NCBI GenBank assembly: GCA_964016885.1
Contig: OZ024741.1
Location: forward strand, 170,686,001-170,750,000
DNA from: Eledone cirrhosa
Lineage: Eukaryota
Direction: 5' to 3'
DNA length: 64,000 bases
The notes below the pieces were generated by a model. The model saw only the letters and a program-made list of their open reading frames with translations. It searched no databases and was not told the origin of the DNA. Shown here in pieces: positions 1-64,000 of the stretch. The translations under genes and the position numbers were made by a program. Numbering within the stretch: position 1 is the stretch's first letter; every line of letters starts with the position of its first letter.

Positions 1-316
1 AGAAACAATTATTAGGGTGGAAGAAAATTTAAGGATGATTTTAAGAAAAGATATATTAAAGTTATTAACAGAATATTTATAGGAATGTACGTATATAATT
101 GTACGGAACATATTTGTGAGGGTGTAGAGAGAATGAAATAATTATATTTATTTTTATTTATTTTATTATTTAATTATATATTTTTGAAGTATTTATAATA
201 TAATGTGTGAATTATAAATATATGTGTTAAAATGAGAGCATACTAATTTAAAACGTGAAAGATATCCTGTATTCATATATACGATTGGGTCAATTCTATT
301 GGTGTGTTTTAATATT

Positions 317-677
317 ATGAAGATTGCAGTTATAAATATATGTTATGAAGATTACAGTTATAAGTATATTTTATGAAGATTGCAGTTATAAGTATATTTT
401 ATGAAGATTGCATGTTATAAGTATATTTTATGAAGATTACAGTTATAAGTATATTTTATGAAGATTACAGTTATAAGTATATTTTATGAAGATTGCAGTT
501 ATAAGTATATTTTATGAAGATTGCAATTATAAGTATATTTTATGAAGATTGCAGTTATAAGTATATTTTATGAAGATTACAGTTATAAGTATATTTTATG
601 AAGATTGCATGTTATAAGTATATTTTATGAAGATTGCAATTATAAGTATATTTTATGAATATTGCAGTTATAAGTAT
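317..677. repeat. 28-bp minisatellite (atgaagattgcagttataagtatatttt), ~13 copies
   Basis: Tandem copies read directly; variants g/a at position 10 and a 1-nt insertion (gcatgtt). Confidence 0.95.
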
Positions 678-843
678 CGGTAGAAGGTCGGACGCCATGC
701 TTTGCAGCAAAGAGTTACGGCCCTTTATGTTCAAATCCCGCCGAGCTTAACTTTGCCTTTCATCCTTACGGGGTCGATAAAATAAAGTACCAGTAATACA
801 CTGGAATAATTGCTGGCCTTGTGCCAAAAGTAGAAACAATTAT
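675..843 (+). mobile_element. tRNA-derived SINE, family A (5'-truncated)
   Basis: B-box gttcaaatcc, core gcctttcatccttacggggtcgataaaataaagtaccag, tail ggccttgtgccaaaagtagaaacaatt; many copies in window. Confidence 0.9.
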
Positions 844-1555
844 ATTATAAGAGGTTATTTGTAGATATATATAAATAGTTTTAGTGAGTATATATGTTAT
901 TTATTTAATAGATAAATAATTTAGATAGCTTTATATAAGAAGAGTTATAATATGTTGGGCGAAGATAAGTTTACATTTTCAGTATATGGCTTAAGAATAT
1001 GGAAGTAGTTCTATTTTAGTATAGAAGATGTATATTATTTTGTATATTCTATAGTGGCATCAAGATAGAAATAAATTTACGAAATTTTAATATTTTGTAA
1101 AGTTTAAATGTTACGTAGATATTAGATGTTTCTTTTCAAAGGAAAAGATAACTTTAATTTTTCTTAGTTTACAGAGTTAAGTTATAGTTATATTTATCAT
1201 TTAGTCTCAAATTTACTTTCAACTTATATTCTAATTGTAGTATATGGAAAAATTATTTTATATATGATTTTAGAGTATCATATATTTCATATGTTCTAAG
1301 ATGAAAATTTTAAAGTATATATTTTGATAACATTACTTATACCTAAGCATAAATTTGATGATATTACGTATTTGAATGTATGGATTTAAAATACCCTATA
1401 AAGCCTATTAGAAAAAAATCAAGGAACATCAAAAATACCTTCAAAAATATACTTAAAAACATTAAAAATCAAGAAAAAAAATCACAAAAAACAGCTAAGA
1501 CATATAAAATGTAACTGGGCAAGGTATAGAGGTTATATATAATATTTTCTATAGA

Positions 1556-1910
1556 TTATAGATACTTCTAAAAGTCTTAGAGGGTCAATGAAAACAAGAG
1601 TTAAATAAATCTTTCTTTTTTTTTCATAGCATTCAAATTCTCGAGAGAGCCATATTCCGGTATGCGGGCGCTTTCGAATTCGTTCTCCAAGAGATTGAAT
1701 AGTCAATATTGTCTTTTAAGGACCAAATTAAATGTGAAAGTGTTGTTGAACATTTTTTGTCCGATCTATTAAATGTGTGTTTAAAGAATTATTTAACTCT
1801 TGTTTGCATCGACAGTCTAAGACTTTTAGAAGTATCTATAATTGTTGAGTGCTTCTAATCTGTTATAAACTAAATTTGCTGAATAATCAATAAATTAAAT
1901 AACTCATTGC
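1556..1910 (+). mobile_element. Old foldback insertion with ACTC/GAGT terminal hairpin
   Basis: 1556-1610 is the diverged reverse complement of ~1785-1842; ACTC 1796-1799 / GAGT 1847-1850; ends at (TA)n. Confidence 0.55.
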
Positions 1911-3149
1911 TTATATATATATATATATATGTGTGTATATATAGGTTTCAGTGGTGCCCATATCAAGTATAATATCCTATGTCTTGCAATCATATGCCTA
2001 CATCACGTATGTTATCTTCTTTGCCATGGCACCTTAGATGACTACCTATTACCGACATTGTTTAAGATTTTTTATGTTAGACGTGTTATAGTATTTGGTC
2101 AGCAGCATGGTCTGTACCTTTGTGCGTTCGTCCCAAATTAATGTTCAACCCGGCAGCAGATGTGGACACCTTTATTCATAAAATATAATAGAGCGAGGGT
2201 GGGACTGGCAGACATGCATATGAACGCCTTGTTTTTTCCTGCTATGTAATTCTTCATGAATAAGTTTATCGGTTTTTGAAAGTGTAATATGACCACAGGC
2301 AGTACAGCTGACATCAGTTTTAGACCCTCTGAGGTACGGAAGTTCAACTACAGTTGTCCGACGGAATTCGTGCTGGTTACTTTCCTAGAGCTGCCACGGA
2401 GAAAGCCATAAATAAATTGCGGAAGATATTTACGATTCCGCGAATATGCGGTTGTTTCCACTAACAATCATTAGTTAGATTCTAAGGAAAAACCCGCGAA
2501 TAACCGGGACCACAAATGTCGAGACAGCGAATGTTGGGGGTACACTGTACTTGGTAGTTTCGAATAGATCGATTCAGTATTTAGTGCGCAATTTGATTTT
2601 TCGGAAATCCTTATGTACATGCTGACAACCACTTCCATGATATATTTAATTAACAGAGCTAATATTCAATAACTTAAGAATATTCTTTGCGGCGTTACGG
2701 AACCGCTTTTGGGGGTTTGTGCAGAGAAAGTTTACCGAGTAATTCGCAATAAAGTTATTGCTTTAAGACAGGTGATATTACAACTCTGCTGCTCATATCT
2801 GATCGGATAAACTTCCATACTGTAACAGCTCACTCTCTCTCTCTTTCTTCTTCTTTCCTTTATTTATCACTGTCGCTTATTTCTTCCAATATAAATTTTT
2901 ATACAGTTAAAGGTGTATGTTTAATCGGTGGAGAGCATCTGAGTGTACGTGGTATTTGCTAGAGTATATTGGTCAATGTTACACACATCAATGAGACAAC
3001 CAGTATTTCTTCCGGTTCACAGTGATTTAAGTTTGAAATCTCCCTTAGGTCAAATTTAAATTTTATTTTTTCCTTGTCGATGACTAAAGTACCAGTGCAA
3101 GATGGCGAATTGGCAAAATTGTTTGAGTGCCTTTAATTATCTACTCCAG

Positions 3150-3230
3150 CACTTTGTTCCGATGGAACTGGACCACTATTATTGAAGGATTCAAGAAATC
3201 TTCTATGGGTTTGTCTAAACCAACGCAGAT
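3150..3230 (+). CDS. Candidate 81-nt phase 1-1 exon (LCSDGTGPLLLKDSRNLLWVCLNQRR)
   Basis: ctactccag acceptor, gtaagc donor, open frame, Cys-containing; no homology verified. Confidence 0.3.
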
Positions 3231-4227
3231 GTAAGCCGGAACAACAACACCATTCCTACAAAACTTTAACCATCTACCTATACCAGAAAATATTATAAAA
3301 TAAATAAATATGTTTTCTAAATTCAAAGTTTGCAGACTTGCAATATTATTCAACTGCAGTCAATAAAATAAGTCCGAGTTGTGTACTAGAATCGATTAAA
3401 TGCTTTGCTATTTTAATATAACAAAGACATGTTTATTTTAACTTCAATTTACCAATTATTTTCCCTGTGAGTGGAGTCTGTGAATTATTTTATTCTCGAA
3501 ATCAGAGGTTTCCAAAGTTTATACCGTGTCATTTTAGTGTTTCATCGATATTATCTAGATATGTAGCGAAATTTAGACACGTTACATTTCAACACTTGAT
3601 TGTTAAAGTCTGATATCATATTTAATTTGTTATTATTAATTTCGTTAATTTTGTGTCGCAGACAAAAATTGATTCTGTTTCGAAATATTCTCTTTTATTT
3701 TAAAAGGTGTTTCAGCAATATGGAATGTTTGGAAAGCTCTCCTAGTAAGCAATCCTATTTTTTATACGGCAACCAATGCTGAGTACATTTATAGAGTAAT
3801 TATTTCATCAAAGCCTCGACATACCCACTATCATTAAGTCTGAAACGTGTTCAGAGTTGTCTCCCGTATTTCATGCAATAATTAAAGGATTACGCATATA
3901 ATTGATACACAATTGGCTGAATATTTCACACACACATGTGTATTCAACATAATACTCAGAGGGATTCACACCGACGAAGTGTGCCACGTGTCCGACCCTT
4001 TGATTTACAAGTACAGTTCATCTGAATGGCTTCTAAATATTTTCCTTCTACACAGTTTTACTATATCCAAAGCAATGGAGAAAACAAAACACTTCATGCA
4101 TTAAGAACGAATAAAGAATCCCATGATAATGAAATGAACTTATAACCCATTTGGTCTTGTTGCGCCCATCAAGTGATTCTCATTCTCACCCCTTCTCTCC
4201 TGTGTATATATATATATACATTCAAGG

Positions 4228-4397
<170 letters not shown>

Positions 4398-4400
<3 letters not shown>

Positions 4401-4828
4401 CGTTTCGGTGCGCCCGGCCGATTAACTCACTCGATATGTAAATTAGGCTGCTCAGCCGTTAATATGCATAAGGAAAGTATATACTTTCAGACGTTCAATC
4501 ATCTGGCAGGAAGGTATACGGTGCTGACGATAGCTAATAAGCTTGAAACTAGTACATCGTTCCTTTGTCAGTGTTGAACAAAAGGGCAACGATGGTTGCT
4601 AAACACTGTACTGCTTAATTCGGGATGTTTGTTTACAAACAAACCGTGTATTATAATAAATGTTCGGTAAACCCATGCGTACATATATATATGTGTGTGC
4701 ATGTATGTATATATATAAATACGACTGTACGTCTGTATACATATATGTATGTACGTATACATACTTATATTTAAGTAACAGCCGTACTAAGAGAGAGAAA
4801 TGAAATTTCGTTTCATATTTTCCTTTTA
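4398..4828 (+). mobile_element. ~410-430 bp non-autonomous hammerhead-bearing retroelement (family H1)
   Basis: Homologous to 29678-30750, 56155-56685 and 19848-19973; TA-rich flanks; contains a hammerhead. Confidence 0.8.
4518..4560 (+). ncRNA. Type I minimal hammerhead ribozyme (H1)
   Basis: acggtg CTGACGA tagctaataagctt GAA ACTAGT A catcgt: 6-bp stem I, agcu/agcu stem II, palindromic stem III, GUA site. Confidence 0.9.
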
Positions 4829-4849
4829 TATATATATGTGTGTGTGTGT

Positions 4850-5045
4850 TTAATGGTAGCTATGATGCTTCCATAGACGGTATGCCAGTTAAGCACTCTA
4901 TGTTCTTACAGAGCAGAGTGTAATATAATATAAAACGAAAAATCAGACAGATCCATAGAATGATCGTGTCTCGAGCTGTCTGCCGGCGAAACAATTGTAA
5001 CACACAATAAATTGAGTCCAGATCCAACACTGGTTTTTCGTTTAT
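4850..5045. mobile_element. Foldback fragment: terminal hairpin (minus strand) plus hammerhead 3' half (GAAACaattGTA, plus strand)
   Basis: Homologous to 11309-11466; ACTC 4895 / GAGT 4916. Confidence 0.55.
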
Positions 5046-5282
5046 ATATATATATAAATATATATAGACATATGTGTGTGTGTATGACCTCGAATGTATA
5101 TATATATCTCCCTACCTTTGCTGAAAAATAGCTAAGTGACATAGTCACTAGTTTAAAACTGATAGCGAATGGTCTTCTAAATGTTTTTAATTAAACATAC
5201 GGTATATTGCCGAATATACTATACATAAATTCATGTATACATCGCTATTTCTGAACACCAATACTAATATACATACTTACAT

Positions 5283-5735
<453 letters not shown>

Positions 5736-6086
5736 GTATATGCGGTCATACATATATTATCAATAACGTATTTATTCAAAGAATTTTTTTTCTATACAAG
5801 AAATGTTTTGCACTATGCTAAAAGTACTGATAACGTCAATAGAATAGGTATTAAAAAGATACTGGTCCGAGAACTTAAGCAGTATGAAACACATATTTTG
5901 CCTGGCTGCGTTTCTGTCTTAATATAAGTCTACTATAGACGGAATATTAATATATACTATATGAATGGATTACAATATGGAGGTTTTGTCGTAGTGCTGG
6001 GCAAGACTTGTAAATATCTCATATGAATGGATGAATGGAAGTAGGAGACATTTTATGAATGATGGTAGCAGTTGCGCCAAATTAAT

Positions 6087-6189
6087 CTTCTTCTTCTTCT
6101 TCTTCTTCTTCTTCTTCTTCTTCTTCTTCTTCTTCTTCTTCTTCTTCTTCTTCTTCTTCTTCTTCTTCTTCTTCTTCTTCTTCTTCTTC
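6087..6189. repeat. (CTT)n microsatellite
   Basis: Direct; source of the poly-Lys ORF artefact. Confidence 0.97.
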
Positions 6190-7187
6190 GTCTCATCCAA
6201 CTGAGGTCGATAATGTACAGTTCCAGTCAAATACAGCACATGGTTTAATCGATTTTCTCCTTTCCACTAAAACATTGCTGCCCTTGTGCCTTAATTAGAA
6301 ACCATTTCGATTATTATGGTGATGACGATGATGAAAATGATGATAATTCTTTCGATGATGATGATGATGATAATGGTGATCATGATGATAATGAGAAAGA
6401 TGTTGATGAAGATTCTGTTGATGATGATAGTGATTCTGTTAGTGGCAATAATGGTAATAATGATCTTCCTCTTAGAGAAATTTCTTTAGGCTAATCCACT
6501 CCAGAAATAGTGATTTTACTGACCACGTGAAAACGGTCGATTTTCACCTGCTAATATTAGAAGACAAACCTCTCACAAATCACATACTTAACACTAGGTC
6601 TTAGCTCGAAAATAGCTGGGTTATGGCTATGCCGCGGAACAACAACAACAGCAATATGAGAAATAATGTCATCAGTAACACTAACAAAAACAACATCGTT
6701 AACAACAATAATCCCAACCTGCTTCATTTCCACTTTGCTTGACCTGATAACCTAATAGACGTTTTATATAACCAATGTCCAGCCATTTTATCAATATGCT
6801 GGTGGACGAATTGATATTTAAAATAGATATCGAGAGGAGATTTGAACTATTGGAGTAGGAAATTATTTTCAGACAAGTAATCTAAAGAATTCTGTCTCTC
6901 ATTTAATTCTTCATGTATTTTAGCATCATCTTCATTCGACAGCAGTCCCAGACAGTCATAAACATTCTCTATCCATTGCAGTTGTCAGAACCAGTTGTCC
7001 CGTGGACAGGCGATTTAAATTCATAGACATAATTTGAATTCCACATTAAATGTACCAGAATGTACTTGCTTGGCTGTTTTAACAATTCCGCCAATACAAT
7101 GAACTGAATCTTTATTTCATCGAAAGTATGAAGGTCAAAGTTGAGCTCGGTGGTATTTCAACTATGAGCGGAAAGATCTAGAACAAA

Positions 7188-7555
7188 TAATTGTTTCTAC
7201 TTTTGGCACAAGGCCAGCAATTATTCCAGCGCATTACTGGTACTTTATTTTATCGACCCCGTAAGGATGAAAGGCAAAGTTAACCACGGCAAGATTTGAA
7301 CTCAGAATGGCAAGGGCCGTAACTCTATGCGTCAAAGCATGGTGTCCAACCCTCTACAGATACTGCCAACCCGCTTTCATATATATAAGTACAAGGCCAG
7401 CAATTTTGGGGGAGGGGAAAGTCGATTAAATCGAACCCAGTGTATGACTGGTATTCTATTTTATCGACCCGTAAGGATGGGATTTGAACACAAAGGGCCG
7501 TAACTCTATGCTGTAAAACATGGTGCCCGACCTCTACCAATACTGCCAATCCACT
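7188..7555 (-). mobile_element. Two adjacent family A SINE copies
   Basis: Reverse complement of the SINE core and B-box (gatttgaact) at 7188-7375 and 7390-7555. Confidence 0.88.
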
Positions 7556-8217
7556 GCAGTCATCTGCAACCAATAATACGACATATTCTATTCGACGCTC
7601 TAATGATTCTGACAATACCCCACCCAACTTCATCATTATTTTTAACACCACCAATTAACAATTTTATACATTTAGCGAAGTTCACACCATTGAAAGCATT
7701 AGAAGAAGGTGTCCTGTCGGACTATAACTTCTATCCATCAAACTCGCAGGTCTTGAAAATTGTTATTGGTGTTGTCCATCCTTCGTTAACATATCTATTA
7801 ATAAATATCTAGCGGCGCAATTAATTAAATAAATAAGTGAAACACATTGCCAAAAATTGGCAATTAAATATTTCATCCATGGCTTTCGGCACATATTTTC
7901 ATATTCAGGCTTACATTACAATACCAATTCAGTAGAAGGCTCTCAATACGAAATATAGTTGATTGAATGATTTTGGTCAATAGATCATCCTTGCTTGTTG
8001 TTGTGCATACCTCGTATATATATAGAACTTATACGAACTACATATACATTATCAGATAATAGAAGTTTTACAAATCATTTTATGACGATTCGCATCGGGG
8101 TTTATAATACCAAAATATCTTCAAAGGTATATTCTATCTACATCAGCTGCAGCTGCACCAATGGGAAAATGTGTTCTACTGTCTAAAGAAAATTAACCCA
8201 TTGAATAATATAGTCCG

Positions 8218-8356
<139 letters not shown>

Positions 8357-8384
8357 GAGATAGAGGGGGGAAGAGAGAGTGTGT

Positions 8385-8422
<38 letters not shown>

Positions 8423-8443
8423 TAGAGAGAGAGATAGAGAGAT

Positions 8444-8477
<34 letters not shown>

Positions 8478-8515
8478 CAATTAAAGCAGAACAAAGTCAG
8501 AGATAGAGGTTAATT

Positions 8516-8661
8516 GCTGTATTTCCCGCTTCGTCCTCGAGGACGCACCCTAAATTCGAATAAAAAATAATAAACAACCTTGGGCCTCCATGGCGCATGG
8601 TAGATTTTTGAGACTTATTTTATGAAAAAAGTAGCATCTTTGACGCCGGTTAAATACGGTA
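8516..8661. mobile_element. Short Tc1/pogo-like MITE remnant
   Basis: Degenerate terminal inverted repeats ctgtatttcccg...gacgcacc / gcatctttgacgccggttaaatacggta. Confidence 0.5.
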
Positions 8662-9149
8662 GATTCTTGTTTTACGATAGTTTCAGAGGGTTGACTGAAC
8701 GTGGAAGATTGATATGTTGACTAGTATGGTAGTGATTACGTCGCTTTCTGTTTCTTGGGACAAAATTCTTGATTGATCGACCGTTTTCTTCAGAAACACT
8801 AAACCATGATTTTATTTGCTGTATATATAATAAGGAAGGAGCATGCGAGTTGGGTTTGTAAATCGGGGACGAAATAGAAATGCAAGGGTGCATACATTAA
8901 GTGTGGTTGGATTTAAAAGCATATAAAGTTGTGTGAATGAAGAAAAAAAAAATAATGATTGTCATTTATTAGCAACAAGTGCCGATAAATAGGGGACAAT
9001 TCAAAAACAGGGACAGTGGGGGTTTGCAATGAAATCGAGTCAAAAATACGTAATAATAAAAACATCTAACAATAAAATATATATAAGAATATGTACAAAT
9101 ATAAAATAAATTCCCCAATAAGGGAGTGAACCACCCAATGGCAACTCAG

Positions 9150-9480
9150 CTAACCCACCTATTCTGAACCACCCGGCGCTTAGAGAGCACCCGAGACAGG
9201 CAACCCTCTCCTCCACAAATTAACCAACCTACAGTCGCATGCTCAGAGTAACGCGGGCCATTCTCGCCACAGTGAACCCCATTGAGCAAATGTACTGGGG
9301 CATTTCTCTCATCTCGTCATTCATGCGAAACTTGAAAAAGTTGACGAGGAATTGGACGAAGAGAAAAGTGTCTCTCTTCAGTTCTTTCAAACGGGTCGAC
9401 TAAATAGTCTCTTTCGCTACGGTCACATGACAGAGGAAAACTGCCTCTCCTTCCTGCGGAAAAGAAGGCAGGGTTGATCC
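9150..9480 (-). mobile_element. Decayed L1/Tx1-type LINE 3' end
   Basis: Minus strand translates EGEAVFLCHVTVAKETI*STRLKELKRDTFLF...NFFKF...VARMARV; homologous to 35550-36300. Confidence 0.6.
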
Positions 9481-9928
9481 TCACTATGGACTAGGAGAAG
9501 CTGTTGTCCTTTTTATAGCAATGATATTCTCGGTATGCAAATAAGGTTTATCAGCCGATGTGTACTTCAGAAAATACTATATATTTTCAACCGTTCGAAA
9601 GATTGGCAGGGAGATAGATAGTCCTAATGAAAGGTGATACCCAGAAATGTGTTGATTGCTCCTCGATGCCATTGTTGAACAAACGGATGACAATTGGTTA
9701 TCAGCACAGCACAGGTTTGTCGGGCTTATAAACGAATCGGATATTATTATTACTGTTTGATATGACCCACATGTATATATGTATATATAAATATAAATAT
9801 ATATATATGTATATATATATGTGTGTGTGTGCGTGTGTGTCTGTGTGTGTGCGTGCGTGTGTGTCTCTGTGTGTGTGCATGCTTATATTTACGTATCAGC
9901 TGTGCTAGAGCGAGAAATAAAATTTTAA

Positions 9929-9976
<48 letters not shown>

Positions 9977-10050
9977 TAAAAAAATAATGAATAAAACAAT
10001 GAAACAGTTCCTTATATTAAACAAAAAAAGTTCATTATTTAACGTTCAAA

Positions 10051-10238
10051 GGCGGTGAATTGGCAGTATCGGTAGAGGGTTGGACGCCATGCTTTCTAGC
10101 ATAGTTACGTCCCTTTACATTCTGAGTTCAAATCCCGCCGAGGTTAACTTTGCCTTTCATCCTTACGGGGTCGATAAAATAAAGTACCAGTAATGTACTG
10201 GGTAATTGCTGGCCTTGTGCCTAAAGTAGAAACAATTA
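10051..10238 (+). mobile_element. Full-length family A SINE with target-site duplication
   Basis: A-box-like tggcagtatcgg, B-box gagttcaaatcc; TSD attatttaacgttca at 10034-10048 and 10235-10249. Confidence 0.93.
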
Positions 10239-11084
10239 TTTAACGTTCATTATTTATCCGTTTATCTTTCACCGAAAGTGATTTTTGAATGCATCTCTTC
10301 TTTCCATGATATCCGGATTACATTGAGTTCTTCATACGGATTGGACACTACCGTAAACTCTTGGTAGATTTATCTCTCTATATATATATATATATATTGC
10401 TGTGAGTTATTGTTTTGTCTTTTACTCCAGGGATAACGCTCTGGTTTGTTTGTCAGCCGATGTGACTCCGGGTGACCAGTCAAACTCAACGACTGACGAC
10501 GCTGGAGTTCGGTCTTTCGTTTACGTTCTTTGCCATTATTTCCTATTAAAATTAAAACAACTTTGTTTAAAATATGAAATATTTTTTTCGGCCAGCCTTG
10601 TTTTCCTTCGCCTTGTTTTCCGTTGTCTTATCTTTGGCAATTTTCCTAATTGTATTACTACTAATCTGTGACGAACGCTTTTTCTTCTTCTCCCGCAAGA
10701 CTTTCAATGGATTATATTTTTTTAACACGATTTCTTACTTCATTCTTGCCTTTTTCCTTCTTTTCTTTTTTCTTCTTCTTTTGCCTCGTATTTTTAGTCT
10801 CACGAGACTATCATTGCTATCAAGAAGACAATACTTTCTAGACATCACATACAATCTCATTTGCACCTGTTATTGTTTTATTGTTGTAAGTTATTGTTTT
10901 GTTTTGACTTTTACTCCAGGGAATGCGCTTTGGCTTATTTGTAAGACGCTGTGACCCCAGGTGGACTAGCCGTACCATTGGTAGAGTTCACAACTGCCTA
11001 ATATCATCTCAATGGCTGAATACCTTGTAGGTCTGGTCTCTTTCGTTTGTCTTTGTTTGCCATTGTATTTTATTATTTTTTAAA

Positions 11085-11182
11085 TTAACTTTGCCCTTCA
11101 TCCTTACGGGGTCGATAAAATAAAGTACAAGTAATGTACTGGGTAATTGCTGGCCTTGTGCCAAAAGTAGAAACAATTATTT
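11085..11182 (+). mobile_element. Family A SINE 3' half
   Basis: Core and tail match. Confidence 0.85.
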
Positions 11183-11237
11183 TTTAAATTAAGGTTTCTT
11201 CTTTTATTATATATGAACACACACACACACACACACT

Positions 11238-11308
<71 letters not shown>

Positions 11309-11314
<6 letters not shown>

Positions 11315-11466
11315 GAAAACGAAGAATCAGTGATGCATCGTAATAAATTGTGTTCCGATGCATCACTGATTCTTCGTTTCCCATTTTATCATACTCTGTT
11401 CCTAACCAGCATAGACTGCTCAACCGGCATACCGCCTATGGTCTCATCCTAACAACCATACGACAT
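11309..11466 (+). mobile_element. Foldback element in (TA)n
   Basis: aaaatggaaaacgaagaatcagtgatgcatcg is inverted ~15 nt later; the long arm continues into an ACTC-led tail. Confidence 0.75.
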
Positions 11467-11549
11467 ATAGATAGATATATAAAATTAAATAGCTCTGTAC
11501 TATGCATAGAACACTTTTCTTTCCTTTACCTTTTCCACGGAAATACTTA

Positions 11550-11582
<33 letters not shown>

Positions 11583-12199
11583 GAGAGAGAGAGTGATTTA
11601 AGAAGAAACAAGGATCATGTAGTTGCTGGATAAGCTGTACTTATAAATAAGAGGAAAGCACGAGAACATTTTCCTTCATCAGTTGTGTACAGGATATTTG
11701 TGTCATGGATATTTCTACGCTTTAAAAACAAGATTCCTAACCCCAGTGTATCATAGATTTGGAGAACTTTTGAGCACAGGTAACAGCTAGCCTAGGACAA
11801 AACATAAATAGTATCAAGAAAACTGTTTGTCATTGTTGATACTGCTGTTATCGTTGCGGTCACTGCTGTTGATGTAACAATTGCTTTGCAAAATAATAGA
11901 CTGTATGTTATTTCTAGTAGACTGAACAGCAACAAATGAGTTTTCTAGTGTTCACTCCATTGGCATGAAAGCTACAATCCACCATGAATTATTAAGGCGC
12001 GAAGAAATTAGCATTGTGTCTATTATTTTGTAGAGAAATTGAAACAATTACAATTGTCTTACCTGCTTATTCATTGGTTGGCTTGTTATATTCCGTGTCA
12101 TTTCAAAGTTCATCTATGATCACAAAGTTCAACGTGACACGGAATTTAAGGGAAATTAGGCTACTGTTTTGTTAGATCGAGTCACTTCATAGGAGCTTC

Positions 12200-12880
12200 C
12201 TCTGTTTGTCGTACTCCTGATCAGGAAAGATCATGAATGTTATCCAACCATCTTGCTCGCGGTCTACCCTTGGGTATGTTGCCTGATGGTTTTACCAGTA
12301 AAATCTGTCCAGCGATTCTTTCCTGAGACATTCTAACCACATGCTCGTAGTATCGGAGCTGTGATTCTCAATTCGGAGAAATAGTGCCTCTAAATGGACT
12401 GACTCTCTGATCTCCGAGCTACGTACTTTATCGTGTAACCTTAATCCAAAGACACTTCTGAGGTTTCCTATTTCTGCCGTTCATATTCACGATCGTATTC
12501 TTTCAGTCATTACCCAAGATTCCTGATCATAAAGTATTCTGACAGACTATCCGCCGAATTTGTAAAAAGAAGTCCTCCCCCACACCTACTATCAAGAACA
12601 CGTCTGGAGTTCTCCTCTCTTCAGAGAGATGCATCCTCACGAGGTGAAGAGAATACTTTGCTGATCTCTTAAACCTGATCACAGCAGCATCTTCGGTGTA
12701 CACGAGGTGCATCTGGGAGCGGTGACTAATCTATCAGAGGCCGAGGTTGCAAGAGCAGTTAAAGAGCTTAAATGTAGCAAAGCCGCCGGGGAAGACGAAA
12801 TCACGCCCGAAATATTAAAAGCCTTAAATAGAGAAAGTATTCTCTGGCTGACTCGTGTGTGCCGGGTAGCCTGGATCTCT
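12200..12880. mobile_element. Decayed RTE-clade LINE with inverted 5' piece
   Basis: Minus 12200-12525: SQLRYYEHVVRMSQERIAGQIL...GRPRARWLDNI; plus 12530-12880: EVARAVKELKCSKAAGEDEITPEILKAL (RT domain 0). Confidence 0.75.
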
Positions 12881-13326
12881 GTTTTTGCCATACAGTGTTA
12901 TATAAGTTTTGCCATACTGTGATTTATTATATATGTGAAAGCCGAAGAATATTGTTTTATCACTGGTTTGTAGTTTTTTGTATAAGACTATATGTGGTTT
13001 GGATAGAGTTCAGACATTGTTGAGTAGATCAAGTGAATCATACCATGACCATCCAACGTCAATTTCTCACATAGTCTTGCTGTTTAGCACCAATGAATCA
13101 TTTAGAAACATGTTAAGGTTTTAACAGATGAAGTGACGGTGATGTTTGGTAATTATATGGGCAATGATGATGAAGAGAAGATAACGATATTGATAGAGGT
13201 GGTGGTGGTGGTGGTGGTGGTGCTGATGATGGTGGTGGTGATGATGATGACAGATGATGATTCTACTGATGTTGAAGGTGATGATGATAGGGTTGGTGAT
13301 GGTAATGACGATCATGATTATGATTA

Positions 13327-13760
13327 TCCTTACGGGGTCGATAAAATAAAGTACCAGTAATGCACTGGGTAATTGCTGGCCTTGTGCCAAAAGTAGAAAC
13401 AATTATGATTAGGCTATTAGGAGTAATAATTATTTCTTCTTATGGCACAAAGCCACCAATTATCCCAGTGTATTACTGGTACTTTATTTTATTGATCTCG
13501 TAAGGATGAAAGGCAAAGTTAACCTCGGTGGCATATGAACTCAGATTGTAAAGGGGAGTAACTCTATGCTGCAAGCATGGCGCCAACCTTCTACCGATAC
13601 TGCCAATCCACCGCCTTTCTATTAATAATTGTTTCTACTTTAGGCACAAGGCCAGCATTCAACCAGTACATTACTGGTACTTTATTTTATCGACGCCGTA
13701 AGGATGAAAGGCAAAGTCAAATTGTTTCTACTTTTGGTACAAGGCCAGCAATTATCCAAT
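13327..13760. mobile_element. Cluster of family A SINE pieces (13327-13405 +, 13430-13617 -, 13625-13760 -)
   Basis: Core and tail matches. Confidence 0.85.
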
Positions 13761-13812
13761 GTTGTTGTTGGTGGTGGTGGTGGTGGTGGTGATGGTGTTA
13801 CTGTTGTTGTTG

Positions 13813-13844
<32 letters not shown>

Positions 13845-13892
13845 GGTGGTGGTGGTGGTGGTGGTGGTGTGATGGTGTTACTGTTGTTGTTG

Positions 13893-13924
<32 letters not shown>

Positions 13925-14010
13925 GGTGGTGGTGGTTGTGGTGGTGATGGTGTTACTGTTGTTGTTGTTGTTATTGGTGGTGGTGGTGGTGGTGATGATG
14001 GTGTTACTGC

Positions 14011-14056
<46 letters not shown>

Positions 14057-14070
14057 GGTGGTGGTGTTAC

Positions 14071-14101
<31 letters not shown>

Positions 14102-14112
14102 GATGGTGTTAC

Positions 14113-14143
<31 letters not shown>

Positions 14144-14195
14144 GGTGATGGTGTTACTTTTGTTGTTGTTGTAGGTGGTAGTGGTGGTGGTGGTG
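13760..14195. repeat. Compound (GGT)n/(GTT)n array
   Basis: Direct. Confidence 0.95.
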
Positions 14196-15750
14196 GTGAG
14201 GGTAATGGCGGAGGAGGTAAGGACGATGGCGATGGTGTTGGTGAGGGTAATGGCGGAGGAGGTAAGGATGATGACGATGGTGTTGGTGAGGGTAATGGCG
14301 GAGGAGGTAAGGATGGTGGCGATGGTGTTGGTGAGGGTAATGGCGGAGGAGGTAAGGATGGTGGCGATGGTGTTGGTGAGGGTAATACGGAGGTGGTAAG
14401 GATGGTGGCGATGGTGTTGGTGAGGGTAATGGCGGAGGAGGTAAGGATGATGGCGATGGTGTTGGTGAGGGTAATGGCGGAGGAGGTAAGGATGGTGGTG
14501 ATGGTGTTGGTGAGGGTAATGGCGGAGGAGGTAAGGATGATGGCGGTGGTGTTGGTGAGGGTAATGGCGGAGGAGGCAAGGATGACGACGATGGTGTTGG
14601 TGTGGGTAATGGCGGAGGTGGTAAGGATGATGGCGGTGGTGTTGGTGAGGGTAATGGCGGAGGAGGTAAGGATGATGGCGATGGTGTTGGTGAGGGTAAT
14701 GGCGGAGGAGGTAAGGATGAGGGCGATGGTGTTGGTGAGGGTAATGGCGGGGGAGGTAAGGACGATGGCGATGGTGTTGGTGAGGGTAATGGAGGAGGAG
14801 GTAAGGACGATGGCGATGGTGTTGGTGAGGGTAATGGCGGAGGAGGTAAGGATGATGGCGATGGTGTTGGTGAGGGTAATGGCGGATGTGGTAAGGATGA
14901 TGGCGATGGTGTTGGTGAGGGTAATGGCGGAGGAGGTAAGGACGATGGCGATGGCGTTGGTGAGGGTAATGGCGGAGGAGGTAAGGACGATGGCGATGGT
15001 GTTGGTGAGGGTAATGGCGGAGTAGGTAAGGACGATGGCGATGGTGTTGGTGAGGGTAATGGCGGAGGTGGTAAGGATGAGGGCGATGGTGTTGGTGAGG
15101 GTAATGGCGGGGGAGGTAAGGATGATGGCGATGGTGTTGGTGAGGGTAATGGAGGAGGAGGTAAGGACGATGGCGATGGTGTTGGTGAGGGTAATGGGGG
15201 AGGAGGTAAGGATGATGGCGATGGTGTTGGTGAGGGTAATGGCGGATGTGGTAAGGATGATGGCGATGGTGTTGGTGAGGGTAATGGCGGAGGAGGTAAG
15301 GACGATGGCGATGGTGTTGGTGAGGGTAATGGCGGAGGAGGTAAGGACGATGGCGTTGGTGTTGGTGAGGGTAATGGCGGAGTAGGTAAGGATGATGGCG
15401 ATGGTGTTGGTGAGGGTAATGGCGGAGGTGGTAAGGACGATGGCGATGGTGTTGGTGAGGGTAATGGCGGAGGAGGTAAGGACGATGGCGATGGCGTTGG
15501 TGAGGGTAATGGCGGAGGAGGTAAGGACGATGGCGTTGGTGTTGGTGAGGGTAATGGCGGAGTAGGTAAGGATGATGGCGATGGTGTTGGTGAGGGTAAT
15601 GGCGGAGGTGGTAAGGACGATGGCGATGGTGTTGGTGAGGGTAATGGCGGAGATGGTAAGGATGAGGGCGATGGTGTTGGTGAGGGTAATGGCGGGGGAG
15701 GTAAGGATGATGGCGGTGGTGTTGGTGAGGGTAATGGCGGAGGAGGTAAG
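14193..15750. repeat. 45-bp G-rich minisatellite (ggtgagggtaatggcggaggaggtaaggatgatggcgatggtgtt), ~34 copies
   Basis: Direct; one 2-nt deletion near 14387. Confidence 0.95.
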
Positions 15751-15914
15751 GTTGATGATATCATAGCAGAAGTAATAATTGTTGATATGAATGTGGTAGT
15801 AGTGGCGGTGGGAGGTGGGGGGGGGGGTTATAGTATAGCTGAGTATGTTGATGTTGTTGATGATGGTTATGATGGTTATGGTGATGTTCATGGTGTTGTT
15901 GTTGTTGTTGCTGA

Positions 15915-17960
15915 TGGTGGTGGTGTAGGTGGTGGTGATGTGGTGGTGTTGTTGATTGTGATGGTGGCCGTGCTGGTGGTGGTGGTGGTGATGTGGTGAT
16001 GTTGGGGATGTAGGTGGTGGTGGTGGTGGTGTTGTTGATCGTGATGGTGGCCGTGCTGGTGGTGGTGGTGGTGATGTGGTGATGTTGGGGATGCAGGTGG
16101 TGGTGGTGGTGTTGTTGATTGTAATGGTGGCGGTGCTGGTGGTGGTGGTGATGTGGTGATGTTGGGGATGCAGGTGGTGGTGGTGGTGTTGTTGATTGTG
16201 ATGGTGGCGGTGCTGGTGGTGGTGGTGATGTGGTGATGTTGGGGATGCAGGTGGTGGTGGTGTTGTTGATTGTGATGGTGGCGGTGCTGGTGGTGGTGGT
16301 GATGTGGTGATGTTGGGGATGCAGGTGGTGGCGGTGGTGGTGTTATTGATTGCGATGGTGGCGGTGCTGGTGGTGGTGGTGATGTGGTGATGTTGGCGAT
16401 GCAGGTGGTGGTGGTGGTGGTGTTGTTGATTGTGATGGTGGCGGTGCTGGTGGTGGTGGTGATGTGGTGATGTTGGGGATGCAGGTGGTGGTGGTGGTGG
16501 TGTTGTTGATTGTGATGGTAGCGGTGCTGGTGGTGGTGGTGATGTGGTGATGTTGGGGGTGCAGGTGGTGGTGGTGGTGGTGGTGGTGTTGATTGTGATG
16601 GTGGCGGTGCTGGTGGTGGTGATGTGGTGATGTTGGGGATGCAGGTGGTGGCGGTGGTGGTGGTGGTGTTGTTGATTGTGATGGTGGCGGTGCTGGTGGT
16701 GTGGTGATGTGGTGATGTTGGGGATGCAGGTGGTGGTGGTGGTGGTGGTGTTGTTGATTGTGATGGTGGCGGTGCTGTGGTGGTGGTGATGTGGTGATGT
16801 TGGGGATGCAGGTGGTGGTGGTGGTGGTGGTGTTGTTGATTGTGATGGTGGCGGTGCTGGTGGTGTGGTGATGTGGTGATGTTGGGGATGCAGGTGGTGA
16901 TGGTGGTGGTGTTGTTGATTGTGATGGTGGCGGTGCTGGTGGTGGTGGTGATGTGGTGATGTTGGGGTTGCAGGTGGTGGTGGTGGTGGTGGTGTTGTTG
17001 ATTGTGATGGTGGCGGTGCTGGTGGTGGTGGTGATGTGGTGATGTTGGGGATGCAGGTGGTGATGGTGGTGGTGTTGTTGATTGTGATGGTGGCGGTGCT
17101 GGTGGTGGTGGTGATGTGGTGATGTTGGGGATGCAGGTGGTGGTGGTGGTGGTGGTGTTGTTGATTGTGATGGTGGCGGTGCTGGTGGTGGTGGTGATGT
17201 GGTGATGTTGGGGATGCAGGTGGTGGTGGTGTTGTTGATTGTTATGGTGGCGGTGCTGGTGGTGGTGATGTGGTGAAGTTGGGGATGCAGGTGGTGGTGG
17301 TGGTGGTGTTGTTGATTGTGATGGTGGCGGTGCTGGTGGTGTGGTGATGTGGTGATGTTGGGGTTGGAGGTGGTGATGGTGGTGGTGTTGTTGACTGTGA
17401 TGGTGGCGGTGCTGGTGGTGTGGTGATGTGGTGATGTTGGGGTTGGAGGTGGTGGTGGTGGTGGTGTTGTTGATTGTGATGGTGGCGGTGCTGGTGGTGC
17501 GGTGATGTGGTGATGTTGGGGTTGGTGGTGGTGGTGGTGTTGTTGATTGTGATGGTGGCGGTGCTGGTGGTGGTGGTGATGTGGTGATGTTGGGGATGCA
17601 GGTGGTGGTGGTGGTGTTATTGATTGTGATGGTGGCGGTGCTGGTGGTGGTGATGTGGTGATGCTGGGGATGCAGGTGGTGGTGGTGGTGGTGGTGTTGT
17701 TGATTGTGATGGTGGCGGTGCTGGTGGTGTGGTGATGTGGTGATGTTGGGGATGCAGGTGGTGGCGGTGGTGGTGTTATTGATTGTGATGGTAGCGGTGC
17801 TGGTGGTGTGGTGATGTGGTGATGTTGGCGATGCAGGTGGTGGCGGTGGTGGTGTTGTTGATTGTGATGGTGGCGGTGCTGGTAGTGGTGATGTGGTGAT
17901 GTTGAGGATGCAGGTGGTGGTGGTGGTGGTGATGTGGTGATGTTGAGGATGCAGGTGGTG
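15915..17960. repeat. ~65-80 bp G-rich minisatellite with internal variable (GGT)n
   Basis: Unit gatgtggtgatgttggggatgcag(gtg)ntgttgttgattgtgatggtggcggtgct(ggt)n; most units shift the reading frame. Confidence 0.93.
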
Positions 17961-18872
17961 TTGGTGACGTTGGTGGTGGTGATGGTGGTGGTGGTGGTTT
18001 TGGTGGTGGTGGTGATGGTGGTGGTGCTGGTGGTGGTGGTGGTTGTGGTGGTGGTAATGATGGTGGTTGTGATGGCGGTGATGTTGGTAGTGATGGTGGT
18101 AGTGGTGGGGGTGGTACTGCCTATTACTATTGTTGCACTGTAACAAGGTATAAGGATATAGGCGAATAATGGTGTTGGTGAGAGTGGGAAGAAGGGCACA
18201 GGAAATTGTTGTTGAGAAAGTAGGAGTAAGAGTAGAGACGAAGAAAGAGGAAGTGAGAATATAGAGGAGGGGGAAAAGGGGAGGAGGAAGCAGAAAGAAG
18301 GATGGAGAATGTAGGAGAAAGATAGAGAAGGAAGGAAAGAGTTCGATATCGCTTTAAATATCGACTGTTGGATTTTACAGCTGTCTGTGTGTCTTTGATT
18401 TGCATGTATAGTTAATATGTGTGTTTCCGTATGTTTGTGTAAGCCTGCTGTGTGTTCATACGTGTGGGTTTATGTATGTTCTTTGAATGTGTGTGTGTGT
18501 GTGTTTGTGTTTTAGGATTTTGTGTGAATGTATTTATGTGTATTTGTGTGTATATGATTTCGTTTATACGGTTATACGTTTGTGCTGTGCATGCATCTGT
18601 GCTTGTGTCGTAAGGTTGTGTGTACGTGCGCATTTCCCTGAAACTGTATTTTTCATGTTTTGTGTGAGTATGCACATATGTGCAATTCTGTGTACAATTG
18701 TGAATGAACGCTTGAAAATGTGAGTGATTTTCCCTGAGATTATTGGAATAATTTCTTATATATATATATATGTTTAAATCTATTTACATTTGCACATGCG
18801 TGTATATATATATATATATATATATAAATGAAAGGTATAGAAAACATTGTCGTAAGAAGCCAACAGTATTCC

Positions 18873-18910
<38 letters not shown>

Positions 18911-18914
<4 letters not shown>

Positions 18915-19095
18915 ATAGGTTATTCCGGGTTGAATCGGAGGTAACCACAGTATCTACGGTCGGTACTCAATACATAGCAGAGTATTAATATAGAAGAGCT
19001 TCTACAGGACTAGAACTGTTTTATTCGTGAGAAATCACCAGGACATGAATGAAAAAGTTCTAGTCCTGTAGAAGCTCTTCCTTCTATATTAAAAT
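18911..19095 (-). mobile_element. Foldback element family H2 with decayed hammerhead
   Basis: Same family as 22214-22397, 22467-22523 and 28852-29048; ACTC/GAGT hairpin at 18965-18983. Confidence 0.8.
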
Positions 19096-19105
19096 ATATA
19101 TAATA

Positions 19106-19141
<36 letters not shown>

Positions 19142-19165
19142 TATTATATATATTTTAATATATAT

Positions 19166-19816
19166 AGACTTTCCTGGCGACGGAATGCTTCTCTATATCT
19201 TCTACGGAAAATATATTTACTCCATTCCAGAAACTAATTAGTTGGAAGTGATATTTTAGTAAGGAAGTTAATTTTATAATTTTCTTATTTTACGTCTCTC
19301 ATATTATTGTTCTGCAACCCCATGCATTGAACCACAATGTTATTAAGACAAAACCTATATATTTGCTAGCATCGATATGTATATGTATGTATATATATGT
19401 TACTAGATATGAATTCTTTATAATTATCTCCAAATTATTTGTCGAGCAATATTAGCCATGACTGCTGCTATGGTAGTAGGCAGGCCGCTGTCTTAATAGC
19501 GAACCACTTTCCACTGATTGACCTCGATGTCACGTGTTTGATTCTTTTTGAATTTGCCACAGACGCAGAGGCAGAGATTTTCTCAATGGCTAGGAATTCA
19601 GTCCACGCTTCGCTATTTCCTATCCACTGAATTATGTTTTAATAAGTTTCCAGAATCCTCGCTTTGCCTGGAAATTTATACGAGAATAGACTTTCCTGAC
19701 GACGGAATGCTTCTCCATATCTTCTACGGAAAATATATTTACTCCATTCCAGAAACTAATTAGTTGGAAGTGATATTTTAGTAAGTAAGTTAATTTTATG
19801 ATTTTCTTATTTTACA

Positions 19817-19824
<8 letters not shown>
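19166..19824 (+). mobile_element. Retrozyme-like partial tandem, 522-bp unit (family H3)
   Basis: 19168-19300 repeated at 19690-19822; a hammerhead in each repeat; homolog at 60060-60655. Confidence 0.85.
19690..19771 (+). ncRNA. Type I hammerhead ribozyme (H3); upstream copy 19168-19249 has CTGGCGA
   Basis: actttc CTGACGA c-ggaatg...cattcc-a GAA ACTAATTAGT T ggaagt; large loop 2, GUU site. Confidence 0.8.
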
Positions 19825-19847
<23 letters not shown>

Positions 19848-19969
19848 AACGTAAAAAAATGAAACGAAATTTCATTTCTCACTCTTAGTACGGCACATAT
19901 GTGCATGTATGTATATATATATACATACTACTGTACGTCTGTATACATATATGTATGTACGTATACATA

Positions 19970-20039
<70 letters not shown>

Positions 20040-20087
20040 CTACTGTACGTCTGTATACATATATGTATGTACGTATACATACTTATA

Positions 20088-21387
<1,300 letters not shown>

Positions 21388-21660
21388 ATGTAACCTCATC
21401 ATCATCCTTATCATTAACAAATATCATAATAATCACGTCAGTAATCTTAATTATCATCACCATCATCAACACATGCTGTGTATGAGAAGGCTCGCCTCTG
21501 GTTGCGTGGCGTGTGAGTCTGTGTGTGTGTCTGTGTGTATGTATGTGTGTCGGTTTGTGTGAGTAGATAATTTCATTTGGCAAACTATTTGCTGTATATA
21601 CATGGATGAATGATGATATACACGTTATCGATTAAAACTATTTATATTTGCGCATGCTTG

Positions 21661-21720
<60 letters not shown>

Positions 21721-21751
21721 TACATATATAGAAAGAGAGAGAGAGGGAGAA

Positions 21752-21783
<32 letters not shown>

Positions 21784-21872
21784 GGTGAGAGAGAGAGAGA
21801 GTAGAGTAGAATCCAGACCACGGAACGAAGCGGTTTCAGCTTATATGTCTCATTGATCTGAGCATCGCAACA

Positions 21873-21975
<103 letters not shown>

Positions 21976-22010
21976 ACACACATCTCTCTCTCTATCTCTC
22001 TATCTCTTTA

Positions 22011-22068
<58 letters not shown>

Positions 22069-22213
22069 CATATAAGTATACATAGAAGTATATATATATA
22101 TATATGTATATATATATGTATGTATATATATATGTATATATATATATATCTATCATATTTATCTCTCTCTCTATATATAAGCAAGTATCTATATATATAT
22201 ATATATATATATA

Positions 22214-22435
22214 CTAAAGATACGTTATTCCGGGTTGAATGAGAAGTAACCACAGTAAGTAAGGTACTCAATACATAGCAGAGTATAAATGTTTCAATAT
22301 AGAAGAACTTCTACAGGACTAGAACTGTTTAATTCGTGAGAAATCATCAGGTTACGAATGAAAACGTTCTAGTCCTTTAGATGCTCTTCTATATTAAAAA
22401 AAAATATATATATATATAAATATATATATATATGC

Positions 22436-22470
<35 letters not shown>

Positions 22471-22523
22471 TATAGAAGATCTTCTACAGGACTAGAACTG
22501 TTTCGTTCGTGTCCTGATGATTT
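22214..22523 (-). mobile_element. Two family H2 foldback fragments
   Basis: Matches 18911-19095 and 28852-29048. Confidence 0.75.
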
Positions 22524-22536
22524 ATATATATATATA

Positions 22537-22637
<101 letters not shown>

Positions 22638-22638
22638 G

Positions 22639-22676
<38 letters not shown>

Positions 22677-22680
22677 GATA

Positions 22681-22732
<52 letters not shown>

Positions 22733-22754
22733 TATATATATATATATATATATA

Positions 22755-23159
<405 letters not shown>

Positions 23160-23533
23160 TGATATATATATGTACATATATATATATATTTATATATATA
23201 TATGTATTAGAGTCTCTATAATATATGCCATACAATCGTTGCAGGCACCTACTTACACCTGAATCGGTATGCGCATGTCTGTGTTATGCCAGTGTGTATG
23301 TGATCGTGCGTGAGACTTATGTGTGTATATAACATGTATGCCCCAGTAATGATGCTCGTCTCGATATGACCTAGTAAGGAGATAGATAACAATTTCAAGA
23401 ATAACTTAATGTTATTGATTTCTTTAATTGGTGATTTGTTATTTTTAACTTAATGAATTTAGAGTATTGTGTACTACTACTGTAATATAATCATATATCT
23501 CTTTCTCCTTTTTTCTCTCATTTTCTCTCACTG

Positions 23534-23568
<35 letters not shown>

Positions 23569-23615
23569 ATATATATATATACGTATATATATGTATGTAT
23601 ATATATATATATATA

Positions 23616-23655
<40 letters not shown>

Positions 23656-23695
23656 TATAAATATGTATAAATATATATATATGTATGTATATATG

Positions 23696-23777
<82 letters not shown>

Positions 23778-23957
23778 TATATATAGATATATGAATATAT
23801 ATACATATATATATGTTTATATATATATATGAATATATATATATGTATGTATATATGTATATATACATTTTATTTAGAGAGAAAAGAGAGAGAGGGGAGG
23901 TAAACATAGGAAATCGAAATAGGCTCATTCATCAAGACACGCACATTCATGCGTGGT

Positions 23958-24108
23958 CATACACACACACACACACACACACATACATACATATATACAT
24001 ACATACATACCTACATACAGACCTATATACATATACATACATACATATATACATACATACATATATACATACATACATACCTACATACAGAACTATATAC
24101 ATATATAC

Positions 24109-24139
<31 letters not shown>

Positions 24140-24157
24140 CATACATACATACATACA

Positions 24158-24188
<31 letters not shown>

Positions 24189-24742
24189 CTACATACAGAC
24201 CTATATACATATATACATACATACATATATACATACATACCTACATACAGACCTATATATATATACATACATACACATATACGTACATACATACATACAC
24301 ACATAGCTACTTACATAACTACATACATACACACATAAATACATACATACATACTTACATACATACATACATACATACATACGTACATACATACATAGAT
24401 ACATACATACACACATACACACATACACACATACATACATACGTACATACATACATACATAGTTACATACATACATACCAACAAACACACATACATACAT
24501 ACATACATACATACATACATACCCACATACATACACACATACATACACCCATACATACATATATACCTACATACATACGTACATACATACCTACATACAT
24601 ACGTACATACATACACACGTACATTAATACATACATACATACATACAAACATACATACACACATACACACATACATACACACATACATACACACATACGT
24701 ACATACACACATACATACATACATACATACATCCCTACACAC
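23958..24742. repeat. Degenerate (TACA)n array
   Basis: Direct; source of the YIHT/MYVC ORF artefacts. Confidence 0.95.
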
Positions 24743-25356
24743 ATGGTGGCTGCCAACTCGTTTTCGAGTACGGCCACTACTTTATATCCATGTAAGAGAA
24801 CCCCGACCGATCCGCTGAACGAGTGTGACTTTTTAGTCCAGCCAGCGACTTGAAAACTCTGGTACAAACACTACACTTGTGACAATTATTGACACATAGT
24901 GCTGGACCCATGGTACCATGTGACGACAAGTGCAGAGAGATCTCCAGATATAAAGCAATGCCTGTGCTGTGAAGCTTTTATAGTGAGCAAAGGCACTGCA
25001 CAAAGCCAGTCCCACTCTCTTAACCAAGATGATATTTACCAAAAAGGAGAACAAGTCAACATCATTGGATACCATCAGAGTTGCAGGTGTTATATCCGAG
25101 TTTTCCTTCTCCTAGAATTCTGCCTTGACAAAGGCTAAGTGGTCATCTCTCCCGGTGATTTTGTATGGCCATTGACTCTTAAGAGCTCCTTTGCCCTTTG
25201 ACATGTTTTGTTTTTAGTCCTGCAGGATGTCCAAAGTCACCCTCCTCACCAAGAAACCTTGGTGGGGTTGCCAGTTTAGTCGCCAACGACCCGACCATGA
25301 GACAGGTTGTACTGGGATACATGTTACCAGTAGCACCAACTGGTGACCTGACCTTC
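24743..25356 (-). mobile_element. Probable non-LTR retrotransposon 5' UTR fragment between (TACA)n arrays
   Basis: GC-richer island; ctaggagaaggaaaactc motif recalled from invertebrate LINE 5' UTRs; possible HDV-like fold at its 5' end. Confidence 0.4.
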
Positions 25357-25481
25357 ATACATACATAAGTACATACATACATACCTACATACATAGGTAC
25401 ATACATACGTACATACATACATACATACATACATACATACATACATACATACATACATACATACATACATACATACATACA

Positions 25482-26297
25482 TTGAGGCGTAAAACACAGA
25501 CCATAGAGGGGATAAACCACTCAAAAAGCCTGACAAGTTTTTGACATCACACCTTGAGGGATATCTCTATGCAATACAGGAACAATAACTCCCTACCAAA
25601 TATCTGCTGCACAAAAGAGGAGGGCCAGCAGCTGACAATAAATGTAGGCTATGTAAAACAAAGATCGAGGATGTAAGCCACATTGTTGCCAGCTGCGAAA
25701 GAATGTCATCTCGCTACTACCTCCCCATGAGACACGATGGGATAGCTAGAACCATCTGGAAAGCACTTCGGAAAACAAAATTAACAACACACTAGGAATA
25801 ATAAATTGAGACGGATGGCACTAAGGAATACTGGTGGAACCTGAAAATAAAAACTGCCACCAAATTAAAGCACAACCGGCCTGATATTGTTGTTTGGGAC
25901 CACACATTGAAAACGTGTTCTATTGTGGAGGTCAGCTGCCCACTTGATGGAAACGTTGTCAGAAAAATACAGGAGAAGGAGGACATCTACGGACCATTGA
26001 TGAGGAGTTTACAAATCCACTATCCAAGATACACCTTTAGCTTCATACCCATCATTATTGGTGCTACGGGTTATATACCAACACGCTTGGACCAAAGTAT
26101 GACCGAACTTGGATTTGCGGACAAAAAGCGCAGCTCCCTAATTCATAGTCTACAAATGGCTGCGATAGCTGGCACCTTCAAAATATGCAAAACATTCTTG
26201 CGATTCAAGGGATGACAATTTCTTTTCTTTTACAACCTTGCCACCAGGAAGGTGGCCGGTCAAAAAAATATACTCGAAATTAGGAGAAAGAGAAAAC
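25482..26297 (+). mobile_element. R4/Dong-type non-LTR retrotransposon 3' end (CCHC knuckle plus restriction-like endonuclease), pseudogenised
   Basis: EGYLYAIQEQ...CRLCKTKIEDVSHIVASC...RHD...HNRPDIVVWD...IVEVSCPLD...KEDIYGPL...PIIIGATG; flanked by (TACA)n. Confidence 0.88.
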
Positions 26298-27138
26298 ATA
26301 CATACATACCTACCTACATACATACATACATACACACATACCTACCTACATACACACATACGTACATACATACAGACATACATACGTACATACATACACA
26401 CATACACACATACATACATACCTACATACATACGTACATACATACACACATACATACATACATACATACATACATAATACATACATACATACGTACATAC
26501 ATACATACATACGTACATACATATATATATATGGTTTTTGATCGATCGGTTTCGATGATCATTATTGCAGTGGTTCACGCAACTGAGTTATTTATTCATT
26601 GAATTAATGAGTATTCCACAGATACGTGTACTCTTAATATATTAATACTTAAGTAGACTCGATGAGACATAATATGTGGCACAACAGACTCATTAAATTA
26701 AAGACATAATCCCCCTGATGTATTTCTACTCACAATCTATTTGGCTAATTTTAATCTAAAAATTCGTTCGTCAGGTCTCTGTGGTAAGTGTCCAAACTGA
26801 GATCGATCTAGAGCATTTGTGAATCGAATAAATGAACTTCTAAGCTTTCCTGGATATTCTTAGTCGTATATAAACACACACGCACTTGTACAAATACACA
26901 CAGACCCACCATCCCACCACCGATACAATCACAAACACACAAACACACACGCGCAAACATTTATAGACACACATATATTTATCTTCTCTCTATATTTCAT
27001 CTTTTATTTCTCATTCTATTTTATGATAAATGACTAGTGTCTGAAAAGTAAGCACTCTTTGCCTACCATATTAAGCATTAAACTAATATATTTTTTCATA
27101 CAACTGTGTTTTTTTTTCTGGCTTGTTCCCGTTTGTAT

Positions 27139-27199
<61 letters not shown>

Positions 27200-27202
<3 letters not shown>

Positions 27203-28497
27203 TCTTGATCCCCTTGACCGACCCGTCTGTCGGGCGTCCATTCGGCGTCGCCGGTCACAGCACGCCGTCCATTCCTCTCTGGATCGTGCTTTCCTCATCC
27301 ATGTAGTCCCAATCGTATTCTTAAAATCGTAAGTCCACCCTCGTGGAGGCCTTCCGAGTGGTGGTTTCCGCACGCGCGGGTACCACTCGGCAACTGCGCG
27401 GGTCCACCGATTATCGGTGAACCGGGAGACGTGACCAGCCCATCTGAACTTGCTGCGCATATATTCCGTGAGGACGTCCCTCACGCCGGACTTCTGTCTG
27501 ATGACTTCGCTCCTGATGTGCTCTCTCAACGAGATTCCTAGCATTGATATCTCCATGGCTCTTTGAGCAGTTACCAGCCCCTGCTCTTCTGTATTCGTTG
27601 TAGCCCAAGTTTCACTGCCATATAACATTGTAGGTAAAACTGTTCTATTGAAGAGGTTGGCACGGGTGGTCGTGTGCAACCTCCCCTTGAGCACATCCTT
27701 TATGCCGTTGAACGCCTTCCATCCGGCCCGTATTCTCCGCCAGATCTCCCTCTCAATGTCTCGGCGCATGTTCACTTCTTGTCCCAGGTAGACGTATTCC
27801 TCCACCTTCTCTATGTCATCACCGCCAACCACCATTCGACCTGTTGGTACGTTGTCGGACCGCATGAACTTCGTTTTCATGCGGTTCATCTTGAGGCCTA
27901 CTGCAGAGCTTTTGATGTCGAGCTCCGTCAGAATGGTCTGAAGCTGATCCGTGGTTTCAGCGATGAGTACGATGTCATCAGCGAAATGGAGGTGGGTAAG
28001 TATTTCGCCGTTGATGTTGACACCGCCTTGCCTCTGATGATCTGCTTGAAACACGCGGTGAAAAGTTTAGGAGAGATCATATCTCCTTGCTTCACTCCCT
28101 TCTCGACCGGCACTCGTACGGGTGATGACAGCAGAGCTATGTCGGTGGTAATCCGGAACTCGCCTCCCTGAGCAGTTGAACGTATTGCGCCTCGATTCCT
28201 TACATTTGCAGCGAATTCAACACTGCGTTGATTTCAACGCTGTCGAAGGCCTTCTAGAAGTCTACGAACGCGACGCAAAGAGGCATCTTGTACTCTTTTG
28301 CTCGCCCAAGCAGTTGTGTCAGAGTAAATATGTGGTCCATCGTGTTGTAGTTTTTCCGGAAGCCGGCTTGCTCTCTCGGTTGGTGTTCGTCCAGATGACG
28401 TGATAACCTGTTCAGGATTATCTTCGTGAACAGCTTGTACACGTGAGACAGCAGGCATATGGGTCGGTAGTTCTTCAGATCTTCTCTATCGCCCTTC
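27200..28497 (-). mobile_element. RTE-clade LINE reverse transcriptase and 3' end (frameshifted)
   Basis: NYRPICLLS, QAGFR, VAFVDF, GVKQGDMISP, HLHFADD, YVYLG, RWAGHV, WYPR motifs; ends in (TA)n. Confidence 0.95.
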
Positions 28498-28797
28498 AAG
28501 AGTGAGGTGGAAAAGGTTTGCGAAGACTTCTACACCAAGCTCTTCAAGTCTTCCTGGAATGTGCACCCGTTGCCGTAACTCCAACAGGAAGAAAATGTGC
28601 CACCCATCCTTGTCGGTGAGGTCGAAAGAGCCGTCGGCTTGATGAAAAGAGGAAAGGCGCCAGGGAAAGACGGCATAACATCGGAGGTGTTGAAGTCAGG
28701 CGGAGAGCAGCTCTGGAAAGTCCTCGCCGAGCGATTCACACACTATCTGGACGAGGGAAGAATACCCTCGCAGTGGAAAGAGTCGAATACCATCCTG

Positions 28798-28800
<3 letters not shown>
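28497..28800 (+). mobile_element. Inverted 5' segment of the same RTE element
   Basis: EVERAVGLMKRGKAPGKDGITSEVLK...WKESNTILL, the region immediately N-terminal to KGDREDLKNYRP. Confidence 0.92.
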
Positions 28801-28851
<51 letters not shown>

Positions 28852-28853
<2 letters not shown>

Positions 28854-29044
28854 CTTTATCCCACGTTCAATCTGGGGTAACGACAGTAAGTAAGGTACTC
28901 AATACAGAGCAGAGGATAAATATTTAATATAGAAGTGACTTCTACCGGACTAGAACTGTACTGTTTCGTTCAGGAGAAATCATCAGGAAGCTTCCTGATG
29001 ATTTCTCTCGAATGAAACAGTTCTAGTCCTGTAGAAGTCATTTC

Positions 29045-29048
<4 letters not shown>
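28852..29048. mobile_element. Family H2 foldback with back-to-back hammerheads
   Basis: Palindrome centred on ggaagcttcc (28986-28995). Confidence 0.85.
28990..29038 (+). ncRNA. Type I hammerhead ribozyme (H2)
   Basis: gcttc CTGATGA tttctctcgaat GAA ACAG ttctagtc CTGT A gaagt. Confidence 0.85.
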
Positions 29049-29131
<83 letters not shown>

Positions 29132-29677
29132 AGATCATATGTTTATGTCAGTTTTAAACTAGTAAGATCTTTATTCAGCAGACTACTTGGTAGAGTAGAG
29201 TGTAAATATATTAGACAATCTGGACAGGTACACGACCCCGCATATATATTCATGTAATTGCCATTTTATAAATTATTGAGTTCATAGCTGAAAGATAAAT
29301 GCGATTTATTGTTTCAAATACTTTACTGTAACTACAACTAAAAATATTATTTTTAACTTTCTTGTTGACGTTTTGCTTCGATTCGGTGTTGTTGGTGTAT
29401 TAGTGTTCACCTATGCTGTTTGTAGCAACCCTTATACACAGATATTTAGACAGATATCCCTATGCTTTCGCATAAAATGTGTCTTCAGAGAATATGATCA
29501 GAAGAATAAGACATTACTGTTGGAGATATAATTCATCTTATATTTAATGAATAGTCTCCTATAGATTTGCTCTGTGTATGTATGTATCTATGTATGTATG
29601 TATGTATGTATGTATGCTTGCATGTGTGAATGAACGTATATGTATATGTATATATATATAAATATATATATATATAT

Positions 29678-30750
29678 AAATAGAAAAAATGAAATTTCAT
29701 TTCTCACTCTTAGTACGGCTGATACAGTATGTATACGTACATATACATATATGTATACAGAAGTACACTAGTATGTATATACATACATGCACACATATAT
29801 ATATATGTACGTATGGGTTAACTGAACATTTATAATGCTCAGTTTGTTTGTAAACAAACAGCCCGAATTATTAGCCGTACAGTGTTCGGCAACCATCGTT
29901 ACCCATTTGTTCAACACTGACAAAGGAACGATGAACTAGTTTTTAGCATATTAGCTGTCATCAGCACCGTATACCTTCCTGTAAGTCGATTAAACTTTTG
30001 AAAGTATATAGTTTCCTTATGCATATTAACAGCTGAGCAGACTAATTTGCATATCGAGTGAGTTAGTTGGCCGGGTGTACCGAAAACAATAAATGGAAAA
30101 AATGAAATTTCATTTCTCACTCTTAGTACGGCTGATACTTCAATATCAGTATGTATACGTACATGCATATATGTATACAGACGTCCACTAGCATGTATAT
30201 ACATACATACATGCACACATATATATATATATATATGTACGTATGGGTTTACCGAACATTTATTCTACTTTTGGCACAAGGCCAGCACATATTCAGTGAA
30301 TTACTGGTACTTTATTTCATCGACCCCGTAAGGATGAAAGGCAAAGTTAACCTCGGCGGGATTTGAACTCAGTATGGTAAGGACCGTAACACTATGTGTC
30401 AAAGCATGGCGTCCGACCCTCTAACGATACTGCCAATCCACTGTATTATAATGCTCGGTTTGTTTGTAAACAAACAGCCAAAATTATTCGCCGTACAGTT
30501 TTTGGCAACCATCGTTGCTCTTTTGTTCAACACTGACAAAGGAACGATGAACTACTTTCTAGCTTATTCGCTGTCATCAGCACTGTATAACTTCCTGTAT
30601 AATAATTCGGGCTGTTTGTTTACAAACAAACCGAGCATTATAATAAATGTTCGGTAAACCCATACGTACATATATATATGTGTGCATGTATGTATATACA
30701 TACTAGTGTACGTCTATATACATATATGTATGTACGTATACATACTGATA
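29678..30750 (-). mobile_element. Family H1 tandem dimer plus inverted arm; SINE A inserted at ~30262-30442
   Basis: Units start ~29683 and ~30095; decayed hammerheads at 29928-29970 and 30544-30586; inverted arm 30600-30750. Confidence 0.8.
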
Positions 30751-30761
30751 TATATATATAT

Positions 30762-30892
30762 ATTCACGATAAATTAACGGAGCCATAGTGTCTCGCCATT
30801 CCCTGTAAAACTGGTGGTTTTTTCCCTGTTTTATTGATGGCGCACAGTATATCTCTCTCTGGTGTGTTACCTTTTCAACATATTGTATTTTA
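30762..30892. mobile_element. Family H7 fragment (inverted tail plus 3' segment)
   Basis: Matches 48488-48650. Confidence 0.7.
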
Positions 30893-30932
30893 TATATAAA
30901 TTCATATACAGAGAGAGAGGGGGAGAGAAAGA

Positions 30933-31028
<96 letters not shown>

Positions 31029-31641
31029 GAGATAGTACAGAGATACATAGAGCGAAAGAAAGAGAGGATTGAGAGGTGAGAGAATGACTATGTGAGAGAG
31101 TGAGTGAGAAAGAGAGTCGGTTTTTGTATATTGTGTATTTGTGCAAATATCACAACGTTTAAGCAATTTACAGTTTGTTTTGTTATCCATGAAAATATTC
31201 ATGATAGAAAGAAATTTTTGATAACTCATATTGGAAAATATTTCATACTGTATAACACCTGGTTATAGTTGTATCTGATAATGTATAGAAACAGGTGTGA
31301 AAGTTAGAATAACGAACAATTATGAATTATGAACAAACTATTGCAAGTGCTATACAGAATTCTAGTTGAAACACATTTTACACTCACTTTTTAATCTTTG
31401 CTTGTTTGAGAGGTTGAATTTGCTCAACACTTGGTATGTATAGTGTAAATGAACACAAAACAAAATGAAAAACAGAAACAAGTAAAGTAAACAAAACATG
31501 TTTTAAAAAACTGTCAGATGGGGATGTGAAGTTCCTGATATCAAAGATGAATAAATCAACCTTCTAATAATAAACAGTTATACATACGTTGGCCAACTTA
31601 TATGTTACGAAATACATACATAATAAACACCTATACATTTT

Positions 31642-31716
<75 letters not shown>

Positions 31717-32609
31717 ACATACACACAAACATACAAATATATATAGGTACACACACACACACACATACACACACACACACACATATATATATATATCTAC
31801 TATATAAATTGGACGTGGTCGGACGTTGTATATTTAAGAAAGTAAGTAAGTGTAGTCAGATAAACGTCGAAACGGCTTGGTGAAATGCAGCGAAAATTTA
31901 CACAGTTATGCATAATGACCCCAGGAGGCGTTGGGTCGACTTTCAAGCTACAAGCTTCCATGGTTATGGTGAAAGTCGATGAAACAGGAATTTCCCATTC
32001 AAATTGAACTGAGAGTAATCTGTGAAAGCAGAAGTAAATATTTCGAGAAACGTTCCAACCGAACGAAAACAGGAAGACGATATTTTGGTTCGTGAAGACG
32101 TTCCCTGGCAATGAACGGGAAAAAAGCGAGGATAATACGTCGTTATGTGGAGCGGGAAGAACAATTTCATGCAAAGACAAGAACTAGTCGTTAGACTAAT
32201 ATTCTATTTATCATAACAGAATGATTTCCAGTCCCGGAGTTTAAGAATGATGTAAATCAAATTGAAAACGAAAATGACAGAGGTTATTAAAATAGTAAAA
32301 GTAAATAGTGAAGATTTAGGCCAGTACATACGTATGACCCGACGGACAGACGCATAACATACGCACACACAAATAAATAACCCCTCCCCCCACACACACA
32401 AACACACACACACACAAACACACAGACGAGCGCGCGCGTGTATAAACCTTATGCATTCTACAGTATTTTCACCAAACTTAAGACATAGGTTACTTATGTA
32501 CTTCGGATGGTCATGGGCTCTTTCATTTTTCCAGATATTGATTATAGGGCCTCCCGGCAGATAACCCTCTTTAACCACTGTCTTGGTGTCGACTGAAGCA
32601 CTGCAGTGC

Positions 32610-32874
32610 AATGCAACAAAACGTCATAACTTCTGGAGCTCGCAACCGATTTTCACAAAACTTGACACATGGGCTACGTTAGTCCTACAGATGAATGTGA
32701 ACTCTCAGAATTGGCACATATTGAGTAGGGGTCTCCTGGGGACAGGAACCTCCTTTTGGAAAAAGCCGATGATTTTGTAAAAGTATAGTTTTCGAAGCAG
32801 CACTGAAGTATTGACATAAATGGTATACACAACTGCTATTTAATACCCAAGCAACGCCGGGTACCTCTGCTAGT
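32610..32874 (+). mobile_element. Non-autonomous Helitron-like 3' end
   Basis: Hairpin tacccaagcaacgccgggta followed by CTAG|T; upstream ccgattttcacaaaacttg motif. Confidence 0.6.
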
Positions 32875-33034
32875 ATATATATATATATAAACAGGAGCAT
32901 AAATATCTTTGAGATTAAGCAATTCGGTGTGTACCTATATGGCGCCTTGGGTTGCCCAATGCTTTGTTAGTGAATTTGGTAGACAGAACTTTTCAAAAGC
33001 CCTCGTATTTATACATATATTTTTGAAGGGAAAC

Positions 33035-33315
33035 TAAAGAGTTTGCATTGATTGAATGGAAGGCACTCCGTCAGTTACGATGACAGTGTTCCAGTTGATC
33101 CGATCATTGGAACAGACGGCTCGTGAAATTAACTTGCATTCCACAGACACGCGTACTCTTAATGTAGTTCTCGGGGAGATTCGGGTACAACACATATTTG
33201 CCAGCTGAGTGAACTGGAACAACGTGAAATAAAATGTCTTTCCCAAGAATACAACGTGCCACCGGGAATCGAACTCATGAGCCGAATGCCCTAACCACAA
33301 AGCCACGTGTCTTCA
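33035..33315 (-). mobile_element. tRNA-derived SINE, family B
   Basis: Minus-strand A-box gtggctttgtggttagg, B-box gagttcgattcc, then ttcttgggaaagacattttatttcacgttg; related copy at 54406-54620. Confidence 0.75.
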
Positions 33316-33627
33316 CATGGATAATCATTGGTTAAATGCATGTCGGGAGGTTTTCCAGTTAACGAAAAAGAGCAATTGTGCACAAACATTTATAATTCGA
33401 GATATCGAATTAGTTTTCTCTAAACAAGATAGTGGTAAGCTCAATGTGTTGTTACGATTATTAATCATGAAAATCAAATAAAGCCAAGCTAAGGTCCAAA
33501 GCAGTATTACAGAGCATTAATATGTATTGAAAGTAAAACCAACGAGTTTGCAGGGATAGCCTTTGGTTAATACCTTGACAAGAGTATATTCAGCTGAAAA
33601 AGAAAAAGGATAATATCAATACATATT

Positions 33628-33757
33628 AATTGTTTCTACTTTTGGCACAATGCCAGCAATTGCCCAGTGCATTTCTGGTACTTTATTTTATCCACCTCGT
33701 AACTCTATGCGTCAAAGCATGGCGTCCGACTCTCTACTGATACTGACAATCCACCCC
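33628..33757 (-). mobile_element. Family A SINE (internally deleted)
   Basis: Tail and head match. Confidence 0.8.
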
Positions 33758-34059
33758 TTTAACATCAATAGATATTAAAGCTGTGTGATCCTGCGTATCT
33801 TCCAATCTTTCGGGTCTTACTTCCTGAACTTATTTGATCTACATCATTAATAATCATGACAATGTTTTGAGCTTCCCATCATCTTCTTTAGTCAAAACTA
33901 AGTGGATATCTCCATTTATAAATCTACACGATGGAAATTGTTAACAATAGAGTCTGAAAATGTCGCGAGATACAAATAGGGACACCAACGGTGCATCTAT
34001 GCTCACCGTAAAAGATGCAATTCATGGAAATTATGGCTGGATATTTGCTGTTAATAAAT

Positions 34060-34257
34060 AACTGTTTCTACTTTTGGTACAAGGCCAGCAATTAGCCAGT
34101 GCATTACTGGTACTTTATTTTATCCACCCCGTAAGGATGAAAGGCAAAGTTAACCTCGGTGGAATTTGAACTCAGACCATAAAGGGACATAACTCTATGG
34201 TAACTAAATAACGCAAACCATTTTGTCCGACACTCTACTGACACAGCTAATCCACTG
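34060..34257 (-). mobile_element. Family A SINE
   Basis: Core match. Confidence 0.85.
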
Positions 34258-35157
34258 ACTTGATAACAGATCTAATTTTTATCTTTCATTGCAGTCACCC
34301 TCTTTCTGTTTTCTTCCCACATTTTGAGATGTTCTCTTTTTGGCATGTCTCAAAATTTCCTAATACTTCACTTTCAGTATCAAGTGGGTTATGAATGAAA
34401 TAGAAAAACAATCAGTGCAATGAACACAAAATAAACACCTGCTGCATTTAATTTTAGTCGTGTTAAAACATTTTATAGCAACATGGGCTTTCAATGATAT
34501 CTCTTACGAAATCGATAGATTAAGTAACAGATTAAGATTAAAATATGTACAAAGTTCGATATAACGGAATAAATATTATTGAATTTGAACGTGGTTTAAC
34601 AGTCAGCCTCCAATGAAATGACTGAAACAAGCAAAGCACTCACACAGACAAACACACGCAAACATACACACACACACACAGATACACACACGTACGCACA
34701 TACACACACATACGCACACACACACATACACACACTAAAAGGAAGGAAACAAACAAACACACACACATATACATAATGAGTAACACACAAATTTCGTATT
34801 GATTTGTTCTTTAATATTTATGTTTCTAATTGTCATTAATTAATTGCTTGAATTTGACAGCTGTACACTAATTTTTCAGAGTAACAACATTTACATAAAT
34901 AGTCACTCTACCACACTCCCAATTAAGCTATTAATTATATTTCATTTAGGAATATATATATTTTTTAATTATAAGACTAATGTAATTAGCTTTTGTAGTA
35001 TATATATTTAAAATATACTTTTCCTACATATATTGTAGTAGAATGCTTTAGTTTATCTCTTGGTTATTGCTTTCTCGAAATTGTTGTTGCCATGTGAGCT
35101 GTGATTCATTAGTCATATCTATTTATTTCAAATAAATCCTGGGCTTACACTCTTCAG

Positions 35158-35216
35158 ATGAACACAGACAAGCCATTGAAAATGAAGTACTCAAGGAGAT
35201 TCAAAATAAATGCGTG
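35158..35216 (+). CDS. Candidate small exon (EHRQAIENEVLKEIQNKCV)
   Basis: ctcttcag acceptor, gtaata donor, protein-like composition; unverified. Confidence 0.25.
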
Positions 35217-35309
35217 GTAATATTTCAAAATTAAAACACTGTTGTCATAAAGAAGTAACGCGTTTGGTACGAAACAAATGCCTTTTGTTGAACTTACTGG
35301 TGTAATAAA

Positions 35310-35513
35310 GATTTCTGATTTAGGCACAAGGACAACAATTTTGTGGGAGGGGAAAGTCGATTAAATCAATCTGTTACTTTATTTGATCAACCCTGTAAGG
35401 ATGAAAAGCAAAGCTAACATTGGCAAGATTTGAACTCAGAACGTAACGGGGCGTAACCCTATGCTATAAAGCATGTTGTCCCGCGCTCTACCGATATTGC
35501 ACATCCACCGCCT
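35310..35513 (-). mobile_element. Family A SINE (older subfamily)
   Basis: Core and B-box match. Confidence 0.8.
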
Positions 35514-35549
35514 TAGGTAACAATAAATATTACAATAAATAATAACAGA

Positions 35550-36300
35550 ATTCCCTAATAGAGGGGTGGAGCATCATGCAGGTGTAGTATAGGAATCCCA
35601 CAATTCCCAAACCACCCTACTCCCGAGAGAACCCCATCAGAAGGTGCTCCTCTCTTCTCTAAATTCTACAGCTTACAGGCGCATTGTCAGATGAAGATTA
35701 TTCGCTCGGGCTATCCTCACATTAATCACCCACCTTTTAACAATTATACAGGGGTAAAACACTTCCCTACCCACCCTCAACTTCCTTTCCTTGAAAAGGT
35801 TGATGAAAGCTTGGCTGAAGAGGAAAGTGTTTGTCTTTAGTTGTTTCAGCCGCATCCACCACACAACCTCTTTCATTAGAGCCTCCAAAGGAAAACTGCC
35901 TGCTCGCCCCGGCCAAACGAAGGTGGTCTTCACGATGGAATGGGTCGATAATTATAGCTGTTTGACAAAACTTTACCAGTCAGCAATGCTCGGACAGCTA
36001 GTGAGTGCCTTCCGAACGGTTACGTCAGTCAGCGCGCATCTCGGACAGGTATGTCTGACAGCACTTGGTACTTGTAGAAATTGTCTCGAACCGTCAGTGC
36101 ATCCTCTATAGCACTGACAAACTAGGGATTTCTAGAAATAGTCCATAGTCCTCGACTTAAACGTTCCCCGGAAGACTGGTGACTTCGATATGACCGACGC
36201 CTAGAATCTCTCCGAGGAAGTCGTCGTTTTAACCCTCAATAAGTCATCTATAGAACACTAAACTGGAATTTTACTGACTGCATTACCCGATTGGTAGAGG
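35550..36300 (-). mobile_element. Decayed L1/Tx1-type LINE 3' end
   Basis: TCPRCALTDVTV...CPSIADW knuckle remnant; KEVVWWMRLKQLKTNTFLFSQAFINLFK...KRWV. Confidence 0.65.
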
Positions 36301-37308
36301 GTTTTGAGCACCTGATAACATTCCAATTGCTAGGCGCTCTATTCGTAATCATTGGATTAACTCAGGATGCTCTTCACCCTTCGCACCTGTTGATATTAAA
36401 CCGTACTGAGCTTAAACTTCCCTTTGCCAAATGTTTAGATGTTAGCTCAACTTGTCTGAACTCATATATGCGTATATTCTCGGCGCTTAAAAGAGCGAAT
36501 ATTTGGCTTACGTACATTGTTTTTCTACACATCTATGTCTCTCTGACAGCCTGGCAGTCAGCCTGCTGACATCTGTAAACTGTTGTCAATATATGTAGTA
36601 AAAATACGGTGGAAAAGTTGCCATGATCCATTAGTTTAATGGTTAAAGTGTCTAAATAGTATCTGGGAGATATGTGTTTAATTCCTTATAGCGGCCGATG
36701 ACAACTTAATTTATTGAGGGTCTTTTAAGGGAATTCACCCTATCTGATAAGCTATTTTGTAGCATCTATGTGCTTCGGCACATCATTCTGTATACTTATA
36801 TATATATATAAATTTGAGCGACCTCCACCGTCCGACCGTAACACAATGAGGGAGGAAGGGATGATGAAATGACACACTAGAGATGATTGCAGAAGGAACG
36901 GATAATGACGTCACACACTAAAGAAGATTGAGGAAGGAAGGGGTGTGACGTCACGTATATTTATATAGAGATGACGCTCACATTTATATAGAGTTATATT
37001 TTTAAACGTGGGGAATATATGCGTGTGTGTGTGTTTATGTGTGTTTATGTGTGTTTATGTGTGTGCGTGTATGTGTATGTGTGTGTGTGTATATATATTT
37101 ATATTTAGGCCTTGTAAAGTCCAGTTAATGTAGGTTCACCACAGCAAACACTCGATGAAAAAAAATATATATATAAATTCTCAGCGCTTAATAATCCGAA
37201 AATTAGGTTTACGTACATATATTTATATCTATATATATCAATATCTATCTATCTATATATATAGTGATGAAACATAAGTCAATTGCATGAACTCATATTC
37301 CTTTATTT

Positions 37309-37364
37309 ACTACTATATATATTTCAATGATAGCCATTGAATGGCTATGACCTCATCAGGCAGT
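37309..37364 (-). ncRNA. Type I hammerhead ribozyme (family H5)
   Basis: actgc CTGATGA ggtcatagccattcaatggctatcatt GAA ATATATAT A gtagt. Confidence 0.88.
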
Positions 37365-37404
37365 TAGTCAGTTCTTAGATATGCCAACTTTGTGTCTATG
37401 GTGT

Positions 37405-37503
37405 TGATGGTATCAGAGCCTTTTCGACGGCTATTTCTGGACTCCAGAGTTCAGAAATAGCCGTCGAAACGTCTTGAGCTCTGCCGTCGGGGTCATACTT
37501 GTT

Positions 37504-37507
<4 letters not shown>
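37405..37507 (+). mobile_element. Family H8 foldback: hammerhead 3' half with hairpin at the centre
   Basis: gacggctatttctggactc ca gagttcagaaatagccgtc GAAAC...GCCGTC; homologs at 47303-47385, 52785-52985 and 54130-54330. Confidence 0.7.
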
Positions 37508-37565
<58 letters not shown>

Positions 37566-37570
<5 letters not shown>

Positions 37571-37950
37571 GAGAGTAAAACAAAGAATCCTTTAATACAT
37601 CAAAAGTTTTTATTAGCCGACAATGTTTCGTCCTATTAAGGACTCATCAGGGCAATCAAAACAACAAGAAGTAATATCGGCAGATACAAGCCGGAAACTC
37701 TAAAGAATATGGAGTGTGCATACACTAAAGTCTTACAAAAATATATGATAATAAAAATGAAAATAATATAAAAATAAAAATAATAAAAATATATAATAAT
37801 AAGAATAACTAAGGATGTAGATAACATTAAGAACCATATTACAAACATAGTCCAAAGCAACTAACCTAAATCTAAACAAATTTGGTTATATAGAGCAGGA
37901 ATTATATATAACACAATGCAATAAACATAATACATTATAATAATATACCT
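37566..37950 (-). mobile_element. Solo 3'-end (pLTR) copy of the 41-47 kb PLE
   Basis: Homologous to 41136-41475; flanked by (TA)n. Confidence 0.88.
37616..37653 (-). ncRNA. Minimal type I hammerhead ribozyme (PLE pLTR)
   Basis: gcc CTGATGA gtcct taat aggac GAA ACATTGT C ggc. Confidence 0.92.
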
Positions 37951-38189
37951 ATATATATATATATATTTGTTTTGCAAGGTTTTTGATATGAAATCGTGTG
38001 AAGAAACAAATATTGTTATACTTGGGGAGGGTCATATTGTTGTTGTAATAATATTGCCAGAAATAATAACAGAACACACTCTCTGTTTGGTTGGTTTTCG
38101 CTTCTCCATAGTATATTTATTTGGCAATCAATGTTTATCATTGACTCACCATCGGTTAAAAATACAGATATAAATATATATAGATGGTT

Positions 38190-38506
38190 TAACAAAGTTC
38201 TTTCGTTGCACATCTGCAACATCAACAGGGATACTCTTATCATGCTCCCTCCTATTGCGTTGTATTGTAATGTTCACACCATTTTTATTTTATTTATTTA
38301 TTTATTTATTTTTGTTCCCGTTTCTGCGCATGCGTTTCCGTGTGTATAATGTTTGGTGTGTGTGTTCGCGTTTGGGTGTATGTCTTTTGGTTTTTGTATT
38401 CTATCTTTGTTTACTAGTGTGTATTTATATGCTTTTGTTGTTATTGTGTATATATTTATTTATTAATTTATATTTCTCTTAAGTCAGTATTGTTTGTTTG
38501 GGTATG

Positions 38507-38510
<4 letters not shown>
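38190..38510 (-). mobile_element. 3' UTR fragment related to the 50-51 kb PLE, with decayed hammerhead
   Basis: Matches 49978-50300; ctgttga t gttgca gatg tgcaac gaaag. Confidence 0.7.
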
Positions 38511-38542
<32 letters not shown>

Positions 38543-38543
38543 C

Positions 38544-38595
<52 letters not shown>

Positions 38596-38730
38596 ATATG
38601 TACGTATATATATATATGTATATATATATGTATATGTTTATATATATGTATATACATCTATATTTACATGTATATATGTATATATATATATATATGTGTG
38701 TCTCTGTGTGTGTGTATGTACACACACACA

Positions 38731-38780
<50 letters not shown>

Positions 38781-38792
38781 TATATATATACA

Positions 38793-40050
38793 TATCATAA
38801 ATCGTGTCTATAGAATCAATCAGATATTAAAATATATACTATTTCTTCTTCTAATCAGCAAAATCAACCATATACCTAATCAAATCTAGCAAGCTTTAAG
38901 TATACATTTTCTAACGGGGAAATCTCCGACAAATAATTGACCGCAGCCAGTTCGCGATAACTCCGTTCCATTATTTATCAAACACTTCGGCAGCATGCAG
39001 AATCCGATCAAATACATCGTCAACCGCACGTAATTAGTAGTAAAATTAAACTTAGAAGAAATGCGCACATACCGATCGGATTCTGCATGCTGCCGAAGTG
39101 TTTGATAAATAATGGGACGGAGTTATCGCGAACTAGCTGCGGTCAATTATTTGTCGGAGATTTCCCCGTTAGAAAATTTATTCTTAAAGCTTGCTAGATT
39201 TGATTAGGTATATGGTTGATTTTGCTGATTAGAAGAAGAAATAATATATATTTTAATATCTGATTGATTCTATAGACCCGATTTATGATATAATGCTTTG
39301 ATTTTTTTATTTTAATCTATTAATTCTTCATTGAGCTTAAAAGTGAACAGTTGCAACACATATATGTATCCTTGATTTAATTTAATTTAATTTTATGTAT
39401 GTGATAACCTCTATATTTAATAATCTCCCTATCGGTTGAGATTACATTTGGCGATATATGGCTGCGCTTTCTAGCAGCATGCCTACCCGCCGCAAGCAGC
39501 CAATCACACGCTTTCTCTGTGGCTGGTACACAGCTACATAGCGATCTTAGCCATTTTTGAATCTAAATTTGGCGCGGTCGGTCTGAGAAATTAAATGTCT
39601 ATTTCTGAGTTTGTCTCCTGATGATTCCCGACTCAAAGCAAGTCCAGATTATTTGGATGTCCTAAACAAGGAAGAAACCATGGTAGAGATATAATTACGG
39701 TATGTGCGCATTTCTTCTAAGTTTAATTTTGCTACTAATTACGTGCGGTTGACGATGTATTTGATCGGATTCTGCATGCTGCCGAAGTGTTTGATAAATA
39801 ATGGGACAGAGTTATCGCGAACTAGCTGCGGTCAATTATTTGTCGGAGATTTCCCCGTTAGAAAATTTATTCTTAAAGCTTGCTAGATTTGATTAGGTAT
39901 ATGGTTGATTATGCTGATTAGAAGAAGAAATAGTATATATTTTAATATCTGATTGATTCTATAGACACGATTTATGATATAATGCTCTGATTTTTTTATT
40001 TTAATTTATTAATTCTTCATTGAGCTTAAAAGTGAACAGTTGCAACACAT
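38793..40050 (+). mobile_element. Family H6: inverted arm, partial repeat and ~690-bp unit
   Basis: 38793-39074 inverted; 39074-39362 repeated at 39762-40050; GCTC/GAGC 39984-40025. Confidence 0.88.
39612..39691 (+). ncRNA. Type I hammerhead ribozyme with large loop 2 (H6)
   Basis: tgtctc CTGATGA ttcc...ggaa GAA ACCATGGT A gagata. Confidence 0.85.
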
Positions 40051-40073
40051 ATATATATATACATATATATATG

Positions 40074-40155
<82 letters not shown>

Positions 40156-40300
40156 CATATATAAATATATCAATATGTAGGAGGGGAGTTTTATTGTAGC
40201 ACCATAAAGCAATGCAAATATCGGATAAGTAACACTCAACAGTTTATAGGACTGGAGTATAAATAATATAAGATCAAAAGATGGTTAAAAGAGTTCCATG

Positions 40301-40365
40301 TATTTTATTATGCGCATTTCAAAAACAAATATCATCATGGGATGATATTTGCGTTCTCATCAGAT
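40301..40365 (-). ncRNA. Hammerhead ribozyme (H4) inside foldback 40170-40423
   Basis: CTGATGA gaacgcaaatatcatc ccat gatgatatttgttttt GAA ATGCGCAT A ataaaata. Confidence 0.8.
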
Positions 40366-40812
40366 GAAATGCGCATAAAAAAATACATGGAACTCTTTTA
40401 ACCATCTTTTGATCTTATATTATATATATATATATACATATATATATATTCCTTCCATATACTATACCTTATTTTTCTGTTTACCTTTTATATACATACA
40501 CACATACATATATATATATATATACATATTTTACACTGTATTCGACTGATTACATGCACATTAAAGCCACTCATTTTTCAAGTAAAGGCTAAAATAGAGA
40601 TTCCTTGTACCACGTTCTAACTGCAAAATACAAACATTTCACGGCTATTCCTCTGTATACATACTTACATGGATACATACATAAATGAATTTGTACAAGC
40701 AGTCTTAAACATACGCACACACACAATTTTACCCTTCCTTTATATATATATAATTATAAAATAAAGTAATTAAGTCAAATATTTAAAATTTGGCTTCGTT
40801 TATTGAAGATGT

Positions 40813-40867
40813 ACTGCTATATATATTTCGGTGACAGCCATCATTGGCTGTGACCTCTTCAGGCAGT
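40813..40867 (-). ncRNA. Type I hammerhead ribozyme (H5), in fragment ~40755-41000
   Basis: actgc CTGAAGA ggtcacagccaatgatggctgtcacc GAA ATATATAT A gcagt. Confidence 0.9.
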
Positions 40868-41057
40868 CCGAATTGGTGTGGTATAGACAGGTACACATGT
40901 TATTAAAGTGTTTTAATCCGTCAATACTCCGATATGTCCAGCTCCTGATTCGGTTGTTATTTCTCTGAGGAACTGGAATCATATGAATTCTAACAATTCG
41001 CAAGTTGCGTTTCGCTAAATTCTACTCGCCGAAAAGCGATTCTCGCTAAATTTATAT

Positions 41058-41138
<81 letters not shown>

Positions 41139-41183
41139 GAGAGTAAAACAAAGAAGCCTTCAATACATCAAAAGTCTTTATTA

Positions 41184-41221
41184 GCCGACAATGTTTCGTC
41201 CTGTTAAGGACTCATCAGGGC
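41184..41221 (-). ncRNA. Minimal type I hammerhead ribozyme at the PLE 3' end
   Basis: gcc CTGATGA gtcct taac aggac GAA ACATTGT C ggc; differs from the 37616 copy only in loop 2. Confidence 0.92.
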
Positions 41222-43002
41222 AATTAAAACAACAAGAAGTAATATCGGCAGATAAAAGCCGGAAGCTCCGAAGAATATGGAATGTACATACACTGAAGTA
41301 TTACAAAAATATATAATAAAAATATATGATAAAAATTACTAAGGATGTATATATAACATTACGAACCATATTACAAATATAGTCCAAAGCAAAGAAAACA
41401 CTAGAGCTAAACAAAGGTGGTTATATAGAGCAGGAATTATATATAATACAATATAATATACTATAATATACCTTTACCAACATTAAAATTACAATAAAAA
41501 TCAAAAGATACAATATGCATATGTATATATGTGCGCACACATACACACAAATACACATACAACAATACACACATCCATCTTCAACTGCACAAATTAAACC
41601 TTATTAAGAATTTGAATATAAAAATAAGCATGATAGGAATGAAAATAATAATAATAATAATACTAATACATCTATCCAATATACATGAGGTAATAATATG
41701 ATATAATTATAAGTAGCACATATAATAAATAATAAATAATACAATTATATACTATATAATACAATATAATAGAATAGATAATCATCGGTTAATTTACACA
41801 AACAATATAGATGTCACAATAATAATATAATAATGATATATTAACATTTACAATATATAATATACTAACATTTATCATAAACAATATAAATGTACTCAAG
41901 TTAACAAATCAGTTCATATTGGGTTACAGAGTAGGTGAGGAAAAATAAATTGTACAATACCTCAAACAAATGTTGATTGTACAGAAGTACAAACATCTTA
42001 CATGATATATAAAGTTTAACATATCATAATGTTACATATAATTAACGGTAAGTAATAAGGATCAATATTACAATAAAAAATACAATATAATATAATATAT
42101 TATATAAAATAAATTAATACCATATAATATATAATTACTTATAATTACAAGGTTGGTAGACAGACATGTATATGGATGAGTGAGTAAGTGCCAGACAGTA
42201 AATATAATGCACAGTAGTATTACAAATAAAATATAAAATATAAAATATAGAATAAAATAAATAAATAGAATCAACCGGAAATTAAAAAACAAAAACAAAC
42301 GTATACATTTAGGTCTCACATGCAGTTAAGTAGTTAAGTAAAATCTAAGGAAACAACCCCTGTAAATGACTCGAAAACCCTATTTGATAAATTAATATTA
42401 AAAATATTTAAACTATCCAATAAGACAGTATAATATTAGCTATAGTTTAAGTCATTAAAGTTTATAAACGTTAATATTTCGTTCCAAATGTTTACAAAAA
42501 GGAATGAAATTTTGTTATTATCATATACATAACGATATCTAAAAAACTGACTTAAGCAGAATTAAGGTAGGCTAATAGGGACAGAAATGAAGAAATGTAT
42601 GGAGGATGCAAAGGGGCATAAAATATAGTCGATATACTATATTACATAATAGAAAGAAGCGTAAAAGAGGGGGGGTTAAATATAATATAATCATAGTCAA
42701 TTTGGAGGGGTTGACAATAAGTTTATGTGCGCATGGGGGGGGGGTCCAAAGAAGAATCCGAATAAGAATAAAAATAAAAAATAAGAATAAAAAAATGAAT
42801 AGCGTAAAATATATAATCTTATATACATTCATAAGGTGTAACAGTGAAAATTTAATGTGTAAGAAGATAGATATGGTACAGTAGCCAAAAGATTATGAGA
42901 GCTAGAATGAAGAGTCATCAAAAACCAATGATAATAATGATGTTAACAATAATGTTGGCAAACAAAAAGACCTAAACTAAAAAATAAATAATGGAATATA
43001 TC

Positions 43003-44048
43003 AGCTAATGGGTACAATTTGTACTACTAGAACGTTTAGGTTTATAATAAAAGTATGAATTAGAAATAGCATGGGGGCAAGAAGAGAATATCTCAGACAT
43101 TCTATTAAGTAAAGATGCGCTAGAGAAGATTATAGAGTGTGTCTCGAGGATACAGAGATTACAAAACTTAGTATGTGTAGAAAGGTGGTTAGAGCGTGCT
43201 ACTAAACGCCAGTTAAGGCTAATGGTATATTAGCTATCTTAAGATCCCAGACATAATGTGCTAAAGAAGTAGAATTCTTAAACTTAACATGCTTGAAATT
43301 AGAGATATGAGAGTTAAACCTAGTCTTAAAAGTGTTAGATATAGAGCCTATATAAGTTCCATTAGAGGAATTAGTTATAACTTCGCAAGCATAGACAATG
43401 TTCTTAGAAAGGCAGTTACCGTTTAAAGGGCAGTTAGCACTCACTCTACAATTGCACTTCCGGGTGTTATTGGTTGACTCAAGTGGTGATGCATAACACG
43501 TAGGATTACTATTAGATAAGGACTGTTCTGGTGGTAATGTATTGCCAGATCTGTTCGGACTAGTAGTATGTAGAGAGGAGAATCCATCCCTAATTTTCCT
43601 ATTGTTAGTGCTAGCTGAATGAGAACTAATATTAGGGGTGGTAGAGAATGAAAGTTTAATAACATTTTTATTAAAAATACTATGGTATTTATGAGAAGGG
43701 GGGAAATTTTTCTCTAAGATAGAGAAAAAAGACCTAGGGATATTAGTTGATACTTACTGATTATATGGCGTTTTAAAATAAGTATTTAATCGCCTTCTAT
43801 TTTTATTCTTACCGACTGTACCATTATCAAATATCCCGCCATCGAGACTAGGGTTACTACAAGGATTAGTTAAAGCCGCATTCATAGAATCAGCCAAAAT
43901 TTCATTAAGTCTATTACAGTTTCTACCTCCAGTAGATCTGCTGCTGTCCGGAATCCCATCATAAGGATCAGGGCCAATGATAGGATCAGTAGGAGCAACA
44001 TTATCAGAATAAGATCCAGCTAAATTATCACCAATGTGTGAGCGCTCA
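43003..44048 (-). pseudogene. Inverted, frameshifted copy of the PLE linker and GIY-YIG domain
   Basis: ORF 43202-43444: CPLNGNCLSKNIVY...TYIGS...KTRFNSH. Confidence 0.9.
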
Positions 44049-46598
44049 TAATAAGAATAGGAAGGACCCCAGGAATAGAACTATTTTTAATAACTATGGC
44101 TTCAAAACTTATAAGAGCCCACCACACAATATTCTGTTAGATAGTTTTGAAAGTGACTTACTCTCTCTTGTCAAAAATATTAGGTGTAGGCCAAATAATA
44201 GACATAGAAATTATAATAATTTTGATAAGTTCCAGTCTAGACTTAAAAATATTGTTAAGGGTTTCGGTGAGAATAAATCCATTCTTGTCCCGGCGGATAA
44301 GACTAAAAATCTATACTCCATGGATTATAGTGCTTACCGCGACTTTATTTATAATGAGCTGCATAGAAACTATAAAAAAACTACACTTGAAAATTTGAAC
44401 CACATCAATAGTGATGGCCTTAGAATTGTCTCTGACCTCGGCCTCGATAAGTATACCCAGCCATATTACCCTCGAGAACCGAGATTCACTCTTAAGGATC
44501 ATAAGGTTGATTTTATTAGTAACCCCTCTGTTAGACTCATCTGTCCTTCTAAGTCTGATATAGCCATTATCAGCAAAAAAATCCTTGACCTTATTATACC
44601 AGATGCTAGAGATAAGGTTAATTTTAACCTATGCGGGAACACTAAGGAAGTTATAGATTGGTTCTCCGGGATTAATAGACTTGAATCTAATAAGTTTATC
44701 CAATTCGATATTGATGCCTACTACACATCAATTTCACCCATCCTCCTCAATAAAGCTTTAATGTTGGCCATGAGAGTGTCCAGCCTTACACGATCACAGG
44801 TAGATATTATACTAGCAGCCCGTAAAACTATTATTAAATTTGAGGACACATTTTGGACCCGTAAAAACACGCCCAACAATTTCGACGTCACAATGGGTTC
44901 GAGTGATTCGGCCCAGGTTACTGATCTTGTTGGGTTGTTCCTCCTTAATGAACTATATGCTACCTTCCCGCACCTTATAGGCGGACTATATCGTGATGAT
45001 GCATTGTTTGTAATTAACTCTAGCACCAACAATCTAGAACATAATAAGAAGAAGCTTTATAAGTTTTTTAAAAGCTATAAACCTTCGATCACGATAGATA
45101 GAAATGATAGAGCGGTTAACTTTTTAGATGTGACTTTGGACTTGGTCACTGATAGTTTTAAACCCTTCCATAAGCCTAATGAAATACTTTCTTATGTTAG
45201 TCTCAATTCTAACCACCCCAGGTCTATGATAAGCTCTATAATTAAGGGTTATCTAATAGGATTTCCACACTCTCTAAGGACGTAGGAACATTTAATGAAC
45301 ATGCGGAGTACTATAATAATGCCCTAGCAAATTCAGGTTACTCTAGTAAAATACACTATAATAATAGTAACCTTAGAAAGTCTCCGTCTACTTTTAGTAA
45401 TAATAACATAATATCACATAACATGGCCATGAATGGGAGTAGCAAACATTGTAACCGTAAAAATTATATAGGTGTATCTGAACCCACCCATAAGTTAACC
45501 CACCGAACCCGCAATAGTGAATATAATACCCCTAGGAAACAAGTTGAACCCCCTGAGCGCTCACACATTGGTGATAATTTAGCTGGATCTTATTCTGATA
45601 ATGTTGCTCCTACTGATCCTATCATTGGCCCTGATCCTTATGAGGGGATTCCGGACAGCAGCAAATCTACTGGAGGTAGAAACTGTAATAGACTTAATGA
45701 AATTTTGGCTGATTCTATGAATGCGGTTTTAACTAATCCTTGTAGTAACCCTAGTCTCGATGGTGGGATATTTGATAATGGTAGAGTCGGTAAGAATAAA
45801 AATAGAAGGCGATTAAATACTTATTTTAACCCGCTATATAATCAGGAAGTATCAACTAATATCCCTAGGTCTTTCTTCCCTATCTTAGAGAAAAATTTCC
45901 CCCCTTCTCATAAATACCATAGTATTTTTAATAAAAATGTTATTAAACTTTCATTCTCTACCACCCCTAATATTAGTTCTCATTTAGCTAGCACTAACAA
46001 TTGGAAAATTAGGGATGGATTCTCCTCTCTACATACTACTAGTCCGAACAGATCTGACAATACATTACCACCAGAACAGTCCTTATCTAATAGTAATCCT
46101 ACGTGTAATGCATCACCACTTGAGTCAACCAATAACACCCGGAAGTGCAATTGTAGAGTGAGTGCTAACTGCCCTTTAAACGGTAACTGCCTTTCTAAGA
46201 ACATTGTCTATGCTTGCGAAGTTATAACTAATTCCTCTAATGGAACTTATATAGGCTCTATATCTAACACTTTTAAGACTAGGTTTAACTCTTATATCTC
46301 TAATTTCAAGCATGTTAAGTTTAAGAATTCTACTTCTTTAGCACATTATGTCTGGGATCTTAAGATAGCTAATATACCATATAGCCTTAACTGGCGTTTA
46401 GTAGCACGCTCTAACCACCTTTCTACACATACTAAGTTTTGTAATCTCTGTATCCTCGAGACACACTCTATAATCTTCTCTAGCGCATCTTTACTTAATA
46501 GAAAGTCTGAGATATTCTCTTCTTGCCCCCATGCTATTTCTAATACATACTTTTATTATAAACCTAAACGTTCTAGTAGTACAAATTGTACCCATTAG
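44049..46598 (+). pseudogene. PLE reverse transcriptase plus GIY-YIG endonuclease, 5'-truncated, one frameshift at ~45247
   Basis: FIQFDIDAYYTSI, FDVTMGSSDSAQ, LYRDD, VNFLDV, SNHP; after the frameshift LSNRISTLS...ALANSGY runs in frame into YFNP...CNCR-CPLNGNC-IVY-YIG-R-CNLC-E-LLNRKSE-CPH. Confidence 0.93.
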
Positions 46599-47407
46599 CT
46601 GATATATTCCATTATTTATTTTTTAGTTTAGGTCTTTTTGTTTGCCAACATTATTGTTAACATCATTATTATCATTGGTTTTTGATGACTCTTCATTCTA
46701 GCTCTCATAATCTTTTGGCTACTGTACCATATCTATCTTCTTACGCATTAAATTTTCACTGTTACACCTTATGAATGTATATAAGATTATATATTTTACG
46801 CTATTCATTTTTTTATTCTTATTTTTATTTTTATTCTTATTCGGATTCTTCTTTGGACCCCCCCCCCCCCCCCCTTCAACCCCCCGTTCAACCCCCCCCC
46901 CTCAACCCCCCTCCCCCACATGCGCACATAAACTTATTGTCAACCCCTCCAAATTGACTATGATTATATTATATTTAACCCGCCCCTCTTTTACGCTCCT
47001 TTCTATTATGTAATATTGTATATCGACTATATTTTATGCCCCTTTGCATCCTCCATACATTTCTTCATTTCTGTCCCTATTAGCCTACCTTAATTCTGCT
47101 TAAGTCAGTTCTTTGGATATCGTTATGTATATGATAATAAAAAAATTTCATTCCTTTTTGTAAACATTTGGAACGAAATATTAACGTTTATAAACTTTAA
47201 TGACTTAAACTATAGTTAATATTATACTGTCTTATTGGATAGTTTAAATATGTTTAATATTAACTTATCAAATAGGGTTTTCGAGTCATTTACAGGGGTT
47301 GTGTACTCAATACTTAAGGTAGTAGAGTGGGTAATAGGAACCAGTAAGACCCCGACAGCTGAGCTCAAGCCGTTTCGACGGCTAATCCCTGTATTATTGA
47401 TAACGCA

Positions 47408-47525
47408 CTGAGTTCAAATCCCGCCGAGGTTAACTTTGCCTTTCATCCTTACGGGGTCGATAAAATAAAGTACCAGTAATGTACTGGGTAATTGCTGGCC
47501 TTGTGCCTAAAGTAGAAACAATTAT
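47408..47525 (+). mobile_element. 5'-truncated family A SINE with 17-bp TSD, inserted in an H7 fragment
   Basis: attattgataacgcact on both sides. Confidence 0.9.
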
Positions 47526-47570
47526 TGATAACGCACTATATATCTCTCTCTGGTGTGTTACCTTTTCAAC

Positions 47571-47612
<42 letters not shown>

Positions 47613-47620
<8 letters not shown>

Positions 47621-48645
47621 GTTGAAAAGGTAACACACCAGAGAGAGAGATATAGTGCGTTATCAATAATACAGGGAAAAAACCACCAGCGTATGGAATC
47701 TATAACCTATGAAAGGCAGACTATAGACACGATAATTAAAAATATAAATTAAAGCGTAAATAAATACCTCTATAACAATATAACACACGTACAAATCCAA
47801 AGATATGTTTCACCAAAAATTTGTTGAAAGAAATGGTCTTGTCTCGGTTTATCAGCGTGTGTAAGGCTATACATTTCAGACAACACTAAGATAATTTTAA
47901 AATTGACTGTCCAGCTACACGTGGGAGAGAGAAGTCACAGCGTGTTTAAGGGCAATGAACCAGTGGCTTCTGAGGGACGAACTGCTAGAAAGGGCAGCCC
48001 AAAGCCACTCAGAGATGTGTGCTCAACTAAAGAGCTCAGGATCTCTTCTCCTTTGAGCACACTATTTACAGGGAATAGCGAGGGCTTATGCCTCCGTTAA
48101 TTTATCGTGATATTTCGCTCCTAATAACAGTCTTTCCTATCTCTGTTTGGTTGAGCACACTTCTCTGAGTGGCTTTGGGCTGCTCTTTCTAGCAGTTCGT
48201 CCCTCAGAGGCCACTGGTTCACTGCCCTTAAACACGCTGTGACTTCTCTCTCCCACGTGTAGCTGGACAGTCAATTTTAAAATTCTCTTAGTGTTCTCTG
48301 AAATGTATAGCCTTACACACGCTGATGAACCGAGACTAGACCATTTCTTTCAACAAATTTTTGGTGAAACATATCTTTGGATTTGTACGTGTGTTATATT
48401 GTTATAGAGGTATTTATTTACGCTTTAATTTATATTTTTAATTATCGTGTCTATAGTCTGCCTTTCATAGGTTATAGATTCCATACGCTGGTGGTTTTTT
48501 CCCTGTATTATTGATAACGCACTATATATCTCTCTCTGGTGTGTTACCTTTTCAATATATTGTATTTTAAAGAGCTCAGGATCTCTTCTCCTTTGAGCAC
48601 ACTATTTACAGGGAATAGCGAGGGCCTATGCCTCCGTTAATTTAT

Positions 48646-48650
<5 letters not shown>
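47613..48650 (+). mobile_element. Family H7: inverted arm, tail repeat and ~540-bp unit
   Basis: 47613-48026 is inverted relative to ~48150-48565; 48027-48110 repeated at 48568-48650; (TA)n on both sides. Confidence 0.9.
48315..48394 (+). ncRNA. Type I hammerhead ribozyme (H7); mirror copy 47783-47862 has CTGATAA
   Basis: acacacg CTGATGA accgaga...ttttggt GAA ACA tatctttggatt TGT A cgtgtgt. Confidence 0.88.
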
Positions 48651-48692
<42 letters not shown>

Positions 48693-48694
<2 letters not shown>

Positions 48695-49050
48695 AATCAC
48701 ATGAATCAAAGTTCTGTTCAAACCATTTATTAGCTTACGATTGTTTCGTCCAAACCGAGGTATGGTGTCTTCGGAGCAATGTTTTCAATGATTGTTTACA
48801 TACATGACCTCCTTTCCAAAACAAGAGACGTACAGAAACATATGTATATATCGATGCACAGTGGGGTGACTTTGATTCATGTGATTTCTATATAACTGCT
48901 CTGTAGAACAACTGATGTTATTACATTGAGCTATTTATCTTACTGGTAATAAGGTAGTAATAAATTACTGTCTTTCACTGTTTAGGGTTTAAAATATATA
49001 TAACTATAAAAAGTTTTAGTATATACATAACCATAAATAATATCCTTAAT
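48693..49050. mobile_element. Foldback element with decayed hammerhead (48733-48777, minus strand)
   Basis: gct CCGAAGA...GAAACaatcGTA agc; 20-bp inverted ends 48693-48712 and 48870-48889; GCTC/GAGC 48898-48931. Confidence 0.7.
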
Positions 49051-49132
49051 ACTATATATATATATATATATGTATGTGTATGTATGTATATATATACATA
49101 CTACTGTGCGTCTGTACACATATATGTATGTA

Positions 49133-49163
<31 letters not shown>

Positions 49164-49165
<2 letters not shown>

Positions 49166-49399
49166 CTTTCACCGTATTTTTGACTAAAGGAATTTTAGCC
49201 TGATAATGGGGTTTAGAACCCTCGGATAAATGGAAAAAGATGAGTATTGACGTACATGGGACGTCAATACTCATCTTTTTCCATTTATCTGAGGGTTCTA
49301 AACCCCATTATCAGGCTAAAATTCCTTTAGTCAAAAATACGGTGTAAGCTATATATTTTCTAATTACAAACCTGCTCACTGTTTCAAAACATACTTACT

Positions 49400-49400
<1 letters not shown>
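49164..49400. repeat. ~190-bp near-perfect palindrome in (TA)n
   Basis: Arms 49164-49253 and 49260-49350. Confidence 0.9.
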
Positions 49401-49433
<33 letters not shown>

Positions 49434-49475
49434 CAATATATTAATAAATGGAAACTATATTGATAAAACCATATT

Positions 49476-49540
49476 TATTTTATTATATATATTTCAAGGG
49501 CAACCAAGAAAATTATGGTGCGCTTTCATCATATAAAATA
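49476..49540 (-). ncRNA. Hammerhead with a C3A core mutation
   Basis: tattttat ATGATGA aagcgcacca...tggttgccctt GAA ATATATAT A ataaaata. Confidence 0.7.
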
Positions 49541-49974
49541 CAGATTTGTTTTATAAATAAATATTGACATACCCGGAAAAAAGCAACCTTAACGGTTGGA
49601 GCTTCCTGGAGAGCGGAGATAATATTTTATTGAGAGTAATACAAAGTTATGAGTGAGTATGCAAATGAGTGTCCGTAAAGTTGAAAAGATAACGGTTTAT
49701 TTAAATTAAACTGTTGGAAGAAGAGGATATGTAAGGGAGAGAGATAAGAAAAAGAAAAGGAAGGAGAAAGAGAGAAGAGAAAAGAAAGAATGATTATACA
49801 TAGTGATAGTGAAGATGGTCAAGAGTGAACGAAGAAATAAATATTAATGGAAGAGTATAGAGCGTAAATATATCTAAGTGAAAGAAGAAGTGAAAGAAGA
49901 AATAAGATTAACGTGGAAGAATAATATTTCAAAGACTTTTTCAATAATATTTCAAAAAATTATATATATATAGT

Positions 49975-51620
49975 CTAGAAAGTTCTGTCGTTGCACATCT
50001 GCAACATCGTCAGTGGTGCTATTATGTTCCTCCTGTTGTATTGTATATCTACGCCATCTTTATTTAATCTGTTTATTTATTTATTTATTTATTTTTGTCT
50101 TCTTCTCTGCGCATGCGTTTGCGTGTGTGTATAGTGTTTGGCATGTTCGCTTTTGGGTGAATGTGTTCTGGTTATTTTATTCTATCTTAGTTTACTAGTG
50201 TGTGTGTTTATATGTGTTTGTTGTTATTGTGCCTGTGTATATATATATTTATTTATTTGTTTATATTTCTATTATGTCAGTATTGTTTGTTTGGGTGTTG
50301 TTATTCCATTTATTTTTTCTGTTTAGCTTTGGTCTTCTAAGTTCTATTTCACTTGCCTCTCTCATTTGCCGATATGCTGGGTCATTTCTATGTTTAGATA
50401 TTATTTTAATTTCTATGTTGTCTATGTTACCGTCATGCCATTGTCTGGCGTGTTCGTATAGTACAGAACCGTTTTTTCGTCCTTTTAGTTCCCCACAGTG
50501 TTGGTCTATCCTTTCACCTATGCTACGAGCTGTCTTGCCTATGTATGTTGTTGACATATTTCTGCAAGTACCCTCTGTACATCTTATGCTATAGACTACT
50601 TTCTAGTTTTACAGTTTATCCGGGGGTTTACTTTACATATAATACATTTCCTATTAGTACAGTGGGTTTTCCTAAAAGGGTATGTTTTGCTGATCAGGAA
50701 TTTTATGGTAGTTCCTGGCTTTTCTACCACCTTAATGTTTAAGTGGCTATTTCTCAAGGCCTTTCTACACTAGTTAGCTAATTTCCCTCCAAGGGTAGCG
50801 TCCACGAACATGACGCTCTGGTATCTCTGGTTGTCGTACCATGAGGTGGCTTTCCCTATCTTATGTCTAGTCCTATCTAAGCTATTCCATGATTTGCTCC
50901 TGTATAATGGGCAAATTATTTCATGTCCAGTTCTATTAGGGTCTTATACTTCTCCGTGGCTCCTTCGTATACTCTGATTCTGTCTCTTTGGTTGTAGCCA
51001 GAGAACTGCATGCGGTTGATGAAGTGTTGGGTGGTTTTTCCATTTCTGTTGGGACGCACATGCGGGACACGTTCTTCATCACTCGTACCAAGACTGCGAT
51101 CAGAATATTAAACTTAGCAGTACTGGACATTGCTGAGTTTTTGAGTATCAGGTTTTGGAGGCCATGGGTGTAGCGTAGTGTGAGTGGACAATTTGGGCCC
51201 CCTCGTCTATAGTGTTAATCCAGAGTTCCGTGTCTAATACAGGCAGTCTACTGTTAGGGTGTTTGGAAGGGTAGTCGATAGTTACAGTTATACTCTTGTA
51301 TATGGTGTTAGCTATCTGCTGGATGCTTTCCATTGTGCTATATTCCAAATCATACTTGTTAGTACTCTCTTGTGGGGGTTTCCTTATTATTATATTAATG
51401 TCGTCTACGTAACCAGAGTACATGATGAGGTCTATGGAGCTCTCATCGAGGAGATCTTTGAGTCGCCTTTCCCACCATACCATAAAAAGGTTGGCAACGT
51501 CACCAGATATGCTGACGCCAATGGCTGCTCTCTCATTTTGGGTGTAGATCTTCTCATTGAATTTTAATATGTGGCCCTTTAGGGTAGTTTTAGTACTATC
51601 CCCTATTGCTTGTGCGAACA
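49975..51620 (-). mobile_element. Second, decayed Penelope-like element (RT 3' half, GIY-YIG and 3' UTR)
   Basis: IYTQ...AIG...VANLFM, YVDD, LPVLD; YIGKTARSIGERIDQH...RQMREASEI...LNRK; decayed hammerhead ~49980-50015. Confidence 0.88.
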
Positions 51621-51915
51621 AATATATATATATATATATTAAATGTATAAATTGTGTTAGAAACTCAAAATAGTCTCTTACAACAAAATAGCTCTAAGAA
51701 AGAGATATTTCTGAGCCGTATATTATAATAGAATATAAATGAAAAGCGAACACAGATATATAGATATATGTGTTCAAATCGTAAGGGACCTTATTCGCTA
51801 AGCTGAACAGACTACTAACTATAGACAATTGGGTGTGCCTGTCTCAATTTAAGCATATCTGGTGACGTTCCCAATTAAGAAAATAAATACAAACCGGAAT
51901 TGTGGTAACTACCAA

Positions 51916-51991
51916 TCACCCAGACAACTTGATGTTGTTTCGCAAAATTAATTGTGAATAGAAATACTAATCCAAGCTCATCAGTGGGTAA
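51916..51991 (-). ncRNA. Type I hammerhead ribozyme in non-coding element ~51640-52330
   Basis: ttaccca CTGATGA gc...gc GAA ACAAC atcaa GTTGT C tgggtga; GCTC/GAGC hairpin at 51691-51716. Confidence 0.82.
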
Positions 51992-52734
51992 TGAATTAGT
52001 ATCCTCAACACATCTATGTATGCTAAATATAAGAAATAATAAAACAGCACACATGGTATCCTAGTGAGTCTCACAAACCCACACCACTAGAAATAGCAGC
52101 CAGGCATACTTTCCGATTGAGTGAGTGAAAGTGTGAGGAAGCGGCCAGCCGAGAGAGTGTGACCAGCAGAGGAGGTGAATGAAAGCAAGAGGTACAAGGC
52201 GAGAGAAAGAGGATAGCAGTAAGGTGATAGAAAAAGACAAACCACAACGAGGGGAAAAATTATATATGAATAAAAAAAAAGGCGTGGTCCGTTATTGCGA
52301 GTGTGATACATATGAATGAAAAATAGAGCGAGAAACAGGACTGTCCATCATCAGTGATCTTCTGACTATAATCGATATTTCTTCGCATTAAAGACCAGAT
52401 ACCTCAAAATCCGTGCGAGCAATAACTAAAATAAGTTATTGGGACAGAGCGAAATGGGTGGAGAAAGAGGGACAGTAAACAAACAAAAGTAATAATGCAA
52501 CGTAAAGAGAGGAAATGAGAGACAAGTCAATGATACATATGAACTTATGTTCACATGTATCATTGACTTGAAATAATAATAAAACTTGGGCATGTGTCGA
52601 AGATGTAGCCGCAACATACCAGGTACCAATCGAGTTGTTTGGGGCACTCTCAGCGCACTCAATGGAGCGAGAAGTTAAACATTATCATTCAGATTAAACA
52701 CAACAGTTAATAAAGTGTGACACCATGAAAAACG

Positions 52735-52784
<50 letters not shown>

Positions 52785-52786
<2 letters not shown>

Positions 52787-52985
52787 CGAAAGAAGGAAGT
52801 GAGGTAAGGTACCAGATGGACCATAACGCACCAGAGTACTCAATACTTATGGTAGTAGAGTGGGTAATAGGAAAATGTTTAACTCCGATGGCAGAGCTCG
52901 AGCCGTTTACACGGCTATTTCTGGACTCCAGAAATAGCCGTCGAAACGGCTTGAGCTCTGCCGTCAGGGTTAAGCATTTTCCTGT
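52785..52985. mobile_element. Family H8 foldback
   Basis: Palindrome 52870-52983 containing GAA ACGGC ttgagctct GCCGT C; ACTC/GAGT 52838-52861. Confidence 0.8.
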
Positions 52986-53455
52986 ATATATATATTTCGT
53001 TTCTGAATTTGTTTAACAAGATTCTTTATCTGAAACCGATATTGTTATACTTTGGGAGGGTGCGTGTGTTTCTTATTGGCAACATGACCCTCCCAAAGTA
53101 TAACAATATATATATATATAAACCATGAGAAGAAAGATACAGACCGTCAAGATACAGACCGTCCGACGTGAGTGAGATGTGAGCAAGAAGAGAACCCACT
53201 ACTAGCCAAACGGGAGGAAGTGAGAAGGGGAGAAACAGAGAGTGAGTGAGTGGAAGTGCGAGGAAGAGGTCAGTCGAGAGAAAGTGTAACTGACAGAGGG
53301 GGCGAAAGAAGGTGAGAGCAACAGAGAGAACGGGGAAGCAGTAAGAGAAAAACAGACAAACGCAGCCGAGGTAAATATATATAAAAAACATGAGAAGAAA
53401 GAAGAATACTACGTGGTTGCACATGGGTTACATATGATAAAAATAGTCCTTCGTC

Positions 53456-53586
<131 letters not shown>

Positions 53587-54012
53587 TGTGTATATTTATG
53601 TTCTATACGTGTTGCTTTTATTTAATACCATCTATCATAAAGGTAATTATGTCTATTCCTAATTGTTCACATTTATACGTGCACGTGGTTGTATCCTGTT
53701 GTTGTTATAGTGTTAATATATCTAGTCAAACACACGCACACCACACACACTCTCACACACACATCACAAAATCTCTTATATATATATTGTATAATTTTTG
53801 GAGTGTTAAGTGAATTATGAACTTTGTATGTTAGCTTAACGTAAGCTGCTTTCAATTTTCAATGCAGCTTTTTATTACTATGAAATATAGTATATCCTCT
53901 TGGGCATATAAGCCAATTTCTCCGTTTTTAAGGGGCTTACATTACCAACTTATTGGTCTATTTTTCATAGCAAAACACCCTACCTCGAAAGGAGCTAACA
54001 TACATTCAAATG

Positions 54013-54330
<318 letters not shown>

Positions 54331-54405
54331 TGACGAGAGTGAGAGAGTAAGAGAGAGTAAGAGAGTGAGATGTAGAGAAATAGAGAGGGGGGGGTAGATA
54401 AAAAA

Positions 54406-54620
54406 ATGACTAGGATGAGTGGTTTAAGTATGTCTACAGACTACTCGATTCCTGGGTTGCGTGTTGTGTTCTTGAGCAAAACCCTTCATTTCACGTTGCT
54501 CCACTCAGCTGAAACTGAGTATCAGCGATGGGCTGGCGTCCTGTCAAGAGGGGAGTCTTGTACTCTCAGTCCCTTCACGCCATGCAACTGGGATAAGCAA
54601 CGGTCAAATGAGCATGAACT
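54406..54620 (+). mobile_element. Family B-related SINE (V-SINE-like body)
   Basis: tgtgttcttgagcaaaacccttcatttcacgttgctcc and gcgatgggctggcgtcctgtc. Confidence 0.65.
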
Positions 54621-54644
54621 GGTTTAAAACAGACTTTAGAGTTA

Positions 54645-56121
54645 CACCCGCTCCGTAGATGAATTTGAACTTCGAAACTTAAATATGTTTCGCAACGATG
54701 GTACATGAATTGAAAAATAAAGTGAATTGAAATGGAATTGAAATAAAAAGTGAAATATCCAAATCTTCTGGGCTTATCAACAAGAATCCAGTAAAATTAG
54801 TATATTTCGCCATCAAAAATCGTGCAGGTCTGACTACCCGTGTGTGTAGCCAGGCCAAACTAGCCGTCCCGCATTCCCGGTGCTAGAAATAACAGCCGTT
54901 TATGCGGGATTAAAGATCAGCTCTACAGTTAAGGAGCAATATACTATATTATATTTTGTGATTAAACTCTCAGTCGTTTACAATAAATCAGCTCCAGGAA
55001 AGGGGCATTTCCGAGCAGTTAAATACATTAATATATATGATAAACACAAAACGTGTTTGCATTGTAAGAGACAAAGTTAGCTACCAATGAAATAAACTAA
55101 TTAAAGTGAATACAATTTGTCTGTCTCGATATAAGTCAATAAAGACAAGCTTATATTGGCAAAGGCCGTGATTCCTGGACAAATCCAAATTTCAAAATCC
55201 AAACCCGCTCCGTAGATGAATTTGAACTTGTACCATCGTTGTACTCATGTACCATCGTTGCGAAACATATTTAAGTTTCGAAGTTCAAAATAATCTACGG
55301 AGCGGGTTTGGATTTTGAAATTTGGATTTGTCCAGGAATCACGGCTTTGCCAATATAAGCTTGTCTTTATTGACTTATATCGAGACAGACAAATTGTATT
55401 CACTTTAATTAGTTTATTTCATTGGTAGCTAACTTTGTCTCTTACAATGCAAACACGTTTTGTGTTTATCATATATATTAATGTATTTTACTGCTCGGAA
55501 ATGCCCCTTTCTTGGAGCTGTTTTATTATAAACGACTGAGAGTTTAATCACAAAATATAATATAGTATATTGCTCCTTAACTGTAGAGCGGATCTTTAAT
55601 CCCGCATAAACGGCTGTTATTTCTAGCACCGGGAATGCGGGACGGCTAGTTTGGCCTGGCTACACACACGTGTAGTCAGACCTGCACAATTTTTGATGGT
55701 GAAATATACTAATTTTACTGGATTCCTGTTGATAAGCACAGAAGATTTGATAATTTCACTTTTTATTTCAATTCCATTTCGATTCTCTTTATTTTTCAAT
55801 TCATGTACCATCGTTGCGAAATATATTTAAGTTTCTAAGTTCAAATTCATCTACGGAGCGGGTTTGGATTTTGAAATTTGGATTTGTCCAGGAATCACGG
55901 CCTTTGCCAATATAAGCTTGTCTTTATTGACTTATATCGAGACAGACAAATTGTATTCACTTTAATTAGTTTATTTCAATGATAGCTAACTTTGTCTCTT
56001 ACAATGCAAATACGTTTTGTGTTTATCATATATATTAATGTATTTAACTGCTCGGAAATGCCCCTTTCTTGGAGCTGATTTATTGAAAACGACTGAGAGT
56101 TTAAACTCAAAATATAATATA

Positions 56122-56125
<4 letters not shown>
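54645..56125. mobile_element. ~555-bp unit: one copy plus ~1.6 inverted tandem copies
   Basis: 54645-55229 is inverted against 55246-56125; GCTC/GAGC 55572-55589; no convincing hammerhead found. Confidence 0.85.
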
Positions 56126-56157
<32 letters not shown>

Positions 56158-56394
56158 TGAAACAAAATGAAAACGAAATTTCATTTCTCACTCTTAGTAT
56201 GGCACTTACTTAAATGTAAGTATGCATGTATACGTACATACATATATGTATACAGACGTACAGTAGCATGCACATATATATATATATATACATATATACA
56301 TACATATGCATACAGGTACACATACATATATGCACGTATCAGTTTAGCGGCGCTTATTATAACGTCGCTTTGTTCGTATGTAAACAGATGGGTA

Positions 56395-56439
56395 AACGGT
56401 GCTGATGATAGCTAACAAGCTTGAAACTAGTACATCGTT
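56395..56439 (+). ncRNA. Minimal hammerhead (H1) within foldback 56155-56685
   Basis: aacggtg CTGATGA tagctaacaagctt GAA ACTAGT A catcgtt. Confidence 0.92.
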
Positions 56440-56681
56440 CCTGTGTCAGTGTTGAACAAAAAGGTGACGTGGTTGCCTTAACACCGTATGGCATAAATTC
56501 AGGCTGTTCAGTTTGTTTACAAACGAACAAAGCGACGTTATAATAAGCGTCGCTAAACTGATACGTGCATATATGTATGTGTACCTGTATGCATATGTAT
56601 GTATATATGTATATATATATATATATATGTGCATGCTACTGTACGTCTGTATACATATATGTATGTACGTATACATGCATA

Positions 56682-56743
<62 letters not shown>

Positions 56744-56996
56744 TATATATATATATATACATATATATACATATATACATATATATACATATATATATAT
56801 ACATATATATATAAACAAGTAGTGCACATCAACAGGTTACACTTCATTTGTTCATATTTGCTGTTATATATATTTCGGTGATAACCATTATGCAACATCT
56901 ATGACCTCGTCGCAAAGCTAGAATTTGAACAGAAAAAAACAGAAAATCATAATAATGGAATAAGGTTTACTTCTATTTTTCTATTCAAATTCTAGA

Positions 56997-57052
56997 TGTC
57001 TGATGAGATCACAGGTTGTTGCATAATGGTTATCACCGAAATATATATAATA
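56997..57052 (+). ncRNA. Hammerhead (H5-related) within old foldback 56813-57190
   Basis: tgt CTGATGA gatcacagg...ttatcacc GAA ATATATAT A ata; ACTC/GAGT 57102-57141. Confidence 0.7.
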
Positions 57053-57187
57053 GCGAACATGAATAAAAGAAGTGTTAACGAACACTTCTTTTTATTAAAT
57101 TACTCTGGAATATACAGACCCACATGCGGATGCCGTTGAGTGCTCTATCCTGCATACTCAAGTGTCGGTAATTAACCAACACATACT

Positions 57188-57229
<42 letters not shown>

Positions 57230-58499
57230 CAATTAAGAATATCTCTGTAATGGTTGTAAGAGGACAAACTTCACAGGGCCACAATTAGCCCCAGTACATG
57301 GTTTCCGTCGAACTGTGGCTAACAGATAAATTGGTACAATATGTATTACAATAAATATGTAATCATATCAGCAGAATATATCATTTGTACCAATGAAATT
57401 TCAAAGGACAGTTTATTCTACCCTTTATCGGAGGTATGATAAATAAGTATATTTTCCTCATACAACCCAACCCAATAACAAAATACAAGGATAAGCTACT
57501 GTAAAAAAAAAAAAAAAAAAAAAAAACTCTGCTACTATTTTCAGTATATATACGGAGGAAATAAACACATGTTTTAAAACATGCATTGGTGCACAATACG
57601 AATTTATTGAGTAGGTAATAAATTTCATTTGAACCTGAATTTTATCTGAACCTAAATTGCAATTATTTGTTTTCTTTTCCATCGATTTTCAGTCAAGTAA
57701 TTTTATGAAGGTATCACCTGTGAAGTTATATAAAGTATAATCTATCAAAACCCTTGAAGAAGCCAAACAAGTTGATGTAATTAGAGCTGTATTATTTGAA
57801 ACTATCTATCGTTCCTCTGTTTGTAATTTTGATATATGGTGACCGAATCAGAATGAGACTTTATACATGTTATCTGAATAGATGAATTGTTTTAGAAGGT
57901 GGATGAATATGTTATGTGACGATACGATTCCCAGTGGTTATTCAAAATATTTTAACAAATATTTTGATTAATCACGACAGAAATATACACATTATGAACG
58001 ACTATTCAAGTTGGAAACTTTAAAAGGAATTCCTATTGCGTTAACAACGTATAGTTGCAATACCTTACTGAACTAAAAATATCTAACTATAAATTACAGA
58101 CCATCGTCTATATATACAAACAGATGTGAACACCATATCTTTATATACAATATTCCCGTCGACAGAAAAAGACGAATCAGTCGGATTAATGTCAGTCCTC
58201 TGTAGGGATTTTCTTCAGCACTGAGATCCCCGCTCTATACCCTTCGCGTAGAGGCTGCTTCTGCCACCACTTTTACAAAGTGTTTAAGTAAACTAATCTA
58301 CCAAATTCCATTCAAAGCGTAATCTTGGCTACGGGGTAGATTACTAAATTATTTGTGTATTAATATTCTTTTATTTCAATGCTATACTATAGCACAGAAT
58401 ATAGCTACAAATCTCATATCGGATGGAGCAAATTTCTCTTTTCTTAATTAATTCGATAGATGTTATATCAAGAATATATGATTATTATTTCTAGCAGTT

Positions 58500-58670
58500 T
58501 GAGGATGGGGGATTGGCAATATCGGAGAATCAGGGTCCTTTATGTTGTGAGTTCAAACCCAGCCAATGTTAGCTTTGATATTTCAATTTTACGGGGTCGA
58601 TAAAATAATGTGCGATTAAATCGACTCCCCCCTTAATTGCTGGCCTTGTGCCTATAGTAGAAATCAATAT
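58500..58670 (+). mobile_element. Family A SINE (diverged)
   Basis: B-box gagttcaaaccc, core and tail. Confidence 0.75.
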
Positions 58671-58914
58671 TTCTAGCAGATTAAATAACCATGTAGATGT
58701 ACCATCATTGGCTTTTCAAGTCGGGTATATAATCTGTGGTTCCTCTAGCTTTGTAAATTATAGGAAGAGACCCGATGGGACATTTAATCTGCTAGAGATG
58801 TCAATCAAACGTTCTTTAAATCATATTCTAACGTTGTAGAAATGGGAAGTATACATTGGATAATATGTCCCTAGAATAACTTTCTTTAAAGCAAACGAAA
58901 GAATACGAAACAAA

Positions 58915-59117
58915 ATAATGGTTTCTGATTGAGGCACAAGGCCATCAATTTGGCGGGAAGGAGAAAGTCAATTAAATTGACTCCAGTGGTACTTTATTTA
59001 ATCGACCCTGTAAGAATAAAAGGCAAAGTTTACCTCAGCGGGATTTGAACTCAGAATGTATAGGGACACAACTCTATACTGCGAAGCATGTTGTCCGACG
59101 CTCAACCGATTCTGCCA
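58915..59117 (-). mobile_element. Family A SINE
   Basis: Core and B-box match. Confidence 0.82.
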
Positions 59118-59957
59118 AAACAAAATAATATTCGTTTAGTCATAGGCTTACATAGGCCTACAGTGTTGATCTCAAAAACAACAACCACCACTTAGTTTCA
59201 ATGCGCCAAGAAAGAACTGCTAGAAAAAGCAGCCAACCCTCACTATAACCCCACCCTATTTCTTTTTAAAAAACAGAGACATTCGCTAATGGTGACTGAG
59301 ATATGCTGAAAATAAATTCTGTAATGGTATAACTAGAAATACTTTGATCACAGCCCTGCTTGGTCAAGGTTGACCAAAGAAACATTAACTACAGGTGAGA
59401 TACATATGGTGTTCATGGGGATGATTTCACTCTGGAAATCAATTTTCCCACTATGCTTAGTTGTTCAGTATGAACCATTTATTTTGTTTAGCTAAATTCT
59501 ACTACTTTATCTGATAAACACACCGTTATCTATCAGTCATCCAGCTGTTGGTGAAGCTTAGTACAGTAATTTCATGTTAGTTTATTTTTTTAAATAGTCG
59601 ACAAACAAATGCTTATCATTAGTACCACAAATAGACAAGCTGTTTACTTGGAGTAGAAAATCAATTTATCATCTCAGAGACCGAAATAAATAAACCAATT
59701 GAAGAATCGCGACATAGAATAAATATGTAAACAAGAACATTCAAATTCATGTAATAAACAGTTGACAGTGGAGCAGCTCTTGGCTAATGATATAATCTGT
59801 GTTTGTAGAAGTCTGACAAATGTAGTTCGTTGTTTCACTAATACGCAACTTACCGATGGTTCTGCTGAAGAATTGAATAGAATTCGTAACGTTTGCATTC
59901 CTTCAACTGTTGAAATGATTATATCCATTAATACAAAACACTATTCATATACAGCTT

Positions 59958-60007
<50 letters not shown>

Positions 60008-60059
60008 GACGTAAAATAAGAAAATTATAAAAGTTAACTTACTTACTAAAATTTCACTC

Positions 60060-60655
60060 CAACTAATAGGTATGCATAGGTATGCATCTGTATATATATA
60101 TGTTGGTAGATATACAATTCTTTATAATTATCTCCAAATTATTTTGTTGAGCAAAAATTTGCCAAAACTGCTACTATAGTTCATAGTAATAGTTCGGCTA
60201 CTGTCTTCTTAACACTCCACTTCTCACTGATTAACCTCGATGTCACGTGACTGATTCTTTTGAATTTGCCACCGACCAAATAGGCAGTGATTTTTTTTCA
60301 ATGTCTTGGAATTTAGTCCTCGCTTGCTTTTTTCCATCCACTGAATTATTTTTGTATAAGTTCCCTGTGTCCACGCATCGCCTGGGAACTTAGCTGAGAA
60401 TTGACTTCCTGATGACGAAAGGTATTCTCCATGTTGTTCCATTCGGAAACCATGTTTATTCCATTTCAGAAACTAATTAGTTGGACTGAAATTTTAGTAA
60501 GTAAGTTAATTTTTATAATTTTCTTATTTTACGTCTTTCATATTATTGTTCTGAATCCCCTTGCATTGAACCACAAAGTTACTAAGACAAAACCTATATA
60601 TTTGCTAGCATAGGTATGCATCTGTATATATATGTTGGTAGATATACTAATTCTT
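60060..60655 (+). mobile_element. Family H3 unit (~530 bp) with partial terminal repeat and hammerhead at 60406-60485
   Basis: CTGATGA c-gaaagg...ccatttc-a GAA ACTAATTAGT T gga; homologous to 19166-19824 but circularly permuted. Confidence 0.82.
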
Positions 60656-60819
60656 TATATATATATAACAGAACACACTCACTGTTTGGTTGGTTTTCGC
60701 TTTTCTCTTCTGTGTCTTTTATATCGGTTAATTTAATTTATTCGGTCCTCAATGACCAACGGTCAAAAATACAGATACAATATAGACACAAACATATATA
60801 TATAGGTTATCAAAGTTAT

Positions 60820-60881
<62 letters not shown>

Positions 60882-60954
60882 TTATATAAAGTTATAACAA
60901 TATATATATATATATATAGTCTATCAAAGTATAACAATATATATATATATATAT

Positions 60955-61978
60955 TTTGAGTATATGTTTGTTGTATACCAACACCTCAGTATGCACCTGG
61001 AGCACTCGACGAAGTGCGCAGGTTGGTTTGGTTACTCTGGAGTAATGTAAAATAAATTTAAATAAAAAGTCAAATGTTTAAAATTTAGCTTCGTTTATTA
61101 CTGTTATATATATTTCAGTGACAGCCATCTTTGGCTGTGACATCTTCAGGCAGTTTGAATTAGTGTGGTATAGACAAGTAGATATGTTGTTGAGGTGTAT
61201 AATTTTGTCAATACTCTCATATGCCCAGTTCCTGGTTGGGTTGTTATTTCACTGAGGAACTGGAATAATATGAATTCAAACAAACGAATTTCAGTGTCAA
61301 AGGGCGTCTTCTCCTCTCATTGGTCAGTTATTAGAACATTCCTCATTCTAAGTGTTGTTATTGTTGGAGTTAGCTTAAACAATTGATAAAGTGGTAGAAC
61401 GGACAAGGTGTTAAAGGAACAAAATAACAAAAAAGTGTCAAACTTCCCATTGATCAGTTATGAGAGCATTCCTGAGTCAGACGTCTATAGAATTCTTTCT
61501 GGGGTGAGGCTCCCTGTAGCCTCACCCCAGAAAGAATTCTATAGACGTCTGACTGAGGAATGCTCTCATAACTGACTAATGGGAAGTTTGACAATTTTTT
61601 TGTTATTTTGTTCCTTTAACACCTTGTCCCTTCTACCACTTTATCGATTTTTTAAGCTAACTCCAACAATAACAACACTTAGAATGAGGAATGTTCTAAT
61701 AACTGACCAATGAGAGGAGAAGAGGCCCTTTGACACTGAAATTCGTTTGTTTGAATTTATATATTATTCCAGTTCCTCAGTGAAATAACAACCCAACCAG
61801 GAACTGGGCATATGAGAGTATTGACAAAATTATACACCTCAACAACATATGTACTTGTCTATACCACACTAATTCAAACTGCCTGAAGAGGTGACAGCCA
61901 AAGATGGCTGTCACTGAAATATATATAACAGTAATAAACGAAGCTAAATTTAAAACATTTGACTTTTTATTTAACTTT
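60955..61978. mobile_element. ~920-bp palindrome (family H5) with a hammerhead in each arm (61100-61154 -, 61878-61932 +)
   Basis: Centre gaggct ccctgt agcctc at ~61515; actgc CTGAAGA 11-bp stem II GAA ATATATAT A acagt; terminal hairpin 61004-61043. Confidence 0.92.
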
Positions 61979-62317
61979 ATATATATATATGTATATATAC
62001 TTATATGTATGTACATATATATATATATGTGTGTGTATATTCATATATACATATATACATATATATCTGTTTGTGTGTGTGTATAGACACATATGTGTGC
62101 GTGTGTATGTATATAATTGTATGCTGTAATATCAATGTAATATCAATAACTGAAGATGAGTGTGAGAATCCAATGCAATGTCGAATGATCTATATGGTTT
62201 ATATAGTAATCTCATTACTTAGAGTTACACTATATGATTAAGTAATACTGTTGTTAAATACATCACTAATGATGATCAGTTTGCCACATTATATGTACTG
62301 AGCACTTTCTTGTCTAT

Positions 62318-62435
<118 letters not shown>

Positions 62436-63847
62436 CTCAGTATCGGAATATTGGAGATATGAAAATCTCTGATCAACTGATATTACAAGAGACTTTCAAG
62501 GGAGAATCTCCCTCTAAGCATTTCAGTTAATAAAGGAAGAGAGGTATTATAGTGCTGTTAACAAATCCAATACTTTTTTTAACAACTTAAGAAAATGTGG
62601 TCGGAGTAGATTTTTTTCTATAAGCTAGCAACTTGGTTTTGTTAAATTCCATCTTGTTAAATTTTGTCAATGAAGCATATTCTATCTGCAGTTTGGTGGG
62701 ATTAAGTATGGTCAGATAAACGTAGAAAAAGGAAATAAATAATATGCTAATTATATGTCAAAATAGATAAGGTGAGAAGACCTGAGTTGGGAATTTTAAA
62801 TTCATATCTGTACACGAAAACTATAAATTTTAACTGAAGCTGCGAAACACTATATATATATATCTTAAATGTCTTACATATTTGTTCTTAGATTGAAGAT
62901 GATTAACAGTAGGGTGTTCCATTTTGGAAACTATTCACCAATAATTTCATGTCGATGCCAATTTCATGCCATTCTTGTACTTGATGAAATAACAAAATAT
63001 GCCGAATTATAGGTTAATTGAATAATATTCAGGGGTTCCATGCTTTCAAATTTTTTAAGTGACGAATTTTTTCCTGCCTTAAGGTATATTATCCTTTTTG
63101 TTCACTTTACAGAATTCAATGAGGAAACCACATGACAGAACGAAATGAAAATATGCAGGAGGAATATGTTCTAAATACACGTAATATTGAAGTTACATAG
63201 AGAAACACTTTTTATCGATGAAATTTATTACCAGAAATAGCCCTCGTTGTCCTCTGGGGGACATGTTGAAATGATAAGTGGAAAAATGAAATGAAAATAA
63301 GCAGAAAGAAAATGTTTTATATACACAATAATTTTGGGGTTAAAAATAGAAACACATTTTATGAATTGAATTTATAACCGGAATTGAATTGGTCTAGATC
63401 TCTCGAATCACGTGGTAAACTTAATTTTGTGTCGTTGAATTTCCTTCAAAATAACTTCAACAATTTGTTATCCGATTCAATCTCTTGAATCGGAATACCA
63501 AAGAAATCCTCCTTTCCTTTTCCTATAACTAAAACTACAATCCAATCTTCGAGTGTGCTGAATTAGGAAGCCTATGGTATTAATCCTCCATCCCAGAGGA
63601 AGAGTAGCCGGGATCTGTCTTCAGGTGGGAAAAGGGATAACTAAATTTCCCGAGCCATCTTCTCACAATGACTGGTTCTTACACGATAAACAGTTGAGGA
63701 GGGGGGGGGTCGAGAGTTTAGACACACCATAACTAAGACCATTTCAGTTGCAACGTAAGAAGTACTTCCTTATCATACCGATAGTTCGTCCCGTTCCCAT
63801 GTGGTAACAAGAGTGGCGTCGAGAGACGGCTTTATTCGTGGTGACGT

Positions 63848-64000
63848 TCAAGGTGGTGCTGACTTGAAGATTTCATCATCATCATCATTAATAGCTGATC
63901 TGGATGCCGAGCTATCAAGATCTATTTTCTCGCACATCTTGACTTCTTCATCCTTCTTTCTCTTTCTTAATTTCATATTATGAATCTTCTTTGTCTTCTT
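63848..64000 (-). CDS. Probable terminal coding exon of a host gene running off the window (KKTKKIHNMKLRKRKKDEEVKMCEKIDLDSSASRSAINDDDDEIFKSAPP*)
   Basis: 51-codon open frame to TGA; protein-like basic/acidic tail; followed by non-repetitive UTR-like sequence. Confidence 0.55.
   Translation of the reverse strand, partial: KKTKKIHNMKLRKRKKDEEVKMCEKIDLDSSASRSAINDDDDEIFKSAPP

Follow-up and report, generated by a model that had tools for sequence, protein, structure and literature searches.

A decayed head-to-head pair of truncated copies, very probably of a long Hydra-clade Penelope-like retrotransposon, in Eledone cirrhosa

The locus at 41136–47302 of the window (the 64,000 nt of Eledone cirrhosa contig OZ024741.1 that were analyzed) is very probably a decayed insertion of an undescribed, long Penelope-like retrotransposon (PLE) of the Hydra clade, in which two 5'-truncated copies are joined head-to-head. 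The PLE family is new: across the full reverse transcriptase (RT), none of the matches listed exceeds about 46% identity (best full-length RT identities, 43–46%), and the element is at least 4.4 kb long and has a 163-aa linker. The head-to-head layout is already known for PLEs, in which an adjacent inverted, 5'-truncated copy is frequent (Craig et al. 2021, PMC8557442). The inverted copy (41136–44048, minus strand) holds part of the linker, a broken endonuclease and the whole 3' UTR with its true terminus; the direct copy (44049–47302, plus strand) is truncated a few codons past the position of the RWK motif in relatives and is cut within the 3' UTR. Both truncation points can be placed, at the equivalents of positions 45554 and 44049. 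A direct pLTR is absent, and the inverted copy sits at the 5' end, as in the terminal-repeat type found in PLEs.

The tail-out geometry reported in the preliminary description of this DNA is upheld, and alignment establishes the 1.7-kb arms (42353–44048, minus strand, and 45554–47302) as real inverted copies. What had been called a 6-kb palindrome, however, consists of these arms, the 1505-nt spacer that they enclose, and a further 1.2 kb present on the left only. The arm alignment covers 1750 columns with 27 mismatches and 4 gap openings; three of the gaps are 1-nt indels, and the fourth is a C-rich expansion of 52 nt in the right arm (46867–46918). Within the ORF the arms show 2 synonymous and 16 non-synonymous differences, which is compatible with the neutral expectation of 22–28% synonymous changes (p 0.18–0.40), and these codon differences show a pattern of apparently neutral decay. 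We infer that the element inserted with identical arms, between which 1.6% divergence has accumulated since. One difference noted earlier was verified: at 46293 the right arm encodes Tyr, whereas the left arm encodes His, the residue kept in 102 of 105 full-length relatives. The left arm also carries its own stop codon (43754–43756) and a frameshifting 1-nt deletion near 43221, neither of which had been mentioned before.

The RT (44050–45246, plus strand) carries the motifs DKT (at residue 83; DKG is absent), FDVTMG, GLYRDD, NFLD and SNHP, and has no start codon. Its open frame extends from 43993 to 45285, and the thumb, linker and endonuclease lie in a second frame at 45246–46598. The single frameshift described between the RT and GIY-YIG frames is present as a one-base offset in the thumb region (45246–45250, plus strand), at a short G run. 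The coding sequence is otherwise colinear with that of relatives, and a programmed frameshift is ruled out because these carry one continuous ORF. Truncation has taken away about 40–45 residues at the N-terminus, the start codon and RWK motif among them, which the preliminary description did not remark on. RW[KR] occurs in 86 of 105 full-length relatives, RWK lies upstream of the truncation point in all 87 that were scored, and the corresponding region has been removed here by the 5' truncation; a search of the plus frames of 43701–44100 found RWK in none of them. Four residues of the RT occur in 0 of 132–133 relatives. The window RT gave no RT match in Pfam (RVT_1 was matched by only one of nine relatives, below cut-off), and a PDB sequence search at E ≤ 1 returned nothing. 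With the predicted RT model (pLDDT 92), telomerases occupied ranks 1–9 of a Foldseek search (best E 2.3e-10), and comparison with Candida TERT gave a VIA Z of 17.3 (rmsd 3.6, 278 aligned); the RT is accordingly modeled with a fold like that of telomerase RT. Among 10 relatives that were looked up, just one was named at all, with the misleading label 'GATA zinc finger'.

Between the SGY and YFNP motifs lies an expanded linker (45333–45821, plus strand) of 163 aa, compared with a median of 28 and a maximum of 77 aa in 88 relatives. The endonuclease region that follows (46128–46598, plus strand) contains a CxCX5C linker motif (CNCRVSANC) and the GIY-YIG signature (IVY...YIG, R, E, N), in which CxxC and CxH surround the conserved E and N (CNLCILE, LNRK, CPH). 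The Cys pattern described earlier is confirmed in CNCRVSANC, CNLC and CPH. CCHH is absent, there being no Cys between IVY and YIG except at the residue after IVYA. Pfam GIY-YIG was matched by the left arm only, below cut-off (E 0.0078), and Foldseek with the endonuclease model found nothing at E ≤ 0.001. In the fold comparison GIY-YIG domains took ranks 1–3, with the I-TevI catalytic domain (Z 8.7, rmsd 2.4, 89 aligned) followed by T4 EndoII and UvrC, and the C-terminal domain is predicted to fold like GIY-YIG.

The proximal 3' UTR (46599–47302, plus strand) includes the C-rich expansion and stops against pieces of other repeats instead of (TA)n. The distal 3' UTR (41136–42352, minus strand) survives in the left copy only and is 24% GC; its terminal 330–390 nt or so are shared with a small copy elsewhere in the window (see later), and its middle may hold later insertions. 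About 45 nt from the 3' terminus is a predicted type I hammerhead ribozyme (41180–41224, minus strand) with a CUGAUGA core, a stem II of 4–5 bp, GAAA and a short palindromic stem III, which had also gone unmentioned. It scores 30.3 bits against Rfam RF00163 (E 0.0018), below the gathering score of 34, and the free-energy fold is not the active form; a hammerhead motif scan found 8 matches in the window versus 0.23 in shuffled sequences. An (AT)37 run (41062–41135) abuts the terminus of the inverted copy and is presumed to be the target. The proposed association with (TA)n holds for the termini of both the left copy and the small copy, each of which adjoins a TA run. The right terminus is lost, and with it the hammerhead-bearing 3' end of the direct copy.

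The marks of the Hydra clade (PMC8557442) are DKT, an N-terminal RWK, CxCX5C, CxxC and CxH motifs, an absence of CCHH, one ORF for RT and endonuclease, a 3' hammerhead and a (TA)n target. The earlier classification as a Hydra-clade-like PLE is borne out by the motifs of Craig et al. 2021, the predicted folds and the hammerhead; the clade assignment is supported by motifs, and the patterns of alternative clades (DKG, [RK]Y[VI]DD and CX2-5CxxC) do not occur in the element. In an RT tree of 134 rows, built without a named PLE reference or outgroup, the RT groups with an Argonauta protein in a subclade of nine members (support 0.998). Like Hydra-clade elements such as Hydra-1_Obim of Octopus bimaculoides, the element has a C-terminal GIY-YIG domain without CCHH, together with DKT, FDVxMG, GLYRDD, CxCX5C, CxxC and CxH, a canonical 3' hammerhead and a (TA)n target, although inspection by eye shows both its sequence and its hammerhead to be distinct from those of Hydra-1_Obim. 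It is also much larger. The 27 listed Hydra families span 1080–3045 nt (PMC8557442), whereas here 2550 nt of retained coding sequence and about 1869 nt of 3' UTR, part of it from one copy, give at least 4.4 kb, with the 163-aa linker and a 3' UTR of about 1.9 kb. The element thus exceeds the size below 3 kb that is typical of the clade, but the description of Hydra families as 'generally short' in PMC8557442 is descriptive and not diagnostic. The inverted layout is listed there for a Hydra-clade family, Penelope-13_HM (Repbase); that element totals 3045 nt and keeps both hammerheads, while here the 3' end of the direct copy is lost.

How PLE inverted terminal copies arise, and how microsatellites are targeted, are open questions according to PMC8557442. 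At this locus it is somewhat probable that reverse transcription was primed on both strands of (TA)n and that the products were joined with little homology. An active copy elsewhere would have supplied protein and RNA, and the endonuclease would have nicked each strand of a (TA)n tract, the two strands of which read alike. Each nick would have primed reverse transcription from the 3' end of the element inward, and the two cDNAs would have stopped early at differing points before being joined with little or no homology, the right 3' end being lost after insertion. Both-strand priming has been shown in vitro for another clade and is applied here by analogy: Frangieh et al. 2024 (PMC11167929) describe purified PAc (Poseidon clade, Anolis) as cleaving and extending both strands, preferring AT-rich DNA and starting reverse transcription at two internal sites, with a dimer predicted. 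PAc is close as a mechanistic model; it belongs to another clade and has a CCHH-type endonuclease and a tandem pLTR layout. Separate priming events would be expected to leave an inverted arm at (TA)n and a direct copy of different reach, and two small elements of the window do show an inverted arm abutting (TA)n together with a direct copy that runs 69–90 nt further before its own (TA)n. Two observations count against double priming: the right end of the pair is not at (TA)n, and the start of the arm coincides exactly with a 10-bp palindrome, a match that this route does not predict.

This palindrome, TGAGCGCTCA, was correctly placed at the inversion junction and has exactly two occurrences in the window, at 44039–44048, the 5' end of the inverted copy, and at 45554–45563, its native position in the expanded linker, where the right arm starts; the repeated occurrence is a mere consequence of arm duplication. 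It gives some standing to a single-priming origin, in which synthesis of the right cDNA halted near 44049, and the cDNA then folded onto itself at the 10-mer, a pause or landing site, and was extended into the left arm with itself as template. With 10 such palindromic sites per 3254 nt, an arm start would fall on one by chance in about 0.3% of cases, a figure that is post hoc. Identity of the arms at insertion would also fit, as would three small elements of the window (centers near 20840, 49257 and 61515) that form almost perfect hairpins around very short loops. At the junction, the His codon matches relatives of RW[KR]A[FY]H type, so 2–3 nt of junction microhomology is possible; no relative near enough to reveal the native junction was present among the best 36 of 36, 120 of 381 and 150 of 4940 matches. 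However, a simple fold-back centered on the 10-mer is excluded, as it would leave no spacer where 1505 nt are present. The left copy moreover reaches 1.2 kb past the point where the right copy now ends, which on this route requires a deletion after insertion, and in the other inverted pairs examined any palindrome at the arm start is at most 2 nt (6 of 6). Two other junctions with known native context share only 0–1 nt, and the 10-mer is therefore not required for inverted joining. Taken together, fold-back is possible rather than probable, and the 10-mer has no proven special role. A literature search that did not reach most subscription papers, the older papers on Penelope structure among them, turned up no account of palindromic words where PLE copies invert. 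That the locus represents a distinct long Hydra-clade lineage (about 4.6 kb, with some 130 aa of extra linker and a 1.9-kb 3' UTR) using the 10-mer as a preferred stop or switch site is a doubtful proposal; if true, inverted pLTRs of PLEs would be sequence-guided, and some 10 head-to-head doublets per 64 kb would mean thousands of junctions in this genome at which double priming on symmetric (TA)n could be weighed against cDNA fold-back.

An inverted duplication made after insertion by host repair or replication, or two independent adjacent insertions, is improbable. Broken repeats are piled up at the right end (47303–47570), so the region has been rearranged, but the layout is typical of PLE insertions, the left copy stops on (TA)n precisely at the terminus of the family, and independent insertions would tend to differ at synonymous sites, which the arms do not. 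Nine further local inverted pairs in the 64-kb window also speak against it (two SINE-SINE rows were left out of this count as independent insertions); the inverted layout looks routine in this genome. Palindromes can also come from chimeric long reads, and both the frameshift and the C-rich expansion are at homopolymer runs. An assembly or read-chimera artefact is nevertheless very unlikely given the 27 substitutions between the arms, with informative changes on both sides, the 1.5-kb spacer, and the 1.2 kb of the left arm absent on the right. Least credible of all is a functional autonomous element with its frameshift a sequencing error or recoded and its translation starting upstream, since, for all that the RT core and both frames are stop-free and a short G run marks the site of the frameshift, the inverted arm stands directly upstream of 44049, no plus frame of 43701–44100 has RWK, and the hammerhead-bearing 3' end is missing from the direct copy.

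The element had been called near-intact and a candidate autonomous driver of the small elements nearby. Neither term can be kept: truncation has removed the start codon and RWK, there is damage in each arm and the right copy no longer has its 3' end. The frameshift, the missing N-terminus, the Tyr in place of a conserved His and the four residues of the RT that are absent from relatives all tell against autonomy. Neither copy has an intact, start-bearing ORF in a transcript that reaches the 3' terminus, and this copy cannot encode the full protein or move by itself. As one decayed copy, the locus is ordinary transposon debris; it does not settle the question of mechanism, but contributes a dated instance of the inverted arrangement and a Hydra family that is both divergent and unusually long.

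Of the small elements in the window, only the one at 37568–37932 (minus strand) shares the 3' end of this PLE. This short copy of the family's 3' end (80% identity over 371 columns) carries the same hammerhead, at 37612–37656, lies in TA repeats, and ends at the same base as the inverted copy, beside (TA)30. Because the present copy cannot make the full protein, it was presumably the family and not this locus that drove the short element. The family was rejected as a source of the other hammerhead families in the window, which have no 3' sequence in common with it. The short hammerhead-bearing 3' ends of non-autonomous hammerhead elements and non-LTR retrozymes (PMC4209133; bioRxiv 10.64898/2026.07.22.740005) resemble the small elements of the window, and include opposite-strand pairs 100–700 bp apart; the element described here differs in keeping RT and endonuclease sequence, and only one small element belongs to its family. 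Matches to Rfam microRNAs were also seen, and these are repeat hairpins scoring below the gathering scores.

The Penelope-like element (PLE) at 41136–47302 consists of two 5′-truncated copies of a single element in head-to-head arrangement. The left copy extends on the minus strand from 44048 outward to 41136, where its 3′ end lies on (AT)37, and the right copy extends on the plus strand from about 44049 to 47302, where it abuts pieces of other repeats together with a SINE-like element. Self-comparison of the window showed 27 mismatches over 1750 columns between the inverted arms (42353–44048 and 45554–47302). Three indels of 1 nt also separate them, and the right arm contains a 52-nt C-rich expansion. 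On its inner side the left arm terminates precisely in the self-complementary 10-mer TGAGCGCTCA, whose native copy is found at 45554–45563. The inverted arms, junction 10-mer and offset frames of a preliminary description were all recovered; its 6-kb palindrome was not, as the arms are separated by a spacer of 1505 nt.

The reverse transcriptase (RT) frame spans 43993–45285, and the thumb, linker and endonuclease lie in a second frame (45246–46598), one base out of register with the first. Telomerases were the best structural matches to the RT model (pLDDT 92), and structural comparison matched the C-terminal model (pLDDT 91) to the GIY-YIG domains of I-TevI, T4 EndoII and UvrC; Foldseek alone returned nothing significant for the C-terminal model. 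A type I hammerhead was detected in the left copy (41180–41224) by Rfam, at 30.3 bits and so under the gathering score of 34, and by an independent motif scan. Since a short copy at 37568–37932 shares this terminus and ribozyme, the 3′ end of the family is fixed.

Marks of the Hydra clade given in the available text of Craig et al. 2021 (PMC8557442) are RWK, DKT, the lack of CCHH, CxCX5C, CxxC/CxH, a canonical hammerhead and (TA)n targets. Every mark that could be scored occurs in the element, RWK having been removed by truncation, and none of the motif patterns of other PLE clades in the alignment text of that paper was present, which upholds the earlier view of a Hydra-clade-like PLE. An RT tree with 133 relatives from database searches, all unnamed or uninformatively named and with no named references among them, placed the element in a 9-member subclade that includes an Argonauta protein. 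The highest whole-RT identity among the database matches listed was 43–46%, and the family is therefore absent from the collections searched. The element retains 2550 nt of coding sequence and about 1869 nt of 3′ UTR, unusually long against the 1080–3045 nt of the 27 Hydra families tabulated in PMC8557442, one of them already from Octopus bimaculoides. Its linker is 163 aa (median 28 and maximum 77 in 88 relatives), and the distal 3′ UTR, present in one copy only, may contain later insertions. Judged by its motifs, the locus is a decayed copy from a Hydra-clade PLE family that has not been described before and is unusual in its length.

In all 87 full-length relatives scored, RWK precedes the position of the truncation (median position 37), so about 40–45 residues and the start are missing. 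The right copy carries a frameshift, and a Tyr where 102 of 105 relatives match K.R...H; its RT departs from consensus at nine columns (each at least 90% conserved among relatives), with four of these residues seen in no relative, some of them perhaps particular to this family. In the left copy there is a stop as well as a frameshift. Given these lesions, the element is neither near-intact nor autonomous, as had been proposed. Between the arms, 18 differences fall in coding sequence, 2 synonymous and 16 non-synonymous, a split that matches the expectation without selection, and thus the two arms started out identical when inserted and have each decayed since. With the octopus calibration quoted in PMC13282606 (JC 0.09 = 25 My), the arm divergence of 1.6% suggests an age of about 2 My, provided that the host is an octopus.

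The insertion layout is already documented and not new. The most likely route, favoured by a modest degree, is double priming on (TA)n, a sequence that reads alike on either strand: the enzyme would have nicked and primed on each, and two cDNAs that ended early would then have been joined head-to-head. A Poseidon-clade protein cleaves and extends both strands, with two internal start sites (Frangieh et al. 2024, PMC11167929, in the text available). In two small elements of the window the outer ends of the paired copies differ by 69–90 nt, and this fits separate priming. The main rival, a single cDNA folded back on itself, perhaps guided by the palindrome, with later loss of the right end, is possible but considerably less probable than double priming, and a fold-back centred on the palindrome would give arms with no spacer between them. 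Host rearrangement is unlikely, and an artefact very improbable.

In the right copy (3254 nt) there are 10 perfect palindromes of 10 bp, so the chance that an arm begins exactly on one is about 0.3%, a post hoc estimate. No palindrome longer than 2 nt was found at the arm start in six other pairs, three of which are hairpin-centred with an ill-defined arm start, and the two junctions with visible native context share 0–1 nt; the 10-mer is accordingly disfavoured as a requirement. The protein context before 44049 allows a native overlap of 2–3 nt with the 10-mer.

The self-comparison for inverted pairs gave 16 rows, and the pair count omits the element itself and two SINE–SINE rows. Nine other inverted loci were found, eight of which have one outer end no more than 3 nt from a TA run; of positions taken at random, 12.6% are 25 nt or less from such a run, and masking of TA runs biases pair ends toward run edges. 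Hammerheads show the tail-out orientation in two of the nine. Hammerhead pairs on opposite strands, 100–700 bp apart, appear in the accessible text of Cervera and de la Pena 2014, and a retrozyme preprint (10.64898/2026.07.22.740005), in the part available, links short hammerhead elements to PLEs in general. The 64 kb hold eight hammerhead cores, against 0.23 expected from shuffles. The suggestion that the PLE drives the small elements was not sustained: its 3′ end is common to only one of them, and the remaining hammerhead elements are of different families. Further cores of other families lie at 4524–4547, 56402–56425, 28034–28062 and 60409–60448.

A small hammerhead element at 47612–48653 (core 48322–48368, plus strand) has the canonical PLE layout, in the order (TA)n, 423-nt inverted arm, 108-nt spacer, direct copy, 86-nt spacer-start repeat and next (TA)n; a third piece (47521–47570) lies tail-to-tail with it across a TA run. 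Between TA runs at 38792–40058 are an inverted arm, a partial direct copy (39074–39369 = 39763–40058) and a full copy, with a join that yields the 8-bp palindrome CCGATCGG and a native overlap of 1 nt. At 54646–56127, copies in inverted (519 nt) and direct (327 nt) orientation form a complex of PLE-like layout that ends on (TA)n. Three near-perfect palindromes, at 61052–61980 (930 nt), 20674–21007 (330 nt) and 49158–49356 (200 nt), each have a very short loop at the centre and abut (TA)n on one side; both arms of the first contain a long-stem hammerhead, and a related solo copy is found at 40741–40996. A degraded second Hydra-type endonuclease fragment (1555–1887, minus strand; tblastn E 1e-5) is accompanied by a 60-nt inverted repeat, with a TA run close by. 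The abundant SINE-like repeat (47408–47526 and about 12 further places) presumably resembles octopus SINEs, a likeness which, with the Argonauta relative, makes a cephalopod host probable, and self-BLAST revealed a 4.3 kb low-complexity tandem array at 13759–18116.
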